A DNA stretch of 42,225 nucleotides from an uncultured Dehalococcoidales bacterium (GTDB taxonomy: Bacteria; Chloroflexota; Dehalococcoidia; GIF9; AB-539-J10). The translations under genes were made by a program, and so were the position numbers. The DNA lies in the NCBI GenBank assembly GCA_964552485.1, contig CAZKHH010000003.1, positions 1 through 42,225 on the forward strand, read 5' to 3'. The first letter of the stretch is position 1. Each line of letters opens with the position of its first letter. Below are positions 1 through 42,225 of the stretch, in pieces. A model generated the notes under the pieces. The model ran no database searches, had not been told where the DNA came from, and worked only from the letters and a program-made list of their open reading frames with translations.

Positions 1-871
1 ATACCGCCGTCAACCGCGCCGCCTGCACCAGCGCCTTTCGGTCGACACGCCCCCGGATGAGTGTGACCGGCCCGCCATACTGCGTAATCCGCACGTAGCC
101 GTCTTCCGGCGTGCAGGACTCGACCAGTATACGATTTTCCTTCTGGCGTCGGCCTACGATGAAGTGCGTGTCATCCCGGTAGAAGTGGCGTCCCCGCTTG
201 AGGAGGCCCAGATCCTCAGCGGTCACCCGGCGCACTCGCGCCAGGAGCACTCGTGCCTTTTCCCCGAATTGCCGGTCGGTGAGAGGGCAACCGCCGGCCG
301 GAGCACTGAATCTCTCTAGGCCATAGTACCGGGCCAGATCGAACTGTGTCTTACGGCTTCGGCCGGAGAGTCCCAGCAGCTTCGCCCTGTCCACAATGCC
401 TTCCCGTTCGGGCACCGTCGGCCTGAGGAGCAGCGCGCACAAAGGACGCACGATGAGCCCGTCCAGCCCGGAGCACTTGTCTTCAATACGAAGGGCATCG
501 GGTCGCTGACTCTTCGGTCTCTGTTTCAGAACATCCCCGGTTATCACAAATGATGCATTGTGCTGCTCCATCACACGCCGGGCAACATCCAGCATATATA
601 CGCGACAGTCTATACATGGATTGAATCCTTTACCATAGCCAAAGCGTGGACGGCGCAGAACGTCGATGTAGTCGTCTCCAGCCTCAACAGTCACGAGTGG
701 AACGCCGAGCCACTCCGCGGCAGTGTCAGGCGACTCCGTGGACTTGCGAACGAAGGGAAGATGGATGTTCAGTGCAACGACGTTCACACCCTGATCCTTG
801 ACCATCTTGATCGCAAGGATGGAATCGAGTCCACCCGATAGCAGTCCTACAGCTCTTCGTTCCATGGCCAT
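1..871 (-). CDS. PP-loop ATPase, ThiI/MnmA-like tRNA thiolation family (partial; 3' end runs off the window)
   Basis: Absent from the ORF track because it has no stop inside the window. Hand translation from ATG 871 or 865 gives M(AM)ERRAVGLLSGGLDSILAIKMVKDQGVNVVALNIHLPF..., with the SGGLDS PP-loop and NPCIDCR and GGCPLTD Cys motifs. The frame stays open to base 1. No clear SD; the start could be 871 or 865. Confidence 0.7.
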   Translation of the reverse strand, partial: MAMERRAVGLLSGGLDSILAIKMVKDQGVNVVALNIHLPFVRKSTESPDTAAEWLGVPLVTVEAGDDYIDVLRRPRFGYGKGFNPCIDCRVYMLDVARRVMEQHNASFVITGDVLKQRPKSQRPDALRIEDKCSGLDGLIVRPLCALLLRPTVPEREGIVDRAKLLGLSGRSRKTQFDLARYYGLERFSAPAGGCPLTDRQFGEKARVLLARVRRVTAEDLGLLKRGRHFYRDDTHFIVGRRQKENRILVESCTPEDGYVRITQYGGPVTLIRGRVDRKALVQAARLTAV

Positions 872-933
872 TCGTATATGAACTCGAACACGCCTCAAGT
901 ATAGCGTTCAGACAGGGACAACGCGCACCGGCT

Positions 934-1392
934 TCAACAGCCTGGCGGATCAAACATGTCACGGGACCGTCCGACCATGCCGCCCGCTCCTTCGGCCATC
1001 CGGCTGAGAAGTACTTCGAGCATCCTGCGTTCTTCCTCACTGAAGGATGCAAGCACACCGGCATGCCAGTCCTGCATCGCCTCCCTGGCCCGCGGCACCA
1101 GGTCTCTGCTCCTCGAGGTGAGTGTCAACCGATAGCAGCGACGGTCTTGGGGATTGCGTTCACGGGACACGTAGCCGAGATGAACAAGTCTCTTCACTGC
1201 ATGTGCAACGGTTGTCTTGTCGAGGCCCGTGTGGGCACTCAGGTCCTCCTGGCGAATTCCTTCACGTGTGGATAGAAGCATGATAAACGGAAGCAGCCGT
1301 ATTTCCAGATCAAGCCCGGAAAAACGCTCCCTGAGAAACGCGTGCCGGAACCTGTGAATGACGAAGAACCAGCGATCAAGCTCGTGCTCCAT
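934..1392 (-). CDS. MarR family transcriptional regulator
   Basis: 152 aa with a winged-HTH signature: LSTREGIRQEDLSAHTGLDKTTVAHAVKRLVHLGYVSRERNPQDRRCYRLTLT. It overlaps the upstream MATE gene by 17 nt, so the two form one operon. Confidence 0.9.
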   Translation of the reverse strand: MEHELDRWFFVIHRFRHAFLRERFSGLDLEIRLLPFIMLLSTREGIRQEDLSAHTGLDKTTVAHAVKRLVHLGYVSRERNPQDRRCYRLTLTSRSRDLVPRAREAMQDWHAGVLASFSEEERRMLEVLLSRMAEGAGGMVGRSRDMFDPPGC

Positions 1393-2788
1393 CCATCACC
1401 TCCTCGGTGTACCCGGCGCTTCGGCGGCCGAAATCACGTAGCTGCGGAATAATCATGGCCAACACAAGCAGGAATGAAAGCGCATCGGCTATTGGTATGG
1501 CCAACCACACGCCATCCGTGCCGAGGTATCGGGGCAGGACGAGTACAAGAGGTATGAGGAACAGCACCTGCCTTGACGTCGACGCGATGAAAGTCTTACC
1601 AACCATGCCGAGCGACTGAAAGACAGTGGAGCCCACTATCTGGAAGCCAACCAGGAAGAAGACCATGAATACCCGCCTCGACGCATGTACTCCCTCCTGG
1701 ATGAGGGAAACATCTGTCGTAAAAATGCTCATTATGGGTCGCGGCAGAAAGTACAGGACAATAAACGCAGCAATAGACAGGACCGAGGCAGCGCCCAGTG
1801 CATAGCGGGTCACGGCACGGGCGCGGTCATACCGCTTTGCCCCATAGGCGAATCCGAGGACCGGTTGAAGCCCCTGCGCGATACCCATGAGAGGCATGGC
1901 GACGAACATCATTGAGCGGTTCACGATGCCATACGCGGCTACTGACATGTCGCCCCCGTAAAGAACGAGCGTCCTGTTTATGATGAGGACGATAATGCTG
2001 GCAGCCCCCATCCGGATGAACGAAGGGAAGCCGACGGCGAGGATCTCGCGTACCACTTCGCCACGAAACCGGACAAGCGACCTTCGCAGTCGCAGCGTGC
2101 TGCGACCCGAGAGGAAATACGCCGTGATGTAAAGCGACGTCACGAATTGCGAAATGACGGTCGCGATTGCGGCTCCGCTCACTCCCAGATGCAGGAGGAA
2201 AATGAACACAGGGTCGAGCACCATGTTGAGCACAGCACCCAGTATCATGGTAATCATCGCCTTGCGGGCATTTCCTTCCGCCCTGGCGATATTGTTGAGT
2301 GTCATCGGATACAGAGCGAATACTGCCCCCAGTAATATCACTCGCGCGTACTCAAGTGAATATGGCAGGACCGCCTCTGACGCTCCGAAGAGTCGAACGA
2401 GGCTGCCGCTTGCGCCCACGCCTATCGCGGTCACAATCACACCGAAAAGCACAACGAGCGCGAAGGCAGTCCCGAGCGTCTCTTCAGCGCTGTCAATCCG
2501 TCCCGCGCCGAGCCGCCGCGACACGACGGACGCGGCACCGATTCCCACCATCATCCCGAGCGCCATCAACAGCATCATCACCGGAAACACGATGGTCACG
2601 CCGGCTATGGCCGCTGGCCCGACTCCGCGCCCGATGAAGATGGTGTCGACGACATGGTAAAGCGACATCGTGAGCATGCCGGCCATCGCGGGAAGAGACA
2701 GGCGCCACAACAGCTTCCTGACAGGCTCAGTGGCAAGCCTGTCCTGTCTCGAGGAGACGACCGGAGGTCTCGTGGATGCAAACTCCAT
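1376..2788 (-). CDS. MATE family efflux transporter (NorM/DinF-like)
   Basis: Polytopic membrane protein whose N-terminus KLLWRLSLPAMAGMLTMSLYHVVDTIFIGRGVG is typical of MATE. The track ORF extends to 2845. I set the start at ATG 2788 (MEFAST...) because an operator-like palindrome and a -35/-10 pair lie at 2797-2830, inside the longer version. Confidence 0.85.
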   Translation of the reverse strand: MEFASTRPPVVSSRQDRLATEPVRKLLWRLSLPAMAGMLTMSLYHVVDTIFIGRGVGPAAIAGVTIVFPVMMLLMALGMMVGIGAASVVSRRLGAGRIDSAEETLGTAFALVVLFGVIVTAIGVGASGSLVRLFGASEAVLPYSLEYARVILLGAVFALYPMTLNNIARAEGNARKAMITMILGAVLNMVLDPVFIFLLHLGVSGAAIATVISQFVTSLYITAYFLSGRSTLRLRRSLVRFRGEVVREILAVGFPSFIRMGAASIIVLIINRTLVLYGGDMSVAAYGIVNRSMMFVAMPLMGIAQGLQPVLGFAYGAKRYDRARAVTRYALGAASVLSIAAFIVLYFLPRPIMSIFTTDVSLIQEGVHASRRVFMVFFLVGFQIVGSTVFQSLGMVGKTFIASTSRQVLFLIPLVLVLPRYLGTDGVWLAIPIADALSFLLVLAMIIPQLRDFGRRSAGYTEEVMDGARA

Positions 2789-2796
2789 GGCGCGCC

Positions 2797-2830
2797 AGTC
2801 TAGCAAAGATTTAGTTGGTGATACAACTAA
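2797..2830 (-). promoter_or_regulatory. Putative promoter plus MarR-type operator of the MATE-marR operon
   Basis: Perfect inverted repeat TTAGTTG-GTGATA-CAACTAA at 2811-2830. On the minus strand it overlaps TTGTAT (-35, 2821-2826), N18, TAGACT (-10, 2797-2802). The -10 ends 8 nt before ATG 2788 and there is no SD, so the mRNA may be leaderless. Confidence 0.5.
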
Positions 2831-3189
2831 TAAGCGTTCGCCCATTGCGTGCCTACGCCCCGTCCGTCCATATCAGCATGAAGTGCTGGCGCACGAGGCG
2901 GTGATGATGATTGCGGGGAAAGAGACACACGAAAGCCAGGTCGATGGTGAAGGCCCGAACCGACGCCCGGGCGTATTCCTTACGGCCGGGCTGGTTAGCC
3001 AGTGGGGAGTCCTGCTGAGCCCCGCCGGTGGTGCTGTCCTGATGATATTCCCCGGCACAGTGATAATAGCCTTCAACGCCCGTTCTTTGAGGCTTCCGGA
3101 CCGACCGCCAGCTACGGATTTGACAACTGCCAAGAATCGACTGTAGATTCGGTGCATACTCGGGGGTTCTTCGGAGCACAGGACAGCAC

Positions 3190-4533
3190 ATGACACAAGA
3201 GATCAGGGCAATCGGAAGAGCTTCTGCGAGTGTCCTGCTCGCTGGCATCGCACTTCTGGCTCTTCTGCCGGGCATCGTTGAAGGTCGCAGTATCTGCCGT
3301 GGAGGAGGGTGCTCGACAGATGGAGGCGACACAGAAACCAAGGTTGAAGTCCGCATTTCCATCACGATAGAGCCCGCTGATGCCGGCACCGTGATGGTAG
3401 ATGGTGAAGAACTCGAAGAGAGTTCGTTTCTAATCACGCAGGGCGAACCAGTAACGCTCGAGGCAGACCCCGAGCGAGGCTACATATTCACCGGATGGTC
3501 CGGTTCTATCACCAGCACCAGCAACCCTCTCGATACGCCTTTCTACAACCACAAGTCGATAACGGCCAGTTTCGCGCTGGAAGAAGACCTGGAAACGACA
3601 GAGCCTCCAGCGCTGCAGATCGATATCCCGGGCGCTACAACAGCACTGTACCCGGACGGAAAAGCGGTTGCCTCGATTTCCGTCGATACGCGCCGACCGC
3701 ACGACACGCCTGACGGCAAGGCTATCGTTGGAGAGGTGTACGACCTGGGACCGGATGGAGCGACGTTCGACCCTGCTCTTCCTCTGTCTCTGCCGTATGA
3801 CAACGACGAGTTGCCCGAAGGCGTTGACGAATCCGACCTCGTGATGGCGTGGTTCGATGAAGAGGCACAAGAATGGGTCGAGCTCGATTCAACGGTCGAT
3901 GAGACCGACCGGGTAGTGACGGCGCTGGCAGACCACTTCACGGATTTCTGCGTCCTCGCAGCCATTCCGGAGACTACTGCACCAACCGTTGCGGCCGCAA
4001 CCACGCCGTCGTCCGGTAACACGCCCGGACTGAGTCTGAGCGGCCTGAGCATATCGCCGGTCGAGCCCCGGCTCGGGGAGCAGGTAACCGTAAGCGTGGT
4101 TGCCAGCTACAGTGGCGACAGCACGGAAGGCCACACCACGGTCACCCTCACGGTCGATGGAGCGGCTATTGAGAGCAAGGACGTCTCGGTCCCGGCCGGC
4201 ACGACGGAGAGCGTCGCCTTCACGTACGTTCCGTCAACGGACTCTGTTCACACCATCAGCGTGAACGGCCTGCAGGGGACAATGGAAGTCGCTCCTTCAG
4301 CGGCTCCGTCAGCACTTGCCGAGGCAGTTGCGCTCGCGGAGGAGGATTCATTCGCACTGCCGTCCGTGAGCCTGCCGGATGCGCCGGCTGTTCCGGGATT
4401 GCCGGGCGCAGGCGGACTCAACCTGGAAGCGCACTGGTGGTGGATACTCCTCGCCGCACTCCTACTGCTGACTCTCGTCGTCGCTCTGCCACTCGTACGA
4501 CGGTGTATCATCCGCTACCGCTACGATATCTAA
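3190..4533 (+). CDS. Secreted, C-terminally membrane-anchored protein with InlB-B-repeat-like and CARDB-like domains
   Basis: Signal peptide ASASVLLAGIALLALLPGIVEG. TIEPADAGTVMVDGEEL...GYIFTGWSG resembles the divergent InlB B-repeat. LSISPVEPRLGEQVTVSVVASYSGDSTEGHTTVTLTVDG resembles CARDB. C-terminal TM WWWILLAALLLLTLVVALPLV is followed by a basic tail. Confidence 0.75.
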   Translation: MTQEIRAIGRASASVLLAGIALLALLPGIVEGRSICRGGGCSTDGGDTETKVEVRISITIEPADAGTVMVDGEELEESSFLITQGEPVTLEADPERGYIFTGWSGSITSTSNPLDTPFYNHKSITASFALEEDLETTEPPALQIDIPGATTALYPDGKAVASISVDTRRPHDTPDGKAIVGEVYDLGPDGATFDPALPLSLPYDNDELPEGVDESDLVMAWFDEEAQEWVELDSTVDETDRVVTALADHFTDFCVLAAIPETTAPTVAAATTPSSGNTPGLSLSGLSISPVEPRLGEQVTVSVVASYSGDSTEGHTTVTLTVDGAAIESKDVSVPAGTTESVAFTYVPSTDSVHTISVNGLQGTMEVAPSAAPSALAEAVALAEEDSFALPSVSLPDAPAVPGLPGAGGLNLEAHWWWILLAALLLLTLVVALPLVRRCIIRYRYDI

Positions 4534-4543
4534 GAGCAGGCTT

Positions 4544-5782
4544 CTATTGCCCGACGAGGTGCATCGAGTCGTCCCATTTCCTGCGACGCGTTTCATCCCT
4601 TACCGACAGCACAAGGGGAAGGTCCGCGCCACACGCGGCACAGATAGCCTCGAACACGCTGTCCTCATCAGGAGGACATCCTCCAACTCCCGGTGCGCCT
4701 TCCGCCAGGTCAACGGAACACTCGCCGATGAACGCCATCTTTCCCGTCCGCTCGAACTCCTCCTCCGGCCCACCAACAACGAGGGTCAGACCCTTCAAGC
4801 GCTCACCGTATCCTGCATCACGAATGTGATTCAGAGCACTCACCAGTTCGGCCACACAACCACCACAGAATGACGGCCCGTAGACGACGTTCACATCGGG
4901 AAACCCTTCCATGAACAGGTCGAACGACTGCTTGAACTGCTCTGCATGGTCGGACACAGATTCCCCGACAACCTCGATATCCTGCAGGCCGGTAATCAAC
5001 CCGTCGCGCTTCATGATTTCCCTGAGATAGAACACAGAATCAGGATCGATACCCATGAGAGCGCAGCCAACCACATCCACCGCCACGGCATCACCACTGG
5101 CGAGTATGAGACCCATCACGCGCGAGTCTTCAGGCACTCTCCAGAATCCTTCGGCCGCGACAGTAGCATCGACTATCGAGTAGGTCGGGCGCAGCACCGA
5201 CAACAGGTCCACAAGCGCGGCATTGATGCCCAGCATATGCCCCGCCCGCTTCTCGGTACCCGGCACACAGCCCCAGAGATTCTTGAGCGAAATGGTGACA
5301 TTGCATCGTGGATGCGTCTTGAGCACCGGCACGCTGATGAGCACGTCTGCATCCAGTATAGAACGTGCGATGAGGATGCGGTCCATCGCAAGCGGGGCCG
5401 GCACTTCAACGGGTACCGCCTCATCTCTGTTGAGATACACACACGGGACTCCGAGGCGCTGTGCCACGGCCTCGGTCCCGCTCAGGCGGTATACCTCCTC
5501 CGTGCTGAGACACGAATCGTCGTAGCCCACCGCAGTGCCTTCAGCTATCGTCACCGCTGCCGGATTGAGATCGAGGACAGCCTTCGTTACGGCCTCGGTC
5601 ACACGGGCATCCGTAACAGCGCCGCTTGCCGATGGTGCAAGCCGCGCGAGGTTTGGCTTTACCACCACACGGGAATCCGGCTTTATAAGGTCTGCAAGCC
5701 CTCCGGCCAGGTCGATAGCCTGCCGTATGGCCGCGTCGAAATCGCACTCCCGGAGCTTCGTTATCGCAACCCTGCTGCTCAT
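4544..5782 (-). CDS. DUF362 domain protein with Cys-rich C-terminal module (paralog A)
   Basis: RVVVKPNL...TDARVTEAVTKAVLD...VPVLKTHPRCNVTISLKNLWG is a typical DUF362 core. The C-terminus carries CGGC, GEC, GGCPP and CAAC motifs. ATG 5782 is preceded by GAGGAG. Aligns end to end with 6838-8073. Confidence 0.8.
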   Translation of the reverse strand: MSSRVAITKLRECDFDAAIRQAIDLAGGLADLIKPDSRVVVKPNLARLAPSASGAVTDARVTEAVTKAVLDLNPAAVTIAEGTAVGYDDSCLSTEEVYRLSGTEAVAQRLGVPCVYLNRDEAVPVEVPAPLAMDRILIARSILDADVLISVPVLKTHPRCNVTISLKNLWGCVPGTEKRAGHMLGINAALVDLLSVLRPTYSIVDATVAAEGFWRVPEDSRVMGLILASGDAVAVDVVGCALMGIDPDSVFYLREIMKRDGLITGLQDIEVVGESVSDHAEQFKQSFDLFMEGFPDVNVVYGPSFCGGCVAELVSALNHIRDAGYGERLKGLTLVVGGPEEEFERTGKMAFIGECSVDLAEGAPGVGGCPPDEDSVFEAICAACGADLPLVLSVRDETRRRKWDDSMHLVGQ

Positions 5783-5814
5783 ATAAACCACTCTCCTCTT
5801 TGCCCTGGTGCCGA

Positions 5815-6228
5815 CTACTCGCCCATGACCTTGACGATTACGCGCTTCCGGCGGCGTCCGTCGAATTCAGCGTAGTAGATCTGTTGCCACGGGCCGAAAT
5901 CCAGTTTTCCCTTGGTCACAGGAACAATCACTTCATGATGTATGAGAAGGCTCTTCAGATGGGCGTCACCGTTGGTTTCACCGGTGCCATGGTGTCTGTA
6001 GTCCGGGCGGAAGGGGGCCAGTTCCTCGACCCATTGATCGATGTCCTGGATGAGGCCAGATTCCGCATCATTCACGTAGACGCCCGCCGTGATGTGCATC
6101 GCGGACACAAGCACAAACCCCTCCTCGATGCCGCTCTTCTGGAGGATGCGCTCTACATCGCCCGTGATATTGACGTACGCGCGCTGGGTCTCAGTGTTGA
6201 ACCAGAGGTATTCGGTTGCCGATTTCAT
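5815..6228 (-). CDS. YjbQ/UPF0047 family protein (secondary thiamine-phosphate synthase-like)
   Basis: From ATG 6228 with GGAGG 8 nt upstream: [26 protein letters not shown]...[15 protein letters not shown]...[39 protein letters not shown]. This is the UPF0047 signature. Confidence 0.85.
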
Positions 6229-6261
6229 GAATCTCGCCTCCGCTGAGACAGGTCCGAGACA

Positions 6262-6290
6262 ATGATACCTGCCTGTCCTTATAGTGTCGA
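6262..6290 (-). promoter_or_regulatory. Putative sigma70-like promoter for yjbQ-DUF362A
   Basis: Minus strand TCGACA (6290-6285), N17, TATCAT (6267-6262), about 35 nt upstream of the yjbQ start. Confidence 0.4.
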
Positions 6291-6366
6291 TACACCGGCA
6301 TCCACTCGTGTGAAGCCGACGGCACATGCTAGCATACAGGCCAGGGATGACTACGGAGCACCATAG

Positions 6367-6828
6367 ATGACAAGGATAGTTGCGCTCTCCGATTCGCACA
6401 CGGCCGGTCTCAGCAGCCTGTCACCCGCGCTGAGGGACTCACTGGAAGCAGCGGACCTGATAGTTCACGCGGGCGACCAGGTGGAATCAACGTTCTTTGA
6501 AGAACTGAAAGCGCTTGGAGACGTGGTTGCGGTTGCCGGCAACATGGATTCGACGGCTCTGAAGGTGGCGTTGCCGGCCCGCCAGCTGTTCGCAGTCGAA
6601 GGCAGAACAATCGGCGTGGCGCATGGCTCGGGCGCACCAGCCGGAATACAGCAGCGGGTGAGAGCGCTCTTTCCGGAGAACCCGGAGGTCATCGTCTACG
6701 GGCACTCGCACGTGGCATATGTGGGCACCGTGAGCGGCAGCCTCATGGTAAACCCCGGTCCGGCCGCCTCGAGCTATGCCGCGGTGACCATCGGAGACGA
6801 CGTGACGGCGGACATCGTGCACCTGTAG
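6367..6828 (+). CDS. YfcE/MJ0936 family metallophosphoesterase
   Basis: 153 aa carrying the motifs LSDSH, HAGD, GNMD and GHSH in the canonical order. Confidence 0.85.
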
Positions 6829-6837
6829 CGGTCGCGC

Positions 6838-8073
6838 TCAGGATTCCAGCTTCGCCTTTGTTTCGCCCCACATCCGTTCCCGGGAGCGGTCGCGCGTCTC
6901 AAGCACCCTCTCCGCATCAGCTCCACACGCCTCACACAACGTCCTGATGACCGATTCCTCGGTCGGCGGACACCCGGGGGCATGCTTGCCAAGGCCGGCA
7001 TGCATCCTTGCGCACTTGCCGAGGAGTGCAAGTTTCTCCGAAGGTGGCACGGACTCCACTTCACCGATAACGATAGTGAGGTCGCCCATCTCGGGAGAGT
7101 AGCCGGCTTCGTCAAGGTATCTCAGTGCAGTGACCAACTCGGTCGTGCACCCGGTGCAGGCCGACTCTCCACGCACGATGTTGACCTGGGGAAACCGCTC
7201 GGCGAATACCTGGAATCCCGTCTTGAAGCGCCTCTGGTGGCTGGCGATGTCCTCACCGACCAGTTCAATGCCCTGCAGGTTCGGCGGAACACCTTCCCGC
7301 TCAGCCTGGTGGCGCAGATGCAGCACCTCGTTGGGGTCGACGCCCATCAGGGTCGCACCCGCAAGGTCGACCGACAGCGGATGTCGGCCGGCGCCTATCA
7401 GGCCAACCTCCACACAGTCGTCGGGATAGTTCCACAGCCCCTGCATACCAGTCGTGGCGTCGAGCACTACGTAATGAGGGCCCACGATGGAGTTGAGATC
7501 GACAATAGCCTGGTCAAGCCCCAGGCGGTGCGTCTTACGCTTCTCGACGCCGGGTATCACACCCTTCATATTCTTCAGGCTCAACGTCACATCCGTACGG
7601 ATGTGCGTCTTCAGTACCGGCACACTGATAATGACATCGCTCTCCATCACGGTCCGGCAGACCTTCACACGGTCCATGATGAGCGCATCGGGAATCTCGA
7701 CTTCGTCGAACTCGTCTGCATTCAGGTTGCGCAGCTCCACGCCCAGCCGCGCGGCTACTTCCTTCGTGCCTGACAATTCGAAGGCCTCTTCAGTGCTGTG
7801 ACTGACTCCGTCGTACCCGGCGCCGCAGCCGTCGGCGATGACGACCCGGGCCGGACCTCGTTCGAGAACGAACCGCGTAACGGCCTCTGTCACACGTGCA
7901 TCGGTTACCGAGCCCGTGCCGGAGCGTTGGGGGCTCCACAGGTTGGGCTTGACAAGCACGCGTGAGGAAGGGGTTATGAGTTCTTCCAGTCCTCCCGCCA
8001 GACCGACAGCGCGACGGACCGCCGCATCTATATCGTTCCCCTCAACACGTACGAACGCGACCTTTCGTTCCAC
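6838..8073 (-). CDS. DUF362 domain protein with Cys-rich C-terminal module (paralog B)
   Basis: Collinear with paralog A: VKPNL, TDARVTEAVT, VPVLKTHIRTDVTLSLKNMKG, then C-terminal CTGC, GKC, GCPP and CEAC. GTG 8073 is preceded by AAGGAGGG and gives the same N-terminal length as paralog A. The promoter at 8121-8149 excludes the longer ORF that starts at 8139. Confidence 0.8.
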   Translation of the reverse strand: MERKVAFVRVEGNDIDAAVRRAVGLAGGLEELITPSSRVLVKPNLWSPQRSGTGSVTDARVTEAVTRFVLERGPARVVIADGCGAGYDGVSHSTEEAFELSGTKEVAARLGVELRNLNADEFDEVEIPDALIMDRVKVCRTVMESDVIISVPVLKTHIRTDVTLSLKNMKGVIPGVEKRKTHRLGLDQAIVDLNSIVGPHYVVLDATTGMQGLWNYPDDCVEVGLIGAGRHPLSVDLAGATLMGVDPNEVLHLRHQAEREGVPPNLQGIELVGEDIASHQRRFKTGFQVFAERFPQVNIVRGESACTGCTTELVTALRYLDEAGYSPEMGDLTIVIGEVESVPPSEKLALLGKCARMHAGLGKHAPGCPPTEESVIRTLCEACGADAERVLETRDRSRERMWGETKAKLES

Positions 8074-8120
8074 AGCACCCTCCTTCAGGGGGATTCGCCC
8101 TTGTTCAGATGTAGTCTTCG

Positions 8121-8149
8121 AGTGTAGCGACGGCAGCACAGCGTGTCAA
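8121..8149 (-). promoter_or_regulatory. Putative sigma70-like promoter for DUF362 paralog B
   Basis: Minus strand TTGACA (8149-8144), N17, TACACT (8126-8121). Confidence 0.5.
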
Positions 8150-8203
8150 AGAAGAGGCGTCATGCGCGGGTTGTGCCGCAATCGCGCCGGGAGTGTCCAG
8201 TTC

Positions 8204-9067
8204 CTAGAGGGTGATGCAGGTGCCCGCGTTGTTGAACACGAACGAGTCGCCGAACTCCCTCTCAAGCGCGCACGCGGCATGCAGACCGGTGCAGTGCGAT
8301 GCGGCCACTACCCGTACATCGAGGCGCTTGAGCTCCCTAATGGTCTGTGCAATGCGCCCGTCTGATGCCGGCTTAAGATGTGTTCCGCCTATAACGGCGT
8401 GCACCCGATCGAGCCCTGTCAGTTCCTGTCCGCGCCACAGGTGATTGATCAGGCCCCTGTGTGCACAGCCAAGGATGGCCACGAGGCCTTTATCGGTCTT
8501 GATAAATATGGACTGGTCATCCGGCAGAGGGTCCGGCTTGTATTCCCCGTCTTCGAGCACCATCAGCATAGGGTCGATTGTCTCGAAGTCATTCCGCATC
8601 GGCACCTCGCCGCTGGTCACGATGTTGTCGCTCAACCAGACCGGCTCAGCATTCATGACGAAGCGGGCGCCGTGCTTCTCCGCCTCTTCACGTGCGAACG
8701 GGATACCGATGTAATCGTACTCGCTGTCGGTCACGTACTCGCACACATTATGCCCGCCAGGATGATAGGCGTATTTCTTGTCCCACATGCGCGGGTGGCC
8801 GAGGACCTGGACGGGTTTGCGGATAAGTCCGAGGATATCGATAAGGCCGCCGGTATGGTCGAAGTGGCCATGGCTTATCACAACCGCCTCGACTTCAGTC
8901 AGAGAGACGCCGAGGGCCTGCGCGTTGCGCGCCGCAGCGGACGTAGTGCCCGTGTCGGAGAGGTAGACGCCCTCGTCCGTCTCAACAAGCATGCTGAGGC
9001 CCCACTCGCCCAGCACATTGACCCAGCCGGCGGTGTTCTCCACCAGGGTGTTGATCCGGATAGTCAT
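8204..9067 (-). CDS. MBL-fold metallo-hydrolase (COG1237-like)
   Basis: MTIRINTLVENTAG...VVISHGHFDHTGGL contains the HxHxDH motif. ATG 9067 has AGGAGG 7 nt upstream. Confidence 0.8.
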   Translation of the reverse strand: MTIRINTLVENTAGWVNVLGEWGLSMLVETDEGVYLSDTGTTSAAARNAQALGVSLTEVEAVVISHGHFDHTGGLIDILGLIRKPVQVLGHPRMWDKKYAYHPGGHNVCEYVTDSEYDYIGIPFAREEAEKHGARFVMNAEPVWLSDNIVTSGEVPMRNDFETIDPMLMVLEDGEYKPDPLPDDQSIFIKTDKGLVAILGCAHRGLINHLWRGQELTGLDRVHAVIGGTHLKPASDGRIAQTIRELKRLDVRVVAASHCTGLHAACALEREFGDSFVFNNAGTCITL

Positions 9068-9133
9068 TGCATTGCCTCCTGTCGCTGGCGCCCCGGCGCG
9101 CGTCTGCATTACACGCGACCGGGACTGGAGGCA

Positions 9134-9162
9134 AGCATAGGAGACAGCCGAATCGAAGTCAA
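9134..9162 (-). promoter_or_regulatory. Putative sigma70-like promoter for the MBL gene
   Basis: Minus strand TTGACT (9162-9157), N17, TATGCT (9139-9134). Confidence 0.4.
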
Positions 9163-9274
9163 TGGCATATTGATAATCGTGTAGACGATCCGGGCGTCAA
9201 CATGGAAAGAGTGCAAAGGATGCGTAGTATACTGATTGAGCGGCAGCGACTACACCCGCGGCGGGAGATAGCAG

Positions 9275-10357
9275 ATGGGTAAGACTTCAGACAAAGGCTC
9301 GGTCCACACGGTTTGCGGCAGCATCGCACCGGGCAACCTTGGAGTTACACTCCCACACGAGCACTTCCTGATAGACCAGACGCTCGGGGGTGTCTATTTC
9401 GTCGAGCCAGAGGATCCCCGCGAGCGGGCCCTCGCATACCAGCCCGTTTGCATGGAGACCCTCTCGTGGGTGCGCTACCACACCAAGGATAACCTCGATA
9501 ACCAGATGCTCACAGACATCGATACTGCCATCAAGGAAGCCCGCCTCTTCAAAGAGCAAGGCGGAAGTTCCATCGTTGACATGACCAATCGCGGTATTGG
9601 CAGGGACCCTCTCGCGCTGGACCGCATCTCGCGAGAAACCGGGTTGCATATCATCATGGGCTCGGGATACTACGCCAACAGTCCGCTCACCCACGAGACA
9701 CTGGGTCGACTGAGCGAAGGGGAGATCGCGCGCGAGATTGTTGCCGAGTTCACAGACGGAGTCGAAGATAGCGGCATCAAGCCAGGCATAATCGGAGAGC
9801 TTGGTTGCTCCTGGCCATTGTCACCCATCGAAGCAAAGGGCCTCAGGGCGGGAGTGATTGCACAGCGGGAGACCGGCGCCTCCGTCAATATCCACCCGGG
9901 GCGCAACGATCGCGCACCGCTGGAGATCCTCGAGATTCTGGCTGCAGCGGGCGCGGACCTGTCGCGGGTCGTAATGAGTCACATGGACCGGTGCGGATAC
10001 TCGATCGAGACACGGCTGAGGCTTCTCGATGCCGGTTGCTATATCGAATATGACCTGTTCGGTTTTGAAGGCTACTATCCGGCGCGGGTCGCGCTGGCCG
10101 AGGGCACGCTGCCGGACACCCCGAACGATGTCGGACGCATTAAGGAAATCCTCGATGCTATCGGACGAGGGTACTCATCACAATTGCTCCTGTCCCACGA
10201 CATCGGCATGAAAGTGATGCTCGTGCGATACGGCGGCTGGGGCTACGCCCATCTTCTACGCGAAGTAGTGCCATTGATGCAGGTATTCGGGATAAAGAAA
10301 GACGACATCGACACGATGATGATTGACAACCCGCGCCGGCTTCTTACACTTCAGTAG
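9275..10357 (+). CDS. Phosphotriesterase-family (PTE/PHP-like) amidohydrolase
   Basis: Motifs LPHEHFLID (HxH) and GIKPGIIGELG, in a TIM-barrel-sized protein of 360 aa. SD GGAGA lies 6 nt upstream. Confidence 0.8.
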   Translation: MGKTSDKGSVHTVCGSIAPGNLGVTLPHEHFLIDQTLGGVYFVEPEDPRERALAYQPVCMETLSWVRYHTKDNLDNQMLTDIDTAIKEARLFKEQGGSSIVDMTNRGIGRDPLALDRISRETGLHIIMGSGYYANSPLTHETLGRLSEGEIAREIVAEFTDGVEDSGIKPGIIGELGCSWPLSPIEAKGLRAGVIAQRETGASVNIHPGRNDRAPLEILEILAAAGADLSRVVMSHMDRCGYSIETRLRLLDAGCYIEYDLFGFEGYYPARVALAEGTLPDTPNDVGRIKEILDAIGRGYSSQLLLSHDIGMKVMLVRYGGWGYAHLLREVVPLMQVFGIKKDDIDTMMIDNPRRLLTLQ

Positions 10358-10364
10358 ACCACCC

Positions 10365-12386
10365 ATGGAGACGCACGCCTGGCTGTCGGATCTCAACCCC
10401 GCGCAAAGGGAAGCAGTCACGTACGGTGACGGTCCTCTGCTGGTCGTGGCAGGCGCCGGCAGCGGCAAGACAAAGACGCTCGCATACCGCGTTGCGTTTC
10501 TCATTTCGCAGGGTGTGCCTCCCGAGCGCATCCTTCTTCTTACATTTACCCGACGGGCGGCGGAAGAAATGCTGAAGCGTGCATCGACGGCGGTCACCGC
10601 GAATCCACAGGTGGTCAGGCGCGTCTGGGGAGGGACCTTCCATGCCTTCGCGACACGGGTGCTGCGGATGTATGCCCGCTCGGCAGGCCTGTCGCCAGAG
10701 TTCTCTGTAATGGACCGCGCAGACGCGGAGGACTTTCTCAACATCGTGAGAAATGACCTTGATCTCTCACGAAAGGGAAAGCGTTTTCCACGCAAGGGTA
10801 CCTGCATGGACATCTACTCGCGCCGGGTGAATTCCACCGATGACCTCGCAACGGTGCTGAGAACGTGGTACCCGTGGTGCCTTGAATGGGAAGAGGAGCT
10901 CAATCGGTTATTCGGCGCATACGTAGAGAAGAAGCAGTCGCAGAGCGTGCTTGACTACGACGACCTTCTGCTGTACCTGTACTATCTGCTCGACGACCCA
11001 CGTATCCGCGAGGCGCTCGACGGACGCTTCGATCACATACTGGTCGACGAGTACCAGGACACGAACCGGATTCAGGCGGGCATGCTTCGGAAGCTCCGGG
11101 GCAGTAATCGAAACATCATGGTCGTTGGCGATGACGCTCAAAGCATCTACAGCTTCCGTTCCGCAACGGTGCGCAATATGCTCGACTTTCCGGAAGAATT
11201 CCCGGGCGCGCACATCGTGGCGCTTGAGCAGAACTACCGCTCATTGCAACCTATCCTTGACACAACGAATGCTGTCATCTGCCAGGCGGGAGAGCGATAC
11301 TCCAAAGAGCTCGTCGCAGTAAGGGGAGCCGGTCAGCGTCCTGAGCTCGTCACATGCTTCGACGAGAGTCACGAGGACGAAGAGGTCATCAGGCTTGTGC
11401 TTGAACACTACGAACAGGGTATTCCGCTGCACAGGCAGGCGATACTCTTCAGAGCCGCGTCACATTCGGCCTCACTCGAACTCGCACTGAGCCGGAAGAA
11501 TATCCCTTTTCGCAAGTACGGCGGACTTCGATTTCTCGAGGCCGCTCACGTCAAGGACATGGTCAGTTTCTTGCGCCTCCTGCAGAATCCCCGCGACGAG
11601 GTAGCGTGGTTTCGTGTTCTGCAGCTCATCAGCGGCGTGGGGCCGGCAACCGCCGCCGCCGCGCTGACTCATATGGCCACCCACGACCACTCTCCCTCCT
11701 CACTGACTTCCTTCCAGGCTCCAGCCGCCGCACGAGTGCACTTCAAGGAACTGGCTCTCCTGATGTCGGAGCTGTCGTCTGTACGTGCTCCAACGCCTGC
11801 TGCACTCATCGAGGCCATAAGTGTGTTCTACTCGCCATTGCTGAAGGATAACTACGAAGACCCCTCACCTCGCGAAAATGACATCGCTCACCTCGGGCAA
11901 CTCGCTAGTGGATACACATCACTGGAAACGTTTCTGGATGACCTGGTACTCGACCCACCGGTATCGACAGGCGACCTGGCAGGCCCTCCTCTCAAGGATG
12001 AGGACTGGCTCGTGCTTTCGACCATTCACAGCGCAAAGGGGCTCGAATGGGACGTGGTGTACCTTATCCACGCTGCAGATGGCTGCCTTCCATCGGATAT
12101 GTCCACCGGCAGCAGGGAAGAAACGGACGAGGAACTCCGTCTCACCTATGTTGCCATGACACGCGCGAAGGACTTTCTCTACGTCTTGTGGCCCCTGAGG
12201 TACTACGTAAGGCCATCGAGCACAACCGACCGCCACATGTACTCCCAGCGCTGTCGTTTCTTCACCGATGACGTCGTCGCAACGATGGAGCAAAGGTCGC
12301 ATGGAACCGACGAAAGAAGGAATGAACTGCCCACAGCCACAGCAGACACGGACATAGCAGCCCGCATACGGGCTATCTGGAGATGA
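10365..12386 (+). CDS. UvrD/PcrA/Rep-family ATP-dependent DNA helicase
   Basis: SF1 motifs in order: AGAGSGKT, LVDEYQDTN, VGDDAQSIYSFRSA, QNYRS, TIHSAKGLEWDVV, LTYVAMTRAK. ATG 10365 (METHAWLSDLNPAQ) lies 7 nt after the PTE stop. Confidence 0.9.
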   Translation: METHAWLSDLNPAQREAVTYGDGPLLVVAGAGSGKTKTLAYRVAFLISQGVPPERILLLTFTRRAAEEMLKRASTAVTANPQVVRRVWGGTFHAFATRVLRMYARSAGLSPEFSVMDRADAEDFLNIVRNDLDLSRKGKRFPRKGTCMDIYSRRVNSTDDLATVLRTWYPWCLEWEEELNRLFGAYVEKKQSQSVLDYDDLLLYLYYLLDDPRIREALDGRFDHILVDEYQDTNRIQAGMLRKLRGSNRNIMVVGDDAQSIYSFRSATVRNMLDFPEEFPGAHIVALEQNYRSLQPILDTTNAVICQAGERYSKELVAVRGAGQRPELVTCFDESHEDEEVIRLVLEHYEQGIPLHRQAILFRAASHSASLELALSRKNIPFRKYGGLRFLEAAHVKDMVSFLRLLQNPRDEVAWFRVLQLISGVGPATAAAALTHMATHDHSPSSLTSFQAPAAARVHFKELALLMSELSSVRAPTPAALIEAISVFYSPLLKDNYEDPSPRENDIAHLGQLASGYTSLETFLDDLVLDPPVSTGDLAGPPLKDEDWLVLSTIHSAKGLEWDVVYLIHAADGCLPSDMSTGSREETDEELRLTYVAMTRAKDFLYVLWPLRYYVRPSSTTDRHMYSQRCRFFTDDVVATMEQRSHGTDERRNELPTATADTDIAARIRAIWR

Positions 12387-12478
12387 GTCTGTACGACAAG
12401 GCAGCTGTCGTCGGTACTCTTCAGACGATATAATGACTAGAGCTAACGAGCAGCATTCAATCCTTGAAAGGTGAACGT

Positions 12479-12916
12479 ATGTCATTTCCCGCCATTTCAG
12501 GAGCATTCCTCCGGACACTGTTCGTGCTCGCGATTGCAGGGACACTTCTCCTTGCGGCGTGCTCGGGAGACGGACCTCTCCCCACCCCGGAGATCACCGA
12601 CATCACGTATGTGGAGGGCGAGGGAGACACTCCCGATTCGTTTGTGGTGAAGTGGGAACCCGTCGATGACAACCGCACCGAAGGCTACGCCATTTATCGT
12701 GCGGAAGAGGGGCTGGGGCCCGATCCTGGCACGAAGAGCGAGTTCGAACTCGAGGCAGTCACGATTGCATTGCAATACAAGGATGATGAACTGCGCGTAA
12801 CCGAGCGTTATCCGCGCATCAGATACTACTACCGGATCGTCGCCCTTTCGGAGGACGGCCAGCATGGGCCAATGTCGGAAGAGGCGAGCGCGGTCTATGA
12901 CCCGTCAGCCTCGTAG
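12479..12916 (+). CDS. Lipoprotein with a fibronectin type III-like domain
   Basis: Signal peptide with lipobox LLLAAC-SG. FVVKWEPVDDNRTEGYAIYR...YYYRIVALSEDG is FN3-like. ATG 12479 is preceded by AAGGTGA. Confidence 0.7.
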   Translation: MSFPAISGAFLRTLFVLAIAGTLLLAACSGDGPLPTPEITDITYVEGEGDTPDSFVVKWEPVDDNRTEGYAIYRAEEGLGPDPGTKSEFELEAVTIALQYKDDELRVTERYPRIRYYYRIVALSEDGQHGPMSEEASAVYDPSAS

Positions 12917-12927
12917 ACTACCGCGGC

Positions 12928-13806
12928 ATGAACGGAATGGGCGAGAATCGAGCGACTGGCGGAAGCGACGCACGTCGCTGGGATTCAATCGCGGAGCGTC
13001 TCCACGACGGCCTCTGGATGGACCCGGTGCTCGCCGATCATTACCGCCAGGTCCATCTGGATATGTGCGCCAGATGGGCTCCCTCCACTACACATCCGCG
13101 GATTCTCAAGACGGACGTCTTTGCAGAGGCTGTCTGTCCCCAGAGAGCATTCTCCTGGGATATCGCTGGAGACGGACAACTTGTGGCATTCGACATCTCG
13201 GCGCACCTCACAACACAGGCGCACACACACGCCTCCGCTTTGGGGCATGCTGACACGGTATACGTCGTGGCAGATACACGCCGACTACCTTTCGCAGACG
13301 ATGCATTCGATCTCATCGTCTCCGATTCGACGCTGGACCATTTCCGGGACATACCCGACATCGCGATAGCTCTGCAGGAGATGGCGCGGGTGCTCCGCCC
13401 GGGAGGCACTCTCATCATCACACTTGATAACCCCCGGAACTGTACGCAGCCACTGCTGAAGCTCTGGCTGAAACTCGGTTGGGCTCCCTTCTATATCGGC
13501 CGGACCCTGCCGCGCAAGGCGCTGATTGAGGCCCTCGAAGACGCTCGGCTGAGAGTCATCGAGTCCGACACCCTGCTTCACCACCTGCGATTCTTCACCA
13601 AGTCAGGCCTCCGCATGATGCGCCGCGTAATCCCGCACCGCGCAGAAGGGATAGGCCGCAGCATGTTGCGCGCGACGGAAAGGCTCGGACGGTTATCGAC
13701 ACGTGAACAGACAGCCTTGTTCGTGGCTGCATGCGCCATCAAGCCGGCGACTACCAGGTGCGAGATGGCTCTGCCGGAGCAGCCTCACGACTCACCCGCT
13801 CGGTGA
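12928..13806 (+). CDS. Class I SAM-dependent methyltransferase (Methyltransf_11-like)
   Basis: Motifs ILKTDVFAEA, VVADTRRLPFADDAFDLIVSDSTLDHF and LRPGGTLIITLDNP. The last 56 nt overlap the convergent formyltransferase gene. Confidence 0.75.
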   Translation: MNGMGENRATGGSDARRWDSIAERLHDGLWMDPVLADHYRQVHLDMCARWAPSTTHPRILKTDVFAEAVCPQRAFSWDIAGDGQLVAFDISAHLTTQAHTHASALGHADTVYVVADTRRLPFADDAFDLIVSDSTLDHFRDIPDIAIALQEMARVLRPGGTLIITLDNPRNCTQPLLKLWLKLGWAPFYIGRTLPRKALIEALEDARLRVIESDTLLHHLRFFTKSGLRMMRRVIPHRAEGIGRSMLRATERLGRLSTREQTALFVAACAIKPATTRCEMALPEQPHDSPAR

Positions 13807-14530
13807 GCCTCACGCGTGCGACCTTCACGAGTTCCTGTGGCATCGAGGAATATGCGGGCTTCATTGGGGCAGGCTGACGAGTGCACGGTATCTCCGCCCC
13901 TGAGCGGGCCAGCTTCAGCGCCGCGATCAGGAGTTCCAAGCCGATACGGTCGGCCCTGCTATAGACGGTGCCAATGGTATCACCGGACTGCAGAGGCACA
14001 GGTTGACGCGCTACTATCGGGCCTGTATCTATGCCGGCATCGATGAAATGAAGAGTGATACCCAGTTCGTCCTCTTCGACCAGGGCCCACTCAACAGGCC
14101 GGAGGCCTCTGTGCTCCGGTATGAAACCGGGATGGATATTCAGTACTCCCATACGAAACGACTCGAATACATCCGGGCGCAATATACCGGCACAACCGAC
14201 GACTCCGATATCCGCGTCCAGTGCTCTGAGAGCCTTGATGCACTCATCGGAGTTCAGGCCCGATACTGGGATAACCTGCGGAGCGCGGGACCGGTAGAAT
14301 TCCGGCCGTCTCCAGTTGCACGATGCAGGTGAAGTCAGGGTCGCGTGGAAGCGACGCAGGGCGAGCGAGAGAACCGTGTGCCACGGCAGTACACGGAGCA
14401 GACCGCGCCCGATCTCCAGCGCCGTCGGACGCGAAAGAACGACAGCATCCACCGGCTGGCCGCTGTTCACCAGCGTGTCCACTATCCGCACCGCGCGTTC
14501 GCATGGAGCGGTCAGCAGCACCAGCTTCAT
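13751..14530 (-). CDS. Formyltransferase-family protein (Fmt N-terminal-domain type)
   Basis: VLNIHPGFIPEHRGLRPVEWALVEEDELGITLHFIDAGIDTGPIV carries the catalytic His and Asp motifs. Its start overlaps the upstream gene's stop by 4 nt. Confidence 0.8.
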   Translation of the reverse strand: MKLVLLTAPCERAVRIVDTLVNSGQPVDAVVLSRPTALEIGRGLLRVLPWHTVLSLALRRFHATLTSPASCNWRRPEFYRSRAPQVIPVSGLNSDECIKALRALDADIGVVGCAGILRPDVFESFRMGVLNIHPGFIPEHRGLRPVEWALVEEDELGITLHFIDAGIDTGPIVARQPVPLQSGDTIGTVYSRADRIGLELLIAALKLARSGAEIPCTRQPAPMKPAYSSMPQELVKVARVRLTERVSREAAPAEPSRTW

Positions 14531-15864
14531 CGGGAATTGCCTCGCGGCCGCGGAGTGTCCTCGCCATGCATTGCAGCCCTCGCGCGGGCGCGATGTATGG
14601 ATCGCAACTCCTCAGCCTCGCGCCTTCGTATCCTGAGGATAGCCAGCAGTTCCGAAGGAGTATGCCTGTGCTCAACAAACGCGCTCAACCGCAGCATGGC
14701 CGCAACTACTGATGCGCGCCGAACGATCCTCCTGGTTCGACGTGTGATGACGAGGTCCACGTATGTCCTGTCATCCCGCGCCCAGTAGTATTTGTACGGC
14801 TCGGTTCCCCTGAGGAAATCGACTTCGCGGATGCCCTTTCCCACAGCGCGTTGCATCATCATCATGTCGTGTAGATGTCCGATGCTGTATTCCTGGTATC
14901 GCAATACCCGGCCCGAGCGCAAGAAATAGAGCACTCCGTCGAGTATCAGTACAAGATGCACTGAAATGGCCTCGCCGTCGATTCTGAGTCGTGTCACCTC
15001 AACCCATCCGCGCGCTTGGAGATTTCTGACCATGGTGGTATGAAAGCTCCTGCTACATTCATCCCCGAAGAGTCCCCGAATTCCTACCGCCTTCCAGCGG
15101 CGCTGGTGCAGTCGATACAGCTCTTCCATGGCCAGCAACGCATCGCTGCCAACACAATGCTCGAAAGACACACGATGCTTTTCTGTCAGACGCTTGTACA
15201 TCCTTCGGAGGGTCTTGCGCCGGGCGCCGGACAACATGCGCCAGTAGTCACCCCATTCATCAGGTAATCGCACGTACGGCGCCGCCGGCGAACGCCGGAG
15301 CGACAAATCAAGCTCATGGTCCATCGCAACAACGCTTCGCAACACTTCCAGGAACGGCGCGTCGGAGGGCACAAGCTTGATATGGGCGCACTCCGTGTCC
15401 CGATGCAACTGGTCCCGGAGGTATTCGCAGAACGCCCGAACTGCAATACCTTCAGCACCAGGCCTCACGAGGGCAATGAGATTGCGGCTGTCGCCGGCAG
15501 CAGTTTCGAGCGCATCGATGGAGAAAACTCCGCATGAGTGTCGAACAAGGGCAAGCGGCACGATTGCAGAGGCTTCGTCCCCACGTGTTATGACCAGAAT
15601 GTTAAGTCGCCGTTCTTCGCCATATATCGCGGCCCACGTGCAGACCCAATCGTAGGAAAGAAAGGGGGTGCGGTGTTCGCACACATTCCAGAGGGACTCC
15701 CAGAGTCCGCGTGCCTGCTCCAACCCGGAGAGGGACGAAATTACCTGAACGCGTACCGCTGGGTCATGATCCTGCCCGGATGGTTGCAGCACGGCAGCTA
15801 GCGAGCCGGCGGAAGCCCTCTCACCGGCCCTCCCGGAAACGGCTTCTCCTTCCATACCTGCCAT
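14527..15864 (-). CDS. CelD/BcsL (BioF2/FemAB-like) GNAT acetyltransferase family protein
   Basis: N-terminal WESLW...TPFLSYDWVCTW and C-terminal VDFLRGTEPYKYYWA are typical of the COG5653 family. ATG 15864 has AAAGG upstream and overlaps the upstream GNAT gene by 67 nt. An alternative GTG at 15792 is possible. Confidence 0.7.
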   Translation of the reverse strand: MAGMEGEAVSGRAGERASAGSLAAVLQPSGQDHDPAVRVQVISSLSGLEQARGLWESLWNVCEHRTPFLSYDWVCTWAAIYGEERRLNILVITRGDEASAIVPLALVRHSCGVFSIDALETAAGDSRNLIALVRPGAEGIAVRAFCEYLRDQLHRDTECAHIKLVPSDAPFLEVLRSVVAMDHELDLSLRRSPAAPYVRLPDEWGDYWRMLSGARRKTLRRMYKRLTEKHRVSFEHCVGSDALLAMEELYRLHQRRWKAVGIRGLFGDECSRSFHTTMVRNLQARGWVEVTRLRIDGEAISVHLVLILDGVLYFLRSGRVLRYQEYSIGHLHDMMMMQRAVGKGIREVDFLRGTEPYKYYWARDDRTYVDLVITRRTRRIVRRASVVAAMLRLSAFVEHRHTPSELLAILRIRRREAEELRSIHRARARAAMHGEDTPRPRGNSR

Positions 15865-16505
15865 CGTAATACCTTTATCAGCCGGCCCGTACCACGGATT
15901 TCGGGGTCGAATTTGGAGTGGACCTTCTGCGACGCCCGATTGTCGATGCGCACTGCGTTCCGGCTGCTGGTATTGCCGCGCTGCCTGAGATATTCAAGTC
16001 GAATGTAGTACCCGTACGCCATCAATCCTTTCCCACGGAATCGCGGCACAGTGTACGTGCCGCCCGAGCATGCCTGTCCTCCGTGAAAATCCACCGTATA
16101 GGGCAGCCTATCGACATGCTGCTTGGCTTCCGGAGTGAGCGCCAACCAGCCGATATGGGCAAGGGTATGGTTGACATAGACGCAGAATGCGACGGCACCA
16201 CGGCGCAGGGATTCCGACGAGTGCACGAACATTTTGCGCAGGTCTTCAAACCCCTCCGCCGCAACGGCGTCCGCCTCAGCGTTGGAGTGGATGACACGCA
16301 CATCCCACGAGTCAAGCCGCGGAAGAAATCCTTTCTCATCCCTGCTCTTGACGTCGTGCGTATACAAATACGAATGGTTGTAGCGGATAACCCGACGAGA
16401 GAGGAAGGCCCCATAGGCCAGCGTATGCCTGAGCATGGCGCCCGGACCTTCAGTACGCAGAATCGTCAGAGCACGTGCAGAAAGCGCTCTCACCGGCAAC
16501 GGCAT
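15798..16505 (-). CDS. GNAT family N-acetyltransferase
   Basis: GGTYTVPRFRGKGLMAYGY contains the GNAT motif A (R-x-x-G-x-G). SD GGGAGG lies upstream of ATG 16505. Confidence 0.65.
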   Translation of the reverse strand: MPLPVRALSARALTILRTEGPGAMLRHTLAYGAFLSRRVIRYNHSYLYTHDVKSRDEKGFLPRLDSWDVRVIHSNAEADAVAAEGFEDLRKMFVHSSESLRRGAVAFCVYVNHTLAHIGWLALTPEAKQHVDRLPYTVDFHGGQACSGGTYTVPRFRGKGLMAYGYYIRLEYLRQRGNTSSRNAVRIDNRASQKVHSKFDPEIRGTGRLIKVLRWQVWKEKPFPGGPVRGLPPAR

Positions 16506-16583
16506 CAGGAACCTCCCTGCCGATGCATGGTCCGAACTGTCACACGCTTCAACTCAAGCATCGCAGCAGTTCTCGCGCGGCCA

Positions 16584-17507
16584 TCATGACACGAGGTTGC
16601 GAAGACCTCTATAGACGAGGTTGTGGACCGGAGTGTCGATGCCCACACGCCGTCCTTCCGTCACGACGTACCCGAGCATTGTGTCCAGCTCAGTCCTTCG
16701 GCCTGCCTCCACATCAAGCTGCATGGAAGATTTAGTATCAGGGGGAAACGCACCGACCTTGCTCAAGGACTGGGTCACGACATCTTCAGGAAGGCCGACG
16801 TCTTTGCCTTCTGCAAGAGAGGCTACCTCCCTCATCATACCCTCAAGTTCAGACCGCCATCGCGACTCGGCAAGCGCCTCACCCACCGTGCAGCCGTGTA
16901 GAGACGTCACTCCCGACACCGGATCGATAAAGGCGAACTTCATCCAGACGTCCTTCATGATGGCAGGACTCAGAGTGGCATCTATACCGGCCTGTTGAAA
17001 CACCATCTCCAGGGGCCGGTAGGGCTCCATGACGCCATCGGTGCTTCCGAACAGCAGCCTGCAATTGCCGCCGGTCTGTTCGACGACCCCGGGCGCCTCG
17101 ATATGCGTCGAGATATACGCACAGCCGTTTATGCAGTCACCATTGCCCAGTGCCTGTGATACCACTTCGTCATTGTTGACTCCGTTGCCCAGAGGAATGA
17201 GCACCGTGTCTTGACGCACGCCTGGCCTCATCGCAGCAGCGGCCGAAGCCAGATCGTAGCCCTTCACACAGAATAGGACTACGTCCAGGCTGCCCATTTC
17301 TGCCGGGGAGTCAGTAGCAAGAAGCGGACGGCTGACGAACTCATCCTCGCGCGTTATTACACGAAGTCCGTTGTGACGGATCGCTTCCTTGTGAGCGCCA
17401 CGGCAAAGGAACAGTACGTCATGCTCGCTTGCAGGCGGGAATTGGCGAGCCAACTTGCCTCCATAGAATCCGCCCACTCCTCCTATGCCGATAACGCCGA
17501 TTCTCAT
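16584..17507 (-). CDS. panE: 2-dehydropantoate 2-reductase (ApbA/PanE family)
   Basis: MRIGVIGIGGVGGFYGGKLA Rossmann N-terminus and a family-typical length. ATG 17507 has GGAGGTG 8 nt upstream. Confidence 0.8.
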   Translation of the reverse strand: MRIGVIGIGGVGGFYGGKLARQFPPASEHDVLFLCRGAHKEAIRHNGLRVITREDEFVSRPLLATDSPAEMGSLDVVLFCVKGYDLASAAAAMRPGVRQDTVLIPLGNGVNNDEVVSQALGNGDCINGCAYISTHIEAPGVVEQTGGNCRLLFGSTDGVMEPYRPLEMVFQQAGIDATLSPAIMKDVWMKFAFIDPVSGVTSLHGCTVGEALAESRWRSELEGMMREVASLAEGKDVGLPEDVVTQSLSKVGAFPPDTKSSMQLDVEAGRRTELDTMLGYVVTEGRRVGIDTPVHNLVYRGLRNLVS

Positions 17508-17593
17508 AGAGACGCACCTCCAATATACCGCCGACCAGTATACCATCGGAAACTACGTTCGTTCCGCCGCCGGCGTGGCTCTTCCTAAAGCAT

Positions 17594-17621
17594 CTTGCGG
17601 GCGCTCCATAGCGCCCGCAAG
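17594..17621 (-). terminator. Strong hairpin downstream of the Ig-repeat lipoprotein gene
   Basis: CTTGCGGGCGCT-ccat-AGCGCCCGCAAG forms a perfect 12-bp stem with a 4-nt loop, 25 nt after the stop at 17646. Only a weak U-run (AUGCUUUAGG) follows on the minus strand. Confidence 0.6.
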
Positions 17622-17645
17622 CCTGAATCTCTACAGCGAGTGCGC

Positions 17646-19004
17646 TCAATCGTACGAATAGTAATGGACTATCAGTCTCGGCAGATGGTCGGAATCCCAA
17701 CGGACGAGGTCATTCGTTCCGTCGCTGTCTGTATCAGCATCTCTGAACTGAAGCCTCAACTGCAACCGGTCTTCTCCCAGTCTATCTTCAAGAGCTTCCT
17801 TGTAGTCGGCGTCGGATCCAGCTTCCTCCAGTTGAGACGAATCACACCATCGGGAGATAGCGCCCAGAGGATTCCCCTCATAGTAGTCACTACCGTCCAG
17901 TGTGCCATAGTCATCGACATACGCCCGCAGGCAGCCGAGATCGTCAAACGGTGTACCGAATGTGCTGGCATGGTCGGAGAAGTCAACGATTACGCTCGTA
18001 ATCATCGCGTCTCCGGGGATATCAGAGATATCGAAACTGAGGAATGCCTGCACCCCAAGATCGTCGGCATTGTCACCGACGTACATGTACTCGAACCATC
18101 GCTGACCGTTGCTGCGAACGTAACCGCTCTCATTCAGGATGGGCTCCAGGGTCACGGTATAGCTGTCAGGCATTGCGAGATAGCTCTCCACCTCAACCTG
18201 TGCGGTGATCGTCTCCTCTCCATCAGTTGCAATCAAAGTGAACGTGTATGTCTGCTCTCCCGTTGGAGAGACATCCACACTCCCTGTCGGATCGACTACT
18301 CCGATAATCGGGTCAATCCTGACTTCCGTGGCGCCGGTCGTTTCCCAACTCAGCGTCGCTACCTCTCCCGAAGGTACGGCCCCGGGTTCGGCATCAAAGA
18401 ACACAATATCGAGCTCCGGCTGTTCGACCGTAACGGTAATCTTGCCCACCGCCACGGCGCCACCACCCTCAGCCCTGAGGGTGTATGTGGTGGTTTCCTC
18501 CGGGCTCACATCCACAGACGCGACGGCCTGAACGTCGCCGATACCTTGATCAAGGGAGATTTCAGCAGCATTCGAAACGTTCCAGGACAGGGTGGTCTCC
18601 TCGCCAGCCACGATGTTCATCTCGGAGGCGGTGAAAGAACTGATTCGTGCAGGTTGGACCGGTCCGGCCTCCACAGTGACCGTGCTTCTCACCTCTGCAG
18701 ACCACGTGCCATTGTTGTCCTGGACCATGAAGTAGATGACATGCGAACCCGGCGAAAGGTCAGCTGCCTCGAAGTCGGGCAATGTGCTCAACTGGCCATC
18801 GAGACTGGACCGCCAGCGGTAGGCAACAACATCGCCATCCATGTCAGTTCCATGGCCACGGAAACTGATTGTCTCACCTTCAGTAGCTTCCGTAGGAGAT
18901 ATATCATCGATGTATGCTTTTGGCGGCTGATTCGTCCTGAGCAACAGATAGTCACACCCCGGAAGAACAAGCAGCACAAGAACCAGCACAAGAACTACCT
19001 TCAT
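17646..19004 (-). CDS. Secreted lipoprotein with a PKD-like domain, two tandem Ig-like repeats and an unassigned C-terminal domain
   Basis: MKVVLVLVLVLLVLPGC lipobox. PKD-like segment ISFRGHGTDMDGDVVAYRWRSSLDG...VQDNNGTWS. Two repeats of about 77 aa (GEETTLSWNV... and GEVATLSWET...). About 180 aa at the C-terminus have no motif I recognise. Confidence 0.75.
   Translation of the reverse strand: MKVVLVLVLVLLVLPGCDYLLLRTNQPPKAYIDDISPTEATEGETISFRGHGTDMDGDVVAYRWRSSLDGQLSTLPDFEAADLSPGSHVIYFMVQDNNGTWSAEVRSTVTVEAGPVQPARISSFTASEMNIVAGEETTLSWNVSNAAEISLDQGIGDVQAVASVDVSPEETTTYTLRAEGGGAVAVGKITVTVEQPELDIVFFDAEPGAVPSGEVATLSWETTGATEVRIDPIIGVVDPTGSVDVSPTGEQTYTFTLIATDGEETITAQVEVESYLAMPDSYTVTLEPILNESGYVRSNGQRWFEYMYVGDNADDLGVQAFLSFDISDIPGDAMITSVIVDFSDHASTFGTPFDDLGCLRAYVDDYGTLDGSDYYEGNPLGAISRWCDSSQLEEAGSDADYKEALEDRLGEDRLQLRLQFRDADTDSDGTNDLVRWDSDHLPRLIVHYYSYD
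18186..18650 (-). repeat. Two tandem in-frame Ig-like coding repeats of about 77 aa (approximate bounds)
   Basis: ARISSFTASEMNIVAGEETTLSWNVSNAAEISLDQGIGDV..VDVSPEETTTYTLRAEG aligns with ELDIVFFDAEPGAVPSGEVATLSWETTGATEVRIDPIIGVV..VDVSPTGEQTYTFTLIA. Confidence 0.6.
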
Positions 19005-19038
19005 CCTCACCCCCGGTGCCATTCCTCTTTCATCTTCA

Positions 19039-19067
19039 ATAGTAGAATGCGTTGCGGCGGACTGCAA
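19039..19067 (-). promoter_or_regulatory. Putative sigma70-like promoter for the lipoprotein gene
   Basis: Minus strand TTGCAG (19067-19062), N17, TACTAT (19044-19039). Confidence 0.35.
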
Positions 19068-19093
19068 ATCCCGACTCACGACAAATAGCCCGA

Positions 19094-20212
19094 CTACGCA
19101 CTGCGTTTCTGTTGTCGCTCAAGCGCGACACAGTACAGTCCTTCTCCCGCGCGCACCGGCCCGAAGCACAGATTGCAGGAGATACAGGTCGCATCCCGCA
19201 CATCACCTTCACGCCATCGCTTGATAAGATGAGGCTCACGTATGAGAGGGCGGCAGAGCGCCACATAGTCGGCCAATCCTGTGCGCACCACCCTGTCGGC
19301 AATAGTCAGTGACCGTACGCCACCCACAAGAATCAGCGGCACGGTAACGCTGTCTTTGTACAGCTCCGCAGCCTGCTTGAAATAGATCTCCTGCTCCTTC
19401 GGCACCGTACCAACAGGACGAGAGCAGAAGTAACGAGGGTCGCTAAAATGTGTGCCACCGCTGATTTCGATGGCATCGATACCTTCGCGTTCGAGCATGA
19501 GACAGTACGGGACCATTTCTGCGAGCGGGAATCCACCCTCGAGGAAATCTTCCGAATTGATTTTGATAAGCAGCGGATAGTCCGGCCCGACTGCATCCCG
19601 CACGGCGCGGACTACCTCAAGCGGGAACCTTGCGCGGTTCTTTAGAGAGCCTCCATACTCATCGGTCCGCTTATTGAAATACGGAGAAACGAACTGAGAC
19701 AGCAGATATGAATGCGCACCGTGCAATTGCACACCGTCGAATCCTGCCTTCTTCGCACGCATGGCCGCGGCGGCGAAGCCGGTCGCTGTCTCCCGCATAT
19801 CGTCGCGAGTCATAGCACGGCAAGGGATGTCCGTCAGTTTCATGACCGAGGGTCCGAGAGCGTAATCGCCGCCCGTGGGCACATACGCGTTTGCACCGGC
19901 ATGGGCAAGCTGCGCCACAATGCAGCCGCCGTGCCTGTGAACTGACTCGGCCATCCGCGCGAGCCCCGGAATGCTCTTATCATCGTGTATTCCTGTCTGG
20001 CATGGACGTGATTTCCCCGGCATATTCACGTACATGTTGCCCGGAATGATGAGGGCAACTTCACCCTCGGCGAGTTCTTCCTGAAGACGCACAAGGCGGT
20101 CCGTTACCGTACCATCGTCAGGCTTCGCCGAGCCCTCGTTAGTCGCGGAGTGCACGAACCTGTTCCGCAATTCCATACCGTTCAAAACGGTGCGCTCGAA
20201 CAACTCTGCCAT
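19094..20212 (-). CDS. NADH:flavin oxidoreductase (Old Yellow Enzyme family)
   Basis: 372 aa. N-terminus LNGMELRNRFVHSAT, plus GFDGVQLHGAHSYLLSQFVSPYFNKRTDEYGGS, the OYE TIM-barrel signature. SD GGGAGG lies upstream. Confidence 0.85.
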   Translation of the reverse strand: MAELFERTVLNGMELRNRFVHSATNEGSAKPDDGTVTDRLVRLQEELAEGEVALIIPGNMYVNMPGKSRPCQTGIHDDKSIPGLARMAESVHRHGGCIVAQLAHAGANAYVPTGGDYALGPSVMKLTDIPCRAMTRDDMRETATGFAAAAMRAKKAGFDGVQLHGAHSYLLSQFVSPYFNKRTDEYGGSLKNRARFPLEVVRAVRDAVGPDYPLLIKINSEDFLEGGFPLAEMVPYCLMLEREGIDAIEISGGTHFSDPRYFCSRPVGTVPKEQEIYFKQAAELYKDSVTVPLILVGGVRSLTIADRVVRTGLADYVALCRPLIREPHLIKRWREGDVRDATCISCNLCFGPVRAGEGLYCVALERQQKRSA

Positions 20213-20297
20213 ATCTACATTCCTCCCTCATGATGCAATATACCCGACCGTTCTTTCCATTGCCATCATGGGCGCATCGACCCATACATGACTCAAG

Positions 20298-20326
20298 TTG
20301 CCGTGACCAATGGCCTGGGATAGAAT
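20298..20326 (+). promoter_or_regulatory. Putative sigma70-like promoter for the PKD-repeat protein gene
   Basis: TTGCCG (20298-20303), N17, TAGAAT (20321-20326). Confidence 0.4.
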
Positions 20327-21382
20327 TTGCCGGTGCGTCACCTCCCACACCGGCATGCACACAGAGGGGTCGTGAATCGAAAGAGCATTCTCTCACCAAG
20401 TGAGTTCATAGGCATCGGGCTCGGAGTGGCCATCTTCGCGTCATTCTTCTTCGTGCCCGTGATAGAGGCCGACCCACCAAACACGCCTCCTGACATCCAG
20501 GCCGTGCAGCTTAATGAATCAGTCATCTACCCGCGCGACGTGGCAAGCCTGGTGTGTGAGGCTACAGACAGCGATGGTGACGACCTCACCTACAGATGGT
20601 CGTCTACCGGCGGTGCCTTGCAAGCAACACACGCCCGTGCCCAATGGTCAGCCCCCACGCAACCCGGCGCTCATATGATTACCGTGGAGGTCACAGATAG
20701 TGCGGGCGATAGCAACTCTATGCTTGTCCCCGTCGAAGTTCGCCGAAACCATCCACCAGTCATTGAGGAGTTGTCGTGCCAGAACGACACGCTCCTGCCC
20801 CGGGAGACGGCTTCTCTGCTATGCACCGCTTCTGACGCCGATGATCAATCCCTCTCATACGAATGGTCGAGTGCACTTGGCACACTCGAACCGAATGGCG
20901 CCACTGCAACATGGACTGCCCCCATGGCGCCGGGCTCATACATCGTCTCTGTGCGTGTGAGCGATGGACATGGCGGTGAAACGACCAGGACCACCTTGAT
21001 GCATGTATACTTGCCGGAGGCACCGGTCATAGATGAATTGATAGTACGGCCACTGATGCCCGAGTATTCAATTCCCACCAGGGAAGGATACCGGCTGATT
21101 CGGGGCTCATTCTGCGAGTGTGACATCGAATGCATTGCACGCGCCGGAGGGCAAGAGCTGACATTCGACTGGTCAGCCAGCGCCGGCGAAATCCACGGCG
21201 ACGGCTCACGCGCCGCGTTTATTCCCCCGATGGACAGAACGGACGTTATCGTAACTGTCACAGTCAGCGACGCATTTGACCAGTCGGCCTCCGCCGAGGC
21301 TTACTTCAGTGTCTATTACCGGGAAGCCTTTGCGGACAACGATGATCGCGGAGTAGCATGCGGCAGTTGCAGAGGGCGGTGA
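20327..21382 (+). CDS. Membrane-anchored or secreted protein with three tandem PKD/Ig-like modules
   Basis: N-terminal hydrophobic segment FIGIGLGVAIFASFFFVPVI, then three modules. The start is uncertain: the track start (TTG 20327) directly abuts the putative -10, so GTG 20372 is more likely. Confidence 0.7.
   Translation: MPVRHLPHRHAHRGVVNRKSILSPSEFIGIGLGVAIFASFFFVPVIEADPPNTPPDIQAVQLNESVIYPRDVASLVCEATDSDGDDLTYRWSSTGGALQATHARAQWSAPTQPGAHMITVEVTDSAGDSNSMLVPVEVRRNHPPVIEELSCQNDTLLPRETASLLCTASDADDQSLSYEWSSALGTLEPNGATATWTAPMAPGSYIVSVRVSDGHGGETTRTTLMHVYLPEAPVIDELIVRPLMPEYSIPTREGYRLIRGSFCECDIECIARAGGQELTFDWSASAGEIHGDGSRAAFIPPMDRTDVIVTVTVSDAFDQSASAEAYFSVYYREAFADNDDRGVACGSCRGR
20486..21319 (+). repeat. 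Three tandem in-frame PKD-like coding modules of about 88-100 aa (approximate bounds)
   Basis: Modules 1 and 2 share ..ASL.C.A.D.D...L.Y.WSS..G.L......A.W.AP..PG...I.V.V.D..G. Module 3 (FDWSASAGEIHGDG...VTVTVSD) is more diverged. Confidence 0.6.
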
Positions 21383-21476
21383 CGGTAGTACGTATTGACG
21401 GTTCGACCGTTTTGGGGTAGCGTGACTGCAATAGAAGGACGGGACACTACTGAAGTGTCCTGGAAAGGGTGAGGAC

Positions 21477-21929
21477 ATGTTCAACAGGATTCTCGTTTGT
21501 CTCGATGGAACTCCTCTCGCCGAGCAGATGGTTACATACGCCGCGGAAGTGGCTCAGAAGTTTGATTCGACGGTCGTGCTGCTACAGGTGCTGCAGGTGC
21601 CGTCCTCGCTTGCGGCCGCGTCGGCTCAGGGGGCGGAGTCGGTCATCGAAGAGGAAATGAAACGACTTGCACACGAATCACGCACCTATCTGCAGGATCT
21701 AGCGGGCACGCTGAGCGAGCGAGGAATCAACGCTGAGACAGTTACGCTCGAGGGCATGGCTGGCGACGCGATAGTTGACTACGCCAGCCAGAACAGCATC
21801 GATCTCATCGCGATATCTACGCACGGCAGAAAGAACATCGGTCGTCTCGTGTTTGGAAGCGTGGCCGATCATGTACTCCGGCACACGAATATCCCCGTGC
21901 TGTCTGTCAAACCTGCCCATTCGGAGTGA
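21477..21929 (+). CDS. Universal stress protein (UspA family)
   Basis: MFNRILVCLDGTPLAEQ...DLIAISTHGRKNIGRLVFGSVADHVLRHTNIPVLSV. SD GGGTGAGGA lies upstream. Confidence 0.9.
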   Translation: MFNRILVCLDGTPLAEQMVTYAAEVAQKFDSTVVLLQVLQVPSSLAAASAQGAESVIEEEMKRLAHESRTYLQDLAGTLSERGINAETVTLEGMAGDAIVDYASQNSIDLIAISTHGRKNIGRLVFGSVADHVLRHTNIPVLSVKPAHSE

Positions 21930-21937
21930 AGAATCGC

Positions 21938-22228
21938 ATGGAGAAGAAGACTTATCCCGGCGACTGTGACCGGAAACCGGGAGAGAGTTTCGGCCAGATG
22001 GTAACCGCCTTTGGGCAGGCTATTGCCGAGATATTCAACGACCCGGAGTTGCAGGCCCGGGCGCGGGAATTCGGTGAGGCGACTACAGAATCTGCCCAGG
22101 CTCTCGGCCGCCGTTTCAAAGACGAAGAGGTCAGGGATAAGTTCAGACAGGCGGGCGAAGCTGCCGAGCAATTCGGACATAGCGTTGCCGACCAATTCAA
22201 GAACGAATCCCGCCAACCTCAAGAATAG
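21938..22228 (+). CDS. Small hydrophilic helical protein of unknown function (LEA/YtxH-like composition)
   Basis: 96 aa from ATG 21938 (the track ORF begins at GTG 21926 and overlaps the uspA stop). Rich in E, A, Q, F and G with repeated FG..A/E spacing. No family recognised. Confidence 0.5.
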   Translation: MEKKTYPGDCDRKPGESFGQMVTAFGQAIAEIFNDPELQARAREFGEATTESAQALGRRFKDEEVRDKFRQAGEAAEQFGHSVADQFKNESRQPQE

Positions 22229-22359
22229 GCTTGTGCCCCGTTGGGCGCCCCTGACCGGTGGTGGTCATACGGGTGCTCTCCGGCTGAACGTGGTCGACCA
22301 GTATAATGTTGGCTGTGAGACCCGGCACGCTCTGATGCTTCACATACATGGGAGGAGAG

Positions 22360-23541
22360 ATGTTCGCAAGTTTTCCATTCCGGACCGCAAAGAAGATACT
22401 GTTCGGCACAGGAATGGTCGAGCAGGTTGGTTCTGAACTCAAGTCCGCCGGAGCAACGAATGCGGTAGTCGTGACTGACCGCACCATACGAGAAGCCGGA
22501 TGGGCGGAACAGGTACAGTCCTCGCTTGAAAAGACCGGCATTCGTTCCGAAGTCTGGGACGGTTCAGAGGCCGAACCTTCCGTCGAGGTAGGCGAGCAGG
22601 CAATCGATTTCGCGCGCTCGGGTGGTTTTGACAGCGTGGTCGGGCTCGGAGGCGGAAGCTCCATGGATATCGCCAAGGCAGTAGCCGTGGCTCTGACGAA
22701 CGAAGGCTCCATCATGGGATGGATCAAAGACGGGTTCACGAACGCGCTCGCGCCGCTTGTGCTCTGCCCCACGACGGCCGGCACCGGCAGCGAGGTATCT
22801 GATACGGCTGTCTTCGCGACGCCAGAGCTGAAAGCCGGACTGGTCAGTTCCATGCTGTATCCAGACGTCGCCATCGTCGACCCGGGACTCACCGTATCAA
22901 TGCCGGGACCGGTCACCGCGAACACGGGGATCGATGCGCTCTGCCACGCGATTGAGGGATACCAGTCAGTGCAGGCGAGTCTTCTCACGGATGCGCTTGC
23001 CGTCGAGTCCATGCGCCTCACCAACACCTATCTGCGAGTAGCGTACTGCAATGGAAGGGACATAGAGGCACGGGAGGGAATGGCACTCGCGTCACTCCTT
23101 GCCGGCATCGTGATGGGAAACGCAGACACCACCATCGGCCATGCATGCGGCTATGCATACGTCTATCCGGCCACGAAGCTGCACTATCCGCATGGCTATG
23201 CGATTGCGGTCACGTTGCCCTATGTCATGGAGTACAACGCAATCGCCCAGATGGAGAAGCACGCCAACATCGCACGTGTGTTGGGCGAGGATATCGAGGG
23301 GCTGTCCCTGAGGGATGCAGCGTTTCTGGCTCCGCTCGCATTCAAGAAGCTGATGGTCGACCTCGGGCTTCCTACATCGCTAAAGGCGATGGATGTCGAG
23401 AAGGATATGCTGCCGATGATTGCACGCAATGTTCTCAAGAGTCCAAACCACTGCCGCAGGAATCCACGCGAGGTAACGGAAGAGGGAATGATAGACCTGT
23501 TTGAGCATGCCTATGAGGGCAAGCTAGCCTGCGAAGAGTAG
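22360..23541 (+). CDS. Iron-containing (group III) alcohol dehydrogenase
   Basis: Motifs GLGGGSSMDIAKA and ICHAIEGY, with family-typical length. ATG 22360 follows GGAGGAG; ATG 22348 is an alternative start. Confidence 0.9.
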   Translation: MFASFPFRTAKKILFGTGMVEQVGSELKSAGATNAVVVTDRTIREAGWAEQVQSSLEKTGIRSEVWDGSEAEPSVEVGEQAIDFARSGGFDSVVGLGGGSSMDIAKAVAVALTNEGSIMGWIKDGFTNALAPLVLCPTTAGTGSEVSDTAVFATPELKAGLVSSMLYPDVAIVDPGLTVSMPGPVTANTGIDALCHAIEGYQSVQASLLTDALAVESMRLTNTYLRVAYCNGRDIEAREGMALASLLAGIVMGNADTTIGHACGYAYVYPATKLHYPHGYAIAVTLPYVMEYNAIAQMEKHANIARVLGEDIEGLSLRDAAFLAPLAFKKLMVDLGLPTSLKAMDVEKDMLPMIARNVLKSPNHCRRNPREVTEEGMIDLFEHAYEGKLACEE

Positions 23542-23557
23542 CGATCGGGCACTTCCA

Positions 23558-23597
23558 GGGGGGCGCCGGGCGCGATCCGCGCGTCCCCCTTTTTCTT
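23558..23597 (+). terminator. Rho-independent terminator of the alcohol dehydrogenase gene
   Basis: GGGGGGCGC (23558-23566) pairs with GCGTCCCCC (23581-23589), including one G-U pair. The hairpin is followed by TTTTTCTT. It sits in the convergent gap with the MazG-like gene. Confidence 0.6.
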
Positions 23598-23989
23598 CAC
23601 TTCTCCGTGTCCAATTCCGTGTACTTGCGATACTCACCCTTCACCAGATGCACGGGATACTTCCGGCGGTTCACCTCAAGCTTCTTGCTCATCGTGTCTG
23701 CCATGTCGAGGCCGACAACCGAGGCAAGATTCAGGCATAGAATCATTATGTCAGACAACTCCTCGCCGAGGCGCCTGCGTTTGTCGGGGTTGTCCAGAAG
23801 TGCGGGAATCTCTTTTTCGCGCACCCACTCAAAGAGCTCAAGAAGCTCTCCGGCCTCTACGTTGATGGCGAGGGCAATATCTTTCGAGTTGTGGTACTTG
23901 CCCCATTCTCGTTCGTTGACGAATGCCTGGATGAGGTCCTTCAGTTCCGCTATCGTAGTCGTGTTATCGGAGAGCTGTGTATTGGACAT
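23597..23989 (-). CDS. MazG-type nucleoside triphosphate pyrophosphohydrolase (small all-alpha type)
   Basis: MSNTQLSDNTTTIAELKDLIQAFVNEREWGKYHNSKDIALAINVEAGELLELFEW...ELSDIMILCLNLA contains the EExxE...D metal motifs. ATG 23989 has AAGGAGG 8 nt upstream. It lies 65 nt downstream of the dnaE2 stop on the same strand. Confidence 0.8.
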   Translation of the reverse strand: MSNTQLSDNTTTIAELKDLIQAFVNEREWGKYHNSKDIALAINVEAGELLELFEWVREKEIPALLDNPDKRRRLGEELSDIMILCLNLASVVGLDMADTMSKKLEVNRRKYPVHLVKGEYRKYTELDTEK

Positions 23990-24054
23990 CAGCAGGTCCT
24001 CCTTGCGTTTCTTCCCGGGCGAGGATATCAGGCTAGTTACACTGGAACAGCATG

Positions 24055-27000
24055 TCAACGGGCAGAGGTTGGAGCTCGCACACGGCGCGCGCGGGGTCCG
24101 GGAGAACTATCTCCGTCCGCTCGAACGGGCGAAATGATTTCAGCACGAACGTTGATTGTCCCATTCTTCTTTTGCAACGTGCCCTCTATCAAAAGAACCG
24201 GATTGAAGATACACACCTGCCTGAACCGTTCATATACATCAGGACGGATGACAACATTTATCGCTCCATACTCGTCCTCCATGGTTATGAATGCAAACCC
24301 CTTTGCGGTTGGCGGGCGCTGCTTCATGATGACATACCCTGCGATACCGACATGCACTCCGTCTTCCAGTTTCTCAAGATCTGTGCTATTCACAACTTTA
24401 TTACCCATCAGTCGTTCTCTCAGTACACGCATCGGATGATGGATGGTCGACATCTCCTGAACACTATAGTCGCAGCGCATCTCCTCCAGATCGCTCATCG
24501 CCGGCAGCGAGACATCGCTGGCGCATGAATCGAAAGGCAGTTCACCGGGCGAGCACTTTTCAAGCATGCCGAGTCGCCATACGAGGTTGCGTCGCGACTG
24601 ACCCCAGCCATCGAATGCCCCTGCCAGTATGAGGTTCTCCACGACAGCGTTTCCCAATCCAGTCCTGAAATAGAAATCGTCCAGAGAGCGGAATGCTCCC
24701 ATTTTCCGTTCTTCCGCGAGCATTGTGCGGGCCTTCACTCCCAACTCTTTCACGTACGCGAAACCTAATCGCACATTGCCATCTTCCACGCAGCAGACTG
24801 AATCGCTCTTATTTACATCCACGGACAGCACCCTAATGCCGTGCCGCTGGGCGTCATGGACAACCACTTCAGGGCGGTAGAACCCCATCGGCTGGTTGTT
24901 CAACAATGCGCAATAGAACTCGACAGGATAATGCCGCTTGAGCCAGGCCGATTGATAGCAGATGAGTGCGAAGCCTGCAGCGTGGCTCTTGCAAAAACCA
25001 TACTGTGCAAATCCTTCCAGGGACGCGAACACGCGTTCAGCGCTTTCAGCGTCGACGTCGTTGGCCATCGCGCCCTGTAGAAACCGGCCTTTCAATTTCA
25101 TCACAGCCTCATGCGAACGTTTGCGACTCATCGCACGTCTCAACTGGTCCGCCTCGCCTGCCGTGAAGTCTGCGATTGCGATGGCCGACTGGATAACCTG
25201 CTCTTGAAAGAGAATGACACCGAGGGTCTCCGAAAGTATCGGCTCCAGTTTCGGATGCAGGCAGGTGACCTTCTCCAGACCGTTCCGCCTCTGTATGTAC
25301 GGATGCACCATATTCCCCTGTATCGGTCCGGGTCGCACGATTGAGACTTCGATGGTCAGGTCTTCGATAGACCGAGGACGTGTACGCGGCAGCGTCTGCA
25401 TCTGCGCCCTGCTCTCAATCTGAAAGACACCGATAGTATCGCAGCGACATATCATGTCGTACACGGAGGCATCATCCTGCGGCAGGTTGTCAAGGTCGAG
25501 TGTCACCCCGTGATTCTTCTCAATGAGGATGCGCGCCTCATCCAGGAGGGAAAGCATCCTGAGGCCAAGAAGGTCTATCTTGATGAGTCCGGCATCGGCA
25601 ACGCTGTCCTTATCCCACTGGCAGACGATGCGGCCAGGCATAGTCGCACGCTCGAGCGGCACCATATCGCTCAGGGGACACGAAGAAATCAGCATGCCGC
25701 CGTTATGGATGGACACGTGCCGTGGAAAGTCCTCGAGTCGACTGCAGATAGAGAGGAATTCCTGGAACGGAAACCTGTCGAAATACGTATCGAATTCATC
25801 GATACTGGAAAGCTCCCCGTGGACGTTGCGCGGGCCATAGCCGTACCACGAAATCGAGCGTGCCAGGCGATCGATAACATGAGGTGGTATCCCAAGGACC
25901 TTGCCGACCTCCCGCAGTGCATTGCGCGCTTGAAACGTGACGAACGTGCATACCATGGCGGCGCGCTCTTTGCCATACGTCCTGTACACATACTGGATGA
26001 GATCTTCACGGTGAGCGGTCGACACATCGATATCGATATCGGGCACGGAAGACATCTCTTCATTCAGGAACCTGCCGAGGAACAGCCTGTTCTTTATGGG
26101 GTCGACCTTCGTTATGCCGAGGAGATACGCGACTATCGAATTCGCTGCAGAGCCACGCCCTTGTGCCGGAATGTCATGCTGCCGGGCGTATTCCATGATG
26201 TCCCAGACGATAAGGAAATAGCCGGAGAGGTCGAGCCTGTGAATAAGGTCCAGTTCCTGTTCCACCCGCGCCAGGGCTTCCGGGGTCGGTTCACGGTATC
26301 GCTCCACTATATTCTTCCTGCACAAGTCCTCAAGATAGCTTCGCGCTGTCTCTCCTTCAGGAAGGGAAAAGTCAGGAAACCGGTAGCAGGAGAATTCCAT
26401 GGACACGTTGCAGCGCCCTGCAAGCTCGACGGTGGCACGCACCGCCTCGGGATAGCTGCTAAAGAGCGTCACCATGTCCCGGTGTGATTTCAGGTAGAAC
26501 TCTCCGTTGAGTTTGAGGTCGGGACATTCTTCCAGCGTCGTCCGGGTCCTGATGCAGGTCAGGACATCGTGAAGCCTGTGGTCTTCCTTTCTCGCATAGT
26601 GGACGTTATTGGTTGCCACATAGCCCACACCGCATTCACGCGCCACCTCGACAAGCGCATCACACAGCCACATATCATCCGGATAGAGCGTGTTCTGAAG
26701 TTCGATAAAAAAATTGTCCCGACCGAATACCTCCACGTAACGGGGTACAGCTTCTCGCGCTCTGTCACTCAGCCCACCCCTGAGCAGCCGCGAGAGTTCA
26801 CCCTCCCGACAGCCCGAGAGACAGGCAAGCCCTGCAGCATGATCGGCAAGTGTCCTCCACGAAACCACAGCATTGCCTTTTGAACCGGAAAGCTGTGCCG
26901 CCGTGATGATACGGCTCAGGCCGGCATATCCACGGTTATCAAGGGCAAGGAGCGTGATATGGTAACCATCCTCAATGGTTAACTCGGCGCCGATAATCGG

Positions 27001-27183
27001 CTTGATGCCCTCTCGCTCGCATGCCTTCGAGAAGCGAACAGCGCCGTAGAGGCCATCATGGTCGGTGAGCGCCAACGCAGGCATCCCGAGTTCAGCCGCG
27101 CGACCCGCAAGCTCCTCGGGCAGAGACGCACCGTCGAGGAATGAGAACGCCGAATGACAATGAAGTTCCACGTAATCGTTCAT
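24055..27183 (-). CDS. dnaE2: Error-prone DNA polymerase DnaE2 (ImuC)
   Basis: 1042 aa. The PHP N-terminus YVELHCHSAFSFLDGASLPEELAGRAAELGMPALALTDHDGLYG is the DnaE2-type signature. The context with imuB and lexA agrees. Confidence 0.9.
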   Translation of the reverse strand: MNDYVELHCHSAFSFLDGASLPEELAGRAAELGMPALALTDHDGLYGAVRFSKACEREGIKPIIGAELTIEDGYHITLLALDNRGYAGLSRIITAAQLSGSKGNAVVSWRTLADHAAGLACLSGCREGELSRLLRGGLSDRAREAVPRYVEVFGRDNFFIELQNTLYPDDMWLCDALVEVARECGVGYVATNNVHYARKEDHRLHDVLTCIRTRTTLEECPDLKLNGEFYLKSHRDMVTLFSSYPEAVRATVELAGRCNVSMEFSCYRFPDFSLPEGETARSYLEDLCRKNIVERYREPTPEALARVEQELDLIHRLDLSGYFLIVWDIMEYARQHDIPAQGRGSAANSIVAYLLGITKVDPIKNRLFLGRFLNEEMSSVPDIDIDVSTAHREDLIQYVYRTYGKERAAMVCTFVTFQARNALREVGKVLGIPPHVIDRLARSISWYGYGPRNVHGELSSIDEFDTYFDRFPFQEFLSICSRLEDFPRHVSIHNGGMLISSCPLSDMVPLERATMPGRIVCQWDKDSVADAGLIKIDLLGLRMLSLLDEARILIEKNHGVTLDLDNLPQDDASVYDMICRCDTIGVFQIESRAQMQTLPRTRPRSIEDLTIEVSIVRPGPIQGNMVHPYIQRRNGLEKVTCLHPKLEPILSETLGVILFQEQVIQSAIAIADFTAGEADQLRRAMSRKRSHEAVMKLKGRFLQGAMANDVDAESAERVFASLEGFAQYGFCKSHAAGFALICYQSAWLKRHYPVEFYCALLNNQPMGFYRPEVVVHDAQRHGIRVLSVDVNKSDSVCCVEDGNVRLGFAYVKELGVKARTMLAEERKMGAFRSLDDFYFRTGLGNAVVENLILAGAFDGWGQSRRNLVWRLGMLEKCSPGELPFDSCASDVSLPAMSDLEEMRCDYSVQEMSTIHHPMRVLRERLMGNKVVNSTDLEKLEDGVHVGIAGYVIMKQRPPTAKGFAFITMEDEYGAINVVIRPDVYERFRQVCIFNPVLLIEGTLQKKNGTINVRAEIISPVRADGDSSPGPRARRVRAPTSAR

Positions 27184-27203
27184 GGTAGAACCATCGCGAC
27201 ATC

Positions 27204-27461
27204 CTAGTCATGGACTCGCTGCAGGTGCCAGTTCCCGGTTACCAGGTCACGAAACAGCTCGCAGATGATGCCTCCTTCAAGCCTGACTCTGTAGTAGTCG
27301 CGTTCTACGGGACTCTTCCACCACTCCTGGCTTACGCGCCACCGGGCAAGAACATCTTCCACCCGGCGCGTACGCGCTCCGTATATGACGTGCTGTGGTT
27401 CGTAATCATCAGACTCAATGACCTGCAGAAGCCGTGTCTCCCATGAGAGCTTGTTCATCAT
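27204..27461 (-). CDS. Stand-alone 85-aa protein resembling the extreme C-terminal module of ImuB
   Basis: MMNKLSWETRLLQVIESDDYEPQHVIYGARTRRVEDVLARWRVSQEWWKSPVERDYYRVRLEGGIICELFRDLVTGNWHLQRVHD. Its start overlaps the imuB-core stop (ATGA), with SD-like GGTGAG just upstream. The EWW...RDYYRV...LFRD...WxLxxV pattern matches what I recall of ImuB C-termini. Confidence 0.6.
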   Translation of the reverse strand: MMNKLSWETRLLQVIESDDYEPQHVIYGARTRRVEDVLARWRVSQEWWKSPVERDYYRVRLEGGIICELFRDLVTGNWHLQRVHD

Positions 27462-28642
27462 CTCTCACCATCGCAGGCGGCAAACATGAACTGCTCCTCC
27501 GGAGCCCTGCCCGTTCTTCTGATCACTACCCTCTTCACAATATCCCGTCCGTACCGTTCTTGCAGCCGGCGGACTGTCTCCTGCAATTGACTGCTCCCCC
27601 GACGGTGAGTGTGGAGAAAGGACGATTGTCTTCCAGATTCGGCGCTCAAGCCCGAGACTTCAAGACTGAATTCTTCGACGGGAGCCTGCAGGTCCAGCCT
27701 TTCTATACAGGCCGAGACGCGTCCTCTCATAGCTTCGCGGGACGAGACGGGCTCCTTAAACCGCACGACTTCCCGTTCAACGGCCCCATCTTCAAGGCGC
27801 AGCGTGACCGTCAACGTACGGCAACACTGCCACCGTTTATCCAGCTCGCGACATGTCGAGTCGAGAGCATCTTCAGCAGCCTCTTCCAATTCTTCTTTAT
27901 CCTCGACCGGTATGTCGAACGACTGTGTCTGGACAAATTCATTGTCATCGCGCCACTCCCCCACCTGTGCATTGTCGACGCCTCGTGCAAGGTCACACAA
28001 CATGCGTCCTTCGGCGCCGAACTGTGCCTCGACGGCTCCCCGCGGCAACAGGAGCATCTCTCCTACCGTCGAAATACCGAACAGCTGCAATTTACGCACC
28101 GAGTTGTCAGACACCGGCAGATACTCGAGGGGCAGGTCACGGAGAAAACGCTGCTCTTCACCCTCACGGATAACGAGAACGCTGCCGGACTCAGCCTCGC
28201 TGGACGCAACCGCAGCCACGAAGCGTGAAGACGCTATACCGGAGGCAGCACGGAACCCGGCATCCTGTACGGCTGCGAGTGTACTCCCGACAAAACGAAC
28301 CGCATCTGTCTCATACCTGAGACCGAGAAACACGTGGTCGGGAGGACCTGGCTCAACGAGAGGGCAGAGGCGACCGAGAAGAGACACAATACTGTTGAGA
28401 GAGCTGCGACTCTTCTCCTCGCTCCAGGGACGGAACACGCCACCTGAGCAGAGCGAATACGCCTGGCGCAGCGGAATTCCGGGAACAACACCATAAGCCT
28501 CCGCCTCTTCGGAGACATCGTAGACCCTGCCTGTGTCGCGGCAATAACTCCCGAGTATGAGAGGTTTCCCGGCGAGTGCAGGTTCCTCGTGCTGTTCAAC
28601 CTGGACAGCAAATCGAGGCATGTATACGCATGCGATTCTCAT
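27458..28642 (-). CDS. imuB: ImuB-like catalytically inactive Y-family polymerase core
   Basis: MRIACVYMPRFAVQVE occupies the position of the DinB VDMDxFFAxVE motif, with both Asp replaced (by Y and P). Y-family fold length of about 394 aa. It lies 2-17 nt downstream of the lexA stop. ATG 28642; the track start is TTG 28657. Confidence 0.75.
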   Translation of the reverse strand: MRIACVYMPRFAVQVEQHEEPALAGKPLILGSYCRDTGRVYDVSEEAEAYGVVPGIPLRQAYSLCSGGVFRPWSEEKSRSSLNSIVSLLGRLCPLVEPGPPDHVFLGLRYETDAVRFVGSTLAAVQDAGFRAASGIASSRFVAAVASSEAESGSVLVIREGEEQRFLRDLPLEYLPVSDNSVRKLQLFGISTVGEMLLLPRGAVEAQFGAEGRMLCDLARGVDNAQVGEWRDDNEFVQTQSFDIPVEDKEELEEAAEDALDSTCRELDKRWQCCRTLTVTLRLEDGAVEREVVRFKEPVSSREAMRGRVSACIERLDLQAPVEEFSLEVSGLSAESGRQSSFLHTHRRGSSQLQETVRRLQERYGRDIVKRVVIRRTGRAPEEQFMFAACDGER

Positions 28643-28659
28643 GGGACACTTCCGCAAAG

Positions 28660-29292
28660 TCAGGAGACAAGGCTGCGAATCACCGCCACAATCCTGCCCT
28701 GGACTTCAACGTTATCAGGGTCCACGTAGAGCGGCTCCACCTGTCGGTTTGCGGGCTGCAGCCTCACACGGTCGCCATCGCGGTAGATGCGCTTGAGGGT
28801 CACTTCGTGTTCATCCTTGAGCCACACGGCTACCATATCGCCGTCCACAGCAGCGGAAACAGCCTCCATGATGACGATATCGCCATCCATAATGCAGGCA
28901 TCAATCATGGACCGGCCGCGCACGCGGAGCGCAAAGAGATTCCGGCTATCACCCACCACTTCACGCGTCAGCGTCAGCATCTCCTCAGCCTCCGTTGTCC
29001 AATTCTCGGACTCCGGCACCGGAATGGGTGTTCCAGCCGCTATCGTACCGAGAAGCGGGATCTCAATATTGTTGCCCTGTACAAGTTGGATGCTACGAAA
29101 TATACCGGGCTCGCGGCGCAGCACGCCCTGCTTCTCAAGGACATTGAGGTGATATTGAACAAGGTTGGGAGAGCTGAGGCTACATCCTTCAACGATATCG
29201 CTCACAGATGGCGAGTAGCCTTTGTCCGCGATAAACGACTGAACAAATGCAAGTATCCTCTCTCTCGTCCTGCCTGAACCCGCTCCGGTCAT
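28660..29292 (-). CDS. lexA: LexA repressor
   Basis: N-terminal wHTH (RERILAFVQSFIADKGYSPSVSDIVEGCSLSSPNLVQYHLNVLEKQG). Ala-Gly cleavage site in LLGTIAAGTPI. Catalytic Ser in VRGRSM and Lys in EVTLKR. Confidence 0.92.
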   Translation of the reverse strand: MTGAGSGRTRERILAFVQSFIADKGYSPSVSDIVEGCSLSSPNLVQYHLNVLEKQGVLRREPGIFRSIQLVQGNNIEIPLLGTIAAGTPIPVPESENWTTEAEEMLTLTREVVGDSRNLFALRVRGRSMIDACIMDGDIVIMEAVSAAVDGDMVAVWLKDEHEVTLKRIYRDGDRVRLQPANRQVEPLYVDPDNVEVQGRIVAVIRSLVS

Positions 29293-29313
29293 TGCCTGGC
29301 ACCTCTCAATAAT

Positions 29314-29331
29314 GTTGTATGAATATACAAC
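29314..29331 (-). promoter_or_regulatory. Candidate LexA operator (SOS box)
   Basis: GTTGTAT-GAAT-ATACAAC is a perfect 7-4-7 palindrome that overlaps the -10 hexamer of the lexA promoter, 22 nt upstream of the lexA ATG. Confidence 0.5.
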
Positions 29332-29350
29332 TACATGAGGCCGACGTCAA
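29322..29350 (-). promoter_or_regulatory. Putative sigma70-like promoter of the lexA-imuB-dnaE2 operon
   Basis: Minus strand TTGACG (29350-29345), N17, TATATT (29327-29322). SD GAGAGGTG follows before the ATG. Confidence 0.5.
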
Positions 29351-29395
29351 GCACAAAAAACTGACACGGAGAAAAGCAAGGACGATGGCTGAGAA

Positions 29396-29680
29396 CTACC
29401 GGACGTCCTGGAGAGCGTGCGAGAGAAACCGCTCGAACTGCCCTTCCTCATCCGCCACCGAGGGTATCGATGAAGAATAGACCGTACGCCCGTTTTCGCG
29501 ACGAGACTTGACAAGCCCTCCACGCCGGAGCACCTGCACGTGATATGCAACAGTCCGACGCGATACGCCGAGCGAGTCCTGCAACTCGGCCGACGAACGA
29601 GGCCCGTCCTGCAGCAGTTTAAGGACACGCAGACGGGTATCTGCTGAGAGCGCCCTGACCACGTTTACTATGTCCCGCAT
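29396..29680 (-). CDS. ArsR/SmtB family transcriptional regulator
   Basis: LSADTRLRVLKLLQDGPRSSAELQDSLGVSRRTVAYHVQVLRRGGLV. There are no Cys residues in the usual alpha3 metal site. Confidence 0.85.
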   Translation of the reverse strand: MRDIVNVVRALSADTRLRVLKLLQDGPRSSAELQDSLGVSRRTVAYHVQVLRRGGLVKSRRENGRTVYSSSIPSVADEEGQFERFLSHALQDVR

Positions 29681-29693
29681 GACGAACGATGCC

Positions 29694-29712
29694 AGTCACA
29701 ATACCAGTGACT
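29694..29712. promoter_or_regulatory. Inverted repeat, candidate ArsR operator
   Basis: AGTCAC-N7-GTGACT lies 14 nt upstream of the arsR ATG, in the region it shares divergently with the small-membrane-protein/ybjQ operon. Confidence 0.4.
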
Positions 29713-29915
29713 CGCTACCTATGCTACTTCACGGATTGGCATACGTCAATCGCACAACCTCACACAATAGCAATATTGGCCCGAAATGAACAATCGAGCT
29801 TTCAACGGATTTAGTAGACAGGAGCCAGGAAGTGCACATTCTGAACTGCGCACGGCCCACGGTGATGACTAATACACAGAGGTCGCGTACCATTACTCAG
29901 GAGGGAGCAACAACC

Positions 29916-30128
29916 ATGCAGAAGATTGGCTACGGGCTCATCGGAGTGGGCATCCTCGCACTCGCAATATGGGCGGGAGTACAATTCCTATCGGATCCCG
30001 AGGTGGGAACATTCGTCAAGGTCACCATCGCCGCCATCGTCACCGGTGTGCTCGTACTTCTCGGCACGGTGCTGCGCGACCGTATCAGGGCATCAAGAAA
30101 CGATAAGCTCAAGGGAGTACAAAGATGA
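29916..30128 (+). CDS. Small two-TM membrane protein
   Basis: MQKIGYGLIGVGILALAIWAGVQF...VKVTIAAIVTGVLVLLGTVL followed by a basic tail. ATG 29916 is preceded by AGGAGGGAG. Alternative GTG 29832 has AGGAG 7 nt upstream. The stop overlaps the ybjQ start (ATGA). Confidence 0.55.
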   Translation: MQKIGYGLIGVGILALAIWAGVQFLSDPEVGTFVKVTIAAIVTGVLVLLGTVLRDRIRASRNDKLKGVQR

Positions 30129-30439
30129 TTGTTGTCACTACCGCAAGCATCACCGGCAAGGAAATCGTCCAAACCATGGGCTGGGCAAAAGGAAGCACGA
30201 TCCGTGCACGCCATATCGGAAAGGACATAGTAGCTCTGCTTCGGAACCTGGTGGGAGGAGAGGTTAGCGAATACACGAAAATGATGGCGGAATCGCGTGA
30301 AGAGGCTGTCCAGCGAATGATTGAAGATGCCGAGGCGCAGGGCGCCAACGCCATCATCGGGCTGAGGTTCACCACTTCAATGGTGATGCAGAATGCGGCC
30401 GAGATACTCGCCTACGGAACGGCTGTAGTGGTGAAGTAG
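30125..30439 (+). CDS. YbjQ/UPF0145 family protein (putative heavy-metal-binding domain)
   Basis: MIVVTTASITGKEIVQTMGWAKGSTIRARHIGKDIVALLRNLVGGEVSEYTKMMAESREEAVQRMIEDAEAQGANAIIGLRF is the family signature. Confidence 0.88.
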   Translation: MIVVTTASITGKEIVQTMGWAKGSTIRARHIGKDIVALLRNLVGGEVSEYTKMMAESREEAVQRMIEDAEAQGANAIIGLRFTTSMVMQNAAEILAYGTAVVVK

Positions 30440-30450
30440 CTTCGGGCCAT

Positions 30451-30951
30451 TTACCCCGCCAGCCCGAGATAGATGAGTGCCCCGTACCCGATAACGAACA
30501 GGCCCACGCCGCCGACAATAGCTGCTCTTGGAAACCCCCGCACGGTATAGCCGCTGGTGGCGAAGAAGATCATCTTGGCGATATCCCCGGCCATCATGAA
30601 CGCTGCGTAGAAGACGACGGCGGCACTCCCTGTGAGCCCCGACATGAGGGATAGATACATGGTCCAGTGAGCGAGGTCGTTGAATACCACAAACACGACC
30701 GACACCAGTTCCCTCTGCTGCAGTCTGTCCACTATCGCAACGGCGAGAGCGATGGCCATCCACATCAGAATCCGGGACTGTGTGCCTGCCGGACCTGCCG
30801 GACGCGCAAGCTCGCCTGCCTGGAAACTGGTCACGAACGTCACGAGGGCGATCACAACAGCGATAGCCTTGAGACCCGTCTCCACCTTCTCAAGTCTGCT
30901 CATGCCGGCGACATACCAATTCCTGGCACCGCCGTGGTAATCATGGCTCAT
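30451..30951 (-). CDS. Polytopic membrane protein of unknown function
   Basis: Four or five predicted hydrophobic helices and no recognisable motif. ATG 30951 is preceded by GGAGAGGTG. It follows the DUF1295 gene directly. Confidence 0.55.
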   Translation of the reverse strand: MSHDYHGGARNWYVAGMSRLEKVETGLKAIAVVIALVTFVTSFQAGELARPAGPAGTQSRILMWMAIALAVAIVDRLQQRELVSVVFVVFNDLAHWTMYLSLMSGLTGSAAVVFYAAFMMAGDIAKMIFFATSGYTVRGFPRAAIVGGVGLFVIGYGALIYLGLAG

Positions 30952-30975
30952 CCGGCACCTCTCCACAATGCGATG

Positions 30976-31764
30976 TCACGCAGCTTCAGTGCGTTTAGGT
31001 AACCATGGCAAGAACTTGCTTGTTCGACGTGCGTACTCTCTGTATTCCGGCTTTTCCATCATGGATTTCTCGAGCAAGGGTACACCCGAATAGAACAAGA
31101 TAAGGCTTGTGATCGTGATTGGGCCGACCACGGAGACCCACCCCCACGGCACTGAAAGCGCGATGACGAAGAGGCCCCACCACTGCGTGACTTCGCCGAA
31201 GTAGTTCGGGTGTCTCGTGTAGCGCCACAGCCCTTTGTCCATCACCTTCCCGCGGTTGGATTTGTCCGCCAGGAACATATCGAGCTGGTGGTCGCCAACG
31301 GCTTCAAACAGGAATCCGATGAGCCAGACCATGAGACCGACGATGTCCAGCCAGCCAAGCGCAGGGCCACCGTAGGCGTTTACAACCAGTATCGGCGCAG
31401 AGATGAGCAGCATCATCAAACCCTGTCCGAAAAAGACAAACAGGTACGCGGTTCGTCGCCAGTGCTCTCCCCATTTCTCACGCCATTCCTTGTAACGGAA
31501 ATCCTCTCCTTTACCGCGGTTCCTTCTGTAGATGCGCGCAGCAAGGCGCAGACCCCACACCATCACCAGTGCGAGCACGAGCACCTGGCGTGCGCCAATC
31601 TCACCCGGGAACCCGAGGGTCACAATCGCGACGAGGATGAATCCCAACCCCCATCCCACATCCGCAATGCTGTTATCTCTCATCCGCAGAGCGAGGACGA
31701 ACATGCAGTTCATGAAGACGGCGATGGTGATGAACGCGACAAGAACAGTATCGAGCAATGCCAC
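30976..31764 (-). CDS. DUF1295 / steroid 5-alpha-reductase-like membrane protein
   Basis: KGLWRYTRHPNYFGEVTQWWGLFVIAL motif in a multi-TM protein. GTG 31764 lies 7 nt after AAGGAGG; the track start is GTG 31770. Confidence 0.8.
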   Translation of the reverse strand: MALLDTVLVAFITIAVFMNCMFVLALRMRDNSIADVGWGLGFILVAIVTLGFPGEIGARQVLVLALVMVWGLRLAARIYRRNRGKGEDFRYKEWREKWGEHWRRTAYLFVFFGQGLMMLLISAPILVVNAYGGPALGWLDIVGLMVWLIGFLFEAVGDHQLDMFLADKSNRGKVMDKGLWRYTRHPNYFGEVTQWWGLFVIALSVPWGWVSVVGPITITSLILFYSGVPLLEKSMMEKPEYREYARRTSKFLPWLPKRTEAA

Positions 31765-31785
31765 TGCCACACCTCCTTATTTCAG

Positions 31786-32616
31786 TCAGACATGCCTGCG
31801 CCCTGCAATCACAATCATGCCGGGGCCACCGTGCACACCAAGAGCAGCACCCATTTCGAACACGTGCACCGGAGTGTCACCCACACGCGCAATGACTCTC
31901 TCGACGAACGGATCAAGCTCCTCGGCATACGTGCTATGTGAAACGGCCACCTCAGCAACCGGACTCAGGCCATCGAGAAAGCGCAGAAGCCGGGCCTGTC
32001 CTTCCATACGTGAGCGTACCAATCCGGCCCTGATGATTACCCCATCCCGGAAAGTGAGAACGGGTTTCACGCGAAGAAAGCCGGCAGCAACCGCGATCGC
32101 GGGAGAAATGCGACCTCCTCTCGCGAGGTACTTCATCGTATCGAAGAGAGCCATCATCCTCACCTGTTCGATCGCCTGCCGTGCGGCAGCAACAACTTCT
32201 GACATCGACGCACCCGAACAGGCAGCGCGAGCCGCCTCCATTGTGACAAGTGTGAGTCCTCCGGAATTGAGCCTGGAATCGATGACTTCGACCGGAAGGC
32301 TGTCGGCCACCATGCTTCGAGCAAGCATCGCGGAGTTGTACGTGCCGCTTATCTTAGAGGAGATGTGTATGGAAACGACCCCTTCACATTCCGGAACACG
32401 GGTGTACACGGATGCAAGGTCTTCGGGACCGGGCTGGGCCGTCAGCGGGTGTCCATTACTCACGGGAAGCCGCCGATAGAATTGTGCCGGAGTGAGGGTG
32501 ACACCATCTATGTACGTTTCGTCTCCCCAGCGCACATAGATGGGAACGACCTCGATCCCGAGGGACATTGCCGTATCTCTATCGAGATCCGACGTGCTAT
32601 CGGTGATGACGCGCAC
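31786..32616 (-). CDS. DegV family fatty-acid-binding protein
   Basis: RVITDSTSDLDRDTAMSLGIEVVPIYV... is the DegV signature. The track ORF runs to GTG 32778, but a consensus promoter (32671-32699) and AGGAGG (32634-32639) lie inside it. Candidate starts are GTG 32616 and the non-canonical ATC 32628. Confidence 0.75.
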   Translation of the reverse strand: MRVITDSTSDLDRDTAMSLGIEVVPIYVRWGDETYIDGVTLTPAQFYRRLPVSNGHPLTAQPGPEDLASVYTRVPECEGVVSIHISSKISGTYNSAMLARSMVADSLPVEVIDSRLNSGGLTLVTMEAARAACSGASMSEVVAAARQAIEQVRMMALFDTMKYLARGGRISPAIAVAAGFLRVKPVLTFRDGVIIRAGLVRSRMEGQARLLRFLDGLSPVAEVAVSHSTYAEELDPFVERVIARVGDTPVHVFEMGAALGVHGGPGMIVIAGRRHV

Positions 32617-32670
32617 GCGCTGGGTGATCTCATCCTCCTGCGCCGTCTCAGCCTGCAGCGCAACAATCTG

Positions 32671-32699
32671 ACTGTACGCGCCCCCACACACTGTGTCAA
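32671..32699 (-). promoter_or_regulatory. Putative sigma70-like promoter for degV
   Basis: Minus strand TTGACA (32699-32694), N17, TACAGT (32676-32671). Confidence 0.45.
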
Positions 32700-32778
32700 T
32701 GTCGACAGAAACCGGGCACTCGCATGAAAACGAGGTCGTCACAATACGTGATACGATATTGTTTCTGCGGGCTTGCAC

Positions 32779-32792
32779 GGCTCAAATGAGCC
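32779..32792. promoter_or_regulatory. Inverted repeat in the degV/plsX divergent region
   Basis: GGCTCA-AA-TGAGCC (6-2-6) lies between a weak TTGCAC / TACGAT pair upstream of plsX. Confidence 0.3.
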
Positions 32793-32840
32793 GAGTACGA
32801 TTGCCACCCGTAACGCCATCTTATCCCGGACACGAATGAC

Positions 32841-33914
32841 GTGACACAGCGCGTACGAGTCGCACTTGACGCCGCCGGTGGCGACAATGCTCCGGCCGAC
32901 AGCGTCAAGGGCGCTATTAGAGCTGCTCGCAAGAGCGACGCTGAGATATATCTCGTCGGGCCACCCGATCTGCTTGAGCCCGAGATACAGGCGTGCGGGG
33001 GCCTTCCAAAGAACGTACTCCTCGTTCCATCCGGACCGGCACTGCTGGAAGGAGAACCCGCCACCCACGCGCTCCGGCGTAAGTCGTCGTGCCCGGTAGC
33101 AACCGCGGCGAGGCTGCTGCGCGACCGTGAGGTGGATGCCTTTGTGAGCGCGGGCTCGACCGGAGCGGCTTCAGTCAGCGCCATCTACTACGTGGGCATG
33201 CTTCCCGGCATAGGCCGCCCTGCGGTATGTGTTCCCCTTGTGGGCATGGCTCCCAATACGGTATTGATCGACGGCGGCGCCAACGTCGACTGCAAGCCGA
33301 GTCATATGCTTTCGTTCGGCGCAATAGGGACAGTGTACGCACGCCGCATCCTGAAGGTTGAGAACCCGACCGTGGCGCTGCTCAGCACGGGAACGGAACA
33401 AGGCAAGGGGACCCGTCTGCTGCAGGACAGCTATCCTCTTCTGGAACAGAGCGGCCTCAACTTCGTCGGAAATATCGAGGGCTACGACGTACTCAGTGGC
33501 AAGGCGAACGTCATAGTATGTGATGGCATAGTCGGAAACGTACTGCTCAAGTTCTACGAGAGCATCGGACCTTCCTTCACCAGATGGCTGAGGACCCGGC
33601 TCGACGGGCGGCCACTGGTTGGTGCAGGCCGACGCGTTCTTTGCCAGATTGCCGCATTCACGCAAATCACGCGGGATGAGAGCACGGGAGGAGGACTACT
33701 CTGGGGTGTAAATGGCGTGGTACAGATAATGCACGGCAGTAGCCGCGCGCCTCACTTCGAGCGCGCTATACTGCGCGCTCACGATGCGGTCGCCGCGAAC
33801 GTCGTAGAGGAACTCCACATCGAATTCGCAGCGGTGCAGGAACGTTGCCGGACGTATCTCGAGGCGAGGCCAGCGGGGCCGGAACGTCCGTCGGCACTCA
33901 TACCTACCACGTGA
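32841..33914 (+). CDS. plsX: Phosphate acyltransferase PlsX
   Basis: MTQRVRVALDAAGGDNAP... matches the canonical PlsX N-terminus, and 357 aa is a family-typical length. Confidence 0.9.
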   Translation: MTQRVRVALDAAGGDNAPADSVKGAIRAARKSDAEIYLVGPPDLLEPEIQACGGLPKNVLLVPSGPALLEGEPATHALRRKSSCPVATAARLLRDREVDAFVSAGSTGAASVSAIYYVGMLPGIGRPAVCVPLVGMAPNTVLIDGGANVDCKPSHMLSFGAIGTVYARRILKVENPTVALLSTGTEQGKGTRLLQDSYPLLEQSGLNFVGNIEGYDVLSGKANVIVCDGIVGNVLLKFYESIGPSFTRWLRTRLDGRPLVGAGRRVLCQIAAFTQITRDESTGGGLLWGVNGVVQIMHGSSRAPHFERAILRAHDAVAANVVEELHIEFAAVQERCRTYLEARPAGPERPSALIPTT

Positions 33915-33921
33915 GTATCGA

Positions 33922-35139
33922 CTAGTCCTGCAGCCGGTAGACCGTTTGAAACGAGCCGAACAGGTCGAGATACTGTTCCAGGTAGCGCGACAGCAAGAAC
34001 TTCTCCCGTACCGTCTCGCGCCCAGCCTCCCCGATCTGCCGCGCCATGTCACGGTCTCGCAGCAACTCCATGATGCGCCGGGCCGCCTCCTCCACCGAAG
34101 ACACGAGGAAGCCATTGGCTCCGTCCTCTATCTGCATTCTGATTCCGCCCGTGTTACCTCCGATTACCGGAGTACCTTTCCACATGGCTTCAGAGACCGT
34201 GAGGCCAAAGCCCTCGCGCAGTGACTTCTGAAGGACCACGGCCGCCGTGCGCTGAAGGGCATTGACGAGGGCTCCGTCCTGGACGCTCAAGATAATTATG
34301 TCATCACGCTGTTGACTGAGGAGTGCCTCGTACACCTCCGGTCCCTCGGGATCATCCGTAGCCACATTGCCAAGGAGAACGAGCCTGCACGGAATCTCCT
34401 CTTTCACGATGTTGAACGCATCTATGACGCCCTGCGGGTCCTTCCAGCGGTCAAAGCGGGATATCTGGGCGATCAGTGGCAGATCGGTGGGTATGTCATA
34501 GTGCCTGAGCCTGTCGGAAACGGCTGCATCGTCCATATCTTTGTTGACGATCGAGAAGGGATCGATGGCGGGCATAAAGAACCGCTGCGGGACCTGCAAC
34601 TCCTGCTTGTATTCGGTTGAACTGAGAATTACCGCATCGTACATCTCAATGTACGGTTTCAGAAACGACCACAGCTCCATGTTAGGCTCTCCGAGGTCAA
34701 TGTGACAGCGCCAGACCCACGGACCCGTCTTGCGATAATGCTGTATGAGCGGCAACGGTTGTGGATCGTGCACGATTACGAGATCGTGAGTAAGGTGATT
34801 GAGGACCGAGTTCTCGTAGATGACGTGCTCGAAAATCTCTATCTTGCGTTCAGTCCAATTGATTTCGTCGCCCTGAAGGGCGTTGTGCATCTTCTTCGTA
34901 ACGCTGAAGAAATCAGGCGGCCCATGAACGGTTCGCCATCCCGTCTCGATGCCAAGGCTGTTCATGAGAATGGCGAGGGAGGACAGGAGTTGTGAAACGC
35001 CACCCCCGTAGTACGTAGAGTTAATGTTTACGATGTGCATATCGCCGAGGGGCTTTGCCTTGCGCTTGATGCGCGATACGGACTCAGGCCCGATGAGTCG
35101 TTCGTAGTCGTCGATATCGATGATGCCATACCTGTTCAT
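33922..35139 (-). CDS. GT4 glycosyltransferase, trehalose synthase TreT-like
   Basis: IVNINSTYYGGGVSQLLSSLAILMNSLGIETGWRTVHGPPDFFSVTKKMHNALQG closely follows the TreT N-terminal pattern (...FFNVTKTFHNALQG) as I recall it. 405 aa. C-terminal GT-B motif EGFGLTVSEAMWKG. Confidence 0.7.
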   Translation of the reverse strand: MNRYGIIDIDDYERLIGPESVSRIKRKAKPLGDMHIVNINSTYYGGGVSQLLSSLAILMNSLGIETGWRTVHGPPDFFSVTKKMHNALQGDEINWTERKIEIFEHVIYENSVLNHLTHDLVIVHDPQPLPLIQHYRKTGPWVWRCHIDLGEPNMELWSFLKPYIEMYDAVILSSTEYKQELQVPQRFFMPAIDPFSIVNKDMDDAAVSDRLRHYDIPTDLPLIAQISRFDRWKDPQGVIDAFNIVKEEIPCRLVLLGNVATDDPEGPEVYEALLSQQRDDIIILSVQDGALVNALQRTAAVVLQKSLREGFGLTVSEAMWKGTPVIGGNTGGIRMQIEDGANGFLVSSVEEAARRIMELLRDRDMARQIGEAGRETVREKFLLSRYLEQYLDLFGSFQTVYRLQD

Positions 35140-36161
35140 TTGCCCTCCTTCATATCGGAGCCGATGCCTATTGCGCGCATATACCCGGCGCTATTCTCGG
35201 GAAGACTGGTGTTTATGTGGATACCGGAGCCTATCTCAAAACCTGCAACCGCTGTGAGTCGCGGGTAAATCCGGAGATGCCATGAGAAATACGGCTCGCA
35301 TTCGTCTCCCGCAGGGGCCGTGTAGACAACGTGATTGTAGTCAGGATTGTTGAGTCCGAGGTGTATGCGCCGCAACGCATCGCGCATCACGCCGGCAAAT
35401 TCTCTCAGCTCTTCATCGGGTACGGCTCCCAGTGATGAGCGCGGGATGCGCGGCAGTATCCATGTCTCGAAGGGCCGCCTCGATGCGTAGGGGTGTATCT
35501 CGACGAAGGACGGTGTCTCACGCACGACGCGCGTAGATTCCTGCAGTTCGAATTCAACAAGGTCTTCGTACAGATTACGTCCGTATTCATCGAAATGGCG
35601 GACCGCAACGTCGTAGCTGTGCCTGCGATGCCACGGCACAACGGGCGTCGCAACGATTTGTGAATGCGGATGCTCCAAGGACGTTCCTGCACTCGGACCG
35701 TGGTTCTTAAAGATAATCACCTGGCGCACAGTCGGAATAGTGCTCAATTCAACAAGGCGGTCGCGATAGGCCCGAACCACCGTCCACGCTTCGAAATCGT
35801 TCATCATCCCAAGGTACTGATTATGCCTGGGAGTCTCGATCACGACTTCGTGAGCCCCGACCGCATCAAGGGCCAGAGCAAGCGGGTGTTCCTGTCGCCG
35901 GCTTACGCCACCATCCCGCATCATGGCCGGGTACTTGTTATCGATAACGCGGACTTGCCACGCTTCCGTAGCAGGATCCAGGTACACGGCTCGCTCGGTC
36001 GTAGTCTGACCCTCATTCCCCGGACAGAATGGACAAGTCTGCGAGTAACCGGGGACCGGCGGGCGTTCCCCAAGGGCCGCGAAATCATCCGGGCGACGCG
36101 CCCGTTCGGTTGATATTACAACCCATTCCCTCGTGGTGAAGTCGAGTCTCAGTTCCGACAT
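35136..36161 (-). CDS. GalT-like HIT-superfamily hexose-1-phosphate nucleotidyltransferase
   Basis: CPFCPGNE zinc motif and HPHSQI (HxHxQ) active site. N-terminus MSELRLDFTTREWVVISTERARRP from ATG 36161 (track start GTG 36182). The stop overlaps the TreT-like start by 4 nt. Confidence 0.8.
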   Translation of the reverse strand: MSELRLDFTTREWVVISTERARRPDDFAALGERPPVPGYSQTCPFCPGNEGQTTTERAVYLDPATEAWQVRVIDNKYPAMMRDGGVSRRQEHPLALALDAVGAHEVVIETPRHNQYLGMMNDFEAWTVVRAYRDRLVELSTIPTVRQVIIFKNHGPSAGTSLEHPHSQIVATPVVPWHRRHSYDVAVRHFDEYGRNLYEDLVEFELQESTRVVRETPSFVEIHPYASRRPFETWILPRIPRSSLGAVPDEELREFAGVMRDALRRIHLGLNNPDYNHVVYTAPAGDECEPYFSWHLRIYPRLTAVAGFEIGSGIHINTSLPENSAGYMRAIGIGSDMKEGK

Positions 36162-36328
36162 CGTCCCACCGTCAGCATCCACCTGGCTCTCCGCATGAGA
36201 GACAGCTTACCCGACCTCATTCATTCTACTCAAGTGAGCCTGCATCCCTGCTTCCTTCGAGGCAAGTGGACAGTGTCGCCTCACAATGCTGTTTCAGGCA
36301 GCCATGTTCATAGGCTACAATTCCCGCG

Positions 36329-37072
36329 ATGTCACGCTTCACCCTCTCCACTCTTGTCTTCATCGGTGCGGTAATCCTTACGGCGGCGCTCGCCGCCCTG
36401 ATGGCGTTTTTGCCCCAGGGTGAACTGGCAATTCCGGCGGACAGCCAGGTTCCGGCTCCAACAGCGGCGGCTATCAACGCAGGAGTCGTACTGGTCCTTT
36501 ACGGTGGACTGGGCTGGTTCGGACTCACACGTGCGCGTCGTCTCGATTATCCGGATGTATGGGACCCTTTCATCAATAAACACGAACGCTTCGTCAATCC
36601 GGCCGTAGTGGGTCTCTGGTTGGGCCTGCTGTTCATCGTTGCCGACAACATATTCTCGCGGTTCCACAGTCTCGGCGGATTCCCGCATCCGCCGTTTCCA
36701 ACTTCACTGGTCGCTTCCTTTCAAGCCGGCCTGGGAGAAGAGATGATGTTCAGGCTCTTCTTCATACCGGTAGTAGTCTGGTTCATCTCGCGAATCATGC
36801 TGAAGGGCGAGCAACAGAACGCCGTCTTCTGGGTGGCGGCCATATTCTCCGGCATCTTTTTCGCGGCAGCCCACATCCCAACCGTTATGCTCCTCCTGGA
36901 CCGCCCGTTCGACGCCATCCCCACGGCGATACTCGCCGAGGTGTTTTTGCTCAACGGAACGCTCTCGCTGGTCGCAGCGTACTTCTTCAAACGCGCGGGT
37001 TTTCTCGCTGCGGTTACGGTTCACGCCTCTGCGGATATCGTCTGGCACGTCATCTGGGGCCTGATGAGGTGA
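36329..37072 (+). CDS. CPBP family intramembrane glutamic endopeptidase (CAAX protease-like)
   Basis: GLGEEMMFRLFF (EExxxR) and FFAAAHIP (FxxxH) motifs in a multi-TM protein. No SD; TACAAT lies 7 nt upstream of the ATG. Confidence 0.85.
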   Translation: MSRFTLSTLVFIGAVILTAALAALMAFLPQGELAIPADSQVPAPTAAAINAGVVLVLYGGLGWFGLTRARRLDYPDVWDPFINKHERFVNPAVVGLWLGLLFIVADNIFSRFHSLGGFPHPPFPTSLVASFQAGLGEEMMFRLFFIPVVVWFISRIMLKGEQQNAVFWVAAIFSGIFFAAAHIPTVMLLLDRPFDAIPTAILAEVFLLNGTLSLVAAYFFKRAGFLAAVTVHASADIVWHVIWGLMR

Positions 37073-37075
37073 CCG

Positions 37076-37819
37076 CTAGAAGCGGTCTTTGAGGCGGCGT
37101 AACGCCGCAAACGTCTCGGCATCACCGGCGTCCGGCATTCTCAGTGCCCGTTTCATCTCCTGCGTCGAGGCACGGAGAAACGGGTTAGTCTCCAGCTCCT
37201 GTCCGATAGTGGAGGGTACGGTCGACCCTCCTGATTCCACCACGGAGCGTATCTCTTCCAGCCGGCGCTTCACTTCCGGATTGTCCGGTTCAATCGTGAC
37301 AGCGAACTCGTAATCCTCGAGCGAGTAATCATGACCGCAATAGACACGCGTCTCAGAGGGTAGTCCTGCGAGGAGCTGAAGCGACGACCACATCGCCTCC
37401 GGCGAGCGGGTAAAGACGCGACCACATCCGCCCACAAAGAGCGTGTCTCCTGTGAACACTGCTCCCGGATCTTTGCCCACGCCAGGGAGGTAATAGCAGA
37501 CGGACTCAGCGGAATGCCCGGGTGTCCGGAACACGTTGAAAGTGAACGGCCCCACTTCGAAAAGGGAGTCCGCACCGGAAGCCCCCTGCACCACACCAAC
37601 TACCTCGCAACCGGTACGGCGTGCCAGTTCGTCGGCACCTCCCATGTGATCGAAGTGAGCGTGCGTAGCGAGAATCGCTGTGAGGCTCAACGAGCGTTCG
37701 TCAAGACGCCTGAGAACCGGGGACGCCTCTCCCGGGTCTATCACAACGGCCGAAGCGCCGTCGTCCAAGACGTACGTGAAGTTGTCCGCAAGTGTCGCTA
37801 TCGGCGTTACGCTGTACAC
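37076..37819 (-). CDS. gloB: Hydroxyacylglutathione hydrolase (glyoxalase II, MBL fold)
   Basis: DNFTYVLDDGASAVVIDPGE...ILATHAHFDHMGG...TPGHSAESVCYY...LFVGGCGR. Confidence 0.85.
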   Translation of the reverse strand: MYSVTPIATLADNFTYVLDDGASAVVIDPGEASPVLRRLDERSLSLTAILATHAHFDHMGGADELARRTGCEVVGVVQGASGADSLFEVGPFTFNVFRTPGHSAESVCYYLPGVGKDPGAVFTGDTLFVGGCGRVFTRSPEAMWSSLQLLAGLPSETRVYCGHDYSLEDYEFAVTIEPDNPEVKRRLEEIRSVVESGGSTVPSTIGQELETNPFLRASTQEMKRALRMPDAGDAETFAALRRLKDRF

Positions 37820-37843
37820 ATCACCTCCTGCACAGGGGTTCGT

Positions 37844-38944
37844 TCATTGCAGAGACCGGGCCAATTCAAGATAGAGCCGCGCAGCCGTCTCAACCTCGAG
37901 GAAGGGAACAGCCTCGTCCTCGCTGTGCGCGAGCTCCAACCTGCCGGGGCCAAGGATTACAGGATCGATGCCGGCAGCCCACAGAACGTTCGCATCAGAG
38001 TGACTCCGGAATTGCTGCGGCTGCCACTCGAGGCCAGCTGAGGCGTATACATTCCTCAAGTTGCTGACGAAGAGCCGTTCCGTTGATATCTCGTATCCGG
38101 CATAGGTATCCTCGAACCTCATGAAGAGGTCAAGGTCAGGCCGTTCCTTCATGGCTCCTGCCACAAGCCGCTCCAGGCCGGCCTTGAGACTGTCAACGCG
38201 CATATCCGGGGGCAGATGGAAATCGAGCCATGCTTCGCACAGGTCCGGCACGACAAAACCCGAGGGAAGCGCCGATAGCTCACGGATGTTGTATACAAGC
38301 CGACTCCCTTCGCTGGTGGAATAGTCGGTAATTGCGAGGAGCAGCTTGAGCATGGCCTCTATTGCGTTGTGGCCGACCTCAGGCACCGCGGAGTGCGCCC
38401 GTTTGCCTTTCGCACGCAGGAAGACCTCAAGATAGCCGTAATGTCCAAGGCACGGAGCCAATGCGGTAGGCTCGCCGACTATGGCCCAGGGGAAATGGTA
38501 CTCACCAATGAGAGCGCGAGCACCAGCGTTGTCTTCCTCTTCGTCCACGACCAGCGCAAGCGCCACCGGCGGCACCGCTCCTCCCTCCTCATACAGGACG
38601 GTGCACGCTTCAATCATCGCTGCACAACCCGATTTCATATCGACAGTACCAAGTCCATGCACCATTTCCTCATCGGTCATCTCAAAACCGTAGTTGTCAA
38701 GGTCATAGGCGGCGACAGTGTCGACATGACCGACGAGGCACAGGTCAGCGCCGTCGGCATTCCCCGGAAGGACAAGGAGGTTTGATCGCAGGTCATCAAC
38801 AGGCTGCATGACCACCGGTATTCCATGCGAACGAAGGTGCTCTGCCACAAACGTTATGACTTCGTCTTCCTTGCCTGAAGGACTGTAGATGTCGACCATG
38901 TCGTGCAACAGCTGCAGCAAACGATCGCGGTTGATGTTCTTCAT
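37844..38944 (-). CDS. M20 family metallopeptidase (ArgE/DapE-like)
   Basis: LLQLLHDMVDIYSPSGKEDEVITFV...LVGHVDTV...DMKSG...VVDEEEDNAGA. Confidence 0.85.
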   Translation of the reverse strand: MKNINRDRLLQLLHDMVDIYSPSGKEDEVITFVAEHLRSHGIPVVMQPVDDLRSNLLVLPGNADGADLCLVGHVDTVAAYDLDNYGFEMTDEEMVHGLGTVDMKSGCAAMIEACTVLYEEGGAVPPVALALVVDEEEDNAGARALIGEYHFPWAIVGEPTALAPCLGHYGYLEVFLRAKGKRAHSAVPEVGHNAIEAMLKLLLAITDYSTSEGSRLVYNIRELSALPSGFVVPDLCEAWLDFHLPPDMRVDSLKAGLERLVAGAMKERPDLDLFMRFEDTYAGYEISTERLFVSNLRNVYASAGLEWQPQQFRSHSDANVLWAAGIDPVILGPGRLELAHSEDEAVPFLEVETAARLYLELARSLQ

Positions 38945-38950
38945 AATGAC

Positions 38951-39553
38951 CTACGCTGTATCGTCAGTGATTCTATACTTAGACTGAAGACCGGAGGGCG
39001 CGTCCTGCGACACTCGGCGCGCTTTCTTGCGATTCGTCTTCTTTTCCGGTGGCTCCTGCCCCTCCCGTCCGTCTTCTTTGCGAAGTGTCTTGGTTAACCA
39101 GACATGGCGGCCTGACGTGTTGAAGCCGAGATCGCGGAAGAAGCCTATTGCGTTCTCGTTCTCGACAACTGTATCGGCTATCATCATTCGGACACCGTCC
39201 TCGCGGAAGGCATCTTCAAGCCGACGATAGAGACGTGAACCGACGTGAAGACCTTGCACATCAGGGGATACGCCTATCCAGTTGACATAGCCATAGCGCT
39301 TCCACGCGGTGCCTTCCTTCTCAAAGGTGGTGGCGAGGGCGAATCCGACTACGCGGTCATCCGATTCCGCAACGAAACAGTACTCGGAGTCGGAAGTAAA
39401 GAGGCCGCTCACCTCGTACGGGTCCCACGTACGATACAGAATAGGGTATTCTTCACTCGTGAACAGCTCTTCTCCGAGACGATACACAGCGCTCAGATCA
39501 TCGATCTCCAGCCGGCGTATGATGACCTCCGGTCGTTTCGACACTGATGCCAT
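38951..39553 (-). CDS. GNAT family N-acetyltransferase
   Basis: IRRLEIDDLSAVYRLGEELF...VGFALAT...WIGVSPDVQGLHVGSRLYRRLE is GNAT motif A. ATG 39553 is preceded by GGGAG. Confidence 0.8.
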   Translation of the reverse strand: MASVSKRPEVIIRRLEIDDLSAVYRLGEELFTSEEYPILYRTWDPYEVSGLFTSDSEYCFVAESDDRVVGFALATTFEKEGTAWKRYGYVNWIGVSPDVQGLHVGSRLYRRLEDAFREDGVRMMIADTVVENENAIGFFRDLGFNTSGRHVWLTKTLRKEDGREGQEPPEKKTNRKKARRVSQDAPSGLQSKYRITDDTA

Positions 39554-39610
39554 ACTGTCTTCTCCCACATTTACGATGCGTTTACCTGCATTCACCCGCG
39601 AGTATACAAT

Positions 39611-40132
39611 ATGCGCGGTTTGCCAGTGAGATTTAAGTCAATCATGCAGCGAGCGTGGCACCAGGTCCGTCGATTCACAGCGCGGTGGACAGACACAAGC
39701 TTCCCGGGCTGGTTTCCCGTTGGTCCCTTCACGCGTTTTTACTTGGTCGCACTTGTGCTTGGCATACCTGGCGCCGGCGTTCTCTATGCGCTCGTCGAAA
39801 CAGCCGGTATTCACTACCTTTTGGCCGGTGCCATCAACTGCCTCGCGATGACGGTGCTGTCCTATCTGCTCAATTCCGTGTTCACATTCGGGTGCTTCGT
39901 GGGCACGCGCGGTTTCTTGCGCTTCCTGACATCCCGCCTGGGTTCTATCATGGTTGGCATGTCTCTCTACATGGTGCTTACCACGGTGTTCGGAATGTGG
40001 TACCTCGGCGCCTCGTTGTTTTCGGCCGCGCTCGGCAATGCCCTCAATTTCGCCATTTCGTATTTTTGGGTGTGGCGCCACAGGACTCACCGTGCCAAGC
40101 TCCTAACAGCAACTGTCCAAGGGCAGCCGTAG
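39611..40132 (+). CDS. GtrA-like membrane protein
   Basis: FTRFYLVALVLGIPGAGVLYALVE...GNALNFAISYFWVWR is the GtrA family pattern. The start may be ATG 39611 or ATG 39644. Confidence 0.7.
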   Translation: MRGLPVRFKSIMQRAWHQVRRFTARWTDTSFPGWFPVGPFTRFYLVALVLGIPGAGVLYALVETAGIHYLLAGAINCLAMTVLSYLLNSVFTFGCFVGTRGFLRFLTSRLGSIMVGMSLYMVLTTVFGMWYLGASLFSAALGNALNFAISYFWVWRHRTHRAKLLTATVQGQP

Positions 40133-40249
40133 GACCGACAAGGGGGGCGGATACCCCTGTGTTACCGGCAGCATTGGACTGGCAGCATTGCTCGTTGGAC
40201 TGGTGATGCTTCACCAGAACCGCTCTTCACGATGGTCCGTCCTCCTCCT

Positions 40250-40279
40250 TTGACTTCGCTCGGTCTGCCCATCTATACT
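40250..40279 (+). promoter_or_regulatory. Putative sigma70-like promoter for uspA-flavodoxin
   Basis: TTGACT (40250-40255), N18, TATACT (40274-40279), about 95 nt upstream of ATG 40374. Confidence 0.45.
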
Positions 40280-40373
40280 CGCATCCGAACTCCACTACGC
40301 GGCCGGGCCGGCAGGCTCAGACCGCGTCCAGCACAGTACATCAAGAGAGTGAAGAAGTAAGGGAGGACAATAG

Positions 40374-40829
40374 ATGTACCAGAAGATACTGGTTCCCCTG
40401 GACGGCTCCAAGCAATCCGAGTGCATAATCGACCATGTAGCGATGCTGGCCAAATCATGCGGCGTGTCTGGAATCGTGCTGCTCAGAGTGCTTGAACCAT
40501 GGGCACATGCTGCGGCGGCCACGTACCTCGGTGAAGAGACAATACGAAATGCGGAGGAGGGTGAGCGCAGGGCAGCCGAAGAGTATCTGTCTTACGTTTC
40601 GGACCCCCTGAGGACGCACTGCGGCGGTTTGGAGACCGCAGTAGTCCAGGGCAGAGCCGCGGAGGCGATTCTGAATTACGCTGAGAAGAACGGCGTTGAT
40701 CTCATAGCCATGAGCACACACGGTGCCTCGGGACCTACCCGCTGGGCCATGGGCAGCGTGACACAGAAAGTCATGTCGCAAGCCCGTGTTCCTCTGTTGA
40801 CAGTAACGCCATCGAGCTGCCGCCCCTGA
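40374..40829 (+). CDS. Universal stress protein (UspA family)
   Basis: MYQKILVPLDGSKQSE...DLIAMSTHGASGPTRWAMGSVTQKVMSQARVPLLTV. SD AAGGGAGG. The stop overlaps the next start (TGATG). Confidence 0.9.
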   Translation: MYQKILVPLDGSKQSECIIDHVAMLAKSCGVSGIVLLRVLEPWAHAAAATYLGEETIRNAEEGERRAAEEYLSYVSDPLRTHCGGLETAVVQGRAAEAILNYAEKNGVDLIAMSTHGASGPTRWAMGSVTQKVMSQARVPLLTVTPSSCRP

Positions 40830-41335
40830 TGGGCGCCGATTGTATAGTCGTCTATGCCTCCGTGCATCACGGCAACACGTGCGTGGTGGCGGAGGCAATG
40901 GCCGAAGAGATTGGTGCTGCTGCAATAGAGGTCGGACCTGGGGCACTTGACCAGGTTGACGGCACGGGGCTGGTGGGACTAGGGTCCGGTGCTTTCTTTG
41001 GTTCGCACCATAAGTCACTGCTGTCATTCACCAGCCAACTGCCCTCAGAAACTCATATGAAGGCCTTCATCTTCTCTACGAGTGGGACAGGACGGCGACT
41101 GGCAAAGCTATTCGGCCGTGATTATCACAAGAGGCTGCGCCGAATCCTGCAGAACAAGGGCATTCCGGTGCTGGGTGAATTCGACTGCAAAGGCTTCGAC
41201 ACCTACGGCATATGGGGACGCTTCGGGGGCGTGGCAAAGGGTCATCCCAAAGAAGAAGAAATACGGGATGCCCGGACGTTCGCCCGGGACATCTACCAGC
41301 GGTACAAGAGTGAAAAGGTATCACACCGAAGCTGA
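40829..41335 (+). CDS. Flavodoxin-family protein
   Basis: CIVVYASVHHGNTCVVAEAMAEEIGA is a flavodoxin-like N-terminus. 168 aa. Confidence 0.7.
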   Translation: MGADCIVVYASVHHGNTCVVAEAMAEEIGAAAIEVGPGALDQVDGTGLVGLGSGAFFGSHHKSLLSFTSQLPSETHMKAFIFSTSGTGRRLAKLFGRDYHKRLRRILQNKGIPVLGEFDCKGFDTYGIWGRFGGVAKGHPKEEEIRDARTFARDIYQRYKSEKVSHRS

Positions 41336-41833
41336 GGACACTTGTGACGCGAACTCCGACACACGTATGTCCACATCGTTCTCTCTGATCTCAGCCACGG
41401 GAACGGGCATGACAGCGACCGGCTCTTTGCGCGCCAGCTTCTTCATCTGATCGAATACGTGTCCCTTTTCCGGGCTCTCGGCAGTACAGAAGAACGCGAC
41501 GGCATTCAGGCGTTCACGGTGTCTCTTCAAGTAGCTCCGGACCGCCGGGGCGATGCCGCCAGCCCATACGGGGCTGCCAACAATCACGAGATCGTAACCC
41601 GAGGGATCATGTCGCGGATCCTCAATCTGAGATGACAGTCGCAGAAACCCTCCCATGGCAGCCTTCATGACGCTCAAGCCCTCGGGTTTCTCACCTTCCT
41701 TGGGCACTCGAAGCAACGGGCGTGACTTACGCTCGCGAATCTCCTCAAGGTCTGCGTCCAAATACGCAGCAAGGGTTTGTGCAACAGTTCTCGTATTCCC
41801 TGAGTTGGAGAAGTACACAACAAGAGTCTTCAA
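41321..41833 (-). CDS. Flavodoxin-family protein
   Basis: (M)KTLVVYFSNSGNTRTVAQTLAAYLDA...LVIVGSPVWAGG. TTG 41833 lies 6 nt after AAGGAGG; the track start is GTG 41884. Its 3' end overlaps the convergent flavodoxin gene by 15 nt. Confidence 0.75.
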   Translation of the reverse strand: MKTLVVYFSNSGNTRTVAQTLAAYLDADLEEIRERKSRPLLRVPKEGEKPEGLSVMKAAMGGFLRLSSQIEDPRHDPSGYDLVIVGSPVWAGGIAPAVRSYLKRHRERLNAVAFFCTAESPEKGHVFDQMKKLARKEPVAVMPVPVAEIRENDVDIRVSEFASQVSSASV

Positions 41834-41971
41834 CAATCGCCTCCTTGTCCAACACGGCTCCAAGAACGGAGCCACGCCTCGCACCTGCTGAACGCCTCAT
41901 GCTACAGCAATACCAGAGGCGCGGGAAGCCGGGCGTCAAGCGCGAACTCCAGCCAACAACGGGATATGCTG

Positions 41972-42000
41972 TTGACAGTCTGACAGTACAGGACTATTCT
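41972..42000 (+). promoter_or_regulatory. Putative sigma70-like promoter for the desulforedoxin gene
   Basis: TTGACA (41972-41977), N17, TATTCT (41995-42000). The spacer contains the direct repeat GACAGT-CT-GACAGT. Confidence 0.5.
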
Positions 42001-42058
42001 CACCAACTGCCGGATGTAGGACAAGGAAAGCCCGGTTTGGCAAACAAGGAGGTCTGCA

Positions 42059-42184
42059 ATGGCAGTCAAGTCGGTTGGTGAGCACTACCGCTGCAATGTC
42101 TGTGGCAATGAGGTGACGGTTACGGCAGCAGGAGGAGGCACCCTCGTGTGTTGCGGAGAAGACATGGAACTGCTTGAGGAGTGA
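42059..42184 (+). CDS. Desulforedoxin (stand-alone Dx, rubredoxin-type FeCys4 protein)
   Basis: 41-aa ORF below the track cutoff: [41 protein letters not shown]. It matches the Dx pattern Y.C..CG..V.V...[19 protein letters not shown] lies 6 nt upstream of the ATG, and the TGA stop is at 42182-42184. Confidence 0.85.
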
Positions 42185-42225
42185 CGGCGCAGCAGCCGCA
42201 CGGCAGACTTGTGGACCCGCAGCAC

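Follow-up and report, generated by a model that had tools for sequence, protein, structure and literature searches.

We analysed a 42,225-nucleotide stretch of DNA (hereafter the window) from an uncultured Dehalococcoidia-like member of the Chloroflexota, in which lexA, an inactive Y-family polymerase gene (iPolY, or the core), a small gene (imuB-C) and dnaE2 follow one another on the same strand (Table 1). This locus is very likely an SOS-type operon in which the functions of ImuB reside on two separately translated proteins. The product of the first gene matched the lexA model TIGR00498 (164 bits, cut-off 111) as well as Pfam LexA_DNA_bind and Peptidase_S24, and lexA likewise immediately precedes the core in every one of the 18 related loci, which were collected with an alignment of 13 close small-protein sequences. 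DnaE2 scored 1125 bits against the error-prone DNA polymerase model NF004225 (cut-off 939) and carries the PHP, pol3_alpha, finger, HHH_6 and OB domains. The MazG-like gene, whose orthologue in locus L001 gave a Pfam MazG-like match, also lies 3′ of dnaE2 in nine related loci and may be where the operon ends. In four relatives a gene on the opposite strand is placed between imuB-C and dnaE2, so that a single transcript is not universal.

Table 1. Genes and sequence features of the locus, with positions in the window.
Feature	Position	Strand	Remarks
18-bp perfect palindrome GTTGTATATTCATACAAC	29314-29331	minus	over the -10 hexamer; candidate LexA operator of the operon
lexA	28660-29292	minus	210 aa; first operon gene
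iPolY core gene	27458-28642	minus	394 aa from ATG; palm/fingers/thumb/little finger, catalytic carboxylates lost
QSSFL, probable beta-clamp-binding motif	27614-27628	minus	core residues 339-343
RecA-NT-like motif QLQETVRRLQERYGRDIVKRVV	27524-27589	minus	core residues 352-373, C-terminal to the little finger
Acidic/aromatic C-terminal tail of the core PEEQFMFAACDGER	27461-27502	minus	last codons form the SD-like purine run for imuB-C
Junction	27456-27467	minus	small-frame TGA 27465-27467; ATG1 27459-27461; core stop TGA 27458-27460; ATG2 27456-27458
imuB-C small ORF	27204-27461	minus	start overlaps the core stop codon
dnaE2	24055-27183	minus	1042 aa; error-prone C-family polymerase, presumed catalytic subunit
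MazG-like NTP pyrophosphohydrolase gene	23597-23989	minus	130 aa; just 3′ of dnaE2

A promoter was predicted upstream of lexA, with TTGACG (29345-29350) and TATATT (29322-29327) separated by 17 nucleotides. The palindrome over its -10 hexamer is the sole perfect TTGTAT-N4-ATACAA site in the window, and a palindrome of like type was found 5′ of lexA in 11 related loci, consistent with binding by LexA. The Gram-positive Cheo box GAAC-N4-GTTC was not enriched in the window and did not occur in the lexA promoter.

The core matched Pfam IMS (1.9e-17) and IMS_C (7.9e-10), and its N-terminus, RIACVYMPRFAVQVE, aligned with KIIHVDMDAFFASIE of the solved Pol IV 7yll_A (E 4e-31). In this alignment Tyr replaces the first catalytic Asp, Pro the second, and PPDH takes the place of SIDE. 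The catalytic columns likewise carry no conserved acidic residues in 17 relatives, among which the Asp of PPDH varies. Both the alignment and the relatives thus bear out the original prediction from the sequence of this locus, which had described a dead Y-family core with both catalytic Asp lost. A TTG at 28657, 5′ of the ATG of the core, would add five residues; the relatives begin with MRIAC. We found that the core shares 31% identity over 394 aa with the published Sphaerobacter iPolY (iPolY-wE2X; E 1e-43) and 23-28% with Myxococcota ImuB. Judged by its sequence, the core is nearer to the published 'other inactive PolY' partners and to DinB-type Pol IV than to canonical ImuB.

Three short elements follow in the C-terminal part of the core. 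QSSFL aligned with QLSFL of Pol IV 7yll_A and is kept as Q-[ST]-SFL in 12 of 17 relatives, an insertion interrupting the motif in the deeper clade L013-L018; it would bind the beta clamp. The next element, QLQETVRRLQERYGRDIVKRVV, corresponds column for column, inside the E 1e-43 alignment, to the RecA-NT-like motif tabulated for the iPolY of Sphaerobacter and Dehalogenimonas (PMC6511836). Its match to RecA N-termini (LEIAVGLIEKQFGKGSIMKL) is gapless but weak (local score 22-29), the motif being short, and A[VI]xxLQxRYG within it is common to all relatives. At the end of the core, PE[ED]xFxF is kept in 18 of 18 relatives, and we speculate that this tail might be a docking place for ImuB-C.

The small protein was then compared with ImuB. 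An hhalign comparison of 52 small homologues with 22 Myxococcota ImuB C-termini, all taken from canonical imuA-imuB-dnaE2 loci, gave a probability of 98.8% (E 7e-17), with columns 3-85 of the small-protein alignment matched to the final 83 residues of the fused proteins. This alignment, which had been proposed as a check on the idea that the 85-aa ORF is the C-terminal module of ImuB, bore that idea out. The C-terminal ImuB motif named in the original prediction also proved real in Myxococcota ImuB, which ends in ...GEWWxPxPFDRDYYRVRLEGLGDCWVFRDGADGRLYLHGxFD, with ...QEWWKSPVERDYYRVRLEGGIICELFRDLVTGNWHLQRVHD as the window counterpart. In BLASTP the protein matched the C-terminal part of the ImuB encoded by a Myxococcus sp. 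MAG (locus L031) with an E value of 1e-11, and the published standalone ImuB-C proteins of Sphaerobacter and Dehalogenimonas with E values of 3e-14 and 4e-12, respectively. Among 1.84 billion representative proteins we identified 739 homologues at E<=1e-3; 148 of the best 150 are standalone small proteins, and fused relatives are represented by P0017 (538 aa) and P0077 (461 aa). The window protein scored 17.7 bits against Pfam DUF6504, below the cut-off of 24.2, which was exceeded by the homologues P0013 (30.8) and P0014 (33.8). Since the Myxococcota ImuB C-termini gave no match to this model, DUF6504 covers only part of the superfamily. A full-text literature search for 'DUF6504' returned no paper.

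The AF2 model of ImuB-C is all-beta with six strands (pLDDT 86). Across the 52 sequences W78 and W48 are invariant, and R54, W41 and W47 are conserved in at least 90%; the protein has conserved basic residues and Trp, and shows no catalytic pattern. Standalone ImuB-C was defined by Aravind et al. 2013 (PMC3765255), and the traits given there for the superfamily, namely about 80 residues, a mainly beta structure, a conserved C-terminal Trp and basic residues, were all found in the window protein. Whether queried with the protein alone or with its profile, PDB sequences yielded only noise (calpain, nucleocapsid, E>0.1), and Foldseek found no credible neighbour of the model in the PDB (best E 0.41, TM<0.45). 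A confident all-beta fold that has no PDB neighbour was likewise reported in PMC12926913.

Read on the minus strand, the junction is GGT GAG AGA TGA, overlapped by ATGATG. The ORF coordinates and the stop/start overlap with its SD-like run are as originally described. Translation of the small ORF, however, probably begins at ATG2 (MNKL..., 84 aa), since this is the sole Met in most relatives and a variant contig loses ATG1 and keeps ATG2. In this natural variant (X2), an independent metagenome contig from another study, the G at 27459 is changed, which removes ATG1, converts the core stop from TGA to TAA and leaves ATG2 intact. The stop/start overlap points to translational coupling of iPolY and imuB-C.

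We considered whether an assembly or sequencing frameshift at 27456-27467 had broken one full-length imuB, as the 1-4 nt overlap of the abutting ORFs and their summed length of about 478 aa, within the ImuB range, would allow. The small-frame TGA at 27465-27467 leaves only a few nucleotides in which one indel might join the frames, as had been pointed out beforehand. X2, in which the core ends with TAA, shows no indel across the junction, and independent contigs crossing it carry none either. The survey of relatives that had been suggested gave the same picture: LexA, core, 84-aa protein and DnaE2 are kept in 18 related loci from independent assemblies, 15 of which are separate Dehalococcoidia/Chloroflexota species genomes, and the arrangement with its two ORFs is retained while core identity drops to 30%. 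Three junction geometries occur among the 19 loci counting the window, namely the stop/start overlap in 14 (the window and 13 relatives), an in-frame gap of 3 nt in three and a gap of 28 nt in two. In addition, there are 11 standalone homologues of 83-85 aa with 63-91% identity, and standalone ImuB-C genes have been published from complete genomes. The dN/dS of the small ORF, 0.11-0.23, indicates purifying selection. An assembly frameshift is effectively refuted by the relatives, the X2 contig and the standalone homologues, and we give it next to no probability. The retention of the split in 18 loci, the three geometries, the dN/dS and the indel-free independent contig with its TAA stop instead indicate that the split is real, in agreement with the earlier view of a genuine gene split.

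Programmed recoding could yield an ImuB-like fusion besides the separate products, if ribosomes slipped by -1 in the window or read through the stop in relatives whose ORFs are in frame. The small frame is indeed -1 relative to the core, and L013, L014 and L016 have both ORFs in one frame with only the stop and GAG between them. However, the junction has no slippery heptamer and relatives vary in how the two frames relate (-1, in frame, or +1 with the 28-nt gap), so programmed frameshifting was rejected. Stop identity also varies (TGA, TAA), and every small ORF begins with a start codon of its own, most of them with an SD-like run as well. Recoding as a whole is therefore highly improbable, and separate translation of iPolY and ImuB-C is the reading we retain.

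We searched for ImuA by tblastn with two Myxococcota ImuA sequences and found no ImuA/RecA-like sequence in the 42-kb window or in flanks of about ±6 kb in 18 relatives. Directly 5′ of the core lies lexA, not imuA, and the description of the locus as a cassette lacking ImuA thus holds within the 42-kb window. Pairwise, the N-terminal 400 aa of DnaE2 are 46%/43% identical to published DnaE2X, versus 38%/32% to Myxococcota DnaE2, which makes it a candidate member of the DnaE2X group.

The operon type itself is not new. The order LexA, iPolY, ImuB-C, DnaE2 was listed for Dehalogenimonas, which also belongs to the Dehalococcoidia (Timinskas & Venclovas 2019, PMC6511836), and a 2026 NAR paper (PMC12926913) named the DnaE2X-iPolY-ImuB-C-RecA module, spoke of a 'split ImuB' and modelled it with AlphaFold. 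The operon in the window is thus an ordinary one, and the suggestion of an unusual or new split of ImuB was not borne out. By their sequences, the three proteins of the window match the published examples of the DnaE2X system. Three traits of this module, a dead PolY, a RecA-NT-like motif and a separate adjacent ImuB-C, are present; of the canonical ImuB traits, the window has the predicted clamp-like motif QSSFL after the little finger, but neither a single polypeptide (a stop stands between the two frames) nor imuA upstream.

The closest likeness in gene order, content and class is to Dehalogenimonas lykanthroporepellens BL-DC-9 (ADJ25742-ADJ25745). A dead PolY with a RecA-NT-like motif and no imuA is shared with Dehalogenimonas, Sphaerobacter thermophilus, Kyrpidia tusciae and Deinococcus deserti. 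The published module (PMC6511836, PMC12926913) also has a standalone ImuB-C of about 80-95 aa, and the window proteins align with its members end to end, although at low identity (ImuB-C 33-38%, iPolY 26-31%, DnaE2 N-terminus 43-46%). The window lineage differs from it in the stop/start overlap and in its candidate LexA box. Moreover, the window ImuB-C does not have the N-terminal extension of about 10 residues seen in the published module, and its core tail reads PEEQFMF... where the published one reads EVEPWSRIPERR....

With the canonical ImuA-ImuB-DnaE2 (ImuC) mutasome of Mycobacterium, Caulobacter, Pseudomonas and Myxococcus, whose operon is damage-inducible, the window shares a dead Y-family scaffold, the clamp motif, the RecA-NT motif, the ImuB-C domain and a DnaE2 that would do the catalysis. 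In the canonical system the polymerase-like chain includes ImuB-C, and the RecA homologue ImuA, whose gene lies upstream, is indispensable as a partner, whereas the window has a separate ImuB-C gene and no imuA nearby. [quoted passage not shown]

The original prediction implied a lineage-specific fission, that is, a fused canonical ImuB secondarily split in this Chloroflexota lineage with loss of ImuA. The small protein does align end to end with the ImuB-C of fused ImuB, with the break exactly at the domain boundary, and fused relatives (P0017, P0077) exist; yet nearly all of the best 150 homologues are standalone, and the core resembles Pol IV/PolY-core and the published 'other inactive' PolYs more than it does ImuB. 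For Corynebacterium epidermidicanis a true secondary split of ImuB, likewise leaving its functions on two polypeptides, is on record (PMC6511836). That break, however, lies within a canonical ImuA-ImuB-DnaE2 system, with the RecA-NT motif on the second piece and three genes between, while in the window the polymerase piece carries the RecA-NT-like motif and nothing separates the overlapping genes. The same module is also found in Firmicutes, Deinococcus and Chloroflexi, and the literature takes fusion as the derived state, PMC12926913 regarding the unfused state as probably ancestral and ImuB as arising by fusion. Taken together, these points make a fission in this lineage unlikely.

In the in-frame loci L013, L014 and L016 low-level readthrough or one point mutation would give a full ImuB-like fusion. 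That the Dehalococcoidia series captures natural intermediates between the unfused and the fused (ImuB) state is a long shot; if such a fusion were made and functional, it would show directly how ImuB arose and that mutasome assembly is tuned by the ratio of free to tethered ImuB-C. Earlier papers already describe the system type, the 'split ImuB', the lack of ImuA and the proposal that RecA substitutes for it, and current understanding is left unchanged. What our analysis adds to the published ImuA-less iPolY/ImuB-C/DnaE2 module is a well-supported uncultured Dehalococcoidia clade (19 loci with the window included), in which the two-gene state is maintained by purifying selection with translational coupling.

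Protein contacts, RecA substitution and SOS induction can be proposed for this locus from Mycobacterium data and AlphaFold complex models (PMC12926913). LexA would bind the palindrome over the -10 element and so repress the operon, and DNA damage would lead to its expression. [quoted passage not shown] The part of the Mycobacterium literature drawn on here reports that the ImuB C-terminus binds DnaE2 and ImuA′, and AlphaFold models set ImuB-C on the DnaE2 PHP domain (PMC12926913). Both argue against the small protein being an independent DNA-damage sensor or DNA-binding factor that is merely co-expressed with the polymerases, as was proposed by Aravind et al. 2013, and so does its tight stop/start coupling to iPolY over deep divergence. 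Such a role would fit the conserved basic residues and Trp of a protein with no catalytic pattern, as well as the standalone ImuB-C proteins that occur elsewhere with Ku/ligase, SplB photolyase or SRAP and no polymerases. As the sole role of the protein we consider it improbable, but sensing and bridging by ImuB-C are not mutually exclusive.

Our results modestly strengthen the published idea of ImuB-C as an autonomous subunit, comparable to UmuD′ or YolD, that in canonical ImuB became fused to the polymerase scaffold. E. coli Pol V (UmuD′2C-RecA-ATP) and B. subtilis YqjW-YqjX likewise combine a Y-family subunit bearing a RecA-NT-like motif, a small beta-rich partner encoded by a separate gene, and LexA control. 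In both, however, catalysis lies with the Y-family subunit itself and no C-family polymerase takes part, and UmuD′ and YolD/YqjX have an SH3-like core unrelated to ImuB-C.

The small ORF that follows the inactive Y-family polymerase homologue (the core, or iPolY) was searched by phmmer against 1.84 billion representatives, and 739 homologues were found at E<=1e-3. Among the best 150 of these, 148 were small standalone proteins and two (538 and 461 aa) were IMS + IMS_C proteins with the domain at their very C-terminal end. A scan of species-representative genomes identified about 30 Myxococcota loci in which a long ImuB ORF has the domain as its final ~60-80 residues; the upstream gene has ImuA as its best NCBIfam match and dnaE2 lies downstream, the canonical imuA-imuB-dnaE2 arrangement. 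When a profile of 52 small proteins was compared with one of 22 Myxococcota ImuB C-termini, columns 3-85 of the former aligned to the last 83 residues of ImuB (probability 98.8%, E 7e-17), which identifies the small ORF, by homology, as the ImuB C-terminal domain (ImuB-C), as originally predicted. The ImuB motif named in that prediction is visible in small proteins and Myxococcota ImuB alike (EWW..P..RDYYRVRLEG...RD..G.W.L....D). AlphaFold2, supplied with the family alignment, modelled the small protein with confidence as an all-beta fold of six strands (pLDDT 86, pTM 0.75); no structural neighbour of this model was found in the PDB, and no match was obtained there by sequence or by profile. 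In two Myxococcota fused ImuB proteins (L047, L048), a repetitive insertion (GFAARTDLAARTDLAARTDLAA...) lies within ImuB-C, between the WW motif and RDYYRV.

The ORF listing and sequence confirmed the junction and ORFs as first described. All four genes, lexA, core, small ORF and dnaE2, lie on the minus strand; an alternative TTG start of the core, 5 codons upstream of the ATG, has no support from relatives.

Features of the ImuB-C operon and its surroundings in the window
Feature	Position	Strand	Basis or remark
ArsR/HTH_20-type regulator gene, 94 aa	29396-29680	minus	upstream of lexA
Candidate LexA operator, 18-bp perfect palindrome GTTGTATATTCATACAAC (TTGTAT-N4-ATACAA)	29314-29331	minus	over -10 of TTGACG-N17-TATATT promoter upstream of lexA
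lexA	28660-29292	minus	ORF listing and LexA match (Pfam/NCBIfam)
Core, Y-family polymerase homologue, 394 aa from ATG	27458-28642	minus	IMS + IMS_C
Small ORF	27204-27461	minus	weak DUF6504 match
dnaE2	24055-27183	minus	NF004225 'error-prone DNA polymerase', 1125 bits
MazG-like NTP pyrophosphohydrolase gene	23597-23989	minus	directly downstream of dnaE2

In the core frame the junction reads ...GGT GAG AGA TGA, with ATGATG overlapping the stop, and the small frame has its own TGA at 27465-27467. Eleven standalone homologues (83-85 aa, 63-91% identity) came from independent metagenomes. The order LexA, core (394-428 aa), 84-aa ORF and DnaE2 is kept in 3 metagenome contigs and 15 Dehalococcoidia/Chloroflexota species genomes, so that the surveyed split recurs in 18/18 related loci, with identity down to 30% for the core and 49% for the small protein. 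Fourteen of the 19 junctions are stop/start overlaps (ATGA, GTGA or TGATG; the window and 13/18 relatives), three have an in-frame stop (TGA or TAA) followed by GAG and ATG, and two have a 28-nt spacer. In relatives L013 (5995-6003), L014 (5995-6003) and L016 (2140-2148), iPolY and ImuB-C share one frame with a stop (TGA or TAA) and GAG between them, and a single substitution would give a fused ImuB-like gene. The dN/dS of the small ORF was 0.11-0.23 where dS was unsaturated. Logan contigs (assembled contigs, not raw reads) from other runs, one of which, X1, may be the source sample, cross the junction without indels; a relative at 93% identity has a metatranscriptome contig that also crosses it. 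Taken together, the 18 relatives, three junction types, dN/dS and indel-free contigs bear out the predicted genuine split, show that the two-gene arrangement is selected, and effectively exclude an assembly frameshift that broke one imuB. Programmed recoding into a fused product is unlikely, given that frame relations vary among loci and a slippery site is absent. One contig of a different study (98% identity) has the core stop changed from TGA to TAA; this abolishes ATG1, the first of two candidate starts, and leaves ATG2 intact, so the real small ORF probably starts MNKL and encodes 84 aa.

Against DinB/Pol IV equivalogs (Pfam and NCBIfam), the core gave only sub-threshold matches. When it was aligned to the solved Pol IV 7yll_A (E 4e-31), HVDMDAFF was replaced by CVYMPRFA and SIDE by PPDH, and acidic residues were retained in the catalytic columns in 0/18 orthologous cores, bearing out the proposed dead Y-family core. 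The same alignments placed a conserved Q-S-S-F-L at the position of the Pol IV QLSFL clamp motif. A strongly conserved A[VI]xxLQxRYGxxVVK[RK] segment is followed by a PE[ED]xFxF tail. Within the core, QLQETVRRLQERYGRDIVKRVV coincides with the segment tabulated as a RecA-NT-like motif in published iPolY; its alignment to RecA N-termini is ungapped, but weak.

Standalone ImuB-C has been described before. The superfamily was defined by Aravind et al. 2013 (PMC3765255), who noted standalone forms, among them some in operons with DnaE2 and inactive DinB. Timinskas & Venclovas 2019 (PMC6511836) reported operons that combine inactive PolY, standalone ImuB-C and DnaE2, often with lexA and never with imuA, in which PolY retains a RecA-NT-like motif, so that RecA may substitute for ImuA; their supplementary table lists 'LexA->iPolY->ImuB-C->DnaE2' in Dehalogenimonas lykanthroporepellens, a Dehalococcoidia member. 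A 2026 NAR survey (PMC12926913) named the module DnaE2X-iPolY-ImuB-C-RecA and described ImuB-C as a beta-barrel of novel fold that, in AlphaFold models, touches the PHP domain of DnaE2. The window operon is therefore of a system type already in print, with an example from the same bacterial class. Neither the window nor the flanks of the locus in the 18 relatives contain an ImuA- or RecA-like sequence.

Using reference sequences printed in the PMC12926913 supplement, we found that the small protein matched ImuB-C of Sphaerobacter (E 3e-14), Dehalogenimonas (E 4e-12) and Deinococcus deserti (E 8e-9), and that the core aligned end to end with Sphaerobacter iPolY (31% over 394 aa, E 1e-43). The N-terminal 400 residues of DnaE2 were 46% and 43% identical to DnaE2X references, compared with 38% and 32% to Myxococcota DnaE2, which provisionally places it in the DnaE2X group. 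An origin by later breakage of a fused ImuB is possible but disfavoured, since the nearest homologues of the small protein are standalone, the core is PolY-core-like, and the sole recorded true fission, in Corynebacterium epidermidicanis, puts the RecA-NT motif on the second fragment instead of the polymerase one (PMC6511836). The core tail PE[ED]xFxFxxC[DE]xE (27461-27502) is kept in 18/18 relatives, whereas the published Sphaerobacter and Dehalogenimonas iPolYs have a EVEPWSRIPERR tail.

Apart from the palindrome upstream of lexA, the window has no perfect site of this type, and the same type precedes lexA in 11 related loci. In the deeper Dehalococcoidia clade (L013-L018; LexA 54-58% identical), a Cheo-like GAAC-N4-GTT[AT] box occupies the same place instead, suggesting that the LexA-box type switched within the class. 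Control of the operon by LexA is likely, judging from these sites. We propose that LexA would repress the operon and that damage would lead to production of iPolY, ImuB-C and DnaE2, with the stop/start arrangement seen between the first two possibly coupling their translation. From its motifs, iPolY would sit on the clamp and RecA; ImuB-C would join it to the DnaE2 PHP domain, as Mycobacterium data and the published AlphaFold models suggest, and DnaE2 would carry out mutagenic bypass. Aravind's proposal that ImuB-C is a DNA-damage sensor is compatible with such a bridging role.

The MazG-like gene is kept 3' of dnaE2 in 9 related loci (66-89% identity) and absent from L006, L013 and L014; its product may have a sanitising role in the nucleotide pool, alongside that of the error-prone polymerase. 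Conservation of the ArsR/HTH_20-type gene extends to 10 related loci, at 57-93% identity. Four relatives have the operon interrupted by an opposite-strand insertion: in L009 (2316-3005, minus) and L010 (6336-7031, minus), an XRE-type HTH gene with C-terminal hydrophobic segments lies between imuB-C and dnaE2 on the strand opposite to the operon, and L012 and L015 have similar gaps of ~600 nt there.
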